Shown in pieces: positions 1-64,000 of a stretch of 64,000 nucleotides of DNA. The translations under genes and the position numbers were made by a program. Location: the NCBI GenBank assembly GCA_963747175.1, contig CAVVDW010000021.1:612-64611 (forward strand), given 5' to 3'. Under the pieces are notes generated by a model that was given only the letters and a program-made list of their open reading frames with translations, was not told where the DNA came from and made no database searches. Positions within the stretch are counted from its first letter, which is position 1; each line of letters starts with the position of its first letter. This DNA is from an uncultured Alphaproteobacteria bacterium (lineage in GTDB: Bacteria; Pseudomonadota; Alphaproteobacteria; Rhizobiales; Methyloligellaceae).

Positions 1-96
1 TGGCAAAGAGCGGATGGGGCATATGGAGGGCGGCTAACCAGCAGAAGACGACATGCGCCGAAACCAAAACTCAACCTTGCCAGTCCGGTTGTCGTC

Positions 97-360
97 GTGC
101 TGTTAGCGGTGGCGTCACTCAAACCAGCCGACGCCAGCGTCCCGTGCCAGGGCAATTTCCAGATCACCAAATACGGCCCGATTGCCACGCCATATTGCGA
201 GGAGGAGCAGATCGCACTCGTGGCCCAGAGCCGCGGCTGGCATGTGTCCGCTTCTGAGGTTCACAACAATCCGCTGAAGAAGATCGAAATCTGCACAGAT
301 TTTGCGGGTGATGCACGGTTGAAGGGCTCTTGTCCGGTCCGAGCCAGGCGGGGCGGGTGA
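97..360 (+). CDS. Small secreted Cys-containing hypothetical protein
   Basis: Hydrophobic N-terminus with ADA cleavage-like site, then CQGNFQ...ATPYC...EIC...SC; frame is open back to base 1 so the start is uncertain. Confidence 0.6.
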   Translation: MLLAVASLKPADASVPCQGNFQITKYGPIATPYCEEEQIALVAQSRGWHVSASEVHNNPLKKIEICTDFAGDARLKGSCPVRARRGG

Positions 361-584
361 CCATGCTGCACCTTGCAGGGTCCCCATTCGCGGCGTTTGT
401 CCGTGCTGTGCTGTTGAAGTGTTGCGGTGTTGCGGTCGGAGAGGCTCCCCCTCGCATTGTGCTTCCCCCATCGGGTCCCTCGGTCTGAAGTAGCAAAGCT
501 CGGCGTCGCGCGCGGGATTGCTGGCGTTCCCGGAGTGGGACTATCATTCCGCCATCAAATGTGGGCCTCGTCATGAGGTGACAA

Positions 585-986
585 ATGCACAGGCAAGCGA
601 TCTTCGTACTGGCCGGGGCAGTGACTCTCGCCGCATCCATTCCTGCGCAGGCTTGGTGGTGGCAAGAACTTGTGAACGCCGCCACGAAAGGGGCCGCCGT
701 GCTCGAAAAGGCTGCACCAAAGGTTGCAGGTGAGCTTGAAAAGACCGCACCGAAAGCAACACATGCTTTCACTGAGAGCGAGGCTGTCAAGGCTTGGACG
801 AAAGTCGAGGGTGGCAAAAGCGCCAGTGAAGCGACTGGAGGCAAGGGCGCAGAGGTGTTTGAGGCAATCCACCACGGAACGCATATCGTAGACGCCGCGC
901 ACAAGGCTTTTTCAAATGACGAGCAGCAAGAAGAAAAAGGAATTGCAGTAGGGTCTTGCAATTGGCCCCCGAGCGACGCCCGGTAG
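585..986 (+). CDS. Secreted hypothetical protein
   Basis: Signal peptide MHRQAIFVLAGAVTLAASIPAQA; Ala/Lys/Glu-rich body; GAGG 7 nt upstream. Confidence 0.55.
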   Translation: MHRQAIFVLAGAVTLAASIPAQAWWWQELVNAATKGAAVLEKAAPKVAGELEKTAPKATHAFTESEAVKAWTKVEGGKSASEATGGKGAEVFEAIHHGTHIVDAAHKAFSNDEQQEEKGIAVGSCNWPPSDAR

Positions 987-1149
987 TGCTTCGTGTTGAC
1001 GCCTTCGCGGACCGAGGTCCTGCTCTGTTGTTCTCGCGGCTGGGCAATGATGGCAGCGAGGCAGTAGCCTTCATCGCGTTCCTCGCTTTGCGGAGATACG
1101 GCTTCCAGCCGCCTTGGTGATGGGTAGCGGCTACTCTACTGCGTGGCGG

Positions 1150-1312
1150 TTCGTTCCAGCCCCTTTGAAGATGCTTGATGCGGGCTCTGGCAAGTAGCTC
1201 CCAAGCATGCGCCATTTCTTCGAACTGCTGTTTCTGCTTCTGGGTCCTTCATTTGAGACGCGAGCCTTCGACACTCTACGGCGCGAAGCTCATATTCCGA
1301 CACCTTACGCAT
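1150..1312 (-). pseudogene. Frameshifted small helical protein, same family as 7565-7765
   Basis: Manual read MRKVSEYELRAVECRRLASQMKDP, then one extra base, then QKQQFEEMAHAWELLARAR; 3' end approximate. Confidence 0.55.
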
Positions 1313-1608
1313 GACGAGCCCCCCTGGTGCCTTAGGCTGCCGGGTAAACTCGCAACTGGGAAAACTGTTCGAGGCCCCCTCGGTGGGGTTCCTCTCTTCT
1401 CCTTACTAGATGCAACCCGAACCCTCAGCGTGAGCGGCCCTTAGTGGACCGACCACGAGCTTTGGAGGTGCGAGATTTCGAGGGTCGATAGGAGGACTGG
1501 AGGACTGACCCCCTCCGTGCCTAGACCCTCACAGTCGTAGCTCGACGCTGACTTTCCCCGCGGGTTCATAGGAGCCCTTGGTCCGTTTCCTAGTTGTGGC
1601 ACACACTC

Positions 1609-2002
1609 TGTAACCCTAACCCATTGGCGCGGCGGTCAGAACATGGGCCTTCTGAGACCACAGGGGGTCGGGCTTTGTAACGCCTGTAACGGGTGTCACG
1701 GCCTGCGCCAGCCTGGCGACGCGACGCGCGTCATGCACCCCACGCGCTCCGCTGTAACGATCCAATAGGCGGTGGCCGGGCTTAAGTCCGGCCCGCCTCG
1801 TTAGGTGGCACTAATGCATCAAGTGACACCCAGAGCCTCCCCCACCTGCGACGATGCAACGCTGCAACGCTTCTATTGGGGGTAGGACGTCACTTTCTTC
1901 GGGCAGAGCTTCATTGGGCAGAATGAGCGCCAGGGCAGCCCTTCTGCAGCTACTCCTGCGCGAAATAACCTAGCTCGATAGCCCTGCTAACGCGACGTGA
2001 CA
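1609..2002. repeat. Iteron-like TGYMAC(G) repeats, putative replication origin
   Basis: TGTAAC at 1609, 1676, 1685, 1753; TGTCAC 1694; TGCAAC 1855, 1863; inverted GTGACA 1823, 1997. Confidence 0.5.
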
Positions 2003-2076
2003 CAGTGGATTTGTCGAGTTTCATCCACTTTGCAAGCGCTGTGCATGACACCCCGCTCGGGTACCTGTCGATACTA

Positions 2077-3242
2077 TTACCATGACATTCTCAGAGTCAG
2101 GTAACGGACCGCTTCCACAGTTTCACGCACACTGTCGTCCACGCTGGCACCCGCACTTTCGGCCACCAAATCGGCTACGAGTTCTCTGACCACAGCGTAG
2201 TCGTCTAAGCTCGCTACAATTCTGCCTTGAGCGTCTCGTTGGCGTGCCGCCTGATGCAACAGGGCATGGGTGGTGATGAGCCCTAGAACGGCTGGAATGT
2301 CGCGGCGCAGCCGGAGGGTGACGGGTGGCACTAAACTCGCTAACACATCGGCGAACGGAATTACGACATTGCGATCGCCGTCTTCGAGCCACTCTTGAAG
2401 GCGATGCCACTCAGACAAATCAGGTTCCAAGCGTGACATATTTCCGGTGTAGAGCTAGAGGCCTGAGCGCGTATGACCGCAGAGGTTTGTTCTCGGCTAT
2501 CGTCAATGGGGATGCTCAGCATTTTGGTCTCAAGCTCACTATCGAGGTGGATGGCCGTCGTAGTAACGAGCAAGTTGGTCGGCCCTTCACGTTCGATGGT
2601 CTTCGGCTCAGGACCCTCCGAGCCGCAAACTACCGTCTTGTACTTGATGCGGCCCTCAGTCAGCAGGCTTCTCATGATGTAAGCTTTCCGAAGCCGGCAT
2701 CATTCCGGCCGCTTCAGCCATAACATTGTGCGATGTTCCAAGGGCTCGTCATCGTAGATCAGCGCTTTCTCGCTGGTGCTGGTAACGTCAGAGAACGCGG
2801 AGGAGGGGAAGAAGGCCAGTACTTTGTTGGCTGTGTGGGATTTGCCTGCGCTAGAAGGGCCTTTCACGGCACCAGATATTGGCCTGGTCAGCAGTCAAGC
2901 TCGTCATTATTAGGAAGATCAGCTTCGCGGCCCTCTGTTCACCAACGAAGCCTTGTCTCCCTAGCTCACCCACTAGACGAATCCAGGATGCGAGGTTTGG
3001 AGGCGAGATTGCCACACGCTAGCCAAGCGTCGTCGCCCGTGCTCGGTGCATTCCGGAACATGGCGTTGCGGTGTTGCGTCCTCAGGGGAGGAGAGGCCCA
3101 CCTCCTGTTCCACAGCGTCGACTTCATTGCTGGAGCACTCGGCCACGACTAACTGCGTGCCAAGATCGAGCGCCTGGTTGCAAATTGACCCCGACATGGT
3201 ATATTTGTAGCAGTCGTTACATCTTTGTTGTTCATTGTTCAT
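2077..3242 (-). pseudogene. Multi-frameshifted P-loop NTPase of the primase/helicase-associated type found in satellites and ICEs
   Basis: Walker A VKGPSSAGKS at 2838-2861 (not in ORF track); later pieces REGPTNLLVTTT and VVIPFA...RLRRD...HALLHQAAR lie in different frames; 5' limit approximate. Confidence 0.7.
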
Positions 3243-3295
3243 CCCTTCTTGTGGCCCCTCTCAGGAGGGGCTGCTTGTTTCTAGGAGTTCCGTCT

Positions 3296-3544
3296 TTAGC
3301 GATAATCCGCAATCCACTGGTCGCCCTCCGGCTTGGGGATCACCAACCGACCCCGCCTGGTTGAGACTCGGCCTCGCTTGTCAGGGGCAAACACGTTGGT
3401 GAGCCTCGGGCCTCGGCCCTGTTTGCAGAGCACATGAAGCCATTGGCGGGAAATACCCGCCCGGCGTGCGAATTCCTGCACGCCATAACCTTCGATCTGT
3501 CGGTCCAAGATATTCCCTCTGTTACGTCTGCCCCAATTGACCAT
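3296..3544 (-). CDS. Excisionase/AlpA-like helix-turn-helix protein
   Basis: YGVQEFARRAGISRQWLHVLCKQGRGP motif; directly downstream of the integrase. Confidence 0.75.
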   Translation of the reverse strand: MVNWGRRNRGNILDRQIEGYGVQEFARRAGISRQWLHVLCKQGRGPRLTNVFAPDKRGRVSTRRGRLVIPKPEGDQWIADYR

Positions 3545-3807
3545 TATACTGTTCTAGACCCCAATTGTCAATGGTATTGCAGAATAATATTCGGGAGGTG
3601 TCAGTATTGCGTGGCAAGTTGTACAATAAACTGAGTTAGCTAAGCCACCAAGTCTGCCTAACTTCCAATGCAAGCTTTTCTTAGGCTGCTTACCCAGGTG
3701 GTTGAATGGGGCGCTGGCTTCTGCCGTTAGGTTCGGCGATCACTCTATTAGGTCGGTGGTCGCTTCACCCGCAGAACGAGGGCGGCCCATGAGGCGCAGT
3801 GCAAGAG

Positions 3808-5190
3808 CTATGGTTTCAAGCCTGGAACGGATGCCTTCGCCAATTGCCTCTTGAAGCTCGATGAACCGTCCCCGACGGTCATCGTGAAGGAGCGACCCAG
3901 ATATTGCGGCGAGACAGTCCGACCCCTTCGTTTAACGGGGAGACCGTGCTTCCGCAAGTAGTCGGTTATGCGCTGTTGGGAGGGCCGCAACGCGTCAACG
4001 TCCTTAGAGACATAGCCAGCGTGTACATCATTCTTCGGCAGGGAGTGATTCGAGAGCAACTTAGAATGATAAGGTGAAACGCCCGCTGCTGAGGCGGCAC
4101 TTATGTATGTGTTCCTAAGTCCGTGAATAGTGTAGTTCACCTGAACCTTTTGAGTGCGGGGGTCTCGAATGTGGCCGCTTTTGCCGCTGCCCGGGAACAG
4201 CCACTCACTATTAGTTGCTGCAAGGCGGCGCTCCACAATCGTCATCGCAGCGTTGCTAAGCGGGATGGTGTAGGCACGATCAGCCCCACCCTTGGGTTTC
4301 GGGATGGGTAGAGTAGCCTTCTGTAAACTGACATCCTCCCAACGGATTGCACACACGGTTGCCTTGCGAAGACCAGTGAGGACGGTCAGGAAAAGAAGGT
4401 CACGGATTACGTTGTTGCTAAGCTCGTCTACTTCCGCGAACCATTTGGATAGTCGCCGGAGAGGGATGGCAGCATCCCGGCAATTCTCCTTGTACATTTC
4501 AACGGCGATGGTAGGTGACACCGTGAGCGACGTATCTTCCTTCTGAGCGGTGTTCCAGATGGCTCGGAAATACCGCATCGTCTTGTTAGCAGCGTAGTGA
4601 CCGCGGCTCTTTGCCGATTGCCTCATGTCTTTCACGAAGCATCGTGGGCGTGAGCTTCCCCAAGGGCAGGTCGAGCCAATCTCGCAGCCCGTGTTCGATG
4701 TGCCAGATGTATTCAGTTATCGAACTTTCTGACTTGCCTTTGTTTCGCATCCGTTGGACGTGCCGAGCCATGGCTTGTCGGAGTGTGAAGCCCTCGACAC
4801 CCCGCTCTCCCTTCGGGTCCAGCCCCGCACGCAGCTTACGCTGATAAGCTCTCGCGCCTTTCCGAAAGGGTTCGAGTGCGTCATCGAGGTGAAAGCTCGT
4901 TCCGGCAGAGCCGCTTTCGTCAGGTCCAATGCTCTCCAACCTTGCATCGGCCAAAGACGTGATTTCATCTTCGGTTGGTAGCCGACCAAGCTCAACTGGT
5001 CGACAACCGTTGTGAAGCTGTACCGGAACTGGGCGTACACAGCGAACTTCCCTGACGAGGAAGCCACACAGCGATAGCGCAACCCTCGAACGGCTGGGTC
5101 CGCCATGGTCATATTGGGTTTGAGTTTGAACAGGCGCCTGTAAGTGATGCTTGCAGAACTGGTTCTCATGGTGGCGACCTCGTTGACCAT
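3808..5190 (-). pseudogene. Tyrosine integrase with Arm-binding N-terminal domain, two frameshifts
   Basis: Three frames join into one protein: N-terminal arm domain (LGR...SLADAR), core domain, catalytic TGLR, PKGG, HGLR, NH, AGY. Confidence 0.9.
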
Positions 5191-5282
5191 GCATTAACCA
5201 AGCCTCGCAGAAAGTCAAGCTGAAGGGCAAAAGCCCTAGGAGAAAAGCGTTTTGGGGCAACATACAGCAGCAGGAAAGTGGT

Positions 5283-5348
5283 GAAACGCAGGACTTAAAA
5301 TCCTGAGGCCGCAAGGCCGTGAGGGTTCGACTCCCTCCGTCCGCACCA
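5283..5348 (+). pseudogene. tRNA-Leu(TAA) 3' fragment, att scar copy 1
   Basis: CAGGA-CTTAAAA-TCCTG anticodon arm, long variable arm GGCC-GCAA-GGCC, GAGGG-TTCGACT-CCCTC T arm, CGTCCGC-A-CCA end; no 5' acceptor strand GCGGACG. Confidence 0.9.
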
Positions 5349-5407
5349 CAAGATCAAGCGTTATTTGGCATTATCCTACAATTAAAGTCGGCAGAGCCGA
5401 TTTTTTT

Positions 5408-5428
5408 GCTTACCCACGCGCTTACCCA
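5408..5428 (+). repeat. GCTTACCCA direct repeat, possible integrase arm-type sites
   Basis: Copies at 5408 and 5420; a third at 3688. Confidence 0.45.
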
Positions 5429-5715
5429 AAGGCAACAGATCGCGTCGCCCGGGCGAGGCTATTCGCGGTGTGCTTCCCCCAGCCGGAGTCCCACAGTGGG
5501 TCCAGTTGCAACGGGGCCCCATCCATATGGCGAGGGTCTCGGCCGCGAGAGACCATCGAACTTTAGATGAGGCGTAGATGACTGCGGCGACCCGTCTGTG
5601 CTGCTGTTTGGGCAACACCCGCTAACCAACTTCGAGCCAGTCCGCATACGCGGCGGGCAACATATGGTAAATAAGTGGGTGCGCGTCCCTGCGCGCGTCT
5701 CGATAGGGGGAAATC

Positions 5716-6341
5716 ATGAAAAGCCACATATTGGATTGGCGGCTTTGACTGCCATCGGCTTATTGGGCGCTGCCTTTGCCGGAGAGGCCACCAAACCAAC
5801 TCAGATGACGGAGGAGCAGATGGATAATGTGACGGCGGGTGTTCTGCCAGAAGATTCCGACTTCGAGGAAGCGAAGAAGACGGCGCTGCGAAAGATGACC
5901 TACGGCATGTGGGTGCTCACCGCGGGCAAGGGCGACGACCTTGAGGGCTCGAGCGTCACCTGGGTGATGCAGACGTCGTTCAACCCGCCGCTGGTGGTGG
6001 TCGCGGTGAAGGTCGACAGCCACCTCGCGCAAGTGATCGAGCGGCACCAGGCGTTCGCGATTCACCTATTAACCAAGCAGCAGAAGGCGCTCGCCGAGGC
6101 GTTCACCAAGCCGACCACGGTGGGCGGCGGCAAGATCGGCGGCATCGCGTTCAAGCCCGCGCCGGTGACGGGGGCTCCGCTGCTCGAAGGCTTCAGCGCG
6201 TGGGCAGGAGCGAAGGTGACCGACGTGGTGCGCCGCGGCGACCACTCGCTCTTCGTCGCGCAAGTGGTCGAAGCGGGCGTGAGCGACGACAAGGCGCAGC
6301 CGCTGGTGCTGGCCGAAGTCGGCTGGAACTACGGCGGCTAA
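5716..6341 (+). CDS. Flavin reductase-like (FMN split-barrel) domain with an N-terminal signal-peptide-like extension; start needs one extra A
   Basis: YGMWVLT...SFNPPLVVVAV...GAPLL...GDHSLFVAQV...GWNYGG; ATG 5716 after a purine-rich SD enters frame if the A4 run is A5 (MKKPHIGLAALTAIGLLGAAFA). Confidence 0.8.
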
Positions 6342-6415
6342 TTCCTTTCCAGAAGGGAGAGGCCGACCAGGGACGAAGTCCCTCGCGGGTGAGGGAAGCA
6401 ACCCAAACCGTCGCC

Positions 6416-6565
6416 TTACGCCCAACTCACCGTCAGCACGCCGCGCTCGCCGCGCACCGACGCATCGACGCGACCTTCCTTCACGCCGAGCGCATCGAGC
6501 GCCGCCTCGAGGGCACCCGCGAGACCACGAGTGAGCGCAATTTCGCCGACTTCACCAGCGCCAAT
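6416..6565 (-). pseudogene. Orphan C-terminal gene fragment
   Basis: IGAGEVGEIALTRGLAGALEAALDALGVKEGRVDASVRGERGVLTVSWA*, strongly GC3-biased, in-frame stop immediately upstream. Confidence 0.45.
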
Positions 6566-6647
6566 TGATCAGCTTTAAATTCCCACTGCACAGCTTTTGC
6601 CGAGGTGGACTAGTCCGCGGGTGGCGCGTGATTCAAGGTAACTAAAA

Positions 6648-6710
6648 ACGCACGACTTAAAATCCTGAGGGGGAAACCCCGTCCGGGTTCGACTCCCGGC
6701 GTCCGCACCA
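6648..6710 (+). pseudogene. Divergent tRNA-Leu(TAA) 3' fragment, att scar copy 2
   Basis: CACGA-CTTAAAA-TCCTG, variable arm GGGG-GAAA-CCCC or similar, T arm CCGGG-TTCGACT-CCCGG, CGTCCGCACCA. Confidence 0.85.
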
Positions 6711-6915
6711 ACGCTTTCCGGGTGATGATGCGCTGGACCTGACTGGCTTCAGACCCCGTACAGACCCGAAGCACACTTCTCTAATATGTGCCCGCTTCTG
6801 GCGCCGAGCCGCCGCGCTGGCCGCTACCCCCAGCGTCGGCTTCTCCCCAGGCCCTACCTCCCGGCCGGGCTAGGACTGGGGCCCCGCCATGTTGCCCGAA
6901 CCGGTGAACTTGGGG

Positions 6916-6940
6916 GGAACCTTCCGTCAGACGACAAGTT
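6916..6940 (+). promoter_or_regulatory. EcfG/sigmaT-type promoter candidate
   Basis: GGAAC-N16-AGTT; SD AGGAGG at 6958 and ATG at 6969. Confidence 0.55.
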
Positions 6941-6968
6941 GGCCCCGTATAGCCAACAGGAGGAAATC

Positions 6969-7133
6969 ATGAGGGCCATCGTTGCTGTCCTCTTCGCCCT
7001 TGCTCTCGGGACCGCATTTTCAGCGCCCGGCTTTGCAGCCGACCCGACCCAGGCAAAGACCAAGGTCGAGTGCCAGAGGGCTGGTGGAATGTGGGACGTC
7101 AAGACGAACTCATGCCTTCGTGGCATGGCCTAG
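6969..7133 (+). CDS. 54-aa secreted two-Cys miniprotein
   Basis: AGGAGG SD; signal peptide MRAIVAVLFALALGTAFSAPGFA; mature part with C...GGMWD...C. Confidence 0.75.
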   Translation: MRAIVAVLFALALGTAFSAPGFAADPTQAKTKVECQRAGGMWDVKTNSCLRGMA

Positions 7134-7229
7134 CCCGGCGAGGGTTGATCGCGCCGCTCGGGGCACTACCTAACCGGCAGCGATGATATTACCCCCATCG
7201 CGAGGTCGCTTCCTCCCTGTGGCGACCGG

Positions 7230-7267
7230 AGAGCCCCGCGCCAGTCCACCGCGTTCGGGGCTCTTTC
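7230..7267 (+). terminator. Hairpin terminator candidate
   Basis: AGAGCCCCG ... CGGGGCTCT followed by TT. Confidence 0.45.
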
Positions 7268-7282
7268 CTAGTGACCTCGTCG

Positions 7283-7308
7283 GGAACTCAGTGCGGGCGG
7301 CCGACGTT
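7283..7308 (+). promoter_or_regulatory. EcfG/sigmaT-type promoter candidate
   Basis: GGAAC-N17-CGTT. Confidence 0.6.
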
Positions 7309-7314
7309 GAGCGC

Positions 7315-7520
7315 TAGCCCTAGCCAATCCAACCCACCGCTAGGGTATCCTGCAACGGCCCGGACCCATGACCCCGGGCCGTTCCCATGTGGGCAATGCC
7401 ACAGTCAGGCCCTCGCGTGTCGCTACAATATGCACACAGCCCAGCTGCCAGGGTCGTCGAGCAGACCCGAGGCGCGAGTTGTGGGGAAGCCCCGAAGCGA
7501 CACCTCCGGGGCTTCTTCCC
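7315..7520 (+). ncRNA. Candidate structured small RNA
   Basis: Lies between an EcfG-type promoter and a terminator-like hairpin; at least five stems; no convincing ORF. Confidence 0.4.
7486..7520 (+). terminator. Hairpin terminator candidate
   Basis: GAAGCCCCG ... CGGGGCTTC followed by TTCCC. Confidence 0.45.
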
Positions 7521-7531
7521 TGTCGGTGTTG

Positions 7532-7556
7532 GGAACTCACCGCGGGGAAGGCCGTT
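7532..7556 (+). promoter_or_regulatory. EcfG/sigmaT-type promoter candidate, leaderless transcript
   Basis: GGAAC-N16-CGTT, 8 nt before ATG 7565. Confidence 0.6.
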
Positions 7557-7564
7557 CCCTGAAC

Positions 7565-7765
7565 ATGCGTTCCACGCCGCAACAATGCCGAGAACATGCC
7601 GACCACTGTCGCAAGATGGCAGAGGACGCGCCGCCTGCGCTGGCACGTGAGTTTGAGAGCCTAGCCGCGACGTGGTTGCGCTTAGCAGGCGAGCTGGAAC
7701 GCGCAGAGGCGTTCCGCCCGGACGTTCTTCCCAACGTTATCCCGCTGGAGCGAGCCCGACGCTAG
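7565..7765 (+). CDS. Small helical hypothetical protein
   Basis: MRSTPQQCREHADHCRKMAE...FESLAATWLRLAGELE, a pattern common in Hyphomicrobiales small proteins. Confidence 0.7.
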   Translation: MRSTPQQCREHADHCRKMAEDAPPALAREFESLAATWLRLAGELERAEAFRPDVLPNVIPLERARR

Positions 7766-8053
7766 GCGGCTTCAGGCAGGCGCTCGATCTCGCTCCAGTG
7801 GTTCCCGCGTTGGCGGCTGGCTTCTTTGGCAATCACGCTCGGGGTGTTGTCCGTGGCGCGGGCCTGGACTGTAGATGGAGTGGGGCTAGTGTGGGGGGCA
7901 CTGGGCTCGGCATCGGTCGTGGCCAATTGTACGAAAACACCCCTAATGGCTGGCTCTTAGTCGCGGGCGATTCTTACACGAACTCAGAGTAAGGGCGGGT
8001 AACTGATCACCCCGCCTAACGCTGGAACTGAACGAATGCACCGCGTGGGTCGA

Positions 8054-8096
8054 AGGCCGCAAGGCCGCGAGGGTTCGACTCCCTCCGTCCGCACCA
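8054..8096 (+). pseudogene. tRNA-Leu 3' fragment, att scar copy 3
   Basis: AGGCCGCAAGGCCGCGAGGGTTCGACTCCCTCCGTCCGCACCA, one mismatch to copy 1. Confidence 0.9.
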
Positions 8097-8285
8097 ATCG
8101 CGAAGGCCGCCCTTACCGGTCGTCCTCTCGATGCCCCGTCGTGCACGGCAATGCCGACGCCTCATGACGGGGGATTAATCGCTGCGCGGGCATAAATCGC
8201 CGTGCGGCGGTAAACCGCTTTGTCATGGACCCGTCAGGGGGTAGGGCTATGACAATTCGTCTTTGTCATTACCAGGAGACCTCCC

Positions 8286-9068
8286 ATGCTCTCTGGCAAG
8301 ACTGCGGTCATCACCGGATCGACCAGCGGCATCGGGCTTGGCATCGCTGAGAGCCTTGCCGCCTCGGGCGCCAATATCGTGCTCAACGGTTTTGGCGACC
8401 CCAAGGCCATCGAGGAGACGAGAGCCAAGCTCGCCCGCGCCACGAATGTCGGCGTCGTCTACAGCGCCGCAGATATGAGCCGCCCGGCCGAAATCGAGGC
8501 CATGATGGCGCTCGCCGCGAAGGAGTTCGGGCGCGTCGACATCCTGGTCAACAATGCCGGCATCCAGCATGTCGATCCGATCGAGGACTTTCCCACCGAC
8601 AAGTGGGACGCCATCATCGCCATTACGCTCTCGGCCGCGTTCCACGCGACCCGCCTCGTCGTGCCCTCGATGAAGCAGCAGAATTGGGGGCGGATCATCA
8701 ATATCGCCTCGGCGCACGCGCTCGTCGCCTCTCCGTTCAAATCGGCCTATGTCGCCGCCAAGCATGGCCTCGCCGGCTTAACCAAGACTGTCGCCCTCGA
8801 GGTCGCCACGCATGGCATCACCGTCAATGCCGTGTGCCCGGGCTACGTCCTGACGCCGCTCGTCGAGCATCAGATCCCGGAGCAGGCCAAGGCGCGCGGC
8901 ATCTCCGAGGAGGACGTCGTCCGCAACGTGCTGCTTGCCGCGCAACCCACCAAGCGTTTCGTGACGGTGCCTGAGATCGCGGGCCTCGTCCACTTCCTCT
9001 GCGGCGACGACGCCAAATCGATCACCGGCGCCATGCTGCCCATCGATGGCGGCTGGACCGCGGAGTAG
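8286..9068 (+). CDS. bdhA: 3-hydroxybutyrate dehydrogenase (SDR)
   Basis: TGSTSGIG, NNAGIQHV, SAHALVASPFKSAYVAAKHG motifs. Confidence 0.92.
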   Translation: MLSGKTAVITGSTSGIGLGIAESLAASGANIVLNGFGDPKAIEETRAKLARATNVGVVYSAADMSRPAEIEAMMALAAKEFGRVDILVNNAGIQHVDPIEDFPTDKWDAIIAITLSAAFHATRLVVPSMKQQNWGRIINIASAHALVASPFKSAYVAAKHGLAGLTKTVALEVATHGITVNAVCPGYVLTPLVEHQIPEQAKARGISEEDVVRNVLLAAQPTKRFVTVPEIAGLVHFLCGDDAKSITGAMLPIDGGWTAE

Positions 9069-9076
9069 GAGGCGGC

Positions 9077-9826
9077 ATGCGCAAGGAAGACGTGCTGAAG
9101 CTGCCATCGATGCCGGCGGCAGGTCCGAGCTACCCGGCGGGGCCCTATCGCTTCGTCAATCGGGAATACATGGTCATAACCTACGAGACGGACGCGCAGG
9201 CCATCCGCGCGCAACTGCCTGAGCCGCTCGAGCCGCTCGAAGGATCCCTGGTCCACTACGAATGGATCAAGATGCCGGACAGCTCCGGCTTCGGCAGCTA
9301 CACGGAGTTGGGTTTGGTCATCCCGTGCCGATTTAAGGACGAGGAGGTCAATTTCGTCTCGCAGATGTATCTCGACGACGATCCGCCGATCGCCGCGGGG
9401 CGCGAGATCTGGGGCTTTCCCAAGAAATACGCTCACCCCAAGCTCGAAATCGTCAAGGACACGCTGACCGGCACGCTCGAATATGGCGGGCAGCTCGTGG
9501 CGATGGGCACGATGGGATATAAGCACGAGGCGATGGCGGGAAACGGCGAGCGGACGCGCGCCGCTCTGTCGAAGACGCAAGTCAATCTGAAGCTCATCCC
9601 GGGGGTCGACGGGTCGCCCGAGATCTGCCAGCTCGTCGCCTATAATCTCACCGAGATCAATGTGAAGGGGTCATGGATCGGACCGGGGCGGCTCCATCTC
9701 GTGCCCCATGTCAACGCGCCGGTCGCCGATCTTCCCGTGAAGAAGATCATCGTCGCGCATCATTTCTTGGCCGACCTCACGCTGCCTTATGGCCGCGTCA
9801 TCTACGACTATAACCGCGACGTGTGA
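9077..9826 (+). CDS. adc: Acetoacetate decarboxylase
   Basis: PYRFVNREY, GREIWGFPKK (Schiff-base Lys region); operonic with bdhA. Confidence 0.9.
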   Translation: MRKEDVLKLPSMPAAGPSYPAGPYRFVNREYMVITYETDAQAIRAQLPEPLEPLEGSLVHYEWIKMPDSSGFGSYTELGLVIPCRFKDEEVNFVSQMYLDDDPPIAAGREIWGFPKKYAHPKLEIVKDTLTGTLEYGGQLVAMGTMGYKHEAMAGNGERTRAALSKTQVNLKLIPGVDGSPEICQLVAYNLTEINVKGSWIGPGRLHLVPHVNAPVADLPVKKIIVAHHFLADLTLPYGRVIYDYNRDV

Positions 9827-9840
9827 GCGAAGCCTCTAGG

Positions 9841-10158
9841 CTAGCGCGGGACCAGCCCACCTTGGGGCAGCTTGAACGTCGGCGGACCGCCAGTCGATCC
9901 TCCTGAGGTCCCGCCCGTCCCTCCCGTCGAGCCTTCTGACGCTCCGCCAGTCGAGGGTTTGACGCAAGCAAACGCGTTGTTCCCGGTCGATGTGAGGTTC
10001 GTGCCCTTGGGGCAGACGCACCTGCCGTCCTTCACCTTTCCGCCGGTGCAGGTGATTTCAGGCGGAGTCTTGACGCACGCATAGGCGTTAGTTCCGGTCT
10101 GCTTGGTATCGTAACCCTCCGGACAGACACACTCGCCGTTCTTCACCTGGCCGCCGGT
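9841..10158 (-). pseudogene. 3' remnant of a Cys-rich repeat protein with Gly/Ser/Thr-rich tail
   Basis: Two repeats of (C)TGG.VK.G.CVCP.G...TG.NA.ACVK; 5' part missing. Confidence 0.65.
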
Positions 10159-10290
10159 ATCCTTGGAGGCCTGATCCTCCTGTCGGCGGCAATCCTCCTG
10201 TGGCGTCGCTCGAGGGTCAGCCTGCCCGAGATCGCCGTCTATGCGATGGGGGTGGCTTCGGCCTTCGTCGCCGTCCTGCTTCTCGTCTGA
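10156..10290 (+). pseudogene. 3' remnant of a membrane protein
   Basis: GILGGLILLSAAILLWRRSRVSLPEIAVYAMGVASAFVAVLLLV*, high GC3, no start codon. Confidence 0.55.
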
Positions 10291-10425
10291 GCGATAGCTC
10301 CCCTCGTCCTGCACGCGTTTTTCGATCGGGCCATTTGAAAACCCAATCGACAACGCTTCTCCCGCTTCGTAGGCTGATCTGGATCAGTCCCGCAAAGGGC
10401 AATGCAAAGGGGAGGGGCTAAGCCC

Positions 10426-12558
10426 ATGAATGACCAGCCGCAACGCCAAACCTTTTTCGGCGCCTGTCCGCATGACTGCCCCGACACCTGCGCCATGATC
10501 TACGAGGTTGACGACGGCAAGCTGGTCGAGGTCAGGGGCAATCGCGAGCATCCCATGACCCGCGGCGGGCTCTGCGTGAAGCTGAAGGACTTTCACGACC
10601 ACCACGCCAACCCGGATCGGCTCAAATATCCCTTGCGCCGGACTGGACCGAAGGGCTCGAAGCAGTTCGAGCGCATCTCCTGGGATGAGGCGATCGGGGA
10701 GATCGGCAAGCGCTGGCGCGAGATCATCGCGACCCATGGCAGCCAGGCGATCATGCCCTACTCCTATCTCGGCAATATGGGCCTCGTGCAGGGCATCAAT
10801 TCCGGCGATCCGTTCTTCAACCGGCTCGGCACGACGGTGAACGAGAAGACCTTCTGCGCGTCGGGCTCATCGACCGCATGGCTTCTCACCGTCGGCCCGA
10901 CCGGCGGCGTCGACCCCGAGAGCTTCGTGCACTCTCGCTATATCGTGATCTGGGCCTGCAACTCGATCTCGACCAATCTGCATCATTGGCCATTTGTGCT
11001 CGAAGCGCAGAAGAAGGGCGCCAAGGTGGTGGTGATCGATTCTTACCGGTCGCGCACGGCCAAGGCCGCCGACTGGCATATCTGCCCGCGGCCCGGCACC
11101 GACGGCGCCTTGGCCATGGGCTTCATCAATTCGATCATCAGCCAGGGCCTCGTCGATCGCGATTACGTCGATCAGCACACGTATGGCTTCGAGGCGCTGA
11201 AGGCGCGCGCCGCGGAGTTCACCCCGGACTATGTCGAGAAGATCACCGGCGTCAAAGCGGCGGACGTCACGACGTTTGCCAAAGAGTTCGCGACCACACA
11301 GCCTTCGGTCATCCGCATCGGCGTCGCGCTCGAGCGACATGCGGGCGGGGGCCAGGCGATCCGGGCGGTGTGCGCGCTGCCGGCTCTCGTCGGCTCATGG
11401 CGCCACGTCGGCGGCGGTCTGCTGCAGATGCCGCTCTGGGACTTCCCCGTCGATTGGATGAAGGTCTCGCGCGGGGATTGGATCAAACCCGGCACGCGCG
11501 CGATCAACAATCTCAAGCTTGGTGCGGCGCTGACCGGCGAGATGAAGCTCGATCCACCGCTGAAGAGCCTGTTCGTGTTCTGCACCAACCCGGTGAGCCA
11601 GGCGCCTGAGACCAACAAGATCGTCAAGGGGTTGCAGCGCGAGGATCTCTTCACAGTCGTCGCCGAGCATTTCCTCACCGACACCGCGAAATACGCCGAC
11701 ATCGTGCTCCCCGCCGCCATGGCGGGCGAAGCCGAGGACATGATGTGGTCCTGGGGACATTTCTATTTCACCTATAACCAGAAGGCGGTCGATGCGCCGG
11801 GCGAATGCAAGCCGACATCCGAGATGTGGCGGCTGCTCGCCAAGGAAATGGGCTTCGACGATCCCATCTTCAAAATGACCGACAGCGAGCTTGCCGCTCA
11901 CTACATCAACTGGACCGATCCCAAGATGGGCGGCATCGACATGGAGCATTTCAAGACGCACGGCTATTACAAGATCGACGTCGGCTCGGCCGATACGCGG
12001 GCGCCGCACAAGGACGGCAAGTTCCCCACCCCATCAGGCAAGGTGGAATTCCTGCTGCACGATGCCAAGAACTTCGTGGCGGGTCCGTTCCGCGCTATGT
12101 ACGAGGGCGATCAGGACGGCTCGCCGGTCGATCCGCTGCCGGGCTATCTGCCCAACCGCGAGGCGCCGGAGACTAATCCCGAGCGAGCCAAGCTCTATGC
12201 GCTCAGCATCATCTCGCCGAAGAGCCACGGATTCCTGAACTCGTGCTACGCCAACGAGAAGCACAAGATCAAGGGGCAGGGCGAGCAGTTCGTGCTAATC
12301 TCGCCGGCCGACGCCGCCAAGCGGAATATCCGCGAGGGCGACCCGGTGCGGGTCTACAACGACCGCGGCGATTTCGAGGGCGTGGCCAAGGTTACCGACG
12401 ACGTCAATCCCGGCATCGTCGTGGCGACGCTCGGCTATTGGCGAAGCCTCAACCGCTCCGACGGATCGGTGAATTCGATCTCATCCGACGCGCATTGCGG
12501 GCTCGGGCGCGCGCCGACCTTCTCCGACAATCTGGTCGAGGTGTCGCGCGTCAACTGA
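10426..12558 (+). CDS. Molybdopterin (bis-MGD) oxidoreductase of uncharacterised subfamily, cytoplasmic
   Basis: N-terminal CPHDCPDTC...GLCVK Fe-S motif, C-terminal molybdopterin dinucleotide-binding domain, no Tat signal. Confidence 0.9.
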   Translation: MNDQPQRQTFFGACPHDCPDTCAMIYEVDDGKLVEVRGNREHPMTRGGLCVKLKDFHDHHANPDRLKYPLRRTGPKGSKQFERISWDEAIGEIGKRWREIIATHGSQAIMPYSYLGNMGLVQGINSGDPFFNRLGTTVNEKTFCASGSSTAWLLTVGPTGGVDPESFVHSRYIVIWACNSISTNLHHWPFVLEAQKKGAKVVVIDSYRSRTAKAADWHICPRPGTDGALAMGFINSIISQGLVDRDYVDQHTYGFEALKARAAEFTPDYVEKITGVKAADVTTFAKEFATTQPSVIRIGVALERHAGGGQAIRAVCALPALVGSWRHVGGGLLQMPLWDFPVDWMKVSRGDWIKPGTRAINNLKLGAALTGEMKLDPPLKSLFVFCTNPVSQAPETNKIVKGLQREDLFTVVAEHFLTDTAKYADIVLPAAMAGEAEDMMWSWGHFYFTYNQKAVDAPGECKPTSEMWRLLAKEMGFDDPIFKMTDSELAAHYINWTDPKMGGIDMEHFKTHGYYKIDVGSADTRAPHKDGKFPTPSGKVEFLLHDAKNFVAGPFRAMYEGDQDGSPVDPLPGYLPNREAPETNPERAKLYALSIISPKSHGFLNSCYANEKHKIKGQGEQFVLISPADAAKRNIREGDPVRVYNDRGDFEGVAKVTDDVNPGIVVATLGYWRSLNRSDGSVNSISSDAHCGLGRAPTFSDNLVEVSRVN

Positions 12559-12564
12559 GGCGCC

Positions 12565-13701
12565 TTACATCGCGCGCTCTTTCGGGTCGGTATCGATCTC
12601 GCGCGTGAGGTCGAACACGCGCACGCCCTCCTCCGGTGGTTTGCGGTTCTTCCAGGCCGGATGGTTCAACGTGCGCATCACGTCGGCGCGCCCTGCCTGC
12701 CAATGCTCCTCGATCGAATAGCGCGAGAACTCGTAATCGTTCGACTCGGTCCAATAGGCAGCGCGGCGATGGATGAGCTGCACGATGGTGACGGCGGCGT
12801 CGCAGCTCAAGCGGTCGAGCAGTTGCCAGTGTGGGTTGTCGTCGAACTCGGGGGGCAGCTTGCCGCGCAAATGGCGGATGGCGCGGCGCATGGCTTGAAG
12901 CTTGCAGAAGATATCGGTGTTGAGCCGCGTGCGGCTCGAATAGCGGATTTCCTTCTCGCGTTGCGGAACCTCGAACAGGTTGTCGGGCAAGCAGCCTCTC
13001 GCGCTGAAGAGGTCGATCTGGAAGATGCACATGTTCTCGCGCGGGCCACTATGTTCGAGCACTTGCTGGAGCGGCGTGTTCGACACGAGCCCCCCGTCCC
13101 AATAAGGCTCTCCGTCGATCTCTATCGGGGGAAAGCCCGGAGGCAGCGCGCCGCTCGCCATCACATGGTCGGGCCCGATCCTCTGGTGGCTGGTGTCGAA
13201 ATATTGGTGGTTGCCAGTGAGCACCTGGACGGCGCCGATGCTGAGGCGAACCGCTCCGGAATTCAGCAGGTCGAAATCGACGAGGTCGAGCAAAGTGTCT
13301 CGGAGCGGAGCCGTGTCGTAGATGCTGATCGCCGCTTTCGTTCCTTGCGGGCTCAGCACGGCTGGCGGTATGCGCGGTGCGAAGAACCCCGGTACGCCGG
13401 ACAGCGCCGCAAGCGCGGCGCTCGTCTCGTTGAACACGCGCCGGGAATTGTCATCCTTGGCAAGTGGCCGGCCAGGGAGCCAGCTCGACACGCCATCCCA
13501 AAAGGCTCGCAAGCGTTCGACGCGCTTCTCCGGTGGATTGCCGGCGATGATCGAGGAATTGACGGCGCCGATCGAGACACCCGCGACCCAGCTGGGCATC
13601 TCGCCGGCCTCCGCAAGAGCCTCGTAAGCTCCGGCCTGATAGGCACCGAGCGCTCCGCCGCCCTGGAGCACGAGAATTGTCTTCTCGTCAAAAGCCGTCA
13701 T
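12565..13701 (-). CDS. Patatin-like phospholipase with DUF3734-like C-terminus
   Basis: GGGALGAYQAG, GVSIG, DGG motifs. Confidence 0.9.
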   Translation of the reverse strand: MTAFDEKTILVLQGGGALGAYQAGAYEALAEAGEMPSWVAGVSIGAVNSSIIAGNPPEKRVERLRAFWDGVSSWLPGRPLAKDDNSRRVFNETSAALAALSGVPGFFAPRIPPAVLSPQGTKAAISIYDTAPLRDTLLDLVDFDLLNSGAVRLSIGAVQVLTGNHQYFDTSHQRIGPDHVMASGALPPGFPPIEIDGEPYWDGGLVSNTPLQQVLEHSGPRENMCIFQIDLFSARGCLPDNLFEVPQREKEIRYSSRTRLNTDIFCKLQAMRRAIRHLRGKLPPEFDDNPHWQLLDRLSCDAAVTIVQLIHRRAAYWTESNDYEFSRYSIEEHWQAGRADVMRTLNHPAWKNRKPPEEGVRVFDLTREIDTDPKERAM

Positions 13702-13711
13702 GACTGGCGCA

Positions 13712-14050
13712 CTATTCCGCGGCGATCTTTGCGCCTTTGGCCTTCACCTTTTGCAGGGAGGTGAACCCCTCGAACTCGGGATGGCCGAGATAGAGCGGCT
13801 TGTTTCCGCCGGCACCCGCATGCGCCTTGCGGAAGGCCTCAGATTGCGTCCAGGCGCGGAAATTTGCCTCCGAGCGCCATGTCGAATGCGAGGCGTACAA
13901 CACATGGCCGTCCTGCTCGGGACCTTTGAGCAGATGAAACTCGATGAAGCCCGGGACCTCTTCGAGATGCGTCTTGCGGCTGAGCCAGACCTGCTCGAAG
14001 TCACGCTCGGACCCTTTCTTGACCTTGAACCGGTTCATGGCAATGAACAT
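13712..14050 (-). CDS. ABM-family monooxygenase, heme-degrading HmuQ/IsdG-like
   Basis: MFIAMNRF...FE.VW..R...PGF..FHLL...W...AFRKAH. Confidence 0.85.
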   Translation of the reverse strand: MFIAMNRFKVKKGSERDFEQVWLSRKTHLEEVPGFIEFHLLKGPEQDGHVLYASHSTWRSEANFRAWTQSEAFRKAHAGAGGNKPLYLGHPEFEGFTSLQKVKAKGAKIAAE

Positions 14051-14293
14051 TGACGCACTCCTTCACTTGCACTCATGACGGGCTGAACCAAGGATAGCCG
14101 ACAGGCGTTGGCCCCCGTAGCATTTTCGGTAAGAGCTTAAGCCACTCCACATCGTGATTTTTATCAAGGCGTGACAAGTGGCCTCAGGGATGGGATTCGT
14201 TCTGCAAGCTGGCCTTTTCCGCGAGCGCACCCCATCTTGTTGCCGAGAGCGCAGGTTTTCGCGCTTTTCCCGCCCATTCTTCGAGGAGAACCC

Positions 14294-14827
14294 ATGAGTA
14301 AGGAAACGACTGTCAAGGAGCGCCGCAAGGCGCCGCTGACCACGCCGACCGACCTCGGCGACAATGCCCGCAAGGACATCACCGGCGCGCTGAACGCGCT
14401 GCTGGCCGACGTGTTCGCGCTCTATCTCAAGACCAAGAACTTCCATTGGCATGTGAGCGGGCCACACTTCCGCGACTATCATTTGCTCCTCGACGAGCAG
14501 GCCGACCAGATCTTCGCCATCACCGACGACATTGCCGAGCGGGTGCGCAAGGTGGGCGGCATCACGTTGCATTCGATCGGCAATATCGCGCGGCTCCAGC
14601 GCATCCCGGACAACGATGCCGACTATGTCGATCCCCTCGATATGCTGGCCGAGCTCAGGTCCGACAACCAGGCGCTGATCGCAAGCATGCGCGAGGCGCA
14701 TGATCTTTGCGACGAGGAGAACGACGTGGCGACCACGAGCCTGCTCGAAGTGTGGATCGATCAGGCCGAGCGGCGCGTGTGGTTCCTCTATGAGGCGAGC
14801 CGCAGGGGCGATCCGACCGGTCACTAG
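14294..14827 (+). CDS. dps: Dps-family DNA starvation/stationary phase protein
   Basis: KTKNFHWHVSGPHFRDYHLLLDEQ...DDIAER; SD GAGGAG. Confidence 0.92.
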   Translation: MSKETTVKERRKAPLTTPTDLGDNARKDITGALNALLADVFALYLKTKNFHWHVSGPHFRDYHLLLDEQADQIFAITDDIAERVRKVGGITLHSIGNIARLQRIPDNDADYVDPLDMLAELRSDNQALIASMREAHDLCDEENDVATTSLLEVWIDQAERRVWFLYEASRRGDPTGH

Positions 14828-14939
14828 TGCGCGACGAAGCGTGCGGGATCATCAGCCCGGGAACTTTTTCGCGGTTTCCGGGCTTTTTCTTGCCAAATGG
14901 CCCGCCCGGGGCCATCCCCACCGCCATTCGGAGAACGCC

Positions 14940-15430
14940 ATGAGACATCCTTGGTCGGCGGCAGCCTTGGCCATGCTCGTTCCGCTCGCGCTAGCAGCCT
15001 GCGGGGCGCCCAGCACTCCGGACTTCGTCCAGCAGGTTGCCATGAGCGACCTGTACGAGGTGGAGGCGGGCAAGATCGCAGCCGCCAAGGGCCAGTCTGA
15101 CGCGGTGAAGCAGTTCGGCCAGCATATGGTCGAGGCCCACGCGCAGACCACAGCCGAACTGAAGGGCGTCGTCGAGGCGGAGAAGATCGATGTCGCTCTT
15201 CCCACCTCGACGAGAAGCATCAGCGCATGATCGAGGATCTGAATGCCGCGCATGACGCGGATTTCGACAAGACCTACGCCAGGCAGCAGGTCAGCGCGCA
15301 TGAGAAGGCCGTCGATCTGTTCTCGCAATATTCCGACAAGGGCGACGACGCCGTGGTGAAAGCCTTCGCCGCGAAGACGCTGCCGGTCATCAATCAGCAT
15401 CTCGAGGAGGCCAAGAAGCTCGCTCAATGA
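14940..15430 (+). pseudogene. DUF4142 lipoprotein, frameshift near 15205
   Basis: Lipobox LAAC; SDLYEVEAGK...VKQFGQHM; second half DFDKTYARQQV.AH...LP....HL in another frame. Confidence 0.8.
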
Positions 15431-15497
15431 GGCGCTCTTGCTGTTGCCTGTAGAGGAATTGTTTCAGGGGCTTGAGAGGCGCGGCTCAGCGTTTGAG

Positions 15498-16697
15498 TCA
15501 GTCGGGCGCCGCATAGAGCCAATCGAATCTGCTGAGCAGACGCTCGCCCCGCCGGGAGCGCAGCACAAGGTTCCGGGCGAGCCGCATGGCGCCCGCCATG
15601 TGATAGTGCTTCCCGTTTCGCTGTGAGCGTTCGGCGACACGCGCAGCGCGCTCCTTGCACATCGCTTCGTAGAGCGGAAAGCCCCTCAGAGCGTCTCCGC
15701 CACTCTCAGCCAAAGTCTTCGCCAGAGCGACAGCATCCTCGATGGCGAGAGCGGCGCCTTGGGCGAGATAGGGAAGAATGGGGTGGGCGGCATCGCCTAG
15801 AAGCGTGATCCTGCCGCTCGTCCACGAGGGCAAGCCGGTCAGACGATAAAGCGACCAGCACCGCCAGCCTGGCGCTCTTCCCAGCAATGATCTCGCCTTC
15901 TTGCACCAGCCTGCGAAGGCGGACCTCAAGACCGCTGCATCGCCGGCCTGGTTCCAGCTGCGCGTGTCGGAACCGCCTTCGGTGACGGCGACGACATTGA
16001 GCTCCTTGCCGCCGCGCACCGGGTAATGCACGAGATGCGTGTCAGGCCCGAGCCATATCGAGACGACCGGCGCGTCGAAGGGATGCGTGAGCTCACCGCG
16101 GGGAAGGAGGGTGCGCCAGGCGGTGGCGCCGGTGAAGAGTAGCCGCGCGTCCGGCGCGATCAGCTTGCGCACCTCCGACCAGATGCCGTCGGCGCCGATC
16201 AGCGCGGGGGCTGCAGCGACGCGCCCATCGGCGGCGATTGCCTTGACGCTTGCATCGAGGACGCTTGCGTCGAGCTCCTCGACGCCGGTCAGGTCAAAGC
16301 CTCCCCTCAGCGTTACGCCAGGAGCCGCCTTGCAGGCGGCGTGAAGCGCCGCGTGGAGGTCGGCGCGGTGAAGCGTGAGATAGGGGGCGCCGTAGCGCGC
16401 CTCGGCATAGGTGCCGAGTGGAATCTCGGCGAGGCGCTTGCCCGAGAGCCCATCGAAGATGAAGATTGCTGCCGGCCTGAACGCGACCTGCTCGATCGCC
16501 TCTAGCATGCCGAGCCGCTCGAGGAGGCGCGTGGCATTCGGTCCAAGCTGGATTCCGGCCCCGCTCTCTTCCTGGAAGTCCGAGCGCTCCAATACCGTTA
16601 CGCTCAAATCCTGCCGCGTGAGCGCGATTGCAGCGCTAAGTCCGCCGATCCCGCCGCCGGCTATCAGGAACTCGGTCTCCGGCGTCCGCGTGGTCAT
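15498..16697 (-). CDS. FAD-dependent monooxygenase, salicylate-hydroxylase-like
   Basis: GGGIGG, GADGIWS, LLGDAAHP..PYLAQGA motifs. Confidence 0.9.
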   Translation of the reverse strand: MTTRTPETEFLIAGGGIGGLSAAIALTRQDLSVTVLERSDFQEESGAGIQLGPNATRLLERLGMLEAIEQVAFRPAAIFIFDGLSGKRLAEIPLGTYAEARYGAPYLTLHRADLHAALHAACKAAPGVTLRGGFDLTGVEELDASVLDASVKAIAADGRVAAAPALIGADGIWSEVRKLIAPDARLLFTGATAWRTLLPRGELTHPFDAPVVSIWLGPDTHLVHYPVRGGKELNVVAVTEGGSDTRSWNQAGDAAVLRSAFAGWCKKARSLLGRAPGWRCWSLYRLTGLPSWTSGRITLLGDAAHPILPYLAQGAALAIEDAVALAKTLAESGGDALRGFPLYEAMCKERAARVAERSQRNGKHYHMAGAMRLARNLVLRSRRGERLLSRFDWLYAAPD

Positions 16698-16709
16698 GAA
16701 GTCCCGGGC

Positions 16710-16976
16710 TCAGGCCGCCGGCGCGCCAGGCGGCGAGGTCGCCACGTAGACGCAAGAAGGCGGGTCGCTCTCTCCGTCCGAGAGGGCCGCATCGTGCACG
16801 AACAGCGTCGAGCAATAGGGACAGACGATCTGTGCGTCGTGCCCCATGTCGAGATAGACGTGAGGATGGTCGTGGGGCGGCGCCGCGCCCATGCACTGAA
16901 ATTCCTTGACGCCGATCTTGATCTTGTCGACGCCCTTGTCGTTTACGAAATGTGGCACCTCAGTTTGCGCCGCCAT
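16710..16976 (-). CDS. zf-CHCC zinc-finger domain protein
   Basis: FQCMGAAPPHDHPHVYL...CPYCSTLF. Confidence 0.85.
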   Translation of the reverse strand: MAAQTEVPHFVNDKGVDKIKIGVKEFQCMGAAPPHDHPHVYLDMGHDAQIVCPYCSTLFVHDAALSDGESDPPSCVYVATSPPGAPAA

Positions 16977-17049
16977 GACCCTGCCGGTTCCAATCTTCTT
17001 AACAGTGGCGCGCAGCATAGTGACCCTTTGGAGAAAGCGGTAGAGCGGA

Positions 17050-17802
17050 ATGCCGAGCTTCGATTCTGACGGCGTCGAGATCGCCTATATGGACGAGGGG
17101 GAGGGCGCGCCCATCCTGCTCGTCCACGGCTTTGCCTCCAATGTCGTGACGAATTGGGTCGATCCGGGCTGGGTGCGCATGCTCGCGCAAAGCGGGCGCA
17201 GGGTCATCGCCTATGACAACAGAGGTCATGGCAGGAGCGAGAAGCTCTACGATCCGGAGGTCTATGGCGCGGCGTCGATGGCGGAGGACGCGCGGCGGCT
17301 GCTCGATCACCTTGCCATCGCGCAGGTCGACGTCATGGGCTATTCGATGGGGGCCCGCATCGCCGCCTTCCTCGTTCTGGCGCATCAAGGCCGCGTGCGG
17401 AGCGCGGTCCTTGGCGGGCTCGGCATCAATATGGTGAAGGGCACGGTCGGGAGCGGCCCGATCGCCAAGGCGCTCGAAGCACCGCGCATCGAGGACGTCG
17501 TCAACGAAACGGCGCGAAGCTTCAGGGCCTTCGCCGAGCAGACGAGAAGCGATCTCAAGGCCCTTGCCGCCTGCATCAGGGGACCGCGCGAGAGAATCAC
17601 GCCCGAGCAGCTCGCGACCATCGCCGTTCCAACCCTCGTTGCCGTCGGTAGCAACGACGTGATCGCGGGCTCAGCCGCCGAGCTTGCATCCTTGATCCCG
17701 GGCGCCAAATTTCTCGATATTCCGGGCCGCGACCATATGCGGGCAGTGGGCGATGCCACCTTCAGGCAGGGCGTGCTCGACTTTTTAACCCAGCGGCCTT
17801 AA
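17050..17802 (+). CDS. Alpha/beta hydrolase
   Basis: LLVHGF, DNRGHGRS, GYSMG nucleophile elbow, DH catalytic His. Confidence 0.9.
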   Translation: MPSFDSDGVEIAYMDEGEGAPILLVHGFASNVVTNWVDPGWVRMLAQSGRRVIAYDNRGHGRSEKLYDPEVYGAASMAEDARRLLDHLAIAQVDVMGYSMGARIAAFLVLAHQGRVRSAVLGGLGINMVKGTVGSGPIAKALEAPRIEDVVNETARSFRAFAEQTRSDLKALAACIRGPRERITPEQLATIAVPTLVAVGSNDVIAGSAAELASLIPGAKFLDIPGRDHMRAVGDATFRQGVLDFLTQRP

Positions 17803-17860
17803 GGCCATATGCTAATTATGCTGAAAGTTCCCCTTTAACGGGGGAGTCAGTGAGGATGCG

Positions 17861-18694
17861 ATGCAAAAGACCTTCGCTACGGCAGAGCGCGAGATCAAGA
17901 GCTACGATCCGGTCTGGAGCCAGGTCAGGCGCGAGGCCGAGGAGATCAGCGCGTCAGAGCCCGCGCTCGGCGGCTTCATCTATGCGACGGTGCTCGACCA
18001 CAAGCGTCTCGAGGATGCCGTCTGCCACCGGCTTGCGCGCCGGCTCCAGCATGCGGCGCTCGATTCAGGCCTCATGCACAAGATGTTCCACGAGGTGCTC
18101 GATTCCGAGCCGTCGCTCGGCGAAGCCTTCCGCGCCGACCTCGTCGCGGTCGCCAAGCGCGACCCCGCGTGCAGCCGTCTGATCGAGCCTCTGCTCTATT
18201 ACAAGGGCTTCCACGCGCTCGAGACCTACCGCATTGCGCATGCTCTTTGGCTGGCCGGGCGCAAGGACTTCGCCCTTTACCTGCAAAGCCTGACCTCGCG
18301 CTTCCTGCAAGTCGACATCCACCCGGCGGCGGTGATCGGCAAGGGCATCATGTTCGACCACGCCACGGGCATCGTCATCGGCGAGACCGCGGTGATCGGC
18401 GACAATTGCTCGATGCTGCATGGCGTGACGCTCGGCGGCACCGGTAACGAGCGCGGCAATCGCCATCCCAAGATCGGGCGCGGCGTCATGATGGGCGCGG
18501 GGGCCAAGATCCTCGGCAATATCAAGGTCGGCGATTGCGCGCGGGTGGCGGCGGGTAGCGTGGTTCTCCACGACGTTCCGCCGAGGCGCACTGTCGCTGG
18601 CGTGCCAGCGCGCGAGATCGGCTCTTCCGGTTGCGAGGAGCCGGCGCTTGCGATGGACCAGATGATCCCTGACGAGGACTGCGGCTGCCAATAG
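17861..18694 (+). CDS. cysE: Serine O-acetyltransferase
   Basis: YYKGFHA, VDIHPAA, DHATGIVIGET, RHPKIG hexapeptide region. Confidence 0.95.
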   Translation: MQKTFATAEREIKSYDPVWSQVRREAEEISASEPALGGFIYATVLDHKRLEDAVCHRLARRLQHAALDSGLMHKMFHEVLDSEPSLGEAFRADLVAVAKRDPACSRLIEPLLYYKGFHALETYRIAHALWLAGRKDFALYLQSLTSRFLQVDIHPAAVIGKGIMFDHATGIVIGETAVIGDNCSMLHGVTLGGTGNERGNRHPKIGRGVMMGAGAKILGNIKVGDCARVAAGSVVLHDVPPRRTVAGVPAREIGSSGCEEPALAMDQMIPDEDCGCQ

Positions 18695-18745
18695 GGCCGG
18701 TAGCAACGCTGACGCCCGTTCGATCGGGCTTTGATTGGAGGGGTG

Positions 18746-18958
18746 GTGACAAGGGACGAGATCATCAAGCTCGAGCGCTATCTGAAGAAGGTGTTTCGCC
18801 TTCCCGTGCTCGAGGTGAAGCAGCGGCCGCGCAAAGAGGACTCAGCCGAGGTCTTCGTCGGCGATGAGTTCATCGGCGTCATCTTCCGCGACGACGAGGA
18901 GGGCGAGACCGCCTACCAGTTCCAGATGGCCATCCTCGACTACGACCTCAAGGAGTGA
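18746..18958 (+). CDS. DUF3126-family protein
   Basis: EIIKLE.YLK..F...DSAEV..G.EFIGVI..D...Y.FQMAILD; usual position after cysE. Confidence 0.85.
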   Translation: MTRDEIIKLERYLKKVFRLPVLEVKQRPRKEDSAEVFVGDEFIGVIFRDDEEGETAYQFQMAILDYDLKE

Positions 18959-18990
18959 GCGGTGCTTTCCGTGCTAGCGTGGCACGAGCG

Positions 18991-19005
18991 TTAACTAGTC
19001 CTTAA
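18991..19005. promoter_or_regulatory. CtrA-type binding site
   Basis: Perfect TTAA-CTAGTCC-TTAA (TTAA-N7-TTAA) 78 nt before ATG 19084. Confidence 0.6.
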
Positions 19006-19083
19006 GAATTCGATCCAAGGGCCAGAGCCCCGAAGCTAGAGTGGTCGTTGCGGACAACGAGCACGGCGGCGAGGGGGTGCCCG

Positions 19084-19395
19084 ATGCAATTCCTGGCAAT
19101 TTATCTTTATGTGATGGCGGTCGGCTTCGTCGCTGCCGGGGTCTTGTCGAGCTTCGTCCAGCTCGTCTCTGGCGAGCCGATGCGCTTCTCCGTCGAGCCC
19201 AAATCGATCCTCGACTCGCTCGCCGGCGTCCTGCTTCGCGTGCTGGCGGGCCCGGCTATCCTGATGCGCAACGCCTGGCGGGGACAGATCATTCAAGGCC
19301 GGCCGAAGATCTGGTTCGGGGTCTCGGCGCTGATCGCCGCCCTGTGGAGCCTGTTCTCTGGCGCTCTCCTGCTTGATCTGATCGTCAAACTCTAG
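19084..19395 (+). CDS. Small membrane protein, DUF6949-like
   Basis: Three hydrophobic segments; AGP.ILMRNAWR motif. Confidence 0.75.
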   Translation: MQFLAIYLYVMAVGFVAAGVLSSFVQLVSGEPMRFSVEPKSILDSLAGVLLRVLAGPAILMRNAWRGQIIQGRPKIWFGVSALIAALWSLFSGALLLDLIVKL

Positions 19396-19529
19396 CGATC
19401 ATCACCCACCGGGCCTTGACGCCGCGCCGCGGCTTCGCGCCGCCCTCCGCGACTTTCAAACATGATGTAACTTGCGTGGGCCGTTCTGCTTTCGGAGTCC
19501 TGCAAGGAGGAGAGGATATGTGAAAAATC

Positions 19530-19754
19530 ATGATGATCTTGGCATCGTCGGCGCTCGTTCTGGGTGTCGTGCTCGGAGTATTGGCTTGGCAGGGACAGGC
19601 AGGGGCGCAAGACGCTCCCAGCCTTCACGCGCTCAAGAATCAAAGCCCGATTGTCAAGCTGGCAGCATGCAATGGATATACTGGCGGCTGTGGTTGCGCG
19701 CCTGGTTGGGTCAGCTCCTGCCGTCGCCGCTGCTGCCGTTGCGTTCCCTGTTAG
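19530..19754 (+). CDS. Secreted 8-Cys peptide precursor
   Basis: Signal-like N-terminus; C-terminal ACNGYTGGCGCAPGWVSSCRRRCCRCVPC; GGAGGAG upstream. Confidence 0.7.
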   Translation: MMILASSALVLGVVLGVLAWQGQAGAQDAPSLHALKNQSPIVKLAACNGYTGGCGCAPGWVSSCRRRCCRCVPC

Positions 19755-19795
19755 CTGAACTGCAGCGCCTGGAATTGCACCCCACCTGTTGTCGC

Positions 19796-19828
19796 AAAAA
19801 AGGAGCCGGTCTCTTGCGAGACCGGCTC
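19796..19828 (-). terminator. Intrinsic terminator
   Basis: 11-bp stem GAGCCGGTCTC/GAGACCGGCTC with A6 on its left (U-tract on the minus strand). Confidence 0.7.
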
Positions 19829-19923
19829 GAGGAAAGGCCCGGTTGGGTCGGGGATGGGTGGGGGATGATCACCGGGCCTTATTGCTGTCCCCAAACGGGG
19901 GATTTAGGGGGTCGAAAAACTCC

Positions 19924-20580
19924 TCAATGGCTGCTCGAGGCCGACACCGCCGTCTGCGGCACGCTGTCGGGCGGCAAGAGAGAAATCCAAACCAGCGGGT
20001 TACGCTCTGACTGCCGCTTGATGTAGGTGTAGGGCGTGTCGGCGAAGCGCAGGATCTCGCGGCGCTTGTTGTCGAGAACGAAGTCGCCCTTGTCGGTGCG
20101 GACAGTCAACACCGCGTGGCCCTCGTTGTTCTCGTCGCGCACGACAGTGATGAGAAGCGTGCTCTCCGGCCAGCCGCGCTCCATCAGGATGCGCTGCTTG
20201 AGCAGGACGTAATCCTCGCAATCGCCCTTGTTGTGGGTCGGATAGGTCCAATACTCGACCTTGCCGTAGAGATCGATGTCGGTCACCGGCTGGATCGAAG
20301 TATTGATTTGGTCATTGACCTGCTCGAGCTCGCGGAACTTTGCGCCCGTGAGCTGAACGCGGTCGGCGAACTTCGCCTCCGGCAAGCAGTCGGCCTGATG
20401 CTCGCGGCAGAAATTCACATAGCCGATAGGTGGCAAGGTATCGCCGAACGACTGCAAGAACGCCACCTTCTGAGGCTCGATCTTTGACGGCGCGACGCTG
20501 ATCGCGTGATCGTTGCTCGCGCCTGACGGCAAAGACGAAATAAACATCAAGAAGGCTGAGCCTAGAACAAACTGTTTCAT
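19924..20580 (-). CDS. Transglutaminase-like cysteine peptidase (BTLCP/LapG family)
   Basis: PPIGY..FC, GDCEDY.LLK, EGHAVL, LDN; signal peptide. Confidence 0.92.
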   Translation of the reverse strand: MKQFVLGSAFLMFISSLPSGASNDHAISVAPSKIEPQKVAFLQSFGDTLPPIGYVNFCREHQADCLPEAKFADRVQLTGAKFRELEQVNDQINTSIQPVTDIDLYGKVEYWTYPTHNKGDCEDYVLLKQRILMERGWPESTLLITVVRDENNEGHAVLTVRTDKGDFVLDNKRREILRFADTPYTYIKRQSERNPLVWISLLPPDSVPQTAVSASSSH

Positions 20581-20855
20581 TGCACCCCCCATTTTATTGG
20601 GATGCACTATGTCAGAAAGATTTTGAGAACCCGATAAAAGAAGGGATCGGTTTAAAGCAGTATTGGTAGGGGTTTTTTAGTGAGAACTACTCAAACCTGA
20701 AGAGGGCAGAGTTAGCGGGATGTTCCGGGAATCGCTAAAATTTTAGCGAACTTAAGAACAAACCGCGATTTTTGGCGGAAATCTGGGATTTATGGGATGG
20801 GCTTGCCTCGTCCGGAAAGCATCGATTCACGATAGAAGTGAGGGCAGCGTGCGCC

Positions 20856-21518
20856 CTAACTGAAGGAACGCGCAATACTGTCGGGATCTTGAAGCTCGAC
20901 GAATTTTATTGCCACGCCCTGATCGTGATGGCGGACGACGCGGCCCCGCATACGACCAAGAACCACCACGGTGTCGATCGGCGGCTTGACGGCGCAGGCG
21001 ATCGAAGCGCCGCTCAACGAAACGTCGAGCACGCGGCAACTATGCACATCGCCATTCGGCAGGATGAGCTTAGAGGCGCTGATGCGCGGCACGACGCGCT
21101 CGTGCTTCCGCTCCTCGCTCAAGCCGAGCGACTCTTGGTTGATGAGCCAGGTCAGGAGATTGACGATGCGCTCGCGCTTGGCAGCGCTTGCCAGGATGCG
21201 CACGGCAAATCCGCCTTCGACCACTCTGACCACGATGCCCTCGATGCGCCCTACATGGTCGAGATAGGCGACGATCCGCTCGCCTTCCTCGCATTTCACG
21301 GGAGCGAGCAGGGCCATACCTCCTGCGGACATCTGGGTCACTTGGCAGAGGTACTCCTCCCTGTTCTCGCGCATGAAGCGTCCGAACAGCGTGACGGCCA
21401 CGCGCCGGAAGCGGCGGCGATCGGGGACGATCGTGGCAAGGCGATGAGCGGTGGACTTGAGCGTTCGCAGTCGCAACGGCGTCGCGAGCGTCGATTCCTC
21501 AGGGGGTGCGGTATTCAT
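20856..21518 (-). CDS. Tandem PilZ-domain protein
   Basis: RRRFRRV...MSAGG and ERKHERV...DVSLSGA motifs. Confidence 0.88.
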   Translation of the reverse strand: MNTAPPEESTLATPLRLRTLKSTAHRLATIVPDRRRFRRVAVTLFGRFMRENREEYLCQVTQMSAGGMALLAPVKCEEGERIVAYLDHVGRIEGIVVRVVEGGFAVRILASAAKRERIVNLLTWLINQESLGLSEERKHERVVPRISASKLILPNGDVHSCRVLDVSLSGASIACAVKPPIDTVVVLGRMRGRVVRHHDQGVAIKFVELQDPDSIARSFS

Positions 21519-21637
21519 CGTCCTGCCATGCGCGGGGGTTCGTGGCAGGCGAAAACCTAGGTGGCTCCTGTTAAGGAGCGCATAAATTCATGGTCCAAAA
21601 TGATATCGTCAGTCTACGTTAGTTTTAACCGTAATGG

Positions 21638-22231
21638 TCAGTCGCGGCCCTCGGCGAGGCCCCCGTCGAGGACGCGGAAGCGCCGCGGCGACAGACGCAC
21701 GATCTCGGCGCTTTCCCGCGTGGCGTGAGCCGGGGGGCCATCAGGCCAATGCAAGTGCAATTCGACGAGTTCGTGGCGGAGCAGGGGATCCCCGCCGAGC
21801 CAGAACGGCGGCTCGATGGCCGTGATCACGCCGAGCAGTCGATTGATCGTCTCACCGGTATGGATGAGGGGCAAAAGGACGAGCTCGAATGTCACTTGCC
21901 GGTTGGTGCCGGTAAAGGAGCGGAACGACCCATGTCCGACCGCCCCATCGGTAAACACGGCATGCAGCATGGCTGCGAGCTGCTCGCGGTCGTCATCGCT
22001 AAAGAGGCTCAAAAGATCGATGCCTCTCAGCTCCTTACCGAATTGCTCGCAGATTTTGGTGCCGGCCAGCCGGAAGCGGAAACCGAGCAGTCCGGCGCCT
22101 TCGGCAATGAAGGTCTCCGGCAACAGAGCAGGGATCCTCGCCGGCTCGATCTCGAACCGGCGCGGCGCAACGCGGCCATTGCGTACGCGATCCCAATACG
22201 CGTAAAGCTGCCTGCTCGTTGGCTGCTGCAT
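21638..22231 (-). CDS. PAS_5 (DUF1457) domain protein
   Basis: LYAYW.R.RNGR.AP.R..IEP..I..LL...FRLAGT..C..FG.EL.G. Confidence 0.85.
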   Translation of the reverse strand: MQQPTSRQLYAYWDRVRNGRVAPRRFEIEPARIPALLPETFIAEGAGLLGFRFRLAGTKICEQFGKELRGIDLLSLFSDDDREQLAAMLHAVFTDGAVGHGSFRSFTGTNRQVTFELVLLPLIHTGETINRLLGVITAIEPPFWLGGDPLLRHELVELHLHWPDGPPAHATRESAEIVRLSPRRFRVLDGGLAEGRD

Positions 22232-22459
22232 AACCCACCCGACGCAAAACGCTACACCGTGGTCCTGCGCACGCCCATTCTTCGGCCATGGGAGGGTAAA
22301 CATCCCTCTTTGGCACAGAGATTGAGCTTGCGATGCTCGTGGGCTGACTAAGCAGGGAGTGTGCCAGGGCCGGGGAATTGGGCGTCGGGGATCTCATTCC
22401 GCGCCATTATGGTTGCTGCGGGCGGCTTTCGGGGTCGCCTCCTTGGAGCGCTTCGTCCG

Positions 22460-23182
22460 ATGGCCGCGACTGAGCCTATCCTTAACGTGCCACGCGGGGT
22501 CAGCGCCGCCGCAGGCCTAATGGTCGCGATCCAGCTCGTCAGGGGTCTGCTGCCCGACGATGTCGATCTGACCGTTCTACTCGCGCTGGCCTTCATCCCG
22601 GCGCGCTATAGCGGCGCGGCGGCGGAGCTGCCGGGCGGCTATCTTACCTGCGTCACGTCCTTCTTCACCTACATGGTGGTGCATGCGGGCTGGGTGCATC
22701 TCGTTGTGAATGTGCTCTGGATGCTCGCCTTCGGCAGCGCGGTGGCGCGTCGCGTCGGCGACCGCAAATTCGTGGTCTTCTCGGTGATGTGTGGTGTGGC
22801 CGGCGCCGTCACGCATCTCGTCTGCCACTTCGGCGAGATGGCCCCTGTGGTCGGGGCCTCCGCGGCGATTTCGGGCCAGATGGCTGGAGCGCTCAGATTC
22901 ATTTTCAAGGCCCAGCCGTCGCGGGTAGGGCGCACTTCCGATTTGCTATCAGCGCCGCTGATGCCGCTCGGCGAGACCGTGCGCGATCCGCGCATCCTCG
23001 TCTTTCTCGCTCTGTGGGTGGCGATCAACGCCTATTTCGGGCTGACCGTCATCAGGATCGCGGGCCAGGAAGGAGGCATCGCCTGGGAAGCGCATATCGG
23101 CGGCTTCCTGTTCGGGTTGCTGACCTTCGGCTTCTTCGACACGGAGAGCCGCTCGCCCAGGGAGGAACGGCGGATCATTTGA
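22460..23182 (+). CDS. Rhomboid intramembrane serine protease
   Basis: H..W.HL..N, GASAAISG, AWEAHIGGF. Confidence 0.92.
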   Translation: MAATEPILNVPRGVSAAAGLMVAIQLVRGLLPDDVDLTVLLALAFIPARYSGAAAELPGGYLTCVTSFFTYMVVHAGWVHLVVNVLWMLAFGSAVARRVGDRKFVVFSVMCGVAGAVTHLVCHFGEMAPVVGASAAISGQMAGALRFIFKAQPSRVGRTSDLLSAPLMPLGETVRDPRILVFLALWVAINAYFGLTVIRIAGQEGGIAWEAHIGGFLFGLLTFGFFDTESRSPREERRII

Positions 23183-23289
23183 GCCGCTGGGGCGTTTTGC
23201 CTGCATTCGCTGTCCCTTGCGTCGGCGTCAACGACGGGACAGAATGTCGCAGTCACGGGACGGAAGCTCTCGGACTGGAGGAAACGCTA

Positions 23290-23721
23290 ATGAACGTCGC
23301 TGCAATTCTGAAGCAGAAGGGCAGGGAGGTTTTCACCACCACGCCCGATACGACGCTGCTCGACATCACCAAGCTGCTCGGCCTGCACGGCATCGGCTGC
23401 GTGGTCATCACCGGGATCGAGGGAAAGGTCGTCGGCATCGTCAGCGAGCGGGACGTCGTCCGCGAAATCGCGCGAGCCGGATCGAAGGTCCTCAAGGAGC
23501 CCGTCGAGACCTGCATGACCAAGACCGTGGTGACATGCCGTGAGGCGGACACTATCGACCGGATCATGGCGGAGATGACGGCCCACCGTTTCCGGCACAT
23601 GCCCGTGGTAGAGCGCGGACGGCTCAGCGGGATCGTCTCGATCGGCGATGTGGTGAGGATGCGGATCGCTGAAGCGGAGATGGAAGCCGCGGCGATGCGG
23701 GAATATATCGCCACGGGCTGA
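23290..23721 (+). CDS. CBS-pair protein
   Basis: GIVSERDVVR, RFRHMPV, GIVSIGDVV. Confidence 0.92.
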   Translation: MNVAAILKQKGREVFTTTPDTTLLDITKLLGLHGIGCVVITGIEGKVVGIVSERDVVREIARAGSKVLKEPVETCMTKTVVTCREADTIDRIMAEMTAHRFRHMPVVERGRLSGIVSIGDVVRMRIAEAEMEAAAMREYIATG

Positions 23722-23794
23722 TCGGTGCTGATCGACGTCTTTGTCTCTGACGCATGATCTTGTCCGAAAAGTCGCAACTTTTCGGGATCATGCG

Positions 23795-24724
23795 TTAGGC
23801 GGCCAGCATCCTGAGCGCGTGCTTGATCTCCTCGATCTGCCGTTCGGCGGCCTTGGCTCCTTGCGCGATCGCTTCGCTCCCACGGTGGAAGTCGAACAGC
23901 CCGATGTCTCCAAGCCTTGGGCTGATGGCGATGTCTGGCGGATCGCCGGCGAGGCGTGAGCGGGCGATCCGGTCCTGCGTGATGTTCACGGCGTCCATCA
24001 TTACCGCCGACATGCCCGGCGCGCCGCTTCTGCCGAAGATTTGCCGGTGCAAGAGGTGGACCGCCGCACGGCCGTTCGAGCCGAGCAGCTCATGGCCCTC
24101 GGACGCCGATGGCGGCTCCGCCAAAGCCTCATGATCGTGGATCACGCCGCCCTTGCTGAAGACGTCGTTAGAGAGATTGACGGCGATGACGATGCGGGCG
24201 CCGAGCGCGCGGCAGACCGACACGGGAATAGGGTTGACGAGCGCGCCGTCGATCAGCCACCGGCCGTTGATTTGCACGGGACGGAAAATGCCCGGGAGCG
24301 CGAACGAGGCTTTGAGCGCATCCACCAGGCTTCCTTTGTTGAGCCAGACCTCGTGACCGGTGCCGAGCTCGGTCGCAACCGCGATGAACCTTCGGTCGAG
24401 CTTCTCGATCTGGAATTCTTGCAAATGATGCTCGAGCCGGGCGCTCAAGCGCTGCCCAGTGATCAGGCCTGAGCCTGCGAAATTGACGTCGAGAAAGCCG
24501 AAGACGCGGCGGCGTGTAAGCGCGTTCGCGAACTCCTCAAGCGCGTCGAGCCTCTTCGTGATGTAGCAGGCGCCGGCCACCGCGCCGATCGAGGTGCCGG
24601 CCACGATATCGGGCTCGAGCCCGGCCTCGACCAGGGTCTTGAGCACGCCGATATGGGCCCAGCCGCGCGCGGCGCCGCCGCCAAGCGCGATCCCAAGTTT
24701 CGGTCTGCGGGTATCACTCATCAC
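23795..24724 (-). CDS. Patatin-like phospholipase, RssA/NTE type
   Basis: GGGAARGWAHIG, GTSIG, DGALVNP. Confidence 0.92.
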   Translation of the reverse strand: MMSDTRRPKLGIALGGGAARGWAHIGVLKTLVEAGLEPDIVAGTSIGAVAGACYITKRLDALEEFANALTRRRVFGFLDVNFAGSGLITGQRLSARLEHHLQEFQIEKLDRRFIAVATELGTGHEVWLNKGSLVDALKASFALPGIFRPVQINGRWLIDGALVNPIPVSVCRALGARIVIAVNLSNDVFSKGGVIHDHEALAEPPSASEGHELLGSNGRAAVHLLHRQIFGRSGAPGMSAVMMDAVNITQDRIARSRLAGDPPDIAISPRLGDIGLFDFHRGSEAIAQGAKAAERQIEEIKHALRMLAA

Positions 24725-24839
24725 GCAAGCCTCATGCCGGATTTTGTCCGGCAGCTTGGCCGCAGGCGGCCATGCGCAAGCTTCGCTCGCGTGCTCGATG
24801 GGCTTGGCCGAATGCGAACTCGTCTAGCCGCCAAGTACC

Positions 24840-25343
24840 TTACTCCGACTTCTTTAAGGTTCCCTTTGCGGCACCAGCGTGACGGTAGACGCTCTCTGGG
24901 TCGAACTGACGCTCCGCATCGACCATGTGCAGTGCAACACCACCCTTGCCGATCGCCTCGCCGACGCGGACGGCGCGATAGAAACAGGACCTGCGGCCCG
25001 TGTGGCAACACGCCTCAGAGCCGGTCATCTCGACCTTGAGCAGGAGGGCGTCCTGGTCGCAGTCGGTACGGAGCTCGACGACGCGCTGAGAGTTGCCGCT
25101 CGTCTCGCCCTTGCGCCAGAGTTTTCCCCGCGAGCGCGACCAGTAATGCGCTTCTCCGGTCTCGATGGTGCGGGCGAGCGCCTCTGCGTTCATATAAGCG
25201 AGCATCAGCACCTCGCCGGTCGAGGCCGAGGTTGCGACCACGGTGATGAGGCCGTCCGCGTCGAAGCGCGGCGCGAACACGGTCCCTTCCTCGATCTCTG
25301 ACTTGTTGTTTCCCGGAGGGGGAAAGACGGCAGGCTTGCTCAC
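24840..25343 (-). CDS. hisI: Phosphoribosyl-AMP cyclohydrolase
   Basis: [31 protein letters not shown]. Confidence 0.95.
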
Positions 25344-25371
25344 CGCGATATGTCCTTCGCGGCCAATTCGA

Positions 25372-26016
25372 TCAGCCGCGCCCGCGGTCCGCGGCAAGCA
25401 TCATGAAGCGCGCCTGCTGCGCCGGATCCTCTTTGAAGATACCGGTGAACTGAGTGGTGATGGTAGCGACGTCCGGCTTCTTCACGCCGCGGATCGACAT
25501 GCATTGATGCACGGCCTCGATCATCACCGCAACGCCCTTGGGCTTGAGCGCCTTGTCGATGGTCTCGGCGATCTGCGCGGTCATGGTCTCCTGGGTCTGG
25601 AGCCGGTGGGCGAACACGTCGACCACACGGGCGAGCTTGGAGATGCCGACCACCCGGTCGGTCGGAAAATAGGCGACATGCGCCTTGCCGACGAAGGGGA
25701 TCATGTGGTGCTCGCAATGCGAGTTGAGCTCGATGTCGCGAAGCATCACGATGTCGTCATAGCCCGCCACTTCGTCGAAGGTGCGGGATAGCACCTCGAG
25801 CGGGTCCTCGCGATAGCCCGAGAAGAACTCGTCATAGGCAGAGGTGACGCGGCGCGGCGTCTCGCGCAGCCCCTCACGGTCGGGGTTATCGCCGGCATAG
25901 GCGATCAGCGTGCGCACCGCCTCCTCGGCCTCCTCACGCGACGGCCGCACGATGGCCGGCCCGCGGCCAACCTCGATTTGCGGCCGTGTTTTCAACTTCT
26001 TCACCGTGGCGTCCAT
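25372..26016 (-). CDS. folE: GTP cyclohydrolase I
   Basis: [30 protein letters not shown]. Confidence 0.95.
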
Positions 26017-26202
26017 GAATGAAACGTTCCTTTAGGGCTTCAACGCGGGAGGAATGTGTGGGTTGCCGTCGCCGAGAGGGCACGTCAACTATAGATGCCA
26101 CGTAGCCCCATTTGGTTACAGGCCCTCCATTCCCTAGCCCGGCTGCATATATAATGCGTGATTTCGGCCCGCAAGGCGAGCTTAAGGGTGACTGCGACCA
26201 GA

Positions 26203-26661
26203 ATGACACTGCCAGAAGACATCTATACCCAGCGCATCCTCGAGCTTGCCGCTGCCACTCCGCGCACCACGCGGCTCGCCTCGCCGCAAGCCTCGGCCAC
26301 CGCGCACTCCAAGCTGTGCGGCAGCACGGTCAGCGTCGACCTCTCAATGGACGGTGACCTAGTGACCGACTATGGCCAGAGCGTTAAGGCTTGCTTGCTC
26401 GGGCAGTCAGCGGCCTCGGTGATGGGGCGCGAGATCGTGGGCTCGAGCTCTGATGAGCTCAGAGCGGTTGGCGCGGCAATGCGGAAGATGCTGAAGCAGG
26501 GAGGTCCGCCCCCCTCCGGCAAATGGGCCGACCTCGCCACGCTCGAGCCGGTGCGCGACTATCGCGCACGCCACGCATCGACGCTGCTCGTGTTCGACGC
26601 CGTCGAGGACGCTATCCGCCAGATCGAGGCGAAACGGACGAAGGAGTTCGCGCATGGGTAA
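26203..26661 (+). CDS. IscU/NifU-N-like Fe-S scaffold protein
   Basis: SKLCGS...KACLLGQ...RHASTLL.FDA. Confidence 0.85.
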   Translation: MTLPEDIYTQRILELAAATPRTTRLASPQASATAHSKLCGSTVSVDLSMDGDLVTDYGQSVKACLLGQSAASVMGREIVGSSSDELRAVGAAMRKMLKQGGPPPSGKWADLATLEPVRDYRARHASTLLVFDAVEDAIRQIEAKRTKEFAHG

Positions 26662-27118
26662 TTCGCTCGACCCCGAAAGCGTGACCCCGAGGCGCGGGAG
26701 CATGTACCCGGCGCCCTTCGGCGAGCCGCTCGCGGGCCGCGAGAAACGCGCGCTCGGCGATCCGCTCGGGCTGACGCAGTTCGGCGTCAACCTTACAACG
26801 CTTCGCCCCGGCGCCTGGTCGTCGCAGCGACATTGGCATGAGAACGAGGACGAGTTTGTCTATGTCCTTGAGGGGGAGATCACCCTCGTCACCGATGTCG
26901 GCGAGACGGTACTGCGTCCAGGAATGGCCGCCGGCTTCCCAGCTGGCAATCCTGACGGACATCATTTGATCAATCGCACTGACAAGCCTGCGCACTATCT
27001 CGAAATTGGAACGCGCCTGCCTACAGAAGTTGCCCATTACAGCGACATCAATCTCGGCGGGCGCAAGGAAGGCGGCCGCTTCGTGTTCACACGCAAGAAC
27101 GGCGAGCCCTATCCGTGA
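26654..27118 (+). CDS. Cupin domain protein
   Basis: LGLTQFGVN...SSQRHWHENEDE...GHHL.N. Confidence 0.88.
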   Translation: MGNSLDPESVTPRRGSMYPAPFGEPLAGREKRALGDPLGLTQFGVNLTTLRPGAWSSQRHWHENEDEFVYVLEGEITLVTDVGETVLRPGMAAGFPAGNPDGHHLINRTDKPAHYLEIGTRLPTEVAHYSDINLGGRKEGGRFVFTRKNGEPYP

Positions 27119-27429
27119 GTCCGCTCGGCACCATCGCAAGAGCGCCGCTTCTGGCGGCGATCGCGCTTTATCGCGTCACACTGTCACCGCTTGTCGGGGC
27201 GAATTGCCGGCATCTCCCGACCTGCTCGGACTATGCGCGCGAGGCCATCGACAAGAACGGCGCATGGAAGGGCGGCTGGCTCACGCTCGCGAGACTCTGC
27301 CGCTGCCACCCTTGGGGCAGCCACGGCTTCGACCCGGTTCCCGATCTTCGTGCCGAGCGTCATCCTTTAGCTCCGTGGCGCTACGGGAGATGGCGCATGC
27401 CTCGTGACATGAGGTTGAAATCCGGGTAG
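27115..27429 (+). CDS. yidD: Membrane protein insertion efficiency factor
   Basis: [13 protein letters not shown]...G...G.WL...R..RCHPWG. Confidence 0.92.
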
Positions 27430-27454
27430 AACGCTCGCCTTCAACCACCCCTTA

Positions 27455-27472
27455 CCTGCGCTGGTACGCAGG
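27455..27472 (+). promoter_or_regulatory. thrS leader hairpin with a tRNA-Thr(GGU)-like loop
   Basis: CCTGCG-CTGGTA-CGCAGG directly upstream of SD GAGGAG. Confidence 0.4.
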
Positions 27473-27490
27473 AGTGAGAGGAGAGACTCG

Positions 27491-29440
27491 ATGTCGCAAA
27501 TCTGCCTGACGTTCCCCGATGGTTCCGCCCGCGCCTTCAAGCAAGGCATCACGGGGCGCGACATTGCCGAGCAGATCTCCAAATCCCTTGCCAAAAAGGC
27601 CGTCGCCGTCCAGCTCGACGGCAAGACGCGCGACCTTGCCGAGCCGATCAAGGACAACGCCAAGATCCGCATCCTGACGCGCGAGGATAAGGAGGCGCTT
27701 GATCTGATCCGCCACGACGCGGCACACGTGATGGCCGAAGCGGTGCAGGAGCTCTATCCCGGCACGCAGGTCACTATCGGCCCGGTCATCGAGAACGGCT
27801 TCTATTACGACTTCGCGCGGAAGGAGCCGTTTACGCCGGACGATCTGCCGAGGATCGAGGCGAAGATGGCCGAGATTGTCGCTCGCGACCGCCCCTTCAC
27901 GTGCGAGGTGGTGGATCGCAATAAGGCGAAAGCGTTGTTCAAGAAGAAGGGCGAGACCTTCAAGCTCGAGCTGATCGACGCCATCCCCGAGGGCGAGGAG
28001 GTCAAGCTCTATTCGCAAGGCGATTGGCTCGATCTCTGCCGCGGGCCGCATATGACCTCGACCGGCAAGGTCGGCAAGGGATTCAAGCTGCTTAAGATCG
28101 CCGGCGCCTATTGGCGCGGGGATTCGTCGAAGCCGATGCTCCAGCGCATCTACGGCACTGCCTGGGCAAGCGAGGAAGACCTCAAGGCCTATCTCAATCA
28201 GCTCGAAGAGGCGGAGAAGCGCGACCACCGCCGCCTGGGGCGCGAGATGGACCTGTTCCACTTCCAGGAGGAAGCGCCCGGCGCCGTGTTCTGGCACGCC
28301 AAGGGCTGGGCGCTGTTCACCGCTCTGATCGGCTATATGCGCCGCCGCCAGAACCAATGGGGCTATGTCGAGGTCAACTCGCCCGACATGATGGAGCGGA
28401 CGCTGTGGGAGCAGTCGGGCCATTGGGAGAAGTTCGGCGACCATATGTACGTCACCGAGACGCCCGACGAGCGCATCTATTGCTGCAAGCCCATGAACTG
28501 TCCGGGGCACGTGCAGATCTTCAAGCACGGGCTCAAGAGCTATCGCGATCTTCCCTTGTGCATCGCCGAGTTCGGCAAGGTGCATCGCTATGAGCCGTCA
28601 GGCGCGCTGCACGGACTCTTGCGCGTGCGTCACTTCACGCAGGACGATGCGCATATCTTCGCGACCGAGGACCAGATCACAGAGGAATGCATCAGACTCA
28701 ATGAGCAGATGCTGTCGATCTATCGCGACTTTGGCTTCACCGATGTGCGCATCAAATTCTCGGACCGGCCGGAAAAGCGGGTCGGCTCGGATGAGGTGTG
28801 GGACAAGGCGGAACCTGCGCTCAAGCGCGCGGTGGAGGCGGCGGGTCTGAGCTACGAGCTCAACCCGGGTGAGGGCGCCTTCTATGGGCCCAAGCTCGAA
28901 TATGTGTTGCGCGACGCGATCGGGCGCGATTGGCAATGCGGCACGATCCAGGTCGATCTCAATATGCCGGGCCGGCTCGGCGCCTTCTATATCGGCCCGG
29001 ACGGCGAGAAGAAGCTCCCAGTGATGATCCATCGCGCCATGTTCGGTTCGCTCGAGCGCTTCACCGGCATCCTCATCGAGCATTATGCGGGTCACCTGCC
29101 GCTCTGGCTCGCGCCGACGCAGGCGATCGTCGCCACTATCGTGTCCGACGCCGACGACTATGCCGGCGAGGTGCTGGAGAAGCTGAAGAAGGCCGGGCTC
29201 AGAGCCGAGGCCGATCTCCGCAACGAGAAGATCAACTACAAGGTGCGCGAGCATTCGCTCGCCAAGGTGCCGGTGCTGCTCGTGGTCGGCAAGCTCGAGG
29301 CCGAGGAGAAGACCGTCTCGGTGCGGCGGCTCGGCTCGCAGAAGCAGGAGGTGATGAGCCTCGATGTAGCCGTGAAGACGCTTCTCGATGAGTCGGTGCC
29401 GCCTGATCTCCGCGAGGCGGCCAAGGCCAAGGCGGCTTAG
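27491..29440 (+). CDS. thrS: Threonine--tRNA ligase
   Basis: TGS domain, [40 protein letters not shown]. Confidence 0.98.
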
Positions 29441-29448
29441 CCTAGCGA

Positions 29449-30081
29449 ATGGCAAGGCCGCACTCGATCTTCACCATCGGGCATTCGAACCACGCGCTCG
29501 CGAAGTTCATTGCGCTGTTGCAGGGCGCTGAGGTGACGGCGATCGCTGATGTGCGCTCGGCGCCGGTCTCGCGCTTCGCGCCTCACTTCAACAAAGATCG
29601 CTTGGCGACCTCGCTTGCCGAGCAAGGCATTGCCTATGTCTTTCTCGGCAAGGAGCTCGGGGGGCGCCCGCAGCTGCCCGAACTGTTCAGCGACGGCGTC
29701 GCCGATTACGAGAAGATGGCTGCGCTCCCCTCGTTCCAGGCCGGAATCGACCGGCTCATCACGGGTGCCGAAAGCCATCGCGTCGCAACAATGTGTGCCG
29801 AGGCCGATCCGCTCGACTGCCATCGCTGCCTGCTCGTCGGACGGGCCTTGGCCGAGGAAGGCGTCGATGTCGGCCATATCCTGTCCTCAGGACAGGTGCT
29901 TACCCACGCGGAGATCGAGGATCGGCTGCTCGATCTGGCCGGGCTCACCGATGAAAACCTGCTGGCCGCCTCACGTGGCGAGCGTCTGGCCGAAGCTTAT
30001 CGCGCCCGCGCGCGAAAGGCCGCTTATGCCGTGCGGAAGGCGTCGGTCAGCGCGAAGGGCGGAAGAGCGCGCCGGGATTGA
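29449..30081 (+). CDS. DUF488 domain protein
   Basis: IFTIGHSNH, DVRS.P.SR, MCAE.DP..CHR. Confidence 0.9.
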   Translation: MARPHSIFTIGHSNHALAKFIALLQGAEVTAIADVRSAPVSRFAPHFNKDRLATSLAEQGIAYVFLGKELGGRPQLPELFSDGVADYEKMAALPSFQAGIDRLITGAESHRVATMCAEADPLDCHRCLLVGRALAEEGVDVGHILSSGQVLTHAEIEDRLLDLAGLTDENLLAASRGERLAEAYRARARKAAYAVRKASVSAKGGRARRD

Positions 30082-32017
30082 TGAGGGGCGCGTTCGGATC
30101 GGCGGGGCCGCTATCGAAGCCGAGGCCTGTGTTGCCCGACGGAGCGCCGTCGCCGGCGATGCCGCCGGACGGCGGCGATGGCGGTGGCGGGGGCGGCGGC
30201 GGATCGAGCAATTCCTTGAGGGCCTCTGGCGTCGTGGGGCCGTCCTCGACCACGACCTCGATCTGCTTCGGTTCACTGGACTCGATCGAGAACTTCCGCG
30301 TGTAGTCCAGCCCGCTATGATCGGCGACGACCGCGTAGCTGCCGGTTGCGAGAATGTGGGTCGGCAACGCGCCGGCGTTTTCCTTCACCACGTCGCCCGC
30401 CGAGGTGAGAATCTTCCATTTGGTATCAGCGAGCGCCTCGCCTCCCAAGGTCTGCACCAGCCTGAAGGTGACCTTGGCCCCGGTCTGCTTCACCGTCGCC
30501 TCGGTGATCTTGCCGGGCTCGACCGTCACGTCGCACTTAACCTTCGCATTCGCATCGCCGTAGAGGCTGACGATGTGATAGGCGCCGGCATTGAGGCGGA
30601 TGACCACGCCGGGCTTGGCGTTGCCGAGGATCCTGTGGCGATTGCCGAACTGATCCTCCTCGTCCGAGAAGATGTCGAAGCGGACGCTTCCCTCCGGCAG
30701 CGGATCGCCGTTCGGCAGCGTCGCCGAGAGCTTCAGCGCGCCGGTATTGAGCACGAAGGTTTCCTCGATCGACTTCCCGCTTTCCACCGTGATCTTCTTG
30801 GTGAGGTTGGAGAGACCGTAAGCGGCGTTGACCAGGTAGTCGCCGGGAAGGAGAGCCGCCGTCGGCATCGCCTCGCGATGGGTGGCGATAAGTTTGCGCG
30901 TGCCGTCGGGAGAGAGCGCCGCGGAATAGACGCGCCACACGAGCCCTGAATCGAGCTTCGGTCCCTGCTCGGTGACGAGCGCCTTGAAGGTGACGGGGAC
31001 CGGCAGCTTGAGCTCTGGCGCCGTTGGCTTGGGAGGCGCCACGGGCCTGGCGAGCAGGAGCGACTGGCTTTGAGCCGGTACCGATTTGTTTACCGCGGTC
31101 TCGCCGCTCGCTGCTGGCGGCGGCGCGGCTTGTGGCTGCGATTTCACCGCGGCCGAACTTTCCCCGGTAGCTTGCGGCTCGATAACAGGGGGAGGGATGT
31201 CGATGGTGCGGACGCGGGACGGCACCGGCGCGTCTCCCGCATTTGGCGCCGGAACAGCGGGAGCGGCCGCATCGTCATCGCCGCCGCTCTCGGCGTCTTG
31301 GTCGGCGGCTTCGCTCGCCACTTCAGGCTGCGCGGCGTCTGCGCTGGATGCGGCATCGAGAACCGTGGCGAGGCCTTGCTTGAACTCGTCCTGATTGGTC
31401 GCCGCGACGAAGGTGCCGCCGGTCACAGCCGCCACACAAGCGAGCGGCTTGAGGCTCGCCTCCTTGTCGTCGAGCCCGATCACATGGATGCGCAGGCCTT
31501 GGGTCTTCTGTTTCAGAGAGGCGGCGGTTGCGCAGATATCGGCGTCGCAGCTATCGCCACCGTCGGCGATCAGCACGATTTCGAGCTTCGCGTTTGCCGC
31601 TTGCGTGTTTTTGGCGGCGTCGCTCAGGGCTGCTGCGACCGGAGCCGCGCCCTTCGGCTTGATCGCGCCGAGCATTTTCGCTTGCGTCTCCGCGGTGAGC
31701 ACTCCGGGCTTCGCCAACAGCTCGCTGTCGGCGCAGTTCGAGGCCTTGCGGTGGCCGAAGGCGACGAGGCCGAACGACAGCCGGTCGCCGTAAGTGCTGA
31801 TGGCCTTGCCGAGCTCGGAGCGGACGGTCGTGATCTTGCTCGCGCCCCCGACCTTCTCGTTCATGCTGCTCGAGGCATCGAGCACGATGATGGTCGAGGG
31901 GAGTCCGGGATCGGTGACCGGGGCTGGCGCGTCCTTGGCGAGAGCGGCCGCCCCCGCTCCAAGAAGAGCGGCGGGCAGGAGCGCAAGCCTAAGCCCCGCG
32001 CAGCGTTTCCCCCGCAT
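30047..32017 (-). CDS. Secreted vWA-domain protein with Pro/Ala linker and C-terminal beta domains
   Basis: Signal peptide; MIDAS DASSS; ADGGDSC. Confidence 0.85.
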   Translation of the reverse strand: MRGKRCAGLRLALLPAALLGAGAAALAKDAPAPVTDPGLPSTIIVLDASSSMNEKVGGASKITTVRSELGKAISTYGDRLSFGLVAFGHRKASNCADSELLAKPGVLTAETQAKMLGAIKPKGAAPVAAALSDAAKNTQAANAKLEIVLIADGGDSCDADICATAASLKQKTQGLRIHVIGLDDKEASLKPLACVAAVTGGTFVAATNQDEFKQGLATVLDAASSADAAQPEVASEAADQDAESGGDDDAAAPAVPAPNAGDAPVPSRVRTIDIPPPVIEPQATGESSAAVKSQPQAAPPPAASGETAVNKSVPAQSQSLLLARPVAPPKPTAPELKLPVPVTFKALVTEQGPKLDSGLVWRVYSAALSPDGTRKLIATHREAMPTAALLPGDYLVNAAYGLSNLTKKITVESGKSIEETFVLNTGALKLSATLPNGDPLPEGSVRFDIFSDEEDQFGNRHRILGNAKPGVVIRLNAGAYHIVSLYGDANAKVKCDVTVEPGKITEATVKQTGAKVTFRLVQTLGGEALADTKWKILTSAGDVVKENAGALPTHILATGSYAVVADHSGLDYTRKFSIESSEPKQIEVVVEDGPTTPEALKELLDPPPPPPPPSPPSGGIAGDGAPSGNTGLGFDSGPADPNAPLINPGALFRPSR

Positions 32018-32218
32018 GGCGTCTGCTCCGATAGTCTGGCCGCGCGCTGTTATACCTTTTTCCGGCACGCATATTCGCGCGAAATTCCTTTGGGAATGAG
32101 GCCGATTTGGGGAGGTTTGGCGGAGTCCGACGCTGCGGCAAAGCGCTGAAATCCGCCATTGTTCCAGCCGTGTTTTCGCGATAGGGAACGCGACCTTTTG
32201 GCCCACGCGGCGACCTTC

Positions 32219-32791
32219 ATGACCAATCCCGTTATCGACCTTCTCCTCACTCGCCGCTCCGTTTCGGCCAACAGCCTCGGCGAGCCCGGGCCAAGCCCTG
32301 CCGAGCTTGAGCTGATCCTGCGCGCTGCCTCGCGCGTCTCCGACCACAAGAAGCTCGTGCCGTGGCGCTTCTTGTTGTTCCAAGGCGAGGCGCGGGAGGC
32401 TTTCGGCAAGGTGCTGGCGGAGGTTTGCGCCGCCGAGGAGAGCGATCCCGGGCAGTTCCGGCTGGAGAACGAGGCGAAGCGTTTCTTGCGCGCGCCGCTC
32501 GTCATCGCCGTGATCTCACGCGTGGTGAAGAACCCGGCGGCGCCGGAATGGGAGCAGGTGCTTTCGGCCGGCGCCTCCTGCCAGAACCTCGTCCTCGCTG
32601 CGACCGCGCTCGGCTATGGGGTGCAATGGATCACCGAGTGGTACGGCTATAGCGAGGGTGTGCGAAAGGCTCTGTCTCTGGCGGAAAACGAGCGCGTCGC
32701 CGGCTTCATCTATATCGGTACGGCGAAGGAGAAGCCCGACGAGCGCGAGCGGCCGAGCCTTGCCAATATCGTTGCGCCTTGGCGTCCATAG
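32219..32791 (+). CDS. Nitroreductase family protein, YdjA-like
   Basis: LLTRRS, RV.DHKKL.PWRF, QW.TEW, AGFIYIGT. Confidence 0.9.
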   Translation: MTNPVIDLLLTRRSVSANSLGEPGPSPAELELILRAASRVSDHKKLVPWRFLLFQGEAREAFGKVLAEVCAAEESDPGQFRLENEAKRFLRAPLVIAVISRVVKNPAAPEWEQVLSAGASCQNLVLAATALGYGVQWITEWYGYSEGVRKALSLAENERVAGFIYIGTAKEKPDERERPSLANIVAPWRP

Positions 32792-32809
32792 CGGGCGGGG
32801 ACAATTGCC

Positions 32810-33424
32810 ATGTTCTACGACGCGGTCGCCAACACTCACGGACTTGCCGCGGACCCCTTCAAGGCGCTCGTCGCGCCGCGGCCGATCGGCTGGATCTCGA
32901 CGCTCGGCAAGAACGGCATCGTCAATCTCGCGCCCTACAGCTTCTTCAACGCCGTGTCGGAAGACCCGCATTTCGTGATGTTCGCCTCGGGCGGACGCAA
33001 GGACAGCCAGCGCAACGCCGAGGAGACGGGAGAGTTCGTCTGTTCTCTCGCGACCTACGAGCTGCGCGAGGTGATGAGCCGCACTTCGGCTCCGGTCGCG
33101 CCAGACGTCGACGAGATGAAGCTCGTCGGACTGACGCCCGCGCCTTGCCGCTTCGTCGCGCCGCCGCGGGTGAAGGAGTCTCCGGTTGCCTTCGAGTGCC
33201 GCTATTGGCGCACGATCGATCTGCCAGGCAAGGATGGTGGGCCTAGCACGCATGCGATCGTGCTCGGCCAGGTGGTCGGCATCCATATCGCAAACGAGGC
33301 GATCGTCAATGGCAAGGTCGATATCACGCGGCTGAAGCCGATCGCGCGGCTCGGCTATGGCGACTACGCGGTGATCGACAAGGTGTTCACCATAAAGCGC
33401 CCCACCCCGACGTCAGAGGTCTGA
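32810..33424 (+). CDS. Flavin reductase family protein
   Basis: PRPIGWIST, NLAPYSFFN, PPRV.ESP..FEC. Confidence 0.9.
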   Translation: MFYDAVANTHGLAADPFKALVAPRPIGWISTLGKNGIVNLAPYSFFNAVSEDPHFVMFASGGRKDSQRNAEETGEFVCSLATYELREVMSRTSAPVAPDVDEMKLVGLTPAPCRFVAPPRVKESPVAFECRYWRTIDLPGKDGGPSTHAIVLGQVVGIHIANEAIVNGKVDITRLKPIARLGYGDYAVIDKVFTIKRPTPTSEV

Positions 33425-33426
33425 CG

Positions 33427-34197
33427 TCAGAAGCCGAACTGCTCGGCCAAGATGCGCTCGGCAAGTGTGTGGCCAGGATCGAACATCATGAAGATGTCGA
33501 TGCCGCTCTCCTCCATCACCTCGACGCGCACCACGTTGCGGAACTCGGTATGGTCGGCGGTTGCGCTCACCGGGCGTTTGTCGGGCTCGAGCACCTCGAT
33601 CATGACCTTGGCGCCATTCGGCAGGAGCGCGCCACGCCAGCGGCGCGGACGGAACGGGCTGATCGGGGTGAGCGCGAGCAGGCCGGCATTGATCGGCAGG
33701 ATCGGCCCGTGCGCCGAGAGATTATAGGCGGTCGAGCCGGCAGGAGTTGAGACGAGCACGCCATCGCAGATCAGCTCGGCGAGGCGCACGGTGCTGTCGA
33801 CCGAGATCTTCAGTTTGGCTGCTTGATAAATCTGGCGGAACAGCGAGACCTCGTTGATGGCGAGAGCCTCCCGCTTGACGCCCTTGGCATCGTGCGTCGT
33901 CATGCGCAGCGGATGGATCACGGTGATCTCAGCCTTCGTCAGCCGCTCTTTCAGCCCATCCTCGCTATAGTCGTTGAGCAGGAAGCCGACCGAGCCCCGG
34001 TTCATGCCGTAAATCGGGATGCGGCTATTGAGGTGGGCGTGCATGGTCTGCAACATCAGCCCGTCCCCACCAAGGGCGACGATGGCGTCGGCGCCTTCCG
34101 GGGATGCGTCGCCATAACGCTTGGTCAGCGCCACGCGCGCCTCTTGGGCTTCTTGCGTGTCGCTGGCGACGAAGGCGATTTTGTCGAAGCGGGCCAT
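33427..34197 (-). CDS. nadK: NAD kinase
   Basis: [29 protein letters not shown]. Confidence 0.93.
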
Positions 34198-34298
34198 GAC
34201 CATGTCGATGCGCTTGGAGCTTGCTTAAGAAGCGGGCAGTATAAACGCGACCGCGCGCCCTCAATGCAAGTCCCTCGATGGGCGAGGATGGTGAATCC

Positions 34299-34640
34299 AT
34301 GGCGAACGCTGATCGGGTCGTCCTGATCTATACGACCTTGCCGACGCTCGACGACGCCAGGCGCGTGGGCGAAGCGCTGGTCGCGGCCAAGCTCGCAGCG
34401 TGCGTCAACATGTTCCCGGGCATGATCTCGATCTTCGAGTGGAAGGGCGTGCGCGAGGAGGCGAGCGAGGTCGCCATGATCATCAAAACGCGCGCCGCTC
34501 TGGCCGATGACGTGCTTGCCGAGATGAAGCGGCTCCATCCTTACGAGCTGCCGGCGCTGCTCGTTTTGCCGACCGAAGGCGGCAGTGCGGAATATTGCGG
34601 CTGGATCGTAAGCGAGACCGGAGGCGGGGCGGCGCGATGA
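34299..34640 (+). CDS. cutA: Divalent-cation tolerance protein CutA
   Basis: LAACVN, S...WKG, HPYE.P. Confidence 0.9.
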   Translation: MANADRVVLIYTTLPTLDDARRVGEALVAAKLAACVNMFPGMISIFEWKGVREEASEVAMIIKTRAALADDVLAEMKRLHPYELPALLVLPTEGGSAEYCGWIVSETGGGAAR

Positions 34641-36142
34641 GCGAGCGCTACGTGCTCGCCATCGATCAGGGCACGACCAGCACGCGCGCCATCCTGTTCG
34701 ATGCCAAGGCGAGCCCCTGCGCGACCGCGCAAACTCAACTCACGCAGATCTATCCAGCGCCGGGGTTCGTCGAGCACGCCCCTGAGGAGATTTTCCGTTC
34801 GGTGATCGAAACGGGGCGCGCGGCCGTTGCCGAGGTGGGCGCGAGCGCCATTGCGGCTATCGGCATCACCAATCAGCGCGAGACGACCGTCGTGTGGGAA
34901 AGGGCGACGGGGAGGCCGCTTGCCAATGCCATCGTCTGGCAGGACCGCCGCACGGCCGATCTTTGCGCCGAGCTTCGCGAGGAGGGCTGGGGTGCTCATG
35001 TCGCCGAGACGACGGGGCTGATCATCGATCCTTATTTCTCAGCGACCAAGCTCGCCTTTCTGTTGCGCCATGTGCCGGGATTGGAGGCGCGGGCAAGAAA
35101 AGGCGAAGTCTGCTTCGGGACCGTCGACAGCTTTCTCGTGTTCAGGCTGACCGGCGGCAGACTGCATGTGACCGACGCCTCTAACGCCGCGCGCACCATG
35201 CTCTACGACATCAGGTCCGGGTGGTGGGACGAGAGGCTGCTCGACCGGCTCGACGTGCCGCGGGCTATGCTGCCGGAAGTTCGCGACAGCCAGGGCGATT
35301 ATGGTGAGACCTCACCTGAGCATTTCGGCGCGGCGCTTCCTCTTCGAGCCGTCGCCGGAGACCAGCAGGCCGCCGCCTATGGTCAGGCCTGCTTCAAGCC
35401 CGGAATGCTGAAGGCGACTTATGGCACAGGCTGCTTCGTGCTCGCCAACACGGGCGCGGAGAAGATCGCCTCGGCGACGCGCATGCTGTCGACCGTGTTC
35501 CATCAGCTCGATGGCAAGCGGAGCTTCGCGCTCGAAGGCGCGATCTTCATGGCGGGCGCCACGGTGCAGTGGCTCCGAGACAGTCTTGGGCTGATTGCCA
35601 CCGCTGCCGAGAGCGAGGCGCTGGCGCGGCAAGCCGACCCAAGCTCGGGCGTCTATCTCGTCCCAGCCTTCCAAGGGCTCGGCGCGCCGTTCTGGGATGC
35701 AGGCGCCAAGGGGGCGGTGCTCGGCATGACGCTCGCCGCATCAAAGGCCGATCTCGTGGCCGCTGGGCTCGAGGCCGTGGCCTTCCAGACGCGCGATCTG
35801 CTCATCGCCATGCGCCGCGACATGGCGGTGAGCGCAATACCTCTTCCGCCAGTGCTCCGCGTGGATGGCGGCATGACCAGCAATGGTTGGTTCCTGCAAC
35901 GGCTTGCCGACATTCTCGGCGAGCGTGTCGAGGTCGCGCTGTACCCTGAGACGACGGCTCTCGGCGCCGCCTATCACGCGGGGCAGGCGCTCGGCCTTTA
36001 TGGGGATGCGGCGGAGCTCGAGGCGATGTGGAAGCCGGGCGCTGCCTTCGAGCCAATCATGAGCGCATCCGAGCGTGAAGCACGCTATGGCGGCTGGCTC
36101 GATGCGGTCGCTCGGGTCAGGAGCGAGATAGAGGCATGCTAA
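34637..36142 (+). CDS. glpK: Glycerol kinase
   Basis: DQGTTSTR, GITNQRET, DPYFSATK, GDQQAA, K.TYGTGCF, RVDGG. Confidence 0.95.
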   Translation: MSERYVLAIDQGTTSTRAILFDAKASPCATAQTQLTQIYPAPGFVEHAPEEIFRSVIETGRAAVAEVGASAIAAIGITNQRETTVVWERATGRPLANAIVWQDRRTADLCAELREEGWGAHVAETTGLIIDPYFSATKLAFLLRHVPGLEARARKGEVCFGTVDSFLVFRLTGGRLHVTDASNAARTMLYDIRSGWWDERLLDRLDVPRAMLPEVRDSQGDYGETSPEHFGAALPLRAVAGDQQAAAYGQACFKPGMLKATYGTGCFVLANTGAEKIASATRMLSTVFHQLDGKRSFALEGAIFMAGATVQWLRDSLGLIATAAESEALARQADPSSGVYLVPAFQGLGAPFWDAGAKGAVLGMTLAASKADLVAAGLEAVAFQTRDLLIAMRRDMAVSAIPLPPVLRVDGGMTSNGWFLQRLADILGERVEVALYPETTALGAAYHAGQALGLYGDAAELEAMWKPGAAFEPIMSASEREARYGGWLDAVARVRSEIEAC

Positions 36143-36248
36143 AATCGGCGTTGGGCAACGCCCTGTGAAGCGTCATAGAACCGTCTTGGCACTGTCATAG
36201 TTTTCTATCAGGGCTTGTCCGCGACAGGGGGCAGAGTGGGGTAGACGC

Positions 36249-36611
36249 ATGACGATCGCTGCAATCGATTTCCAGCTTCTTGCCAATGCGGGGTTCCCGC
36301 CCGCAAATTTTGCTCCCGGCGAGGTGATCTTCGCCAAGGGCGACAAGGGCGACAAGATGTACGTGATCCGCTCGGGCGAGATCGAGATCGAGCGGGACGG
36401 CAAAATCGTCGAGACGCTGTCATCGGGGGGGATTTTTGGCGAGATGGCCCTGATCGACGGTTCGCGCCGGGCTGCCACCGCGCGGGCCAAGACGACTTGC
36501 GAGGTTGCCCCGATTACTGAGAAGAGCTTCCTCTTCCTCGTGCACGAGACGCCGTTCTTCGCCATCGCCGTGATGCGGACGCTCGCCGAGCGGCTAAGGC
36601 GCGCGGCCTAG
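36249..36611 (+). CDS. Stand-alone cyclic-nucleotide-binding domain protein
   Basis: FGEMALIDGSRRAATARA phosphate-binding cassette. Confidence 0.9.
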   Translation: MTIAAIDFQLLANAGFPPANFAPGEVIFAKGDKGDKMYVIRSGEIEIERDGKIVETLSSGGIFGEMALIDGSRRAATARAKTTCEVAPITEKSFLFLVHETPFFAIAVMRTLAERLRRAA

Positions 36612-36656
36612 GAACGCACTTGGCGCAAGAGGTCTAATCTCCTTTCCACCTCCGTC

Positions 36657-38939
36657 TTGCTATTGCCGCTTGCGGAAGCCATGATCGGGCACGTCATCCC
36701 CCAACGGCTTCCGCGTATGTTATCGTTTGAAAATTTGGCCCTCCGGCGCCCTCGCAACGTCGATATGCCGACGCTGGGGCGCGATGCCGTAGCGGGGGCG
36801 ATCTCGGCCGTCGTGCAGATCGCCTACTGCATCTCCTTCGCCGCCCTCATCTTCACCGGTGATCTTGCCGGCGGTTTCTCGCTCGGACTTGCCGGACTTA
36901 TTATGGGTACCGTGGTCACCTGCTTGGTGATCGCGCTCACCTCGACTTTCTCGCCGGTGGTCGGCGGTCCGGATTCACCGGCGGTGGCGGTGATGAGCGT
37001 GCTGGCCGCTTCGATCGCTGCCGCGCTTCAAGCCAAGGGCGCGAGCACTGATGCCATCATCCTCAACGTGCTCGTGGCCCTAACGGTCAGCACGCTGCTC
37101 ACCGGCATCCTGCTCTACGGCACCGGCGCGCTCCGGCTCGGTCAGTGGCTTCGCTTCATTCCTTATCCGGTCATCGGCGGCTTCCTTGCCGCCTCCGGCA
37201 TCCTGCTCCTCACCGGCGGCATGGAGGTCATCACCCAGACCAACCTGACGCTGCAGCCGTCGAGCTGGCAGGTGCTCTATTCGTCGACCTACGGGCCTCA
37301 AATCATCATCGGCACGCTGTTCGCGACCTCGATTCCCATTCTCGGCCGCTTTGTCCCCGCCTACCTCGCCCTGCCGCTCGCCTTCTTCGGGTTTCTTATC
37401 GCTTTGGATGGGGGCCTGTTCTGGTTGGTGAAGGACGAGGCGGTCCGCAGGGCCTGGTTCTTGCCGAGCCTCGGAGAGCTCAGTCTGTGGCTGCCCATCA
37501 ATGCCGTCATGCGTGAGCATGTCGATTGGGGCGTGATCGCCCAGAGCGGCGCCGAGATTGGCTCGTTTTGCGGCGTGATGGCGATCGCGCTTTTGCTCGA
37601 TGTCACGAGCCTTGAGGTGGCGCGGCAAAAGACCGCCGACCTCGACCAGGAGTTCCGCTCGAACGGTCTCGCCAATCTGCTCGCCGCGATGTTCGGCGGA
37701 TTTGGCGGCTCGCTGTCGATGAATGCCTGCATCCTTCTCGACGAGTTGGGGGCGACGACGCGCTGGGCGGGCGCAATCGTCGGCATCGTCTGCGCCATCA
37801 TCCTGTTCTCCGGCGTCGACGTCGGCGGCGTGGTGCCGAAAGCCATCCTCGGCGGAATGCTCGCTTATCTCGGCGTGATGATCATCGTCGAGTTATGGGA
37901 AGCGCCGGCCAAGAGCTCGTGGATGGAGTGGGCTCTGACCGGCGTGATGACTCTCGTCATCATCAATTTCAGCTATTTCATGGGCGTGCTGCTCGGCGTC
38001 ATCGGCGCCTGCCTCATGTTCGCCCTGAGCTATAGCCGTATCGGCGTGATCAGGCGCCATCTTACCCGTTACGAGTTCTCCAGCAATGTCGAGCGCTCGC
38101 CGGAGCAAACGCGCCTGCTGCGCGAAGAGGGCAAGCGGGTCCACGTCTTCTGGCTCTCGGGCTTCATCTTCTTCGGCTCGTCCAACGGTCTGTTCGAGCG
38201 CATCAAGCGGGTCATCGAGGGACAGCAGGACAAACCCGTCGGCTATGTGGTGCTCGACTTCGGCCAGGTTCCAGGTCTCGATACCTCGGCGGTGCTGAGC
38301 CTCGTCAAGCTCCGCAACTATTGCGAGGAGCAGGGAGTCACGCTCGCTTTCTCCGGCTTGAGCGAGATCATGCAGCAAGGCTTCGAGAAAGCAGGGTTCT
38401 TCGGCAGCGAAAGGCCGCACCAATTGTTCGCCAGCCGCAACGAGGCGATCGAATGGTGCGAGGACATGCTGCTCCTCTACCATGAGGTGGGCGATGCTTC
38501 GGTGCACACCTTCGAGTCTTGGCTCGGCAAGGAGTTCGGGGGCCAGCTCGATTTTGCACGCATCGCTTCCTTCATGGAGCGCGAGGAGCTCGAGAAGGGA
38601 GCCTTCCTGTTCCGTCAGGGCGAACCGTCGGATTCGGTCGTGCTCCAGGCCTCAGGCTGCGTCGCCATCACCATCATGGACGAGCATGGCCGCCCGATCA
38701 GGCTAAGGCGCATGGTCGGCCACACCGTGGTGGGCGAGATGGGGTTCTACCGCCACGTGCCGCGCACGGCGAGCGTGATCGCCGAGGTGCCGACAGTGGT
38801 CTACAGGCTCCGCCGCGAGGCCTTCGACAGAATGCAGGCAGCAGACCCTGAGGCTGCGGCAGCTCTCCACAAGCTGATCATCCGCTTGTTGTCCGATCGG
38901 CTCGAATTCGCCAATCGCGAGATCTCGGCGCTGCTCTAG
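36657..38939 (+). CDS. SulP-family transporter with STAS and C-terminal cNMP-binding domain (start uncertain)
   Basis: Many TM segments; STAS (GFIFFGS...VLDF..V..LD.SA); GEMGFY...PRTASV. Confidence 0.9.
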   Translation: MLLPLAEAMIGHVIPQRLPRMLSFENLALRRPRNVDMPTLGRDAVAGAISAVVQIAYCISFAALIFTGDLAGGFSLGLAGLIMGTVVTCLVIALTSTFSPVVGGPDSPAVAVMSVLAASIAAALQAKGASTDAIILNVLVALTVSTLLTGILLYGTGALRLGQWLRFIPYPVIGGFLAASGILLLTGGMEVITQTNLTLQPSSWQVLYSSTYGPQIIIGTLFATSIPILGRFVPAYLALPLAFFGFLIALDGGLFWLVKDEAVRRAWFLPSLGELSLWLPINAVMREHVDWGVIAQSGAEIGSFCGVMAIALLLDVTSLEVARQKTADLDQEFRSNGLANLLAAMFGGFGGSLSMNACILLDELGATTRWAGAIVGIVCAIILFSGVDVGGVVPKAILGGMLAYLGVMIIVELWEAPAKSSWMEWALTGVMTLVIINFSYFMGVLLGVIGACLMFALSYSRIGVIRRHLTRYEFSSNVERSPEQTRLLREEGKRVHVFWLSGFIFFGSSNGLFERIKRVIEGQQDKPVGYVVLDFGQVPGLDTSAVLSLVKLRNYCEEQGVTLAFSGLSEIMQQGFEKAGFFGSERPHQLFASRNEAIEWCEDMLLLYHEVGDASVHTFESWLGKEFGGQLDFARIASFMEREELEKGAFLFRQGEPSDSVVLQASGCVAITIMDEHGRPIRLRRMVGHTVVGEMGFYRHVPRTASVIAEVPTVVYRLRREAFDRMQAADPEAAAALHKLIIRLLSDRLEFANREISALL

Positions 38940-38942
38940 CGC

Positions 38943-39335
38943 TTAGGACGTGGCTGCGAGGAGGATGGCGACCAAGGTGAGATAGGTCACCCCGTGCACC
39001 AGTTGGTCGGCGCCGAGCGCGTGCCAGAAGCCCGGATCGCGCGTCGTCCAGCCATTGCGGTGGGTAACCTGCTCCTTCAACCAGTCGACGTGGTAGTGAA
39101 CAGCAAACTCGCCGAGGGCGATGGCACCGGCGAGCAGAAGCGAGCTCGGCACCAACAGGAGATAAACGAGCGGGGTGAGCGCCACATGGATCCCGGCATG
39201 AACGAGGCCACCCGGATGGCCGTAAGTCCCCTTGTTCAAATATTGATAGGGGGTCTGCAGAAAGAAATCGGCGATGGTGTGCTTGAGCATCAACACTGCG
39301 ATGGCGGCGAGGGTGAGCAGTGTAAGCTTGGGCAT
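38943..39335 (-). CDS. DUF3307 domain membrane protein
   Basis: KH.IADFFLQT, H...H, HYHVDW.K, G.DQ..H. Confidence 0.88.
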   Translation of the reverse strand: MPKLTLLTLAAIAVLMLKHTIADFFLQTPYQYLNKGTYGHPGGLVHAGIHVALTPLVYLLLVPSSLLLAGAIALGEFAVHYHVDWLKEQVTHRNGWTTRDPGFWHALGADQLVHGVTYLTLVAILLAATS

Positions 39336-39340
39336 GGGCG

Positions 39341-41579
39341 CTATTTCGACAAGGCTTCGGCCGTACCGTCCCAATGGGGCGGGGGCGGGTTGATGCGGAA
39401 GAAGGCGATGCGCTCGCGGTAGAGCGCATAGAGGCGATCGAGGGGGGCGCTGTTCAGCTTTTGGCATTCGTGGGCGAGCGTCTCGGCCCCATCCCAGTCC
39501 ATCGCCCGGTAGCGCGCCAAGAACTCGGCGTGGGCCTCGGCGAGCTCGATGAACGCCTTGCTCTGTTTCATGCCGTTATCGCCGAGCAGCGCGAAGATGC
39601 GCGTCGCCTCTGTCTTGCCCTTCACCTTCAGGAGGTCGAGCTCGAGGAAAGCAAAATCGGGCGCCCGTGCCGTGGTGGTTTCGCCCACGACGGTGCCGAC
39701 GTCGTAGGTTTTCGATTGTCCCTCAAGGCGAGAGGCCACGTTGACGTTGTCGCCGATCACCGAATAATCGAAGCGCGTCTCGGAGCCGAGATTGCCGACG
39801 CAGCAAAGCCCCGTATTAAGCCCGATGCCGAGCTTGACGGGCTTGTAAGGCCGACCCTTGGCTTCTGCCTCTTCGCGCCAGAGCTCGTTCAGCGTGTGCA
39901 TCTCGCGCATCATGCGGAGTGCCGCGCTACAGGCGTGGCTCGGATGAGCGTTGTCGTCTAGCGGCGCGTTCCAGAAGGCCATCACCGCATCGCCCATGAA
40001 CTTGTCGATCGTGCCTTGCTCGTCGAGGATGATGTTGCTCAAGCGGCGTGAACAGGCTGTTGAGGAACTGGGTCAGCTCCTCGGCATCGAGCCCTTCGGA
40101 GATGGTGGTGAAGCCGCGCACATCGCTGAAGAGGAGCGTCATGTCGCGTGTCTCTCCGCCGAGCTTGAGCCGCGAAGGGTCGCCAGCTAGGCGCTCGACC
40201 AGCGCCGGCGCCATATAATGAGAGAAGGCATGGCGGACGCGATTCCGCTCTCGCTCCGTGCGCAGGAATACGAACAGCGTGCCGGCAAGATAGATCGCAG
40301 TGAGCGCGATGGCCGGATAGATCGGGTCGACGAGCCAGCCGAGAGCATCGAAAGCATACCAGGAGATCCCGATCACGGTGGCAACGGCAATGCCGCCGAG
40401 CACGGCGCTGCCAAAAGCTCCAGAGCGATAGATAAGGACGGCAATCATGATGCCAAGCGCGAGGATATAGAAGAGCTCGGCGGGGGTTGCGAAGTCGGGA
40501 CGCTGCAGGAAGGAGCTTTCAAGAATCTGCTCCAGCGGCTTGCGCGTGCAGCTCGACGCCAGGGACCGAGGCGTCCAGAGGGGTTGCTCTGCAGATCGAG
40601 CAGACCCGCAGCGCTCGTGCCAATGATGAGGATGCGGCCTGCGATTTCGTCCTTGCCGATCTCGCCGTTCAGCACTTTGGCGGCCGACAGGTAGCGTTGT
40701 TTCGAGCTGAGGCGTGAACTTCATCCACATCTGGCCGTGCGCTTCGGTCGGCACCTCGTAGTCGCCGACCTTGACGCCGACGATTCCGGTCTTCTCGCCG
40801 AAGGCCTTCTCGCCGCTCGCGCCCGAGCATTTCACGAAGTAGCTGGTTGCCCCTTGGGCGAGGCGCAGCAATTCGGCGGCGAAAGACGGGTAGAGCGTGT
40901 CGCCGACCCTGACCACCATGGGCATGCGGCGGATGATCTGGTCATGCTCCGGGATCCAGTTCAGCGAGCCAGCACCCTTTGCCTTGTCCTGAAGTTCTTT
41001 GAGGCTTGCAGCCGCGCCCGAGTAGTAAGGGGCGAAAGGGCTTAGGGTCGTCGCCGCCATGGGCGAAGCCAGCCTTGGTCTCGGAATCGAGGTGCCGGCG
41101 GGGCGGCGATGAAGCCGAGCACGACCGGGGCCTTGCCGATCGCATCGGCGAACACATGATCGTTGGACGGAAGCTTCTCGACCTCCTCCCTGAGGCTCGC
41201 AAGCGCATCCGACTTCGGCCAAGAGATGCAGCGCATTGGACGGCGACATGCGGTCGGGCTCGGGGAATACCGTGTCGAAACCGATCGCTGCCGCGCCACC
41301 CGCCGCGAGCTTATCGACGAGGTCGGCAAGTACGGTGCGTGGCCAGGGCCATTGCCCGATCTCCTTCAACGACTCCTCGTCGATATCGATGATGCGCACG
41401 GGCAGGTCGGGGTTGAAGGCGCGTGGGCTTACCTGCTGATAAGCATCGAACACGAGCGAGCTTAGCCGTCGCGACCGGGCTCGGATCCCAGACACGCAGA
41501 GCGAGCGCGGCGAAATGACCGCCCCACGATAAGTGACATAAAGAAGACGAGAACCCATCCCGTTGCCTGAACTTTGCAT
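39341..41579 (-). pseudogene. CHASE2-domain adenylate/guanylate cyclase with many frameshifts
   Basis: IIDIDE.SL..IGQWPWPR (CHASE2), three TM segments, LFSDVRGFT, DKFMGDAVMAFW, GD.VN.ASRLE; pieces in at least three frames. Confidence 0.88.
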
Positions 41580-41777
41580 TTTTTACCCTAGGAAAGCGTG
41601 CCGACCGGCCGAGGATGCCAGAACCTAGGCAAAGGTGGCCCGGTAGCTACAGTGTCATATTCGGGGGTCATGTGCGGGGCGAATTTACTCCGTTCAAGGC
41701 TCACGGCATTGAACGGAACGGCGGAATGAACTAGGAAGCCGGACCTCCGGGCACCTTTACACTCAAGGGCACATTTC

Positions 41778-43080
41778 GTGAACATTTGCATGATTGGGGC
41801 GGGCTATGTCGGCCTCGTCTCCGCCGCCTGCTTCTCCGAGTTCGGCTGGAACGTGACCTGCGTCGACAAGGATGCGGGCCGGATCGAACAGCTGTGCCAG
41901 GGGCGCGTGCCGATCTTCGAGCCGCGGCTGGAGGAGTTGCTCGAGCGCAAACTTGCGCATGGGGCGGATCAGCTTCTCGACCGAGCTTGACCCGGCGATC
42001 GGAGAGGCCGACCTCGTGTTCCTCGCCGTCGGCACGCCGATGCGCCGCGGCGACGGCCATGCCGACCTCTCCTTCGTCTTCCAGGCGGTCGAGGAGCTTG
42101 CGCCGCATCTTCGCGGCTTCACCGTGATCGCGACGAAATCGACGGTGCCGGTCGGAACGAGCCGGGAGATCGAGCGGCGCTTACGGCTGCTTAGGCCCGA
42201 CGCGGATTTCGCCGTCTGCTCCAATCCCGAGTTCCTGCGCGAGGGCTCGGCCATCTACGATTTCACCCATCCCGACCGCGTCCTGGTCGGCTGCGACGAG
42301 GAGCGTGCCAAGGCGCTGATGGAGCGCCTCTACAAGCCGCTCACTTTGCGTAACGCGCTTGTCATGTTCGTCGCCCGTGAATTGGCGGAGCTCGCCAAGT
42401 ACACGGCCAATGCCTTCCTCGCCATGAAGATCAGCTTCATCAATGAGGTCGCCGAACTTTGCGAGGCGGTCGGCGCCGACGTGCAGGAGGTGGCGACGGC
42501 GATCGGCGCCGACGGGCGCATCGGCAACAAGTTCCTGCATCCGGGTCCCGGCTATGGCGGCTCATGCTTTCCAAAGGATGTGGCGGCGCTGATCCGCACT
42601 GCGCGCGAGGAGCGCTCGCCGCTCTCGCTGATCGAGCAGGTGCAGACGGTCAACTCGGAGCGGAAGATCGCCATGGCAGGCCGGGTCGAGCGCGCGGCGG
42701 GCGGCTCGCTCGAGGGCAAGACCGTCGCCGTGCTCGGCGTCGCCTTCAAGCCGGACACCGACGACGTGCGCGACGCGCCGAGCCTCATCCTCATTCCCAT
42801 GCTGCAGGAGAGGGGCGCCAAGGTGCGCGCTTACGATCCGCACGCGCGGGAGAACGCCGAGCCGCTGCTACCTGGCATCGAGTGGTGCGAGAGCGCGCTT
42901 GCAGCGGCGGAAGCGGCCGACGTGACCGTGGTCGTGACCGAATGGAATGAGTTCCGCGCGCTCGACTTGGAAGCTCTCAAGCGTCGCATGAAGGGAGACG
43001 TTCTCGTCGATCTCCGCAACGTCTATGCGCCGGCGCAGGCGCGCGCCGCTGGCTTCACCTATTCCGGCATCGGCCGCTAG
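41778..43080 (+). pseudogene. ugd: UDP-glucose 6-dehydrogenase with one frameshift in the G4 run 41961-41964
   Basis: GAGYVG, KSTVP.GT, NPEFLREG, GYGGSCFPKD; deleting one G restores LAHGRISF. Confidence 0.9.
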
Positions 43081-43268
43081 GTCCGCTCCGCCTCCGCTTT
43101 GGCAAAGCGCGGTAGAAATCGCCGTACCGATCGCGCCAAAGTTAATCCCCGCCCGCGCGGCTCCGGGATAATATGGAGATCATGGGCGCGATTGACAAAA
43201 AGCGTTTGCGCTGCCCGCTTTGGAGGATAGGCTTTCTCAAGAAAGCGACTCGTGGCGGAGGGCTCATC

Positions 43269-43790
43269 ATGCGTCTTCCGATCATCGCCCTGGCTGCTAT
43301 CGCGGCTCTCGGGCTCAATTGCAGCGGGGCGCACGCGGGGAGGGGCCTGTCGACCACCGACAATCCCTACTGCGATGTCACCACTTACACGTTGCGCGAT
43401 TTGCCCGAGCAGGCCATGTCAACGCTCGATTCAAGCGGTCGCCCGGTGATCGTGGTGAGCTCCTCGGTGCTGACCCAAACGCCGGCCTATGGCCGCTTCC
43501 TCATGGCGCATGAATGTTGCCATCAAACGCTCGGCCATGTGCAGCGCTACCACGAAGGGTTCGGGCATGTCGGTCCGCAGCCTTTCTTCTATATCGCGCC
43601 TCAGCTGAAGCAGATGGAGCTCGATGCCGATTGCTGCGCGGTGAAGATGCTGAAATCGCTGCACGAGACCGACAGCATCGATGCGGCGCGGCAGACCATG
43701 ATGGGATTTGGCGCCGAGCCAACGGGTGCTTACTACCCGACCGGGATCGAGCGCGCGGACAATATCGACAAATGCGCGGCGGGCGACTGA
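43269..43790 (+). CDS. Secreted putative zinc metallopeptidase (HExxH)
   Basis: Signal peptide; AHECCH..LGH and ELDADC motifs. Confidence 0.75.
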   Translation: MRLPIIALAAIAALGLNCSGAHAGRGLSTTDNPYCDVTTYTLRDLPEQAMSTLDSSGRPVIVVSSSVLTQTPAYGRFLMAHECCHQTLGHVQRYHEGFGHVGPQPFFYIAPQLKQMELDADCCAVKMLKSLHETDSIDAARQTMMGFGAEPTGAYYPTGIERADNIDKCAAGD

Positions 43791-43904
43791 GCTCGCGTTA
43801 CCGGCCTTTAATTTGACCTTGAGGCCGTTTCCCCACAATGAGCCATTAGCTCTGGCGCGGTGCCGCCCGCGCCACACCTATATGCTATGTTCTAGGCTTC
43901 CGAG

Positions 43905-44789
43905 ATGGCTCAAGAGTTAGCCGTGCGCATCATTGCGATCATAGGCCTAGCGACGAAGCCGGTCGGGGCTTGGCTGCGCCGTGTCATCCTCGCCGTGCTC
44001 GTTGTGGGCGCTAGCGGCTTCAGCGGCGAGGCGTCGGCCGGCGTGATCCGCGTGTGCGCCGATCCCGACAACATGCCGTTCTCCAACGACAAGGGCGAGG
44101 GCTTCGAGAACAAGCTCGCCGAGCTGATCGCGGCCAAGCTCGACGACGCGGTCGACTACACCTGGTTCTCCGAATCGAGCGGCTATGTTCCGAACGCGGT
44201 CGGGACGGATGCTTGCGACCTCATCATGGGCTATGCCCAAGGCACGGGGCTGATCGACGACTCGAACCCCTATTACCGCACGTCCTATGTCCTCATTTAC
44301 CGGCAGAACGATCCCAATCTTGCCGGTGTCGACCGTCTCTCCGATCCGAGGCTGAAGGGAAAAAGGATCGGCCTCTTCGCTCGCACGCCGCCAGCGAGCA
44401 TGCTCGCTTTGTATGGCTTGGTGGCATACGCCAAGCCGGTCGAGGTCAATGCCGGCGAGAGCGCGTCTAAGGCGGCGGAAGCCATGATCGGAGAGATCGC
44501 CTCCGGCAAGCTCGATGCTGGGCTCTTGTGGGGCCCGGTCGGGGGTTATTACGCACAGCGCTCCTCGGTGGCGCTCGCGCTGGTGCCGCTCGTCAAGGAG
44601 AACGCGGGGCCGAGCACGATCTATGGCATCACGCTCGGGCTTCGCCCGAACGACCCGCAATGGAAGCACCAGATCAACAAGGTGATTGCCGAGAACGAGC
44701 GCGAGATCGACGGGATCCTGCAGAGCTATAACGTGCCGGTGTTGGACCAGGACGGCAATCTGATCGCGCCCTCAGCCGCCGAGCGCTAG
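43905..44789 (+). CDS. Quinoprotein dehydrogenase-associated substrate-binding protein, MoxJ/XoxJ-like
   Basis: RVCADP.NMPFSN..GEGFENK.AE, PYYR.SY, WGP..GY. Confidence 0.88.
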   Translation: MAQELAVRIIAIIGLATKPVGAWLRRVILAVLVVGASGFSGEASAGVIRVCADPDNMPFSNDKGEGFENKLAELIAAKLDDAVDYTWFSESSGYVPNAVGTDACDLIMGYAQGTGLIDDSNPYYRTSYVLIYRQNDPNLAGVDRLSDPRLKGKRIGLFARTPPASMLALYGLVAYAKPVEVNAGESASKAAEAMIGEIASGKLDAGLLWGPVGGYYAQRSSVALALVPLVKENAGPSTIYGITLGLRPNDPQWKHQINKVIAENEREIDGILQSYNVPVLDQDGNLIAPSAAER

Positions 44790-44803
44790 ATCGGCGGCTT
44801 CCG

Positions 44804-46105
44804 TTACATCTTGCACTTGCTCTCCGGCTCGTCGATGCCGAGCGTGTCGACCTCGATCTCGGCGTGGGAGGCATGCGGGAAGCCCCGCTGCGGCGACATC
44901 GAGACGGGAACCTTGTCGGTCGCGATCAGGATCGGCTGGCGGAACTGGCCGTCCCAGGGACGGTATTGCTGTTTGATGCCCTTGAAGGGTGCGAGCTGGA
45001 GGTCGGGCCCGTGGATGAAGGCGGCGACGGTGGCGAAATCGGCACCGTGGTTCCGGGTCACGGCCTCGCCGACCGTGCGCGCGGCGACGTAGGCCTGATA
45101 GTCGATCGGCAGCATCAGGCGCTTATAGTCCTTCTCGAAATGGTTGTTGGCCTGTGTCGCCCCCCATTTCTCATGGCCGGGGCTCCAGGTGGTCGCGGTC
45201 AAGCCCGTGGTGCCGGCGACGGGTCTTGGATCGGCCCCGCCGCGATAAGGCATATAGGGACCGAAGAGCTGATCCTCGTCGGCGACGATGATGACCTGAT
45301 AGTCCTGACCGGCAAAATTCTCATCGGTGCTTGCCTGCTTGCCCGGCGGAATGGTACCGACGTCGTCGCGCCTGCCGCCTGAATTGTCCTTGTACTCGCG
45401 CACATCGACGAGCGTCGCGCCGAAGCGAGCGGCGGCGCGCTTGATCGCGTCGGCATAGGCGATGTCGCCGGGCGTCGAGCCGCGCACGACAAGCCAGTTC
45501 GTCCATTTCTGCAGCACGAGATATTGGGCAAGCGCGTCGGCCATCATGTAGCGGTCGGGCACGACATGCATGATGTTCTTGCGGCAGTCCTCTTGTCGGA
45601 GCGACACGTCGGGAGCGCGGATGTTGAACAGGAGCACATCCTTGTCCTTGGCGAAGTCCGAGAGCTTGAGCAGCGTGTCCGCCGAGGCATCTACGATGAA
45701 ATAATGATGGCCGCTCTCGAGCAACTTGCCCAAGGCCTCGACCGCCTTGTCGGGCGAAGCGACCGTGCTGACGTCGAGCGAGTAGAGGTCGCCGACGAAC
45801 TTGCCGCCGGCATTGTCCTCATCGATAGCCATCTTGGCGCCGGCGATTCCGGCATCGATAGGCTCGACATCAACGCGGGAGGCGGGACGCGGGTGCTCGG
45901 TCACCTCGCGGATATAGCCGATGGGCAGAGGCGTCAGCGGCGGCGATTGCGGGATCTCGACCGATACGCCGCCGGGCTTGTCAACCGCTGGCGCGTCCTC
46001 GGCGCTCGCCGCAAGGCTCGACAGCGCGCTACCGAGAAAGAACGAAACGAGAAGCGCCGGTGCATAGCCGAAGAGACGACCTTTGTCGGTGAATGACAGC
46101 TGCAT
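44804..46105 (-). CDS. PQQ-catabolism-associated ABC-type substrate-binding protein (TIGR03863-like)
   Basis: LR...CR.N..H..P...M.ADALAQYL...W, W...HE.WGA.Q, RPWDGQ.RQP. Confidence 0.85.
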   Translation of the reverse strand: MQLSFTDKGRLFGYAPALLVSFFLGSALSSLAASAEDAPAVDKPGGVSVEIPQSPPLTPLPIGYIREVTEHPRPASRVDVEPIDAGIAGAKMAIDEDNAGGKFVGDLYSLDVSTVASPDKAVEALGKLLESGHHYFIVDASADTLLKLSDFAKDKDVLLFNIRAPDVSLRQEDCRKNIMHVVPDRYMMADALAQYLVLQKWTNWLVVRGSTPGDIAYADAIKRAAARFGATLVDVREYKDNSGGRRDDVGTIPPGKQASTDENFAGQDYQVIIVADEDQLFGPYMPYRGGADPRPVAGTTGLTATTWSPGHEKWGATQANNHFEKDYKRLMLPIDYQAYVAARTVGEAVTRNHGADFATVAAFIHGPDLQLAPFKGIKQQYRPWDGQFRQPILIATDKVPVSMSPQRGFPHASHAEIEVDTLGIDEPESKCKM

Positions 46106-46371
46106 CGCGATGGCCTGGAGGCGCGAAACGCCGCGCCGGTTATGGAGGAGCGAGGGGTCGTGTTCATGGTAGCGATAAAAAAATAGGCATTGCAAGCCTA
46201 CAATACCACTACCATCGTCCAAATAATTCAATGAGTTACTGGTTACTGTCCAAAATTTGGCCAATAAGCACCAGCGCTCTCATCCGCCAGTTACTCTAAC
46301 AAAATGTTTGCGTTTGGGAAGAACGTGATCAGTTCCGGTGCGGGCTCAGGGCGCGCCAGTGAGGATGGCGA

Positions 46372-47266
46372 TCAATGCGCCGGACGGGCACGCGGCCGCG
46401 CGGATGGTGACGATGTGATGGACCTCTCCTTTGGAGCAGCCTTGCCCGTTCGCTTACGCACTACATCTCGCACTTTGCCCCGACCCTTCGCTTCCATGCT
46501 CTCCTTGAGAGCGGCCATGATGTTGATGACCTTCGGCTGTGACTTACCTTCCTCCGCGACTATTATCTCCGGCGCCCGCTGTTCGATCTTCGCTTGGATC
46601 AACTCACGGACAGCGGCAGCGAACTGATCGGGCATCTTCTCGGGCTCAAACCGCCCGCTCTCACGCTCCATCAACTCGGCCGCGAGAGTGACGGCTTGCT
46701 GATTGGCTTCCGCGTTAAGTTCTCAAAATAAGGCTCGGCGGGACGGCATCTCGTTCGCATAACGGAGGATGCAAGCACCAGCCCGCGACGCAGCGCCTTG
46801 ATGCCACTAGGTGCTCGCGCCTGCATGATGAGCTGGCCAATGGCGACCTTGCGGTGCCTTTAGCGCATCGCGGATGACGCATAGCCTTCGTCGGCCTCGT
46901 CACCGTCCGGCACGAGGTAATACGGCTTCTCCCAATAGCGACGTGTCGATTTCAGCCTCATCGACGAAACGCGCCATGTCGATTGTGTGCTTGGCTTCGA
47001 GCTTGAGCTCGTCAATCTCCTTGGGGTGAAGCAGGACGTGACTGCCCTTTGGCGTACTCGTAGCCTTTGACGACTTCCTCGTCTGGCACGTCAGTAAAGG
47101 TGTCTCCCTCGCGAATGCCCTTGACGTATTTGATCGGCTCGCCAGAGGGCTCATGAATTTGTCGGAAGCTAATCGCCTCCTCGGTTGAAACGGCCGGGAC
47201 AAGCCTGACGGGGATCAGAACGAGGGAGAGGCGGAGATTGCCCGACCAGAGGGAAGGAGGTGCCAT
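46372..47266 (-). pseudogene. ku: Ku NHEJ protein, many frameshifts
   Basis: SLWSG.L..SLV.IPV.L, VKGYE..KG..V.....EID.L, YWEKPYYL.P; K/R-rich tail. Confidence 0.88.
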
Positions 47267-47627
47267 AACGCAAACTCAGAACTGAACATGACGAAGAGTT
47301 CCGAATCTGGTCGCGTAACTGGCTGACACAAGAGGAACAAAAGCGGTTCATCTGCGTGTCCGTGGAGTGATGACCCGCGTGGACGAGGTCGTGTTTAGCT
47401 GTTCGGCGGACGTTCTCGGCGCGCTGCTACTCTTCGCTTTCGCGCTTCCTAATCTTTTGAAGCGCGCGAAGATCCTCCTCAGGCAACTCCATGAAAAGGT
47501 CATCGCCCCCGGGCCAACCCAGCGATTGCATTCTACGCAGCCGATGAGCACCGCTCGCCGTAGCGATCGATCTCGATGAGCGGGCGCTTACAGCGGTCGC
47601 AGTGCTCAGACATGGGGAGCTAGTCGA

Positions 47628-47872
47628 CTATCTTCCGACTGCATCCTTCACACATTGCTTGATGAAGGAGTCTTTGTCTTGATCCGGGATCTTTTGGTCT
47701 ATCGCGCGCCCTTCGCAAGCGATCACCATAAGGTCTTTGCAATTGGCCATGAAGTTTTTGAGTTCTTCAGCGCGCAACTCGTTCGCCGCCGCTTGAGCCC
47801 AACAGGAGTCCTCTGCCATCGCCGCGGTGATCCGAAAGCCAACGGGCACGAATGTAGGGCAAGAACTTTCAT
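47628..47872 (-). pseudogene. Small secreted PsiF-like two-repeat Cys protein; signal peptide frameshifted
   Basis: ATG 47872 MKVLAL in one frame; AEDSC.AQA...FM.NC / C..RA......SF.K.C in another. Confidence 0.55.
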
Positions 47873-48524
47873 CGGCGAATGCCCCACGCACGCATCTGTC
47901 GGATAATCCTCCCAAGATGACGCACACAATCCAGAGCGGCTGATAGTCCCAGCCTGCGATTGGAGTGCCGTCGGCTCAGCGCTTCGGCTTAAAATGGGCA
48001 GGCGCTCGCTTCCCATGCCCTCCTGAGGGTTTTGATGAAGAGATGTCTGATAATAGCGATGACAGATCGAAACCCACCGACCGCCCCTTAAGGTTTCGAC
48101 AAATTCTCATCCTAGCCGCGCTGGTTTTCGGATTTGCATTTGCGATTTGATCGCAGGGGGCGAACCGCTTCCTCGTGATCTTCAAGATTTTATTGCACGC
48201 TATTTTCTTGGATGAGGTGTGTTTGAATGGTGAAGCAGGTCACCGCCATCACACGATCCCAAGCGGCTGCCAGTCGAGCTGGCGATCGAAGCGCGCCGAC
48301 CCGAAGGCACGCGTTGCGCTTGGCCCCTTGCGCTTGCGATAGGTCTTCAATCTCGCCGAGAGGATCAAAGCTGGCGGCAGAAGGCCGAGGTCGCCTCGAA
48401 GAGATAACGCTCTTACTCAGCGCGATCAACGCTCTATGACGGCCTCGAATCGCGAAGCCTGAACCGTGTTTCTAGGCGTACCTGTTGGACGACCCCACCT
48501 TGGTCAACAACGTGCCGTAGCGGG

Positions 48525-49028
48525 CTATATTTCATATCCCGCTAACAGTTTCTCCTGAGTTTGCTTGTCGTAATATTTTCGCCAATCGAGACTTAGCAAT
48601 CCTTCGATCCTCTCGACTGTTTTGTCGATCAGACCAGGCGGCTCGCCGGCCTTAAGCTGGGCCTTTAGTTCGAGGAAGGCTTGGTTGGTGCCATCAAGAC
48701 GCCGGGCCAAGTTTGTCGCAACGTAAAGGAGCGCGGCTGGGTCTTGCACAAGAAATGCGGCAGCGTCGGCAACGTGAAACTGCGAGGGCGCCAAGGTGAG
48801 CACGTCCGCGGTATGCGGTTTATCGAGCAGCGCGGAGATCTCGCCGAAGACCACGCCGGGTTCCGCCACTTTTGCAATCTCAGTGCCACCCTTGACGATG
48901 CTTACCAGGCCGGTTTTGAGAATCAGCAGCCGCCCGGTTTTGGTGCCGTCCGAGAACACGGTCTCACCCGCGCCGTAGCTTGCAAGCGGGAGTGTGGCGA
49001 GCCTTTTCTGCCAGACTTCGGTGTCCAT
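48525..49028 (-). CDS. Cyclic-nucleotide-binding domain protein
   Basis: GETVF..G..TGRL.IL..G, FGEISALL..PHTADV. Confidence 0.85.
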   Translation of the reverse strand: MDTEVWQKRLATLPLASYGAGETVFSDGTKTGRLLILKTGLVSIVKGGTEIAKVAEPGVVFGEISALLDKPHTADVLTLAPSQFHVADAAAFLVQDPAALLYVATNLARRLDGTNQAFLELKAQLKAGEPPGLIDKTVERIEGLLSLDWRKYYDKQTQEKLLAGYEI

Positions 49029-49461
49029 TGGCGGTTCCTCATTCTGCTACGAAAGTAGGCTCTGTGAGCGCGGCAACATCGAGGCGAAGCGTGGGAGAGA
49101 AAGTGGAGAGCCCCAGCTCACGGGGGAGAGCCAGGGCTCTCCGGTTCCTAACGGGGGAACCAGCCAGGGTGCCATAGAGTTGCTTCGCCTTGACGCTGTG
49201 ATTAGCAGCGGGTACGTCGCGTAAACAGGCAGACCGCACCTCGGTTTGTGTGGGGGCTCTCGAGCTCATAGAGAAATCCCACCATAGGCCGCGGTCATGG
49301 GCAAAAAAACGGCCCGCAGGAGTACGGGCCGTCAAGGAGGCTTTTTTGATGCAACCTGCAAATTACACCCTCACCACGCCTCACTGCAACCAACCTTGCA
49401 AGAAATGAGAAAGGGACCGAAGCGGGTCCCTTTCTTCGCAATCTCGATCTTAGTCTGCTGA

Positions 49462-49698
49462 TTATGCTTTGGGGGCCTTCTGAGCCTTCCAGGCTAGCTT
49501 GCACTCGTGCCTGTAGGCGTGGCGGCCCTTCCTATCCGTCGGGAATTCGAGCTTGGCCGCCTCCTTACAGGTGAGTGACGCTGGCGCTGCCGCCTGCGAC
49601 GCGACGTGACCGCTGTGGCCATAATATCCGCGGCCATAATATCCTTGGCCATAATATGCCCGGCAGGCGTCACGCGTTTCTTGGGGAAAGCTGATCTG
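49462..49698 (-). pseudogene. Truncated small protein with (GYYGx)3 repeat
   Basis: ACRAYYGQGYYGRGYYGH...CKEAAKLEFPTDRKGRHAYRHECKLAWKAQKAPKA*; no in-frame start; hairpins downstream. Confidence 0.5.
49617..49657. repeat. GGCCATAATAT x3, 15-bp period
   Basis: Copies at 49617, 49632, 49647. Confidence 0.9.
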
Positions 49699-49750
49699 CT
49701 GTCATGAAGTCTTGCCAGACAAAAGAAGCGGCCTCGCTTATGGTCTGCGC

Positions 49751-50419
49751 ATGGAACTCTCGACCGGATCGTTCGTCAGCTTCGGCTGGGAAACCTTCAA
49801 GAAGCGCCCGTGGTTCTTCATCGGCGCGAGCGTCGTCGTCCTGATCGTTTATCTTGTGGCCGGATCGCTCGTCGAGGCCATCGACAGCGCCTTTTCGGGC
49901 AACCCGAAGGATCCCTCCCTTGTCGGCTCGGTGCTCAATCTCGCTTTGAGCACCCTGATCAACATGGGTGTGACCGCGTTTTACCTGAACGCGCACGACA
50001 ATCCCGAAACCGTCACGCTGTCATCGCTCTGGCACCCGCAGTCGTTTTGGAACTTTCTCGCGGCGACGATTCTCACAGGCCTTGCGATCATTGCCGGGTT
50101 TATCCTGCTCATCGTGCCGGGCATCATCTTCATGTTGATGTTCATGTTCACGATGTTCATCGTCATCGACCGTGGGCTCGGCCCGATCGTGGCGATGAAA
50201 GAGAGCAGGCGCATCACGCGCGGCTACAAATGGCAGCTGCTCGGTTTCGTTCTGGTGCTGACGCTCATCAACCTAGTCGGCGCGCTGGCCGTTTTGGTCG
50301 GGCTTCTCGTCACCATACCGGTCACGTCGCTCGCCTTCGTGCACGCTTATCGCGCGCTGACCGCCAACGCTGGTGCGCCTCCCGCGGTCATGGCGCCTCA
50401 GGCGACGCCGGTTACCTGA
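49751..50419 (+). CDS. Integral membrane protein, DUF975-like
   Basis: Hydrophobic segments; FILLIVPGII, AMKES..IT.G.KWQL. Confidence 0.8.
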   Translation: MELSTGSFVSFGWETFKKRPWFFIGASVVVLIVYLVAGSLVEAIDSAFSGNPKDPSLVGSVLNLALSTLINMGVTAFYLNAHDNPETVTLSSLWHPQSFWNFLAATILTGLAIIAGFILLIVPGIIFMLMFMFTMFIVIDRGLGPIVAMKESRRITRGYKWQLLGFVLVLTLINLVGALAVLVGLLVTIPVTSLAFVHAYRALTANAGAPPAVMAPQATPVT

Positions 50420-50433
50420 CATCCGCGCGAGGC

Positions 50434-51234
50434 TTATTTCACGCTCGGAACGTTGGGAACGACGAAATCGCGGACGTGACTTCCAAAGCCGGGGTTCGAT
50501 TCCGGCCCGACGATGGCGTTCGTACCCTTATATCCAAGGCGGCTGACGCCCTTGTTACCGATGGTGAAGATATGCGCGGCCGGTACGCCGGTAGCCAGAA
50601 AGGCGTCCGCGACCACATCGGAGTCGACATAGCCATAACTCGGCACGATGGCATACTTCTCCTTCACCCCCTCGACCATCGAACGAAACAAGTCAGTGCC
50701 GTGTTCGTCCATCCACTCCGCCATCGCCGTGCCTCTGTCCTTGGCGTCGACGACGGCTTGCGAACCATCTCTCAGTAAAAGCAGCGTGTCGCCTGGGTCG
50801 GTCGGAAATCCGTTCGCCTTGAGCCAGTCAAGCGTCGCCTCGCACATGCTTTTGCCGAGCACGTTCATTTGGCGGGGGCGTCCCGCCATGTAGACGATTA
50901 AATATCCGCGACGGAGATAGATGTTCATCATCAAGGCGGCATCCTCGCGCGGATAGGCGACACCCAGGTCGAGAAATGCGGCATTGGTCGGGCCGTAGTC
51001 CAGCAGGACATACTGGCTGAGCACGCCATCGATATCGGCTAGGACAGCGGGCCGGTTCTGCAGTTTTGCCGCATCCGTCCCGGAGATCTCCCCGCAGGTG
51101 TCGACCTGCTCGGCGGCGATCGACGGGGCTGTAGCTGCCAGCGCCAAAGCAAGACCGGTTGCCGCCGTTATGAGCGCGCGTCTCATGACCAAGCGACTCT
51201 TTGAATGTATTCGAGAGCGGGCGGCTGCGGTCAT
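50434..51234 (-). CDS. Secreted HAD-fold protein resembling the LNS2 (lipin/Nir2-RdgB C-terminal) domain
   Basis: SD AGGAG; signal peptide; VLADIDGV, YMAGRP, WL..NGFP, YGYVDSD. Confidence 0.7.
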   Translation of the reverse strand: MTAAARSRIHSKSRLVMRRALITAATGLALALAATAPSIAAEQVDTCGEISGTDAAKLQNRPAVLADIDGVLSQYVLLDYGPTNAAFLDLGVAYPREDAALMMNIYLRRGYLIVYMAGRPRQMNVLGKSMCEATLDWLKANGFPTDPGDTLLLLRDGSQAVVDAKDRGTAMAEWMDEHGTDLFRSMVEGVKEKYAIVPSYGYVDSDVVADAFLATGVPAAHIFTIGNKGVSRLGYKGTNAIVGPESNPGFGSHVRDFVVPNVPSVK

Positions 51235-51293
51235 CGTCTTCTCCTTGATGCAGCCGTCCTGGGCTCTCACCACTCGGAAGAGGGAGTGAATGC

Positions 51294-52526
51294 TTATTCG
51301 GCAGGGACGAGCGGGCGCTGCGCGATCTTGGCGGCTTCGGCCGCATTGCGCGGATTGCGATAGACGAAGGGCGCAGGTGGCTTGGCCGCTTCGGCGCGGG
51401 CAAGCGCCACCATCTCGCCGTGATAGGGCGACAGCGCGCAGGCAGGATCCGTATTGCGAGCGTCGCCGGTGATGGCCATGGCTTGGCAGCGGCAGCCACC
51501 GAAGTCGATTTCCTTGAACGCGCAAGAGCGGCAGGGCTCCTTCATCCACTCGGTGCCGCGGAAGGCGTTGAACGCCTTGCCGTTCAGCCAGATGTCGAGC
51601 AGAGGCCGGTCGAGCACATTGTCGAACTCGAGGCCCTTGATCGTCTCGGCCGCATGGCAGGGGAGCACCTTGCCTGCTGGCGTGATGTTCATGAAGCCTT
51701 TGCCCCATCCGCCCATGCAGGGCTTCGGGCGCTTCGCGTAGTAATCGGGCACCACCATGTCGATGGTCAGCACGCCCTTGAGCCGCTCGCGCTCGCGCTC
51801 GACGAACTCGATCGATTCGAGTGTCTGCTCGTAAGTCGGGATCAGGGCGGCGCGGTTGAGATAAGCCCAGCCGTAATATTGCACATGGGCAACCTCGAGG
51901 CGCTGAGCGCCAAGTTTCACCGCAAGCTCGATATAGCGGGGGACATTGTGGATGTTCTGGCGATGGATGGGGGCGTTGACGGTCAGAGGAAGCCCGAGCT
52001 CGGTCACCCAGCGGGCGACGTCGAGCTTCTTTTGTGTGGCGCCGGGATATGCGCCGATCCGCTCGGCGTTTTCGGCGTCGACGTCCTGGAACGAGATCTG
52101 CACGTGATCGAGGCCGCGCTTGGCGAGGTCCTCGAGGCGTGCGCGGTTGAGCGTAACAGCGGCGGTGATCAGGTTCGAGTAGAGGCCCGCCTCTGACGCG
52201 GCCGAGACGATGTCCTCGAGGTCCTTGCGCGCGGTCGGCTCGCCACCCGAGAGGTGCACCTGCAGGATGCCCATCTCGCCGGCCTGTTTCATCACCGAGA
52301 TCCACATCTCGGTCGAGAGCTCCTTGTTGACGCGCTCGAGCTCGATCGGGTTCGAGCAATAGGAGCATTGCAGCGGGCAGCGATGGGTCAGCTCGGCAAG
52401 AAGGCCGACCGGCGCGCGGGCGCATAGCGCCGCCGTCGCGTTCTTGGTGCCGACCACGCCTTCCGTCGGCTCGTCATCGACGGTCACCGACGGACAATGC
52501 CCGTTGCCCTTAAGCTCTTCGCTCAT
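51294..52526 (-). CDS. pqqE: PqqA peptide cyclase (radical SAM/SPASM)
   Basis: [38 protein letters not shown]. Confidence 0.97.
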
Positions 52527-52825
52527 CCCTTTATGTACCCTTTGTCAGCCAGGCCCTGGAGCAAGTCCAGCACGTCGGCGCGGATCACGTCGGCCGGTGC
52601 CGAATATTCCTTGGCCAGAGCCTCGACGATTTCCTCTACGCTTCTCTTGCCGTCGCAGAGCTTGAGCACCGCAACGGCGGTCTGGTCCGGTGTGAGCACG
52701 CGCTCCGGCGCCAGCAACACCCACCGGTCGCGCCCCGCATCGAAGCGGAGCTTGAGATAGGTGGGCAAATGGGGCCGCGTCTCACGACCGACAACGAGAC
52801 GCTCCGGCAATGCGGCGTCGTTCAT
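52523..52825 (-). CDS. pqqD: PqqA-binding chaperone
   Basis: [14 protein letters not shown]...D..A..VL.LCDG. Confidence 0.95.
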
Positions 52826-53559
52826 CACGCTTTGCCCGGAACGAAGGCGCCGGGCGGAATCATGCCCGGATCGACATAAGCGAGATAAAGCGCGTCGAGC
52901 TGCGCCCACAGCACGTTGCATTTGAATCTGAGCGCATCCAGCGCGCCTTGCTGCGCCTCAGGCGTGCGCGCGTTGCGCTTCACGTATTGCAGGGCGAAAT
53001 CGGCATCATCAGGTGCCTGGGTGAGGCGGCGCTTGAAATACGCCATCACCTCGTCGCTGATGAAGTCGTAGCTCTCGAGCATGCCCGAGATGCGCTCCTT
53101 GTGGATCTTCGGCGCGAACAGCTCGGTGAGCGAGGAGGCGACGGCCTCGACCAGGGTCTTCTCCCGCACGAAATTGACATAGGCCTCGACGGCGAAGCGC
53201 GTCTCGGGCAGCGCGCCCTTCATGGAGATGACGTAGTCGCGGTCGAGCCCGAGCCCGTCGGTCAACACCAGCCAGCGCTCGATGCCGCCTTCTTCCTCGC
53301 CATAGCCGTCATGATCCATGATGCGATGAATCCAGTCGCGGCGGAGCTGGCGGTCATGGCAGCGGCTCATCAGGGCCGCGTCCTTGCGCGGCACGGCGGA
53401 CTGATAGCAATAGCGGTTCAGAGCCCAGGCCTGAACCTGGCCCTTGTTGAGCTTCCCGCCATGCAGCAGCTTATGAAACGGATGCTTGTCGTGATAGCGC
53501 TCGGCGCCAATGGCGCGAAGCTCTTGCTCCAGCTCCTCGGGACTCATGATCTTGGTCAC
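52825..53559 (-). CDS. pqqC: PQQ synthase
   Basis: RYH.KHPFH, WALNRY.YQ..VPRKDA, DHDG, SSLTELFAP.IH..R, FKC..LW..LD. Confidence 0.97.
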   Translation of the reverse strand: MTKIMSPEELEQELRAIGAERYHDKHPFHKLLHGGKLNKGQVQAWALNRYCYQSAVPRKDAALMSRCHDRQLRRDWIHRIMDHDGYGEEEGGIERWLVLTDGLGLDRDYVISMKGALPETRFAVEAYVNFVREKTLVEAVASSLTELFAPKIHKERISGMLESYDFISDEVMAYFKRRLTQAPDDADFALQYVKRNARTPEAQQGALDALRFKCNVLWAQLDALYLAYVDPGMIPPGAFVPGKA

Positions 53560-53813
53560 GGCGTTTACCTCTTGTCCTACCCGAGTGGCGATCAGGCACC
53601 TCCCATGGCGGTTCGTGGATGCGACCGCCTTGATGGGCGTCAACTGCTTGGCAGGCCTCTACAATAACTGAAGACCTTGGCAACGGAAACTTGGGGCGTA
53701 ATCCGACGAATGCAATATAGGGCGGCGCGATGAGAGTTGCATGAGCAGCCCATGAACACTGCCTCTATGCCTCATTAAGAAATTCTGAAGGGGAAGTGAG
53801 CGCCAAGAATCAC

Positions 53814-53848
53814 GAACGGCGATCGGGCTTTTCGCCGGATCGCCGTTC
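53814..53848 (-). terminator. Hairpin downstream of pqqA
   Basis: GAACGGCGATC / GATCGCCGTTC 11-bp stem; weak U-tract. Confidence 0.55.
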
Positions 53849-53876
53849 GCTTCGGTTCCGAGATGAGAAGGGCGGA

Positions 53877-53966
53877 TTAAGCGCGATCCAGCTCAGCCGG
53901 CAGGTAGCTCGTCACTTCCATGCCAGACTCCGTCTCCTCGATCGTCGGCTTGTGCCACTCACGCAT
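53877..53966 (-). CDS. pqqA: PQQ precursor peptide, 29 aa, absent from ORF track
   Basis: MREWHKPTIEETESGMEVTSYLPAELDRA; E-x3-Y core GMEVTSY; SD AAGGAG. Confidence 0.93.
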   Translation of the reverse strand: MREWHKPTIEETESGMEVTSYLPAELDRA

Positions 53967-54088
53967 GTAGGCTCTCCTTCCGCGAGTTTGGGCCAAGCAT
54001 GGCCGGTGCGGCCGGCGTTTTGCGAACCCGGATTTCGGCCGAACCGGCTCTGCACTTTCACCATGAGTGCCGACTATGATAATTTTAA

Positions 54089-54126
54089 ATCGTATTTCCT
54101 TATAGGAAGGATAAGGTCACCTTATC
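54089..54126. promoter_or_regulatory. OxyR-like four-box binding site
   Basis: ATCG-N7-TTAT-N7-ATAA-N7-TTAT vs consensus ATAG-N7-CTAT-N7-ATAG-N7-CTAT; includes the palindrome GATAAGGT-C-ACCTTATC. Confidence 0.65.
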
Positions 54127-54129
54127 GTC

Positions 54130-55041
54130 ATGGTCTCGCTTAGGCAGTTGCGCTACCTCGAATCTTTGGCCGAAACGCGCCATTTCGGCCATGCAGCGGA
54201 GGCTTGCGCCGTGAGCCAGCCGGCGCTCAGCATGCAGATCAAGGAACTCGAGGACGAGCTTCGCTTGAGCCTCGTCGAGCGGCGCAAGTCGGGGGTCGAG
54301 CTCACCGACCAGGGCGAGGAGATCGTCAGGCGCGCGCGGACCATCCTCGCCTCCGTGCGCGACCTCGTCGATTACGCCAAGCATCAGGAGGGCGTGCTGT
54401 CGGGCACCCTCAAGCTCGGCGCCATTCCCTCGATCGCGCCCTATCTCTTGCCGGCAGCTTTGCCCGAGCTGCATCGCCGCTTCCCCGCTCTCAACCTGCA
54501 ACTCCGCGAGACGCTGACTGCCAATCTCGTGCGCGAGCTCGTGACCGGCGATCTCGACGTGATCCTCGTCGCGCTGCCGATCGAGGACCCCGAGGTCGAG
54601 ACGCTTTCTCTCTTCGACGACCGGTTCATCCTTGCGACCAAGGCGTCCCCGCGCAACAAGCGGCTCCGTCACGCCAACGCGGACATGCTCGGCGAAGAGC
54701 GCCTGCTGCTCCTCGAGGAGGGCCACTGCCTGCGCGACCAGGCGCTCTCCTACTGCCATATGCTGACGCCTGAGGCGCGCGAGTCGTTCGGCGCCTCGAG
54801 CCTCGCCACCATCGTGCAGATGGTCGCCAACGGCTATGGCATCACGCTCCTGCCGGAGATGGCGATTGCGAGCGAGGTGCATCGCGGCGACATCCGCCTG
54901 TTGCGGTTTCGCGCGCCCGAGCCTAAACGCGAGATCGGGCTTGCCTGGCGCAAGACCTCACCGCGCAAGGCGGACTTTGAGCAGCTCGCCGAGTTGCTGC
55001 GCGATGTCGCCCCGCGACCCGGAAAACACGCGCTCAAGTAG
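54130..55041 (+). CDS. oxyR: OxyR-type LysR regulator
   Basis: LysR HTH; LLLEEGHCLRDQALSYC with both redox cysteines; SL.T.VQMVA.G.G.TLLP. Confidence 0.88.
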   Translation: MVSLRQLRYLESLAETRHFGHAAEACAVSQPALSMQIKELEDELRLSLVERRKSGVELTDQGEEIVRRARTILASVRDLVDYAKHQEGVLSGTLKLGAIPSIAPYLLPAALPELHRRFPALNLQLRETLTANLVRELVTGDLDVILVALPIEDPEVETLSLFDDRFILATKASPRNKRLRHANADMLGEERLLLLEEGHCLRDQALSYCHMLTPEARESFGASSLATIVQMVANGYGITLLPEMAIASEVHRGDIRLLRFRAPEPKREIGLAWRKTSPRKADFEQLAELLRDVAPRPGKHALK

Positions 55042-55084
55042 CGCAAAGCGCGGTAGCGCATAGAAACAGGCGCTCAAGTAGCGC
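55030..55084. repeat. GCGCTCAAGTAGCGC x2, self-complementary ends, 40-bp spacing
   Basis: Copies at 55030 and 55070; partial third copy between them. Confidence 0.75.
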
Positions 55085-55157
55085 GTTAAAGACAAGGTGC
55101 ACAAAGCACGGTGGCGCATAAAAAGAAGGAGGCAGGGAGACGCTGACCATCCAAATC

Positions 55158-56720
55158 ATGGTGCTCGTGGCGTTGCTGGTCTACGCCTGGGCAGGGGCCG
55201 TCGCTCTCGCGCGGCCGATCTCCGATTTCTATGCGGCGGGGCACGCGATTCCGGCTGCCTATAATGGGATGGCGATCGCCGCCTGCTTCGTCGCGGCGCT
55301 CGCTTACCCAACTCTTGCCGGCGTCCTGGGCCCGGGATGGCAGGGCTCGCTCCTCGTCCTTGCCGGCGGGGCAGGGGCGCTTCTCGCCATCGCTTTCTTG
55401 CTCGCGCCTTACCTTCGCAGGTTTGGCGGCTACACCCTTCCCGATTTCCTCGGCGAGCGCTTCGGCTCCGCCGGCTTGCGGCCACTCGCAGTCGCTGCGG
55501 TCTTTCTCTGCTCGTTTCCCGCACTTGCCGCTGTGCTTCTTGCTCTTGCCGTCATCGTCACCCGCCTCTTCGCGCTCGATCTCCCGAGCAGCCTTGGCGC
55601 GGCCGTGGCGATGCTCTTTCTCTGTACCTTCCTTGGCGGGATGCGCTCAGCGTCTCGCGCTGGCGTTTTGCAATATGCCGTCATGCTTGCGGGCTCAGTG
55701 GCCGCGCTCACCATCCTGCTTTGGCAGCGCCGTGCCACCTCGGGCGCACTCGATGCCAGCGCCCTGCTCGATGCGCTCGCGGCGCTTAACCTCGACATGT
55801 TCGTGGCGCCTGACCGCGTGAACCGGATCGCGCTCGTCTTTTGCCTCGTCGCCGGAACGGCCGCGCTGCCCCATCTCGTGGTGCGCACTTTCACCGCGCG
55901 TTCGATCGAGGAGGCGCGAAGCTCGTTTCTCTACGCCGTGCCCTTGCTCTTGGTGCTCTTCTTCCTTGCCGCGCCGGCCTATGCGCCGCTCTTCTCCGGA
56001 GAGGCTGTGGCGGCCGGCGATACGCTGTCGGGCGTCTCGATGGGGCTCATCGCGACCGCTGCGATCGCGGCCTTGCTTGCGCTCGGAAGCGGGCTCCTCC
56101 TTGCCATGGCGAACGCGATCTCTTACGACCTTTATTACAAGTCGTGGCATCTCACGGCGCCAGCCGACAGGAGGCTTCTCGTCGCGCGCGGTGCAATCCT
56201 GCTCGTGGCCGCGCTAGCAGCTCTCGCCGCGTTTTTTCTCCCACGCACGATGCTCGCATTTGCCGGCGCATCGTTCTCGGTTGCCGCGAGCGCGTTTCTG
56301 CCGGCGCTTCTGCTCGGAGTGTGGTGGAAGCGCGCCAACGGGCAGGGGGCGCTCGCGGGGATGATCGCGGGCCTTATCGTCTGTCTCTATTACATGATCG
56401 TGCCGCGCTATTTCCCTTACGCCTTCTACGAGACCTCGCGTCTCTTCTCGAGCGCATCCGAGCAGCAAGCCTCCGCTTACGACCTGCTGCAGCGGATGTA
56501 CTACCTCGCCGATCCCGCCAACCGGCCGGCGGTGGCCATGCTGTGGGAGCTGAATGTGCGCGCGATCGCCAATTGGTGGGGGGTGAGGGGCATCTTCGCA
56601 GGTGTGTTCGGCGTGCCGGTCGGCCTGGTCGTGACGATCGCCGTCAGCCTGCTCACGCCGGCGCCGTCAGAGGACGTGCAGAGCTTCGTCGAGGATCTGC
56701 GCAAGCCGCAGCCCGCTTAG
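55158..56720 (+). CDS. Sodium:solute symporter, ActP/VC_2705-like and divergent
   Basis: FYAAG..IPA.YNGMA, YTLPDFLG.RF, GTA.LPH...R.FT, LGVWWKR.N..GA..GM. Confidence 0.88.
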   Translation: MVLVALLVYAWAGAVALARPISDFYAAGHAIPAAYNGMAIAACFVAALAYPTLAGVLGPGWQGSLLVLAGGAGALLAIAFLLAPYLRRFGGYTLPDFLGERFGSAGLRPLAVAAVFLCSFPALAAVLLALAVIVTRLFALDLPSSLGAAVAMLFLCTFLGGMRSASRAGVLQYAVMLAGSVAALTILLWQRRATSGALDASALLDALAALNLDMFVAPDRVNRIALVFCLVAGTAALPHLVVRTFTARSIEEARSSFLYAVPLLLVLFFLAAPAYAPLFSGEAVAAGDTLSGVSMGLIATAAIAALLALGSGLLLAMANAISYDLYYKSWHLTAPADRRLLVARGAILLVAALAALAAFFLPRTMLAFAGASFSVAASAFLPALLLGVWWKRANGQGALAGMIAGLIVCLYYMIVPRYFPYAFYETSRLFSSASEQQASAYDLLQRMYYLADPANRPAVAMLWELNVRAIANWWGVRGIFAGVFGVPVGLVVTIAVSLLTPAPSEDVQSFVEDLRKPQPA

Positions 56721-56733
56721 CGGCAATGCAACG

Positions 56734-57354
56734 CTATTGCGCCGCGGGATTGGCCGCCGATTGCGCCTCGGGCTGCTGCTCGGTCTGATCGCCGAGAATG
56801 CGGAAGGAGTTGCGGAAGCGCTCGGCATCGTCGTCGGTGGCGTGGCCCTTGGGACCCGCCGACACGAGCATATAGATGCGGTCGCCGGCCGGAACGACGT
56901 CGACGAGGTGATTGAGCTTGCCCTTGCCGCTGTCGCCGTCCGCGATAGCCTCGAAGCCCGGACGTCCGGCGAGCGTCGCCTCGCCTCTCTTGCGCAGCCG
57001 CGAGTCGCTCCCCTTGGCGTAGGCGTTCACGAGCTTCACATAGAAGTCGTTGGTGATCGGGTTCGGCGCCTTGCCCGGAGGATATTCGAACACGACCACC
57101 GAGTAGATGGTGTCCTCGCCGACGTTCACCTGGAAATCGTATTGCAGGAGCGGGTTCTGCCCCTCGACCGGTGTGCTCGTCACCTTGGGCGCGCCGGGAA
57201 ACTCAATGGCGAAACCGCGCTCGGGCGATTGGAACTCGCTCCATTGCGGCTCGCTCGCCGGCGCTGGCTGTGTCGTGGGCTGGTCCTCCGCGGCCACCGG
57301 CGAGACCGCGGCCAACAGCAGCAGCGAAGCCAAGGTCAAGCTTCTGATCGACAT
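56734..57354 (-). CDS. Secreted hypothetical protein
   Basis: Signal peptide; W..F.S....F...FPG.P pattern. Confidence 0.75.
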   Translation of the reverse strand: MSIRSLTLASLLLLAAVSPVAAEDQPTTQPAPASEPQWSEFQSPERGFAIEFPGAPKVTSTPVEGQNPLLQYDFQVNVGEDTIYSVVVFEYPPGKAPNPITNDFYVKLVNAYAKGSDSRLRKRGEATLAGRPGFEAIADGDSGKGKLNHLVDVVPAGDRIYMLVSAGPKGHATDDDAERFRNSFRILGDQTEQQPEAQSAANPAAQ

Positions 57355-57438
57355 CGCGCTTCCCTTCGTCGATTACCGCCCGATTCGCCCATCTTAGCTC
57401 ATCGTGACGGAGGGTCCATCCCGCCGAGGGAGTGATCC

Positions 57439-59055
57439 TTAGCCTTGCGGCTGGGACTTCAGGACCTTCTCATACATCGCCTCGGCGTCCTGCTTCAGCG
57501 CGCGCCGGGAATCCGGGCGGAGATAGAGCATGTGGCCACCGGCATAATCCTCGACCGTGATCGGGGTCGCGCCTTGAAGCGGCGGAAGCTGGTTCACGAG
57601 ATAAGACGGGGCGAGATAGGGCGTGATCAGATCCGTGTAGCCCGCGGCGATGAGAACGCCGAGCGAGCGGTTGGCGGTGCGCGCATCCTGGATGTCGTCG
57701 ATCACCCCGGCGTAGCCTTGATGGGTCGGGCTCGTGCCGAAATCCCATTTCGAGCGAACATCGCGATTGAGCAGCCGATAGGTGGCTTCGGTCTTATACG
57801 AGAGCTCGTCCTGCGCATATTGGATGAAGGCCGCGGTCCATAGCGGCACGGTCGAGTCGAGAACCGGGTCGGGCCCGCGCGGCCATGAGCTTGCAGGGTT
57901 CGGATCGGGCCCGCCGACACTTCCGTCATAGCGGCTCAACACCTGACCGTGGGAGCGGTCGAACTCCTTGATGAAGACGGGCGGCTCGATGCGGGCGAGA
58001 TGCCGCTCGACCACCTCCGCCGGGAGTCCGGTCAACTCGGCAACCTTGCCGCTCGCGAGCTTCCCGCCTTCCTCGGCTCCGGAGGCGAGATCCACCAGAT
58101 AGTCCGACAGCGCATAATGCTCGGCGTCCTTGAGCGCGGTCCCAAGCGCCTCCCGCCCGGTGACGCCTTTGCTCTCGAGATTGACCGCCGCATAAGAGGG
58201 GAGCGCGAGCGCCCAGGAGAGCGGGTCGTAATCCTCGCCATTGAGAAGCGCGAATTCGAGCGCGGGCGAGATGAGAACGAACCCGCTCGGCGACACGCCG
58301 CCCTTTTTCTGCAGATCGCGCGTGATGGTGACGGCGCGGAAGCCGCCATAGCTCTCTCCGGTCAGGAACACCGGCGAGGACATCCGCCCGTTGTCGATAA
58401 GATACGTGCGAATGAAATCAGCGAGATATTCGGTGTCGTGCTCGATGCCGAAGAAGTCGCGCTCGTCCTTGCCGTCAGCCACGCGGCTGTAGCCGGTGCC
58501 GACCGGATCGACGAAGACGAGGTCGGTGAAGTCGAGCCAGCTCGAATCGTTATCGACGAGGTGGGGAGGGGGGCCTTGCACCTCGCCCTTGGCCGAGACC
58601 TCGATCGCCTTCGGTCCGAGAGCGCCGAGATGGAGATAGGCGGAGGCGGCGCCGGGACCGCCGTTGAACACGAAGGTGATGGGACGCTTGCTGTCGCCCG
58701 GCTCCCGCGCATAGGCGACATAGAAGATCGAGGCGAGCGGCTTGCCCTGCTCATCGCGCACGGGAAGCGTTCCGGCCGTCGCGGCGTAATGGATCGTCTC
58801 TCCGGAGAGGGTGATCGTGTGATGCGTGACCGAAGTTGGCGGCAGGAGATCGGGAGCCGCTTCATGCTCGGACTTCGCCTCAGCCTGCCCCTCCTTTCCA
58901 CTGGGCGCGCTCGCCTGGCTGACCTCGGTGGCGATCGCCTGCGCGGCGTCCTCTGCGGGGGCGGGCGCGAGCGATGCGAGCATCAGAAGGCACGCACCGA
59001 GGCCCAAGACGCAAGCGATGCGGCGGTAAGCCTTTGTCACTGAGCTTTGCTCCAT
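57439..59055 (-). CDS. S10-family serine carboxypeptidase
   Basis: FNGGPG.AS, DPVGTG.S, GESYG, D.IT, GGHM.Y. Confidence 0.92.
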   Translation of the reverse strand: MEQSSVTKAYRRIACVLGLGACLLMLASLAPAPAEDAAQAIATEVSQASAPSGKEGQAEAKSEHEAAPDLLPPTSVTHHTITLSGETIHYAATAGTLPVRDEQGKPLASIFYVAYAREPGDSKRPITFVFNGGPGAASAYLHLGALGPKAIEVSAKGEVQGPPPHLVDNDSSWLDFTDLVFVDPVGTGYSRVADGKDERDFFGIEHDTEYLADFIRTYLIDNGRMSSPVFLTGESYGGFRAVTITRDLQKKGGVSPSGFVLISPALEFALLNGEDYDPLSWALALPSYAAVNLESKGVTGREALGTALKDAEHYALSDYLVDLASGAEEGGKLASGKVAELTGLPAEVVERHLARIEPPVFIKEFDRSHGQVLSRYDGSVGGPDPNPASSWPRGPDPVLDSTVPLWTAAFIQYAQDELSYKTEATYRLLNRDVRSKWDFGTSPTHQGYAGVIDDIQDARTANRSLGVLIAAGYTDLITPYLAPSYLVNQLPPLQGATPITVEDYAGGHMLYLRPDSRRALKQDAEAMYEKVLKSQPQG

Positions 59056-59180
59056 TTTGGGGGAGAGTGGGGCAGGGGCTTTTCGAGCAAAGACTTAAGC
59101 AGCAGACCGGGCAGTCTCAAGGCGACCGAACATTAAGCTTCGACCATCTGGGTGCCATGATTATGCGGGACTTACGCTTG

Positions 59181-59471
59181 ATGCCGAGGACCGTTCTGAC
59201 CATTGCCCTGCTCCTCCCTTTGCTTGGCGCCGCCGGCTGCGCCGACCGCGAGCAGATCCGCGCCAAGCAGGTTGCCGAGGAGGCGGATACGGCGAGCGCC
59301 GACGATGCCGCCTGCCGGCCCAAGGGCACTCCGGGAACCAAACCTTACGACGAATGCCGCCAGCAACTGGCGCAAGCGCGCGCCGAGAGGAACGCGGCGC
59401 AATATCAGAAGCGGCGGGATTTCGATCGCGTCCTCGGCGCCGGCACGTCGGACTCGGGCGGAAGCTACTGA
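59181..59471 (+). CDS. Small lipoprotein
   Basis: Lipobox-like AAGC; DDA.C...G..G..PY..CR. Confidence 0.7.
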   Translation: MPRTVLTIALLLPLLGAAGCADREQIRAKQVAEEADTASADDAACRPKGTPGTKPYDECRQQLAQARAERNAAQYQKRRDFDRVLGAGTSDSGGSY

Positions 59472-59505
59472 CGGCCGAGTGCCGAGAACGGCTAAATGCT
59501 CGACC

Positions 59506-59817
59506 CTAGACGTTGGTGTCGCCGGGGAAGCTGCCGTCGGGATGCGGACACTTCACCCTTTTCACGTACCAGCCCGGGTGGTCCAATTCCCAGCGCGGCG
59601 TCTCCATCAGGCTGGCGCGCGAGCAGACATAAGGATCGGCGAAATTGGGCGTGGGCGCGCCGTTGCCGAAATCGTTCGGGTCGTACATCTGAATGATCTC
59701 GTTGCGGCAGGTCGCCTCGTCGAGCTTAATGCCGTCGACGGGATTGCCGTTCACGTCCAATGGCCCCTGATTGGAGAGGGCGTGACACACGACGAACATG
59801 AGCGCGGTCGGGGTCAT
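59506..59817 (-). CDS. Small Cys-containing hypothetical protein
   Basis: VVCH...C...C...PGW.VKRVKC pattern; plausible codon bias. Confidence 0.55.
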   Translation of the reverse strand: MTPTALMFVVCHALSNQGPLDVNGNPVDGIKLDEATCRNEIIQMYDPNDFGNGAPTPNFADPYVCSRASLMETPRWELDHPGWYVKRVKCPHPDGSFPGDTNV

Positions 59818-60269
59818 TCAGATCACCAGCAATCAGCTATTTGCGGCTCCAAGCGCTTACAATCAGCCCGAGGTTGCCGAAGCGCAACAGAATTCAGGTA
59901 TTTGGCCAGGTTGCGCCCGTTCAACTCTTCGAGCATACCCCCTCCAGCCTGCCCGCGGATTCGGCCGCGCCTCTTTGGCCCCGTCACTTAGATAAAGTGA
60001 TATGCGAAGGGCCCATTTGGCCGCTAATGTAGGGTGTTAAGCGGGAGAGCAGACGGCCGCGCGGTCCGGCACGGTTCGGCATTGGCTCGCATTAGCGCCT
60101 CAAGGGCGCGCAATTGAGGGACATTCGGTGGCCTTCTCGCGATCCAAGCCTTCGGCGTCGGCCGGGGAGTAGCGGCGCGTTCGTTCAGTGTCCTTGGAGT
60201 TGGCATCTTCATGCGTCCTACGAGACATGAGGCTCGCCATGAACCCGGGCGGTAGCGGAGCATCACCGC

Positions 60270-62238
60270 ATGGCAAGCCCTTTGCGTGAGAAACGCACTT
60301 GGCCTCCGCGGGAAAAGGACGCGGACTCGGCAGAGTCCGCCGCGTTCGAGGCGACCGTTGCCGTCGTCAAGGAGACCGTTGTCAGGTCCGGCGAGGTCCT
60401 TGTCTCGGCGAAGGAGGACCTAACCGACCATAAGCGCTGGCTCGAGGCGCAGCGCGCGGCGGTTCAGGCCGACCGCGCGCGTCATGAGCGTTGGCTTCTG
60501 AAGCAGCAGGAGAAGCAGGAGGCGCTTGATAGGCGCGAGCGCGCCAAGCGCCGGCGCCAACTGATGCGCCAGAATGCCATGCGCGCCGTCGAGAACGCGG
60601 CCTTTGCTGTCCTCGAACTCGGTGCTGTCGCTGTTCTGGACCTGCGTCGGCAAGATCGCTGCCTTCTTCGCCTATCTGCGCGACTCGATCTTACGTGGCT
60701 TCGCCTGGGTCGGTGCACGGCTCCGCGACCTCGCCGCGCACGTCACGCGACTGGCCAAGGCCGGCGCCTCGGCCATCGCCGGCAAGACACGCGCGCTCGC
60801 GGGCTCAGCGGGGAGCGCGCTCTCGGCGGCAGGCTCCTCTGTCGCCGCCAAATCCGGCGAGCTTGCGCGGTTCACAGGAAGCGCGCTTACCGCCGCAAGC
60901 TCATTGGTCGCGGCAAAGTCCGCCGAGATGGCGCGCTCGACCGGCAATGCGCTTTCGGCAGCGGGCTCTTCGGTCGCAGCCAAATCGGCCGAGATTGCAG
61001 AGGCGGCTGGCCTCCATTCCACAGCCGCGAGTTCGCCGGCTCCCGCAGAGCTCGCGGATGTCGGTGGCGATCAGGCTGCGGTCGCCCCGGCCGAGCCAAT
61101 TCCGGCAGGCACACCTTATGCTCTCGCCGAAGCAGCTCCCGTCGCTCTCGCAGAGGAACCCGCTGCGCCTCTTGCGGAGGAATCTGCTCCCGTCCAACCA
61201 GTTGAAGGCGCCGCGGTGCCCACGGCAGGGACAGCGATCGCAGCGCGGCTCGCCCCCATTTTCGCGCGCGTGGCGACGACCGTGCGCACGAGCGTGGAAA
61301 CGCTCGCGCGTCTGATAGCGGCGCTATCGGCCAAGGCGGCTCCTCTCGCGCGTTCCAGCGCTGAACGGGTGTCGGCCGGTCTCTCGGCGATCTCCGCGAA
61401 GGTGCGCACGGCTTCGCCGCAGCTTCATGGCGCGTTTCGCAAGGGCACGGAGACGGCCGGGCTCTATGCGAAGGAGGCTGCCGCGCGATCTGGCGCCCTG
61501 CTCGCCAGGATCAAGCCCTCTCCGAGCGCGCACGAAAACGAAGTATCTTCGTCGCCTGACGCGCTATCCTCGCAGGCTCCGGCGCGCGTAGGGGGCTACG
61601 ACCTTAGTCAAATGCTGATCATCTCTGGCGTCGTATTGCTCGTCTGCGGTGGGCTCCTGGTGGGGAGCGGCCTCGTGCTGCGCGCCGCCGGGAGCGGCTC
61701 GGGACCCTTGCTCGGGACGGCGGCGGTCGAGAAGCCGCCGTCGCCGCATGCCGTCGCCTGGTTCTTCGAGGAGCCGGAGCTTCCGATCGTCGAGCGGTCG
61801 GTTTTCTCGGCAGAGCTTACGCCGCACGGCGTGCGCCTCACCGGGCTCGCCATCAAGGCCGAGAACAATTCCGATGACCCGCTGTCGGGGCTGGAAGGCG
61901 TGGTCAAGCCCGACGCGAAGCGGCTCGACCTCAAGCTCGAGGTGAAGGTCGACATGGTCCCGGCCGAGGGGACAGAAGGTGCCGCGGCAGCGGCGGTGCA
62001 GGGGAACGGCGTCATTCCTCCGCACGCCTTCTTCAGGCTCGTGTTCTCCTTCCCGCCCGAGGCGCATGGCGAGGAGCCTGGCATCGCGCTCAACGACTTC
62101 ATCGCCGCTTATGGCGGCTTGATGCTGAAGCTTCGCTATAACGTGGCCGGCACGCAGAAATCGCTCATTCATTATTTGTCGCCGGAGATGCTGAAGGCGC
62201 AGCTCACCGAGATTCAGCACGAGGCCGACGGCTCCTAG
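60270..62238 (+). pseudogene. Large membrane-anchored Ala-rich protein, frameshift near 60610
   Basis: Coiled-coil N-terminus in one frame; 22-aa repeats, TM helix and C-terminal beta domain in another. Confidence 0.7.
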
Positions 62239-62257
62239 CTGGCGACGGTTCCGCCCC

Positions 62258-62620
62258 TCAGAAGCAGTTGACCGAGGTCAGCGCGCCACACCCCCTGATG
62301 CTGAGACAGGCCCTGAACTGGCTGCAACAGCGCGTGCCGCAGCCGGCGACGTCGGCCGTGGGATCGAGCGCTGTGGCCGTGCACACGCTGTTACAAGACT
62401 GAAAGTCGTTGTTGCAGACGCGCACGCTCTGGCTGCCCGGGCCGCACACCGAAGGCGGAGGCGCAGTCGACTGCGCCGGCGGGATCGGATTGCCGAACGA
62501 CTGGCCCTGCGTCCCTTGGGTACCTTGTGTTCCTTGCAAGCTCGTTTGCGCGAGCGCACCGGACTGGAGCAACAGCAATAGAAGAAGAGCCGACAATCCC
62601 CGTCTGATCATGTCCCTCAA
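62258..62620 (-). CDS. Secreted Cys-rich protein with (QGT)n linker
   Basis: Signal peptide; 10 Cys in the C-terminal half. Confidence 0.75.
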   Translation of the reverse strand: MRDMIRRGLSALLLLLLLQSGALAQTSLQGTQGTQGTQGQSFGNPIPPAQSTAPPPSVCGPGSQSVRVCNNDFQSCNSVCTATALDPTADVAGCGTRCCSQFRACLSIRGCGALTSVNCF

Positions 62621-62737
62621 ACTCGTAGTTCAAAAACTGCGTCTGAACGCTCGCATGATGCGGATTTCCCCGCGAGCGGCACCTGAGGAGTACAGTATCA
62701 CGGCAATATGGCGCGCCCTAGCGTCGGCCGCCGGCGC

Positions 62738-62843
62738 AAAGAAAAAGCCCGGCGGGATGGAGACCGGGCTTTCTCTTTTCGCTGACCTGAGCGGACCATC
62801 GGCTGGTGCTGGGTGGGAAGGCGGGCGCCGATGGCCAAAGGAC
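62738..62843 (-). ncRNA. Candidate EcfG-dependent small RNA with C-rich loops
   Basis: Upstream GGAAC-N17-AGTT (62875-62850); hairpin GCCATCGGC/GCCGATGGT; terminator AAGCCCGGT/GCCGGGCTT plus U-tract. Confidence 0.55.
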
Positions 62844-62990
62844 TCGTTGAACTCGGCCCCATGCCCGAAAGTTCCCCCTACAGGAATTGGACTCTTAGGC
62901 TCTCGCCGACAGACTTGGGCTCATTGTTGCCGCGATGGAAAAATACTGTCTCGCCGCCCTCGATTCTGAGATCTCCATAGAGCAGGCAAA

Positions 62991-63533
62991 ATGAAATCCT
63001 TAATAGCGCTGTTCCTCATTTCGCTCGCGACGCTCGCCGCGCCGGACATTGCCGCGGCCGCCACGGCGGATGAGATAAACACGTCCGCCAACGCCACTCT
63101 TCACCGGTTCGTCGAGCAAAATACAAGCGCCGAGGAGCTTGGCCGCAAGGCGGCGGGGGCCTTGGTGTTTCCCTCCATCATCAAGGCCGGCTTTGGATTA
63201 GGCGGCGCGTATGGAGAGGGCGTTCTCATCGTCCATGGCAATGCCGCCGGCTACTACAACATCGTGTCGGCCTCATTCGGCTTTCAAATGGGGGTACAAT
63301 CTCAGTCGCTCATCGTCCTGTTCATGACGGAAGAGGCCTTGAACCAATTCGAGCAGTCTTATGGATGGAAGGTCGGCGTCGACGGTTCGATCGTGGTCGT
63401 CACGCTCGGCGCGTCCGGCTCGATCGACACCAACAACCTGACGAGCCCGATCCTCGGCTTCGTCACGGATGAGACGGGGCTGATGTACAGCTTGAGCCTC
63501 GAAGGCTCCAAGATCACGCGCGTCACGCCCTGA
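62991..63533 (+). CDS. YSC84/SYLF lipid-binding domain protein
   Basis: LVFP.IIKAGF..GG.YGEG, S.GFQ.G.Q, GLM..LSLEG.KI. Confidence 0.9.
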   Translation: MKSLIALFLISLATLAAPDIAAAATADEINTSANATLHRFVEQNTSAEELGRKAAGALVFPSIIKAGFGLGGAYGEGVLIVHGNAAGYYNIVSASFGFQMGVQSQSLIVLFMTEEALNQFEQSYGWKVGVDGSIVVVTLGASGSIDTNNLTSPILGFVTDETGLMYSLSLEGSKITRVTP

Positions 63534-63558
63534 GTGCGGAGTGGAAAGGACGCCAAAC

Positions 63559-63765
63559 ATGGATTGGAACCGGGTCGAAGGTAACTGGAAGCAGGCGAAG
63601 GGGAAGGTCAAAGAGAAGTGGGGCAAACTCACGGACGATGACCTAACCACCATCAATGGCCGCCGCGATCAACTCGAAGGAAAGATTTAGGAGCGGTATG
63701 GCTTGGCCAAAGATCAAGTCAAGCGAGACGTAGACGACTGGTACGCCGCTCAAGACTGGTCGTGA
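63559..63765 (+). pseudogene. csbD: CsbD-family stress protein with in-frame TAG at codon 44
   Basis: MDWNRVEGNWKQAKGKVKEKWGKLTDDDL...QLEGKI*ERYG. Confidence 0.85.
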
Positions 63766-64000
63766 GTTAGGCAGCATAGCCAACTTTTGCTGTCTGGCTA
63801 GAGGAGCCCAGGCCGTTCCCAATTCCGGCGTGGGCTTCCTCGCTTTTTCACAGCGTTGGCAGCTTGGCAATGGGCGGGGTTAATTCACCCGATGGGGGTA
63901 AGGGCAGGGCACCGATGGACTTAGTGACCAAGCCCAAGACCCTTCACCGGCAGTTAGTCGCACTTCAGTTGATGCGAACCAGCTTTATTGCTGTTTATTG

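Follow-up and report, generated by a model that had tools for sequence, protein, structure and literature searches.

A probable new small-RNA family of uncultured Methyloceanibacter-like soil bacteria, marked by an EcfG-type promoter and two exposed C-rich loops

The window (the whole 64,000-nt stretch of DNA analyzed here) contains, at 62738-62845 on the minus strand, a predicted RNA of ~108 nt with protein-coding genes on both sides. The genes for SYLF/Ysc84 (62991-63533) and CsbD (63541-63690) are encoded on the plus strand, divergently from the RNA; on the other side, a minus-strand gene (62258-62611; hereafter the Cys-rich gene) encodes a 117-aa secreted cysteine-rich protein that has no match in Pfam. 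The 3′ end of the RNA is its U tail, and the Cys-rich gene starts at 62611, 126 nt beyond it; the 5′ end was placed 5 nt past the -10 element of the promoter, at the onset of sequence conservation (GAGUCC...). The spacer on the SYLF side also holds a box, CCATCGCGGCAACAATGAG(C/G)CC (window 62917-62938, read on the minus strand), which lies ~50-70 nt upstream of the SYLF start. This box is kept in nearly all SYLF loci examined (L001, L004, L006-L008, L015, L018-L020, L065, and L069), the spacer around it being otherwise not alignable; it is probably a SYLF promoter or operator and not of the EcfG type.

Upstream of the RNA, and on the same strand, stands an EcfG-type (ECF15-like) promoter: a -35 element, GGAAC (62875-62871), is followed after a 17-nt spacer (62870-62854) by a -10 element, AGTT (62853-62850). 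The GGAAC-N17-AGTT pattern that the first-pass annotation had picked out on the minus strand is thus present, at 62875-62850. GGAAC is the same in each of the seven RNA-carrying lineages, whereas the sequence of the spacer has drifted; as their -10 element, five lineages show CGTT, the window shows AGTT, and L066 shows GGTT. In all seven, the promoter reads GGAAC-N16/17-nGTT and its -10 element ends 4 nt 5′ of the conserved start of the RNA. These intervening four bases (62849-62846) are themselves hardly preserved, with 1/4 identical between the window and L015. A population variant of the window allele carries a 1-nt deletion at 62862, which gives a spacer of N16 instead of N17. The variation at the -10 element has a precedent: the Sphingomonas melonis EcfG motif is GGAAC-N17-20-GTT, and AGTT and GGTT variants occur among EcfG-dependent genes (PMC6599016). 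Within the window, GGAAC-N16/17-AGTT is found four times against 0.37 expected, a count that 0/100 shuffles reach. Because GGAAC and nGTT are held at N16/17 in 7/7 lineages while the spacer has diverged, the promoter reads as a phylogenetic footprint of the EcfG type, and the constant distance between its elements and the conserved body supports an independent, non-coding unit driven by such a promoter, in keeping with the general-stress sRNA that the annotation had proposed. From the consensus alone, we infer that the cognate sigma factor is EcfG and not another ECF sigma factor; a Pfam scan of 20 window ORFs turned up neither a sigma factor nor PhyR, and hence no ecfG-nepR-phyR locus.

How would the transcript fold? 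Starting from the 5′ end (all coordinates of the RNA are on the minus strand), a single-stranded leader, GAGUCCUUU (62845-62837), leads into hairpin 1 (62836-62794), in which GGCCAUCGGC (62836-62827) pairs with GCCGAUGGUC (62803-62794). This hairpin had been described as a 9-bp stem enclosing CCUUCCCACCC; the hairpin and the enclosed sequence are there, but the stem has 10 bp, one of them G-U. Its 23-nt loop, GCCCGCCUUCCCACCCAGCACCA (62826-62804), contains CCUUCCCACCC as a C-rich core (62821-62811), the proposed seed 1. The next segment was originally taken for a single-stranded linker. An A-rich linker is indeed present, namely the A/G-rich AAAAGAGAAA at 62779-62770, but the segment need not be wholly unpaired: a 4-bp CGCU/AGCG hairpin (hairpin 2, 62793-62780, CGCU-CAGGUC-AGCG) can form ahead of it. 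Hairpin 2 is found in four of the seven lineages (it is missing from L066, L072, and L074) and is therefore not essential. The linker AAAAGAGAAA is able to pair with the U tail, lengthening the terminator stem; its length differs among lineages, and the AAG adjoining the terminator stem is invariant. The RNA closes with an intrinsic terminator (62769-62747; GCCCGGU, a 9-nt loop, and GCCGGGC) and the U tail (62746-62738). Here the annotation was accurate: the loop is CUCCAUCCC, the tail is UUUUUCUUU, and the unit ends at 62738. A simple terminator scan missed this terminator because of its 9-base loop. It is this loop that carries CAUCCC (62759-62754), the proposed seed 2. For the 111-nt stretch, the predicted folding energy is -47.2 kcal/mol (z = -4.4), a stability that 0/200 shuffles match.

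The RNA is present in six lineages beyond the window, seven in all, and all of them are metagenomic. These orthologues were reached via exact-protein look-ups of closer homologues of the SYLF and Cys-rich proteins and were scored with R1, one of two covariance models of the RNA (R1 and R2). Model R1 gives 134 bits for L015/16/17, 127 bits for L069/70/71, 83 bits for L065, 48 bits for L074, 45 bits for L072/73, and 41 bits for L066. Nine species-representative loci (L001-L009) have no copy of the RNA ahead of SYLF, which at first suggested that it is not conserved at all, a reading overturned by the closer relatives that carry it. When the window is compared with L015, the RNA body reaches 92.7% identity, ahead of the SYLF coding sequence (89.9%) and the Cys-rich coding sequence (80.5%); identity is only 66% in the spacer upstream of the promoter and 62% in the spacer past the terminator. 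The conserved block therefore runs from the expected transcript start to the U tail, and at the level of sequence comparison this profile shows purifying selection on the RNA. Population SNPs seen in other runs fall into line with the fold: A62832G in hairpin 1 and C62768U in the terminator each convert a Watson-Crick pair into a G-U wobble.

Selection has not kept the RNA everywhere. Two close relatives, L018 and L020, have no RNA gene: a deletion of ~125 nt, located at about 560-690 in L018 and about 1-175 in L020 and corresponding to window 62752-62877, extends from the -35 element into the terminator. In L018, whose Cys-rich gene is 90.6% identical at the DNA level, the promoter and RNA are gone and a remnant, CCAGGTTTCTCTTTTCGCC, preserves the 3′ half of the terminator and the T-run. 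Because L018 and L020 lost it through deletion, the RNA is dispensable in nature. Its distribution is also narrow. An 18-mer scan of a metagenome contig collection returned 44 matches, of which 43 were chance and one was a true copy, identical to the window. The window region itself recurs in near-identical form in >20 soil and rhizosphere metagenome runs, and relatives of the SYLF and Cys-rich genes are labelled as Methyloceanibacter sp. or uncultured Alphaproteobacteria, from soil and sediment metagenomes. In L075-L079, where more distant homologues of the Cys-rich gene are found (69-75% identity), a tRNA-like sequence was seen by eye at the position that the RNA occupies elsewhere.

When every orthologue is folded singly, a shared plan emerges: a short leader, hairpin 1 with its large loop, a variable middle, and the terminator, with total lengths of 88-108 nt. 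The terminator core stem, GCCCGG/CCGGGC, is invariant in 7/7 lineages, and the stem of hairpin 1 is 94% paired over the seven; in a MAFFT alignment of the orthologues, standard pairs fill 95.6% of pair cells. Hairpin 1 shows compensatory change at two positions (A-U to G-C at one; U-A to C-G, twice, at the other). Covariation does not exceed the shuffle control, with 3 double-changed pairs against 1.7 expected and 101/500 shuffles reaching 3, because most alignment columns never vary; support for the structure thus comes mainly from thermodynamics and conservation. The two loops follow different courses. The loop 1 core is C/U-rich and G-poor in every lineage and variable in sequence: CCUCCCCUCCCC in L015 and L069, CCUCCCCACCCC in L065, CUCCUCCCGCCCCCAC in L066, CCCCCCUUCCACCCC in L074, and CCUUCCCCUCAC in L072. 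CAUCCC, on the other hand, is kept in the terminator loop of 7/7 lineages while the adjacent loop bases vary. Both are predicted to be accessible, as would be expected of the two C-rich loops that the annotation had emphasized: over six lineages, the probability of being unpaired is 0.79-1.0 for the loop 1 core and 0.94-1.0 for CAUCCC, and the loops are thus 79-100% unpaired. A terminator-loop motif that never varies is unusual, and suggests a function for the loop.

Which of the neighboring genes, if any, belongs with the RNA? The locus had been introduced as divergent from SYLF-csbD, and this arrangement is correct for the window; as a conserved context, however, the pair fails, since SYLF is the divergent neighbor in just 4/7 lineages and csbD does not adjoin SYLF in L015. 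The only neighbor conserved with the RNA is the Cys-rich gene, which lies downstream on the same strand, 94-138 nt away, in 7/7 lineages. It is this difference (7/7 against 4/7) that keeps alive the main rival to a stand-alone sRNA gene, namely, that the unit serves the Cys-rich gene as its stress-inducible 5′ leader or upstream transcription unit: the EcfG promoter would feed the gene by terminator read-through, and the short RNA would be left over as a by-product or arise by processing of the leader. In four RNA libraries, contigs with the L069-type allele do cross the terminator, as read-through would have it, though they are possibly DNA-derived: they reach from 70 nt upstream of the predicted start to past the terminator and, because they span promoter and terminator alike and could represent DNA or read-through, are uninformative on transcription. 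A leader would also have to contend with a strong terminator, in which the invariant GC-rich stem is followed by a U tail; on inspection of the sequence, no antiterminator pairing was seen, and the loops pair unremarkably with the start region of the Cys-rich gene (ranks 31 and 17 of 51). The gene, moreover, exists without the RNA in L018, L020, L067/68, and L075-79. Between the terminator and the Cys-rich gene lies an element of its own, GCTAGGG-N~15-17-TGnTAnnnT (62692-62722, minus strand), with GCTAGGG and the TG..TA core invariant in eight lineages; it is probably the promoter of the Cys-rich gene (extended -10-like) and, because the RNA-less L018 is among the eight and retains it, the gene seems to be expressed from its own promoter, independently of the RNA. 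On balance, the leader reading appears unlikely. A riboswitch or attenuator was rejected, since inspection showed no antiterminator and a separate conserved element precedes the downstream gene.

Other alternatives concern what the RNA does, or whether it does anything. A 54-codon ORF (62698-62862, minus strand) overlaps the RNA, and some relatives no longer carry the RNA, so one might see here a small protein-coding gene, or a promoter-like motif that lies by chance next to a relic terminator. The ATG of this ORF, however, sits inside the promoter spacer, and the RNA differs in length between lineages by +1, -2, and -14 nt; because these differences are no multiples of three and break every frame, the RNA is non-coding and the small-protein reading falls. 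The conservation profile and the 7/7 promoter footprint are incompatible with chance, and a non-functional or coding locus is hardly credible. A real EcfG-driven RNA could also work without base-pairing to mRNAs, for instance by capturing or merely contacting a protein, or as a decoy for another RNA. Conservation of the terminator stem and CAUCCC loop in sequence, and not through covariation, would suit such a role, and so would the drift of loop 1 among close relatives, a behavior that seeds do not usually show. The target search, too, gave no signal: sites complementary to the loops occur at chance frequency in the 64-kb window, and no neighboring gene stands out when 51 start regions are ranked by predicted duplex. 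The region around the csbD start (GAGUGGAAAGG, 63541-63560, plus strand) ranks 2/51 for loop 1 at -24.2 kcal/mol; csbD was set aside as a target, such sites being at chance frequency and csbD not a conserved neighbor. Cognate pairing between the RNA and its own downstream mRNA was likewise discarded, as it is no better than that of any C-rich loop with a Shine-Dalgarno sequence. The missing signal carries little weight, however, because the search covered 64 kb alone. Exposed C-rich loops are also a recurrent mark of RNAs whose pairing sites are G-rich or Shine-Dalgarno sequences, among them GsrN and cuckoo/ar14 (PMC5869019; PMC4615179), and the RNA contains no GGA-type or other known protein-binding motif. 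A purely non-pairing role is thus quite improbable, and an mRNA-pairing sRNA remains the preferred reading.

Does this sRNA belong to a known family? A search with Infernal against Rfam, which the annotation had recommended, returns no known family: across the whole window, Rfam 15 yields 0 matches at gathering thresholds, and the best weak matches, ar35 (19.7 bits against 45) and Thr_leader (22.8 against 55), are driven by the terminator. The closest parallel lies in architecture and, probably, in mode of action. GsrN of Caulobacter crescentus is a ~100-106-nt, sigmaT/EcfG-dependent sRNA with an intrinsic terminator; it is stabilized by Hfq, is processed to a stable 5′ isoform, and activates katG, and its C-rich 5′ loop pairs with a G-rich leader (PMC5869019). 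The window RNA is built along similar lines: a promoter of the GGAAC-N16-CGTT type directly upstream, a length of ~100 nt, a 5′ hairpin exposing a C-rich loop, another exposed stretch within the 3′ half, and an intrinsic terminator. Unlike GsrN, its terminator loop itself bears an invariant C-rich motif. The two RNAs also differ in that they show no robust sequence homology, having one 14-nt C-rich stretch in common. Aligned to the gsrN sequence from the supplement of PMC5869019, the window RNA reaches a local score of 23 against a shuffle mean of 16 (10/500 shuffles reach it, p ~0.02), and the L066 and L072 orthologues give nothing (p ~0.56). By BLASTn, GsrN homologues are confined to Caulobacteraceae; EcfG-regulated sRNAs are predicted throughout Alphaproteobacteria, where candidates outside that family were predicted by proximity to ecfG-nepR-phyR, and C. 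crescentus gsrN itself is distal to that locus (PMC5869019). The window, for its part, contains no GSR regulator locus among the 20 Pfam-scanned ORFs of its 64 kb. The RNA thus probably resembles GsrN in its predicted workings and, as far as testable, not by descent; because sequence homology is lacking, the resemblance is probably convergent, or else such RNAs turn over fast.

A second comparison is with the cuckoo family (ar14/CcsR/RSs0680). These alphaproteobacterial RNAs, some of them stress-induced, consist of 2-4 adjacent hairpins, each bearing the loop motif CCUCCUCCC and joined by unpaired linkers of <=10 nt; their loops resemble an anti-Shine-Dalgarno sequence, and their stems vary more than the loops (PMC4615179). 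Hairpins with C-rich loops of this anti-Shine-Dalgarno-like kind are also found in the window RNA, but they lack CCUCCUCCC: in the window the loops read CCUUCCCACCC and CUCCAUCCC, and the one near approach is CUCCUCCC, in L066. The spacing differs too, with 24 nt (62793-62770) from hairpin 1 to the terminator stem, 14 of which can form hairpin 2, against a maximum of 10. The Rfam ar14 model (RF02344) has no window match at E up to 10, and the L066 orthologue scores 26.1 bits on it against a gathering score of 58.8. CcsR, moreover, has an RpoHI/II promoter and is co-transcribed with its upstream gene, whereas the window RNA has an EcfG-type promoter of its own. Exposed C-rich hairpin loops are likewise described for AbcR (ar15), Xanthomonas sX13, actinobacterial 6C, and the Staphylococcus UCCC-loop RNAs, and the C-rich loops of such sRNAs pair with G-rich or ribosome-binding sites (PMC4615179). 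These RNAs differ from ours in promoters and host taxa, and no match to their Rfam models was found in the window; the likeness is one of mechanism and probably convergent.

Several other stretches of the window deserve mention. Directly past the stop codon of an ORF at 19924-20607 (minus strand), the element at 19794-19890 on that strand comprises a hairpin of 10 bp, whose C-rich 27-nt loop, GAUCAUCCCCCACCCAUCCCCGACCCA, holds CAUCCC twice, and then a strong terminator. The same element stands behind a coding gene in two Methyloceanibacter-like genomes, at L001 1091-1187 and L004 1129-1225 (both plus strand), and may be a 3′UTR-derived C-rich-loop sRNA. At 49156-49347 (plus strand), GGAACCAGCCAGGGTGCCATAGAGTT, with an N17 spacer and AGTT, is followed by ~165 nt without an obvious ORF; a terminator-like hairpin with a T-run lies near 49300-49347, and the unit is possibly another EcfG-type sRNA. 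Three further GGAAC-N16/17-(A/C)GTT sites cluster within 650 nt on the plus strand (6916-7133, 7283-7390, and 7532-7765) and precede a 54-aa secreted ORF, a hairpin RNA candidate at 7315, and a small helical ORF. The 7315 candidate, which has the loop CAAUCCAACCCACC and lacks a U tail, was tried as a paralogue of the 62738-62845 RNA and rejected at just 11.3 bits with model R2 (E = 0.17), as was a match at 19826-19923 (just 11 bits with R2). The first-pass annotation had connected the 7315 candidate with this RNA through a shared CCCACC; that link does not hold up, given that CCCACC occurs 39 times in the window, about the frequency judged to be due to chance, and that the covariance model does not relate the two. 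Hairpins with C-rich loops are not enriched overall, either: the window has 9, and random sequence gives 9.6. Together, the possibly EcfG-driven or stress-linked C-rich-loop RNAs (62738-62845, 7283-7390, 49156-49347, and 19794-19890) might make up a multi-sRNA, post-transcriptional arm of the general stress response in Hyphomicrobiales, with CAUCCC in a terminator loop as the conserved seed for GGGAUG-type sites and loop 1 evolving fast to retarget among close relatives; such an arm is an unlikely prospect. Elsewhere, ORFs at 51294-53643 (minus strand) with PqqC-family (TENA/THI-4/PQQC) and radical-SAM/SPASM (PqqE-like) domains may represent a pqq cluster.

Taken as a whole, the analysis makes it likely that 62738-62845 holds a true non-coding RNA gene, transcribed on its own from a promoter of the EcfG type. 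That its product is a trans-acting, loop-mediated regulator which pairs with mRNAs in the general stress response is a less firm proposal, and one that we nevertheless lean toward. In the current model, EcfG, the general-stress sigma factor, would transcribe the stand-alone gene from GGAAC-N16/17-nGTT, and the strong intrinsic terminator would end transcription to release a small regulatory RNA of ~108 nt (88-108 nt in relatives). Its two exposed C-rich loops, the variable C/U-rich loop 1 and the terminator loop with its invariant CAUCCC, would then pair in trans with G-rich mRNA stretches, either Shine-Dalgarno regions or 5′ leaders, probably with the assistance of Hfq acting via the U tail and the A-rich linker.

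If this model is true, the RNA would lend another independent case to the view that GsrN-like C-rich-loop sRNAs are a routine component of the alphaproteobacterial general stress response; the finding leaves current understanding unchanged. The loss of the RNA in close relatives, and the fast drift of loop 1 set against an invariant motif in the terminator loop, bear on how sRNA seeds evolve. Judging from its sequence and predicted fold, the RNA very probably represents an sRNA family that is new and previously undescribed, though its kind is known, and that belongs to uncultured soil bacteria resembling Methyloceanibacter. If confirmed, it would provide a sequence-defined, structure-modelled family, with seven lineages, models R1 and R2, and a clear promoter, for uncultured alphaproteobacteria that are widespread in soil.
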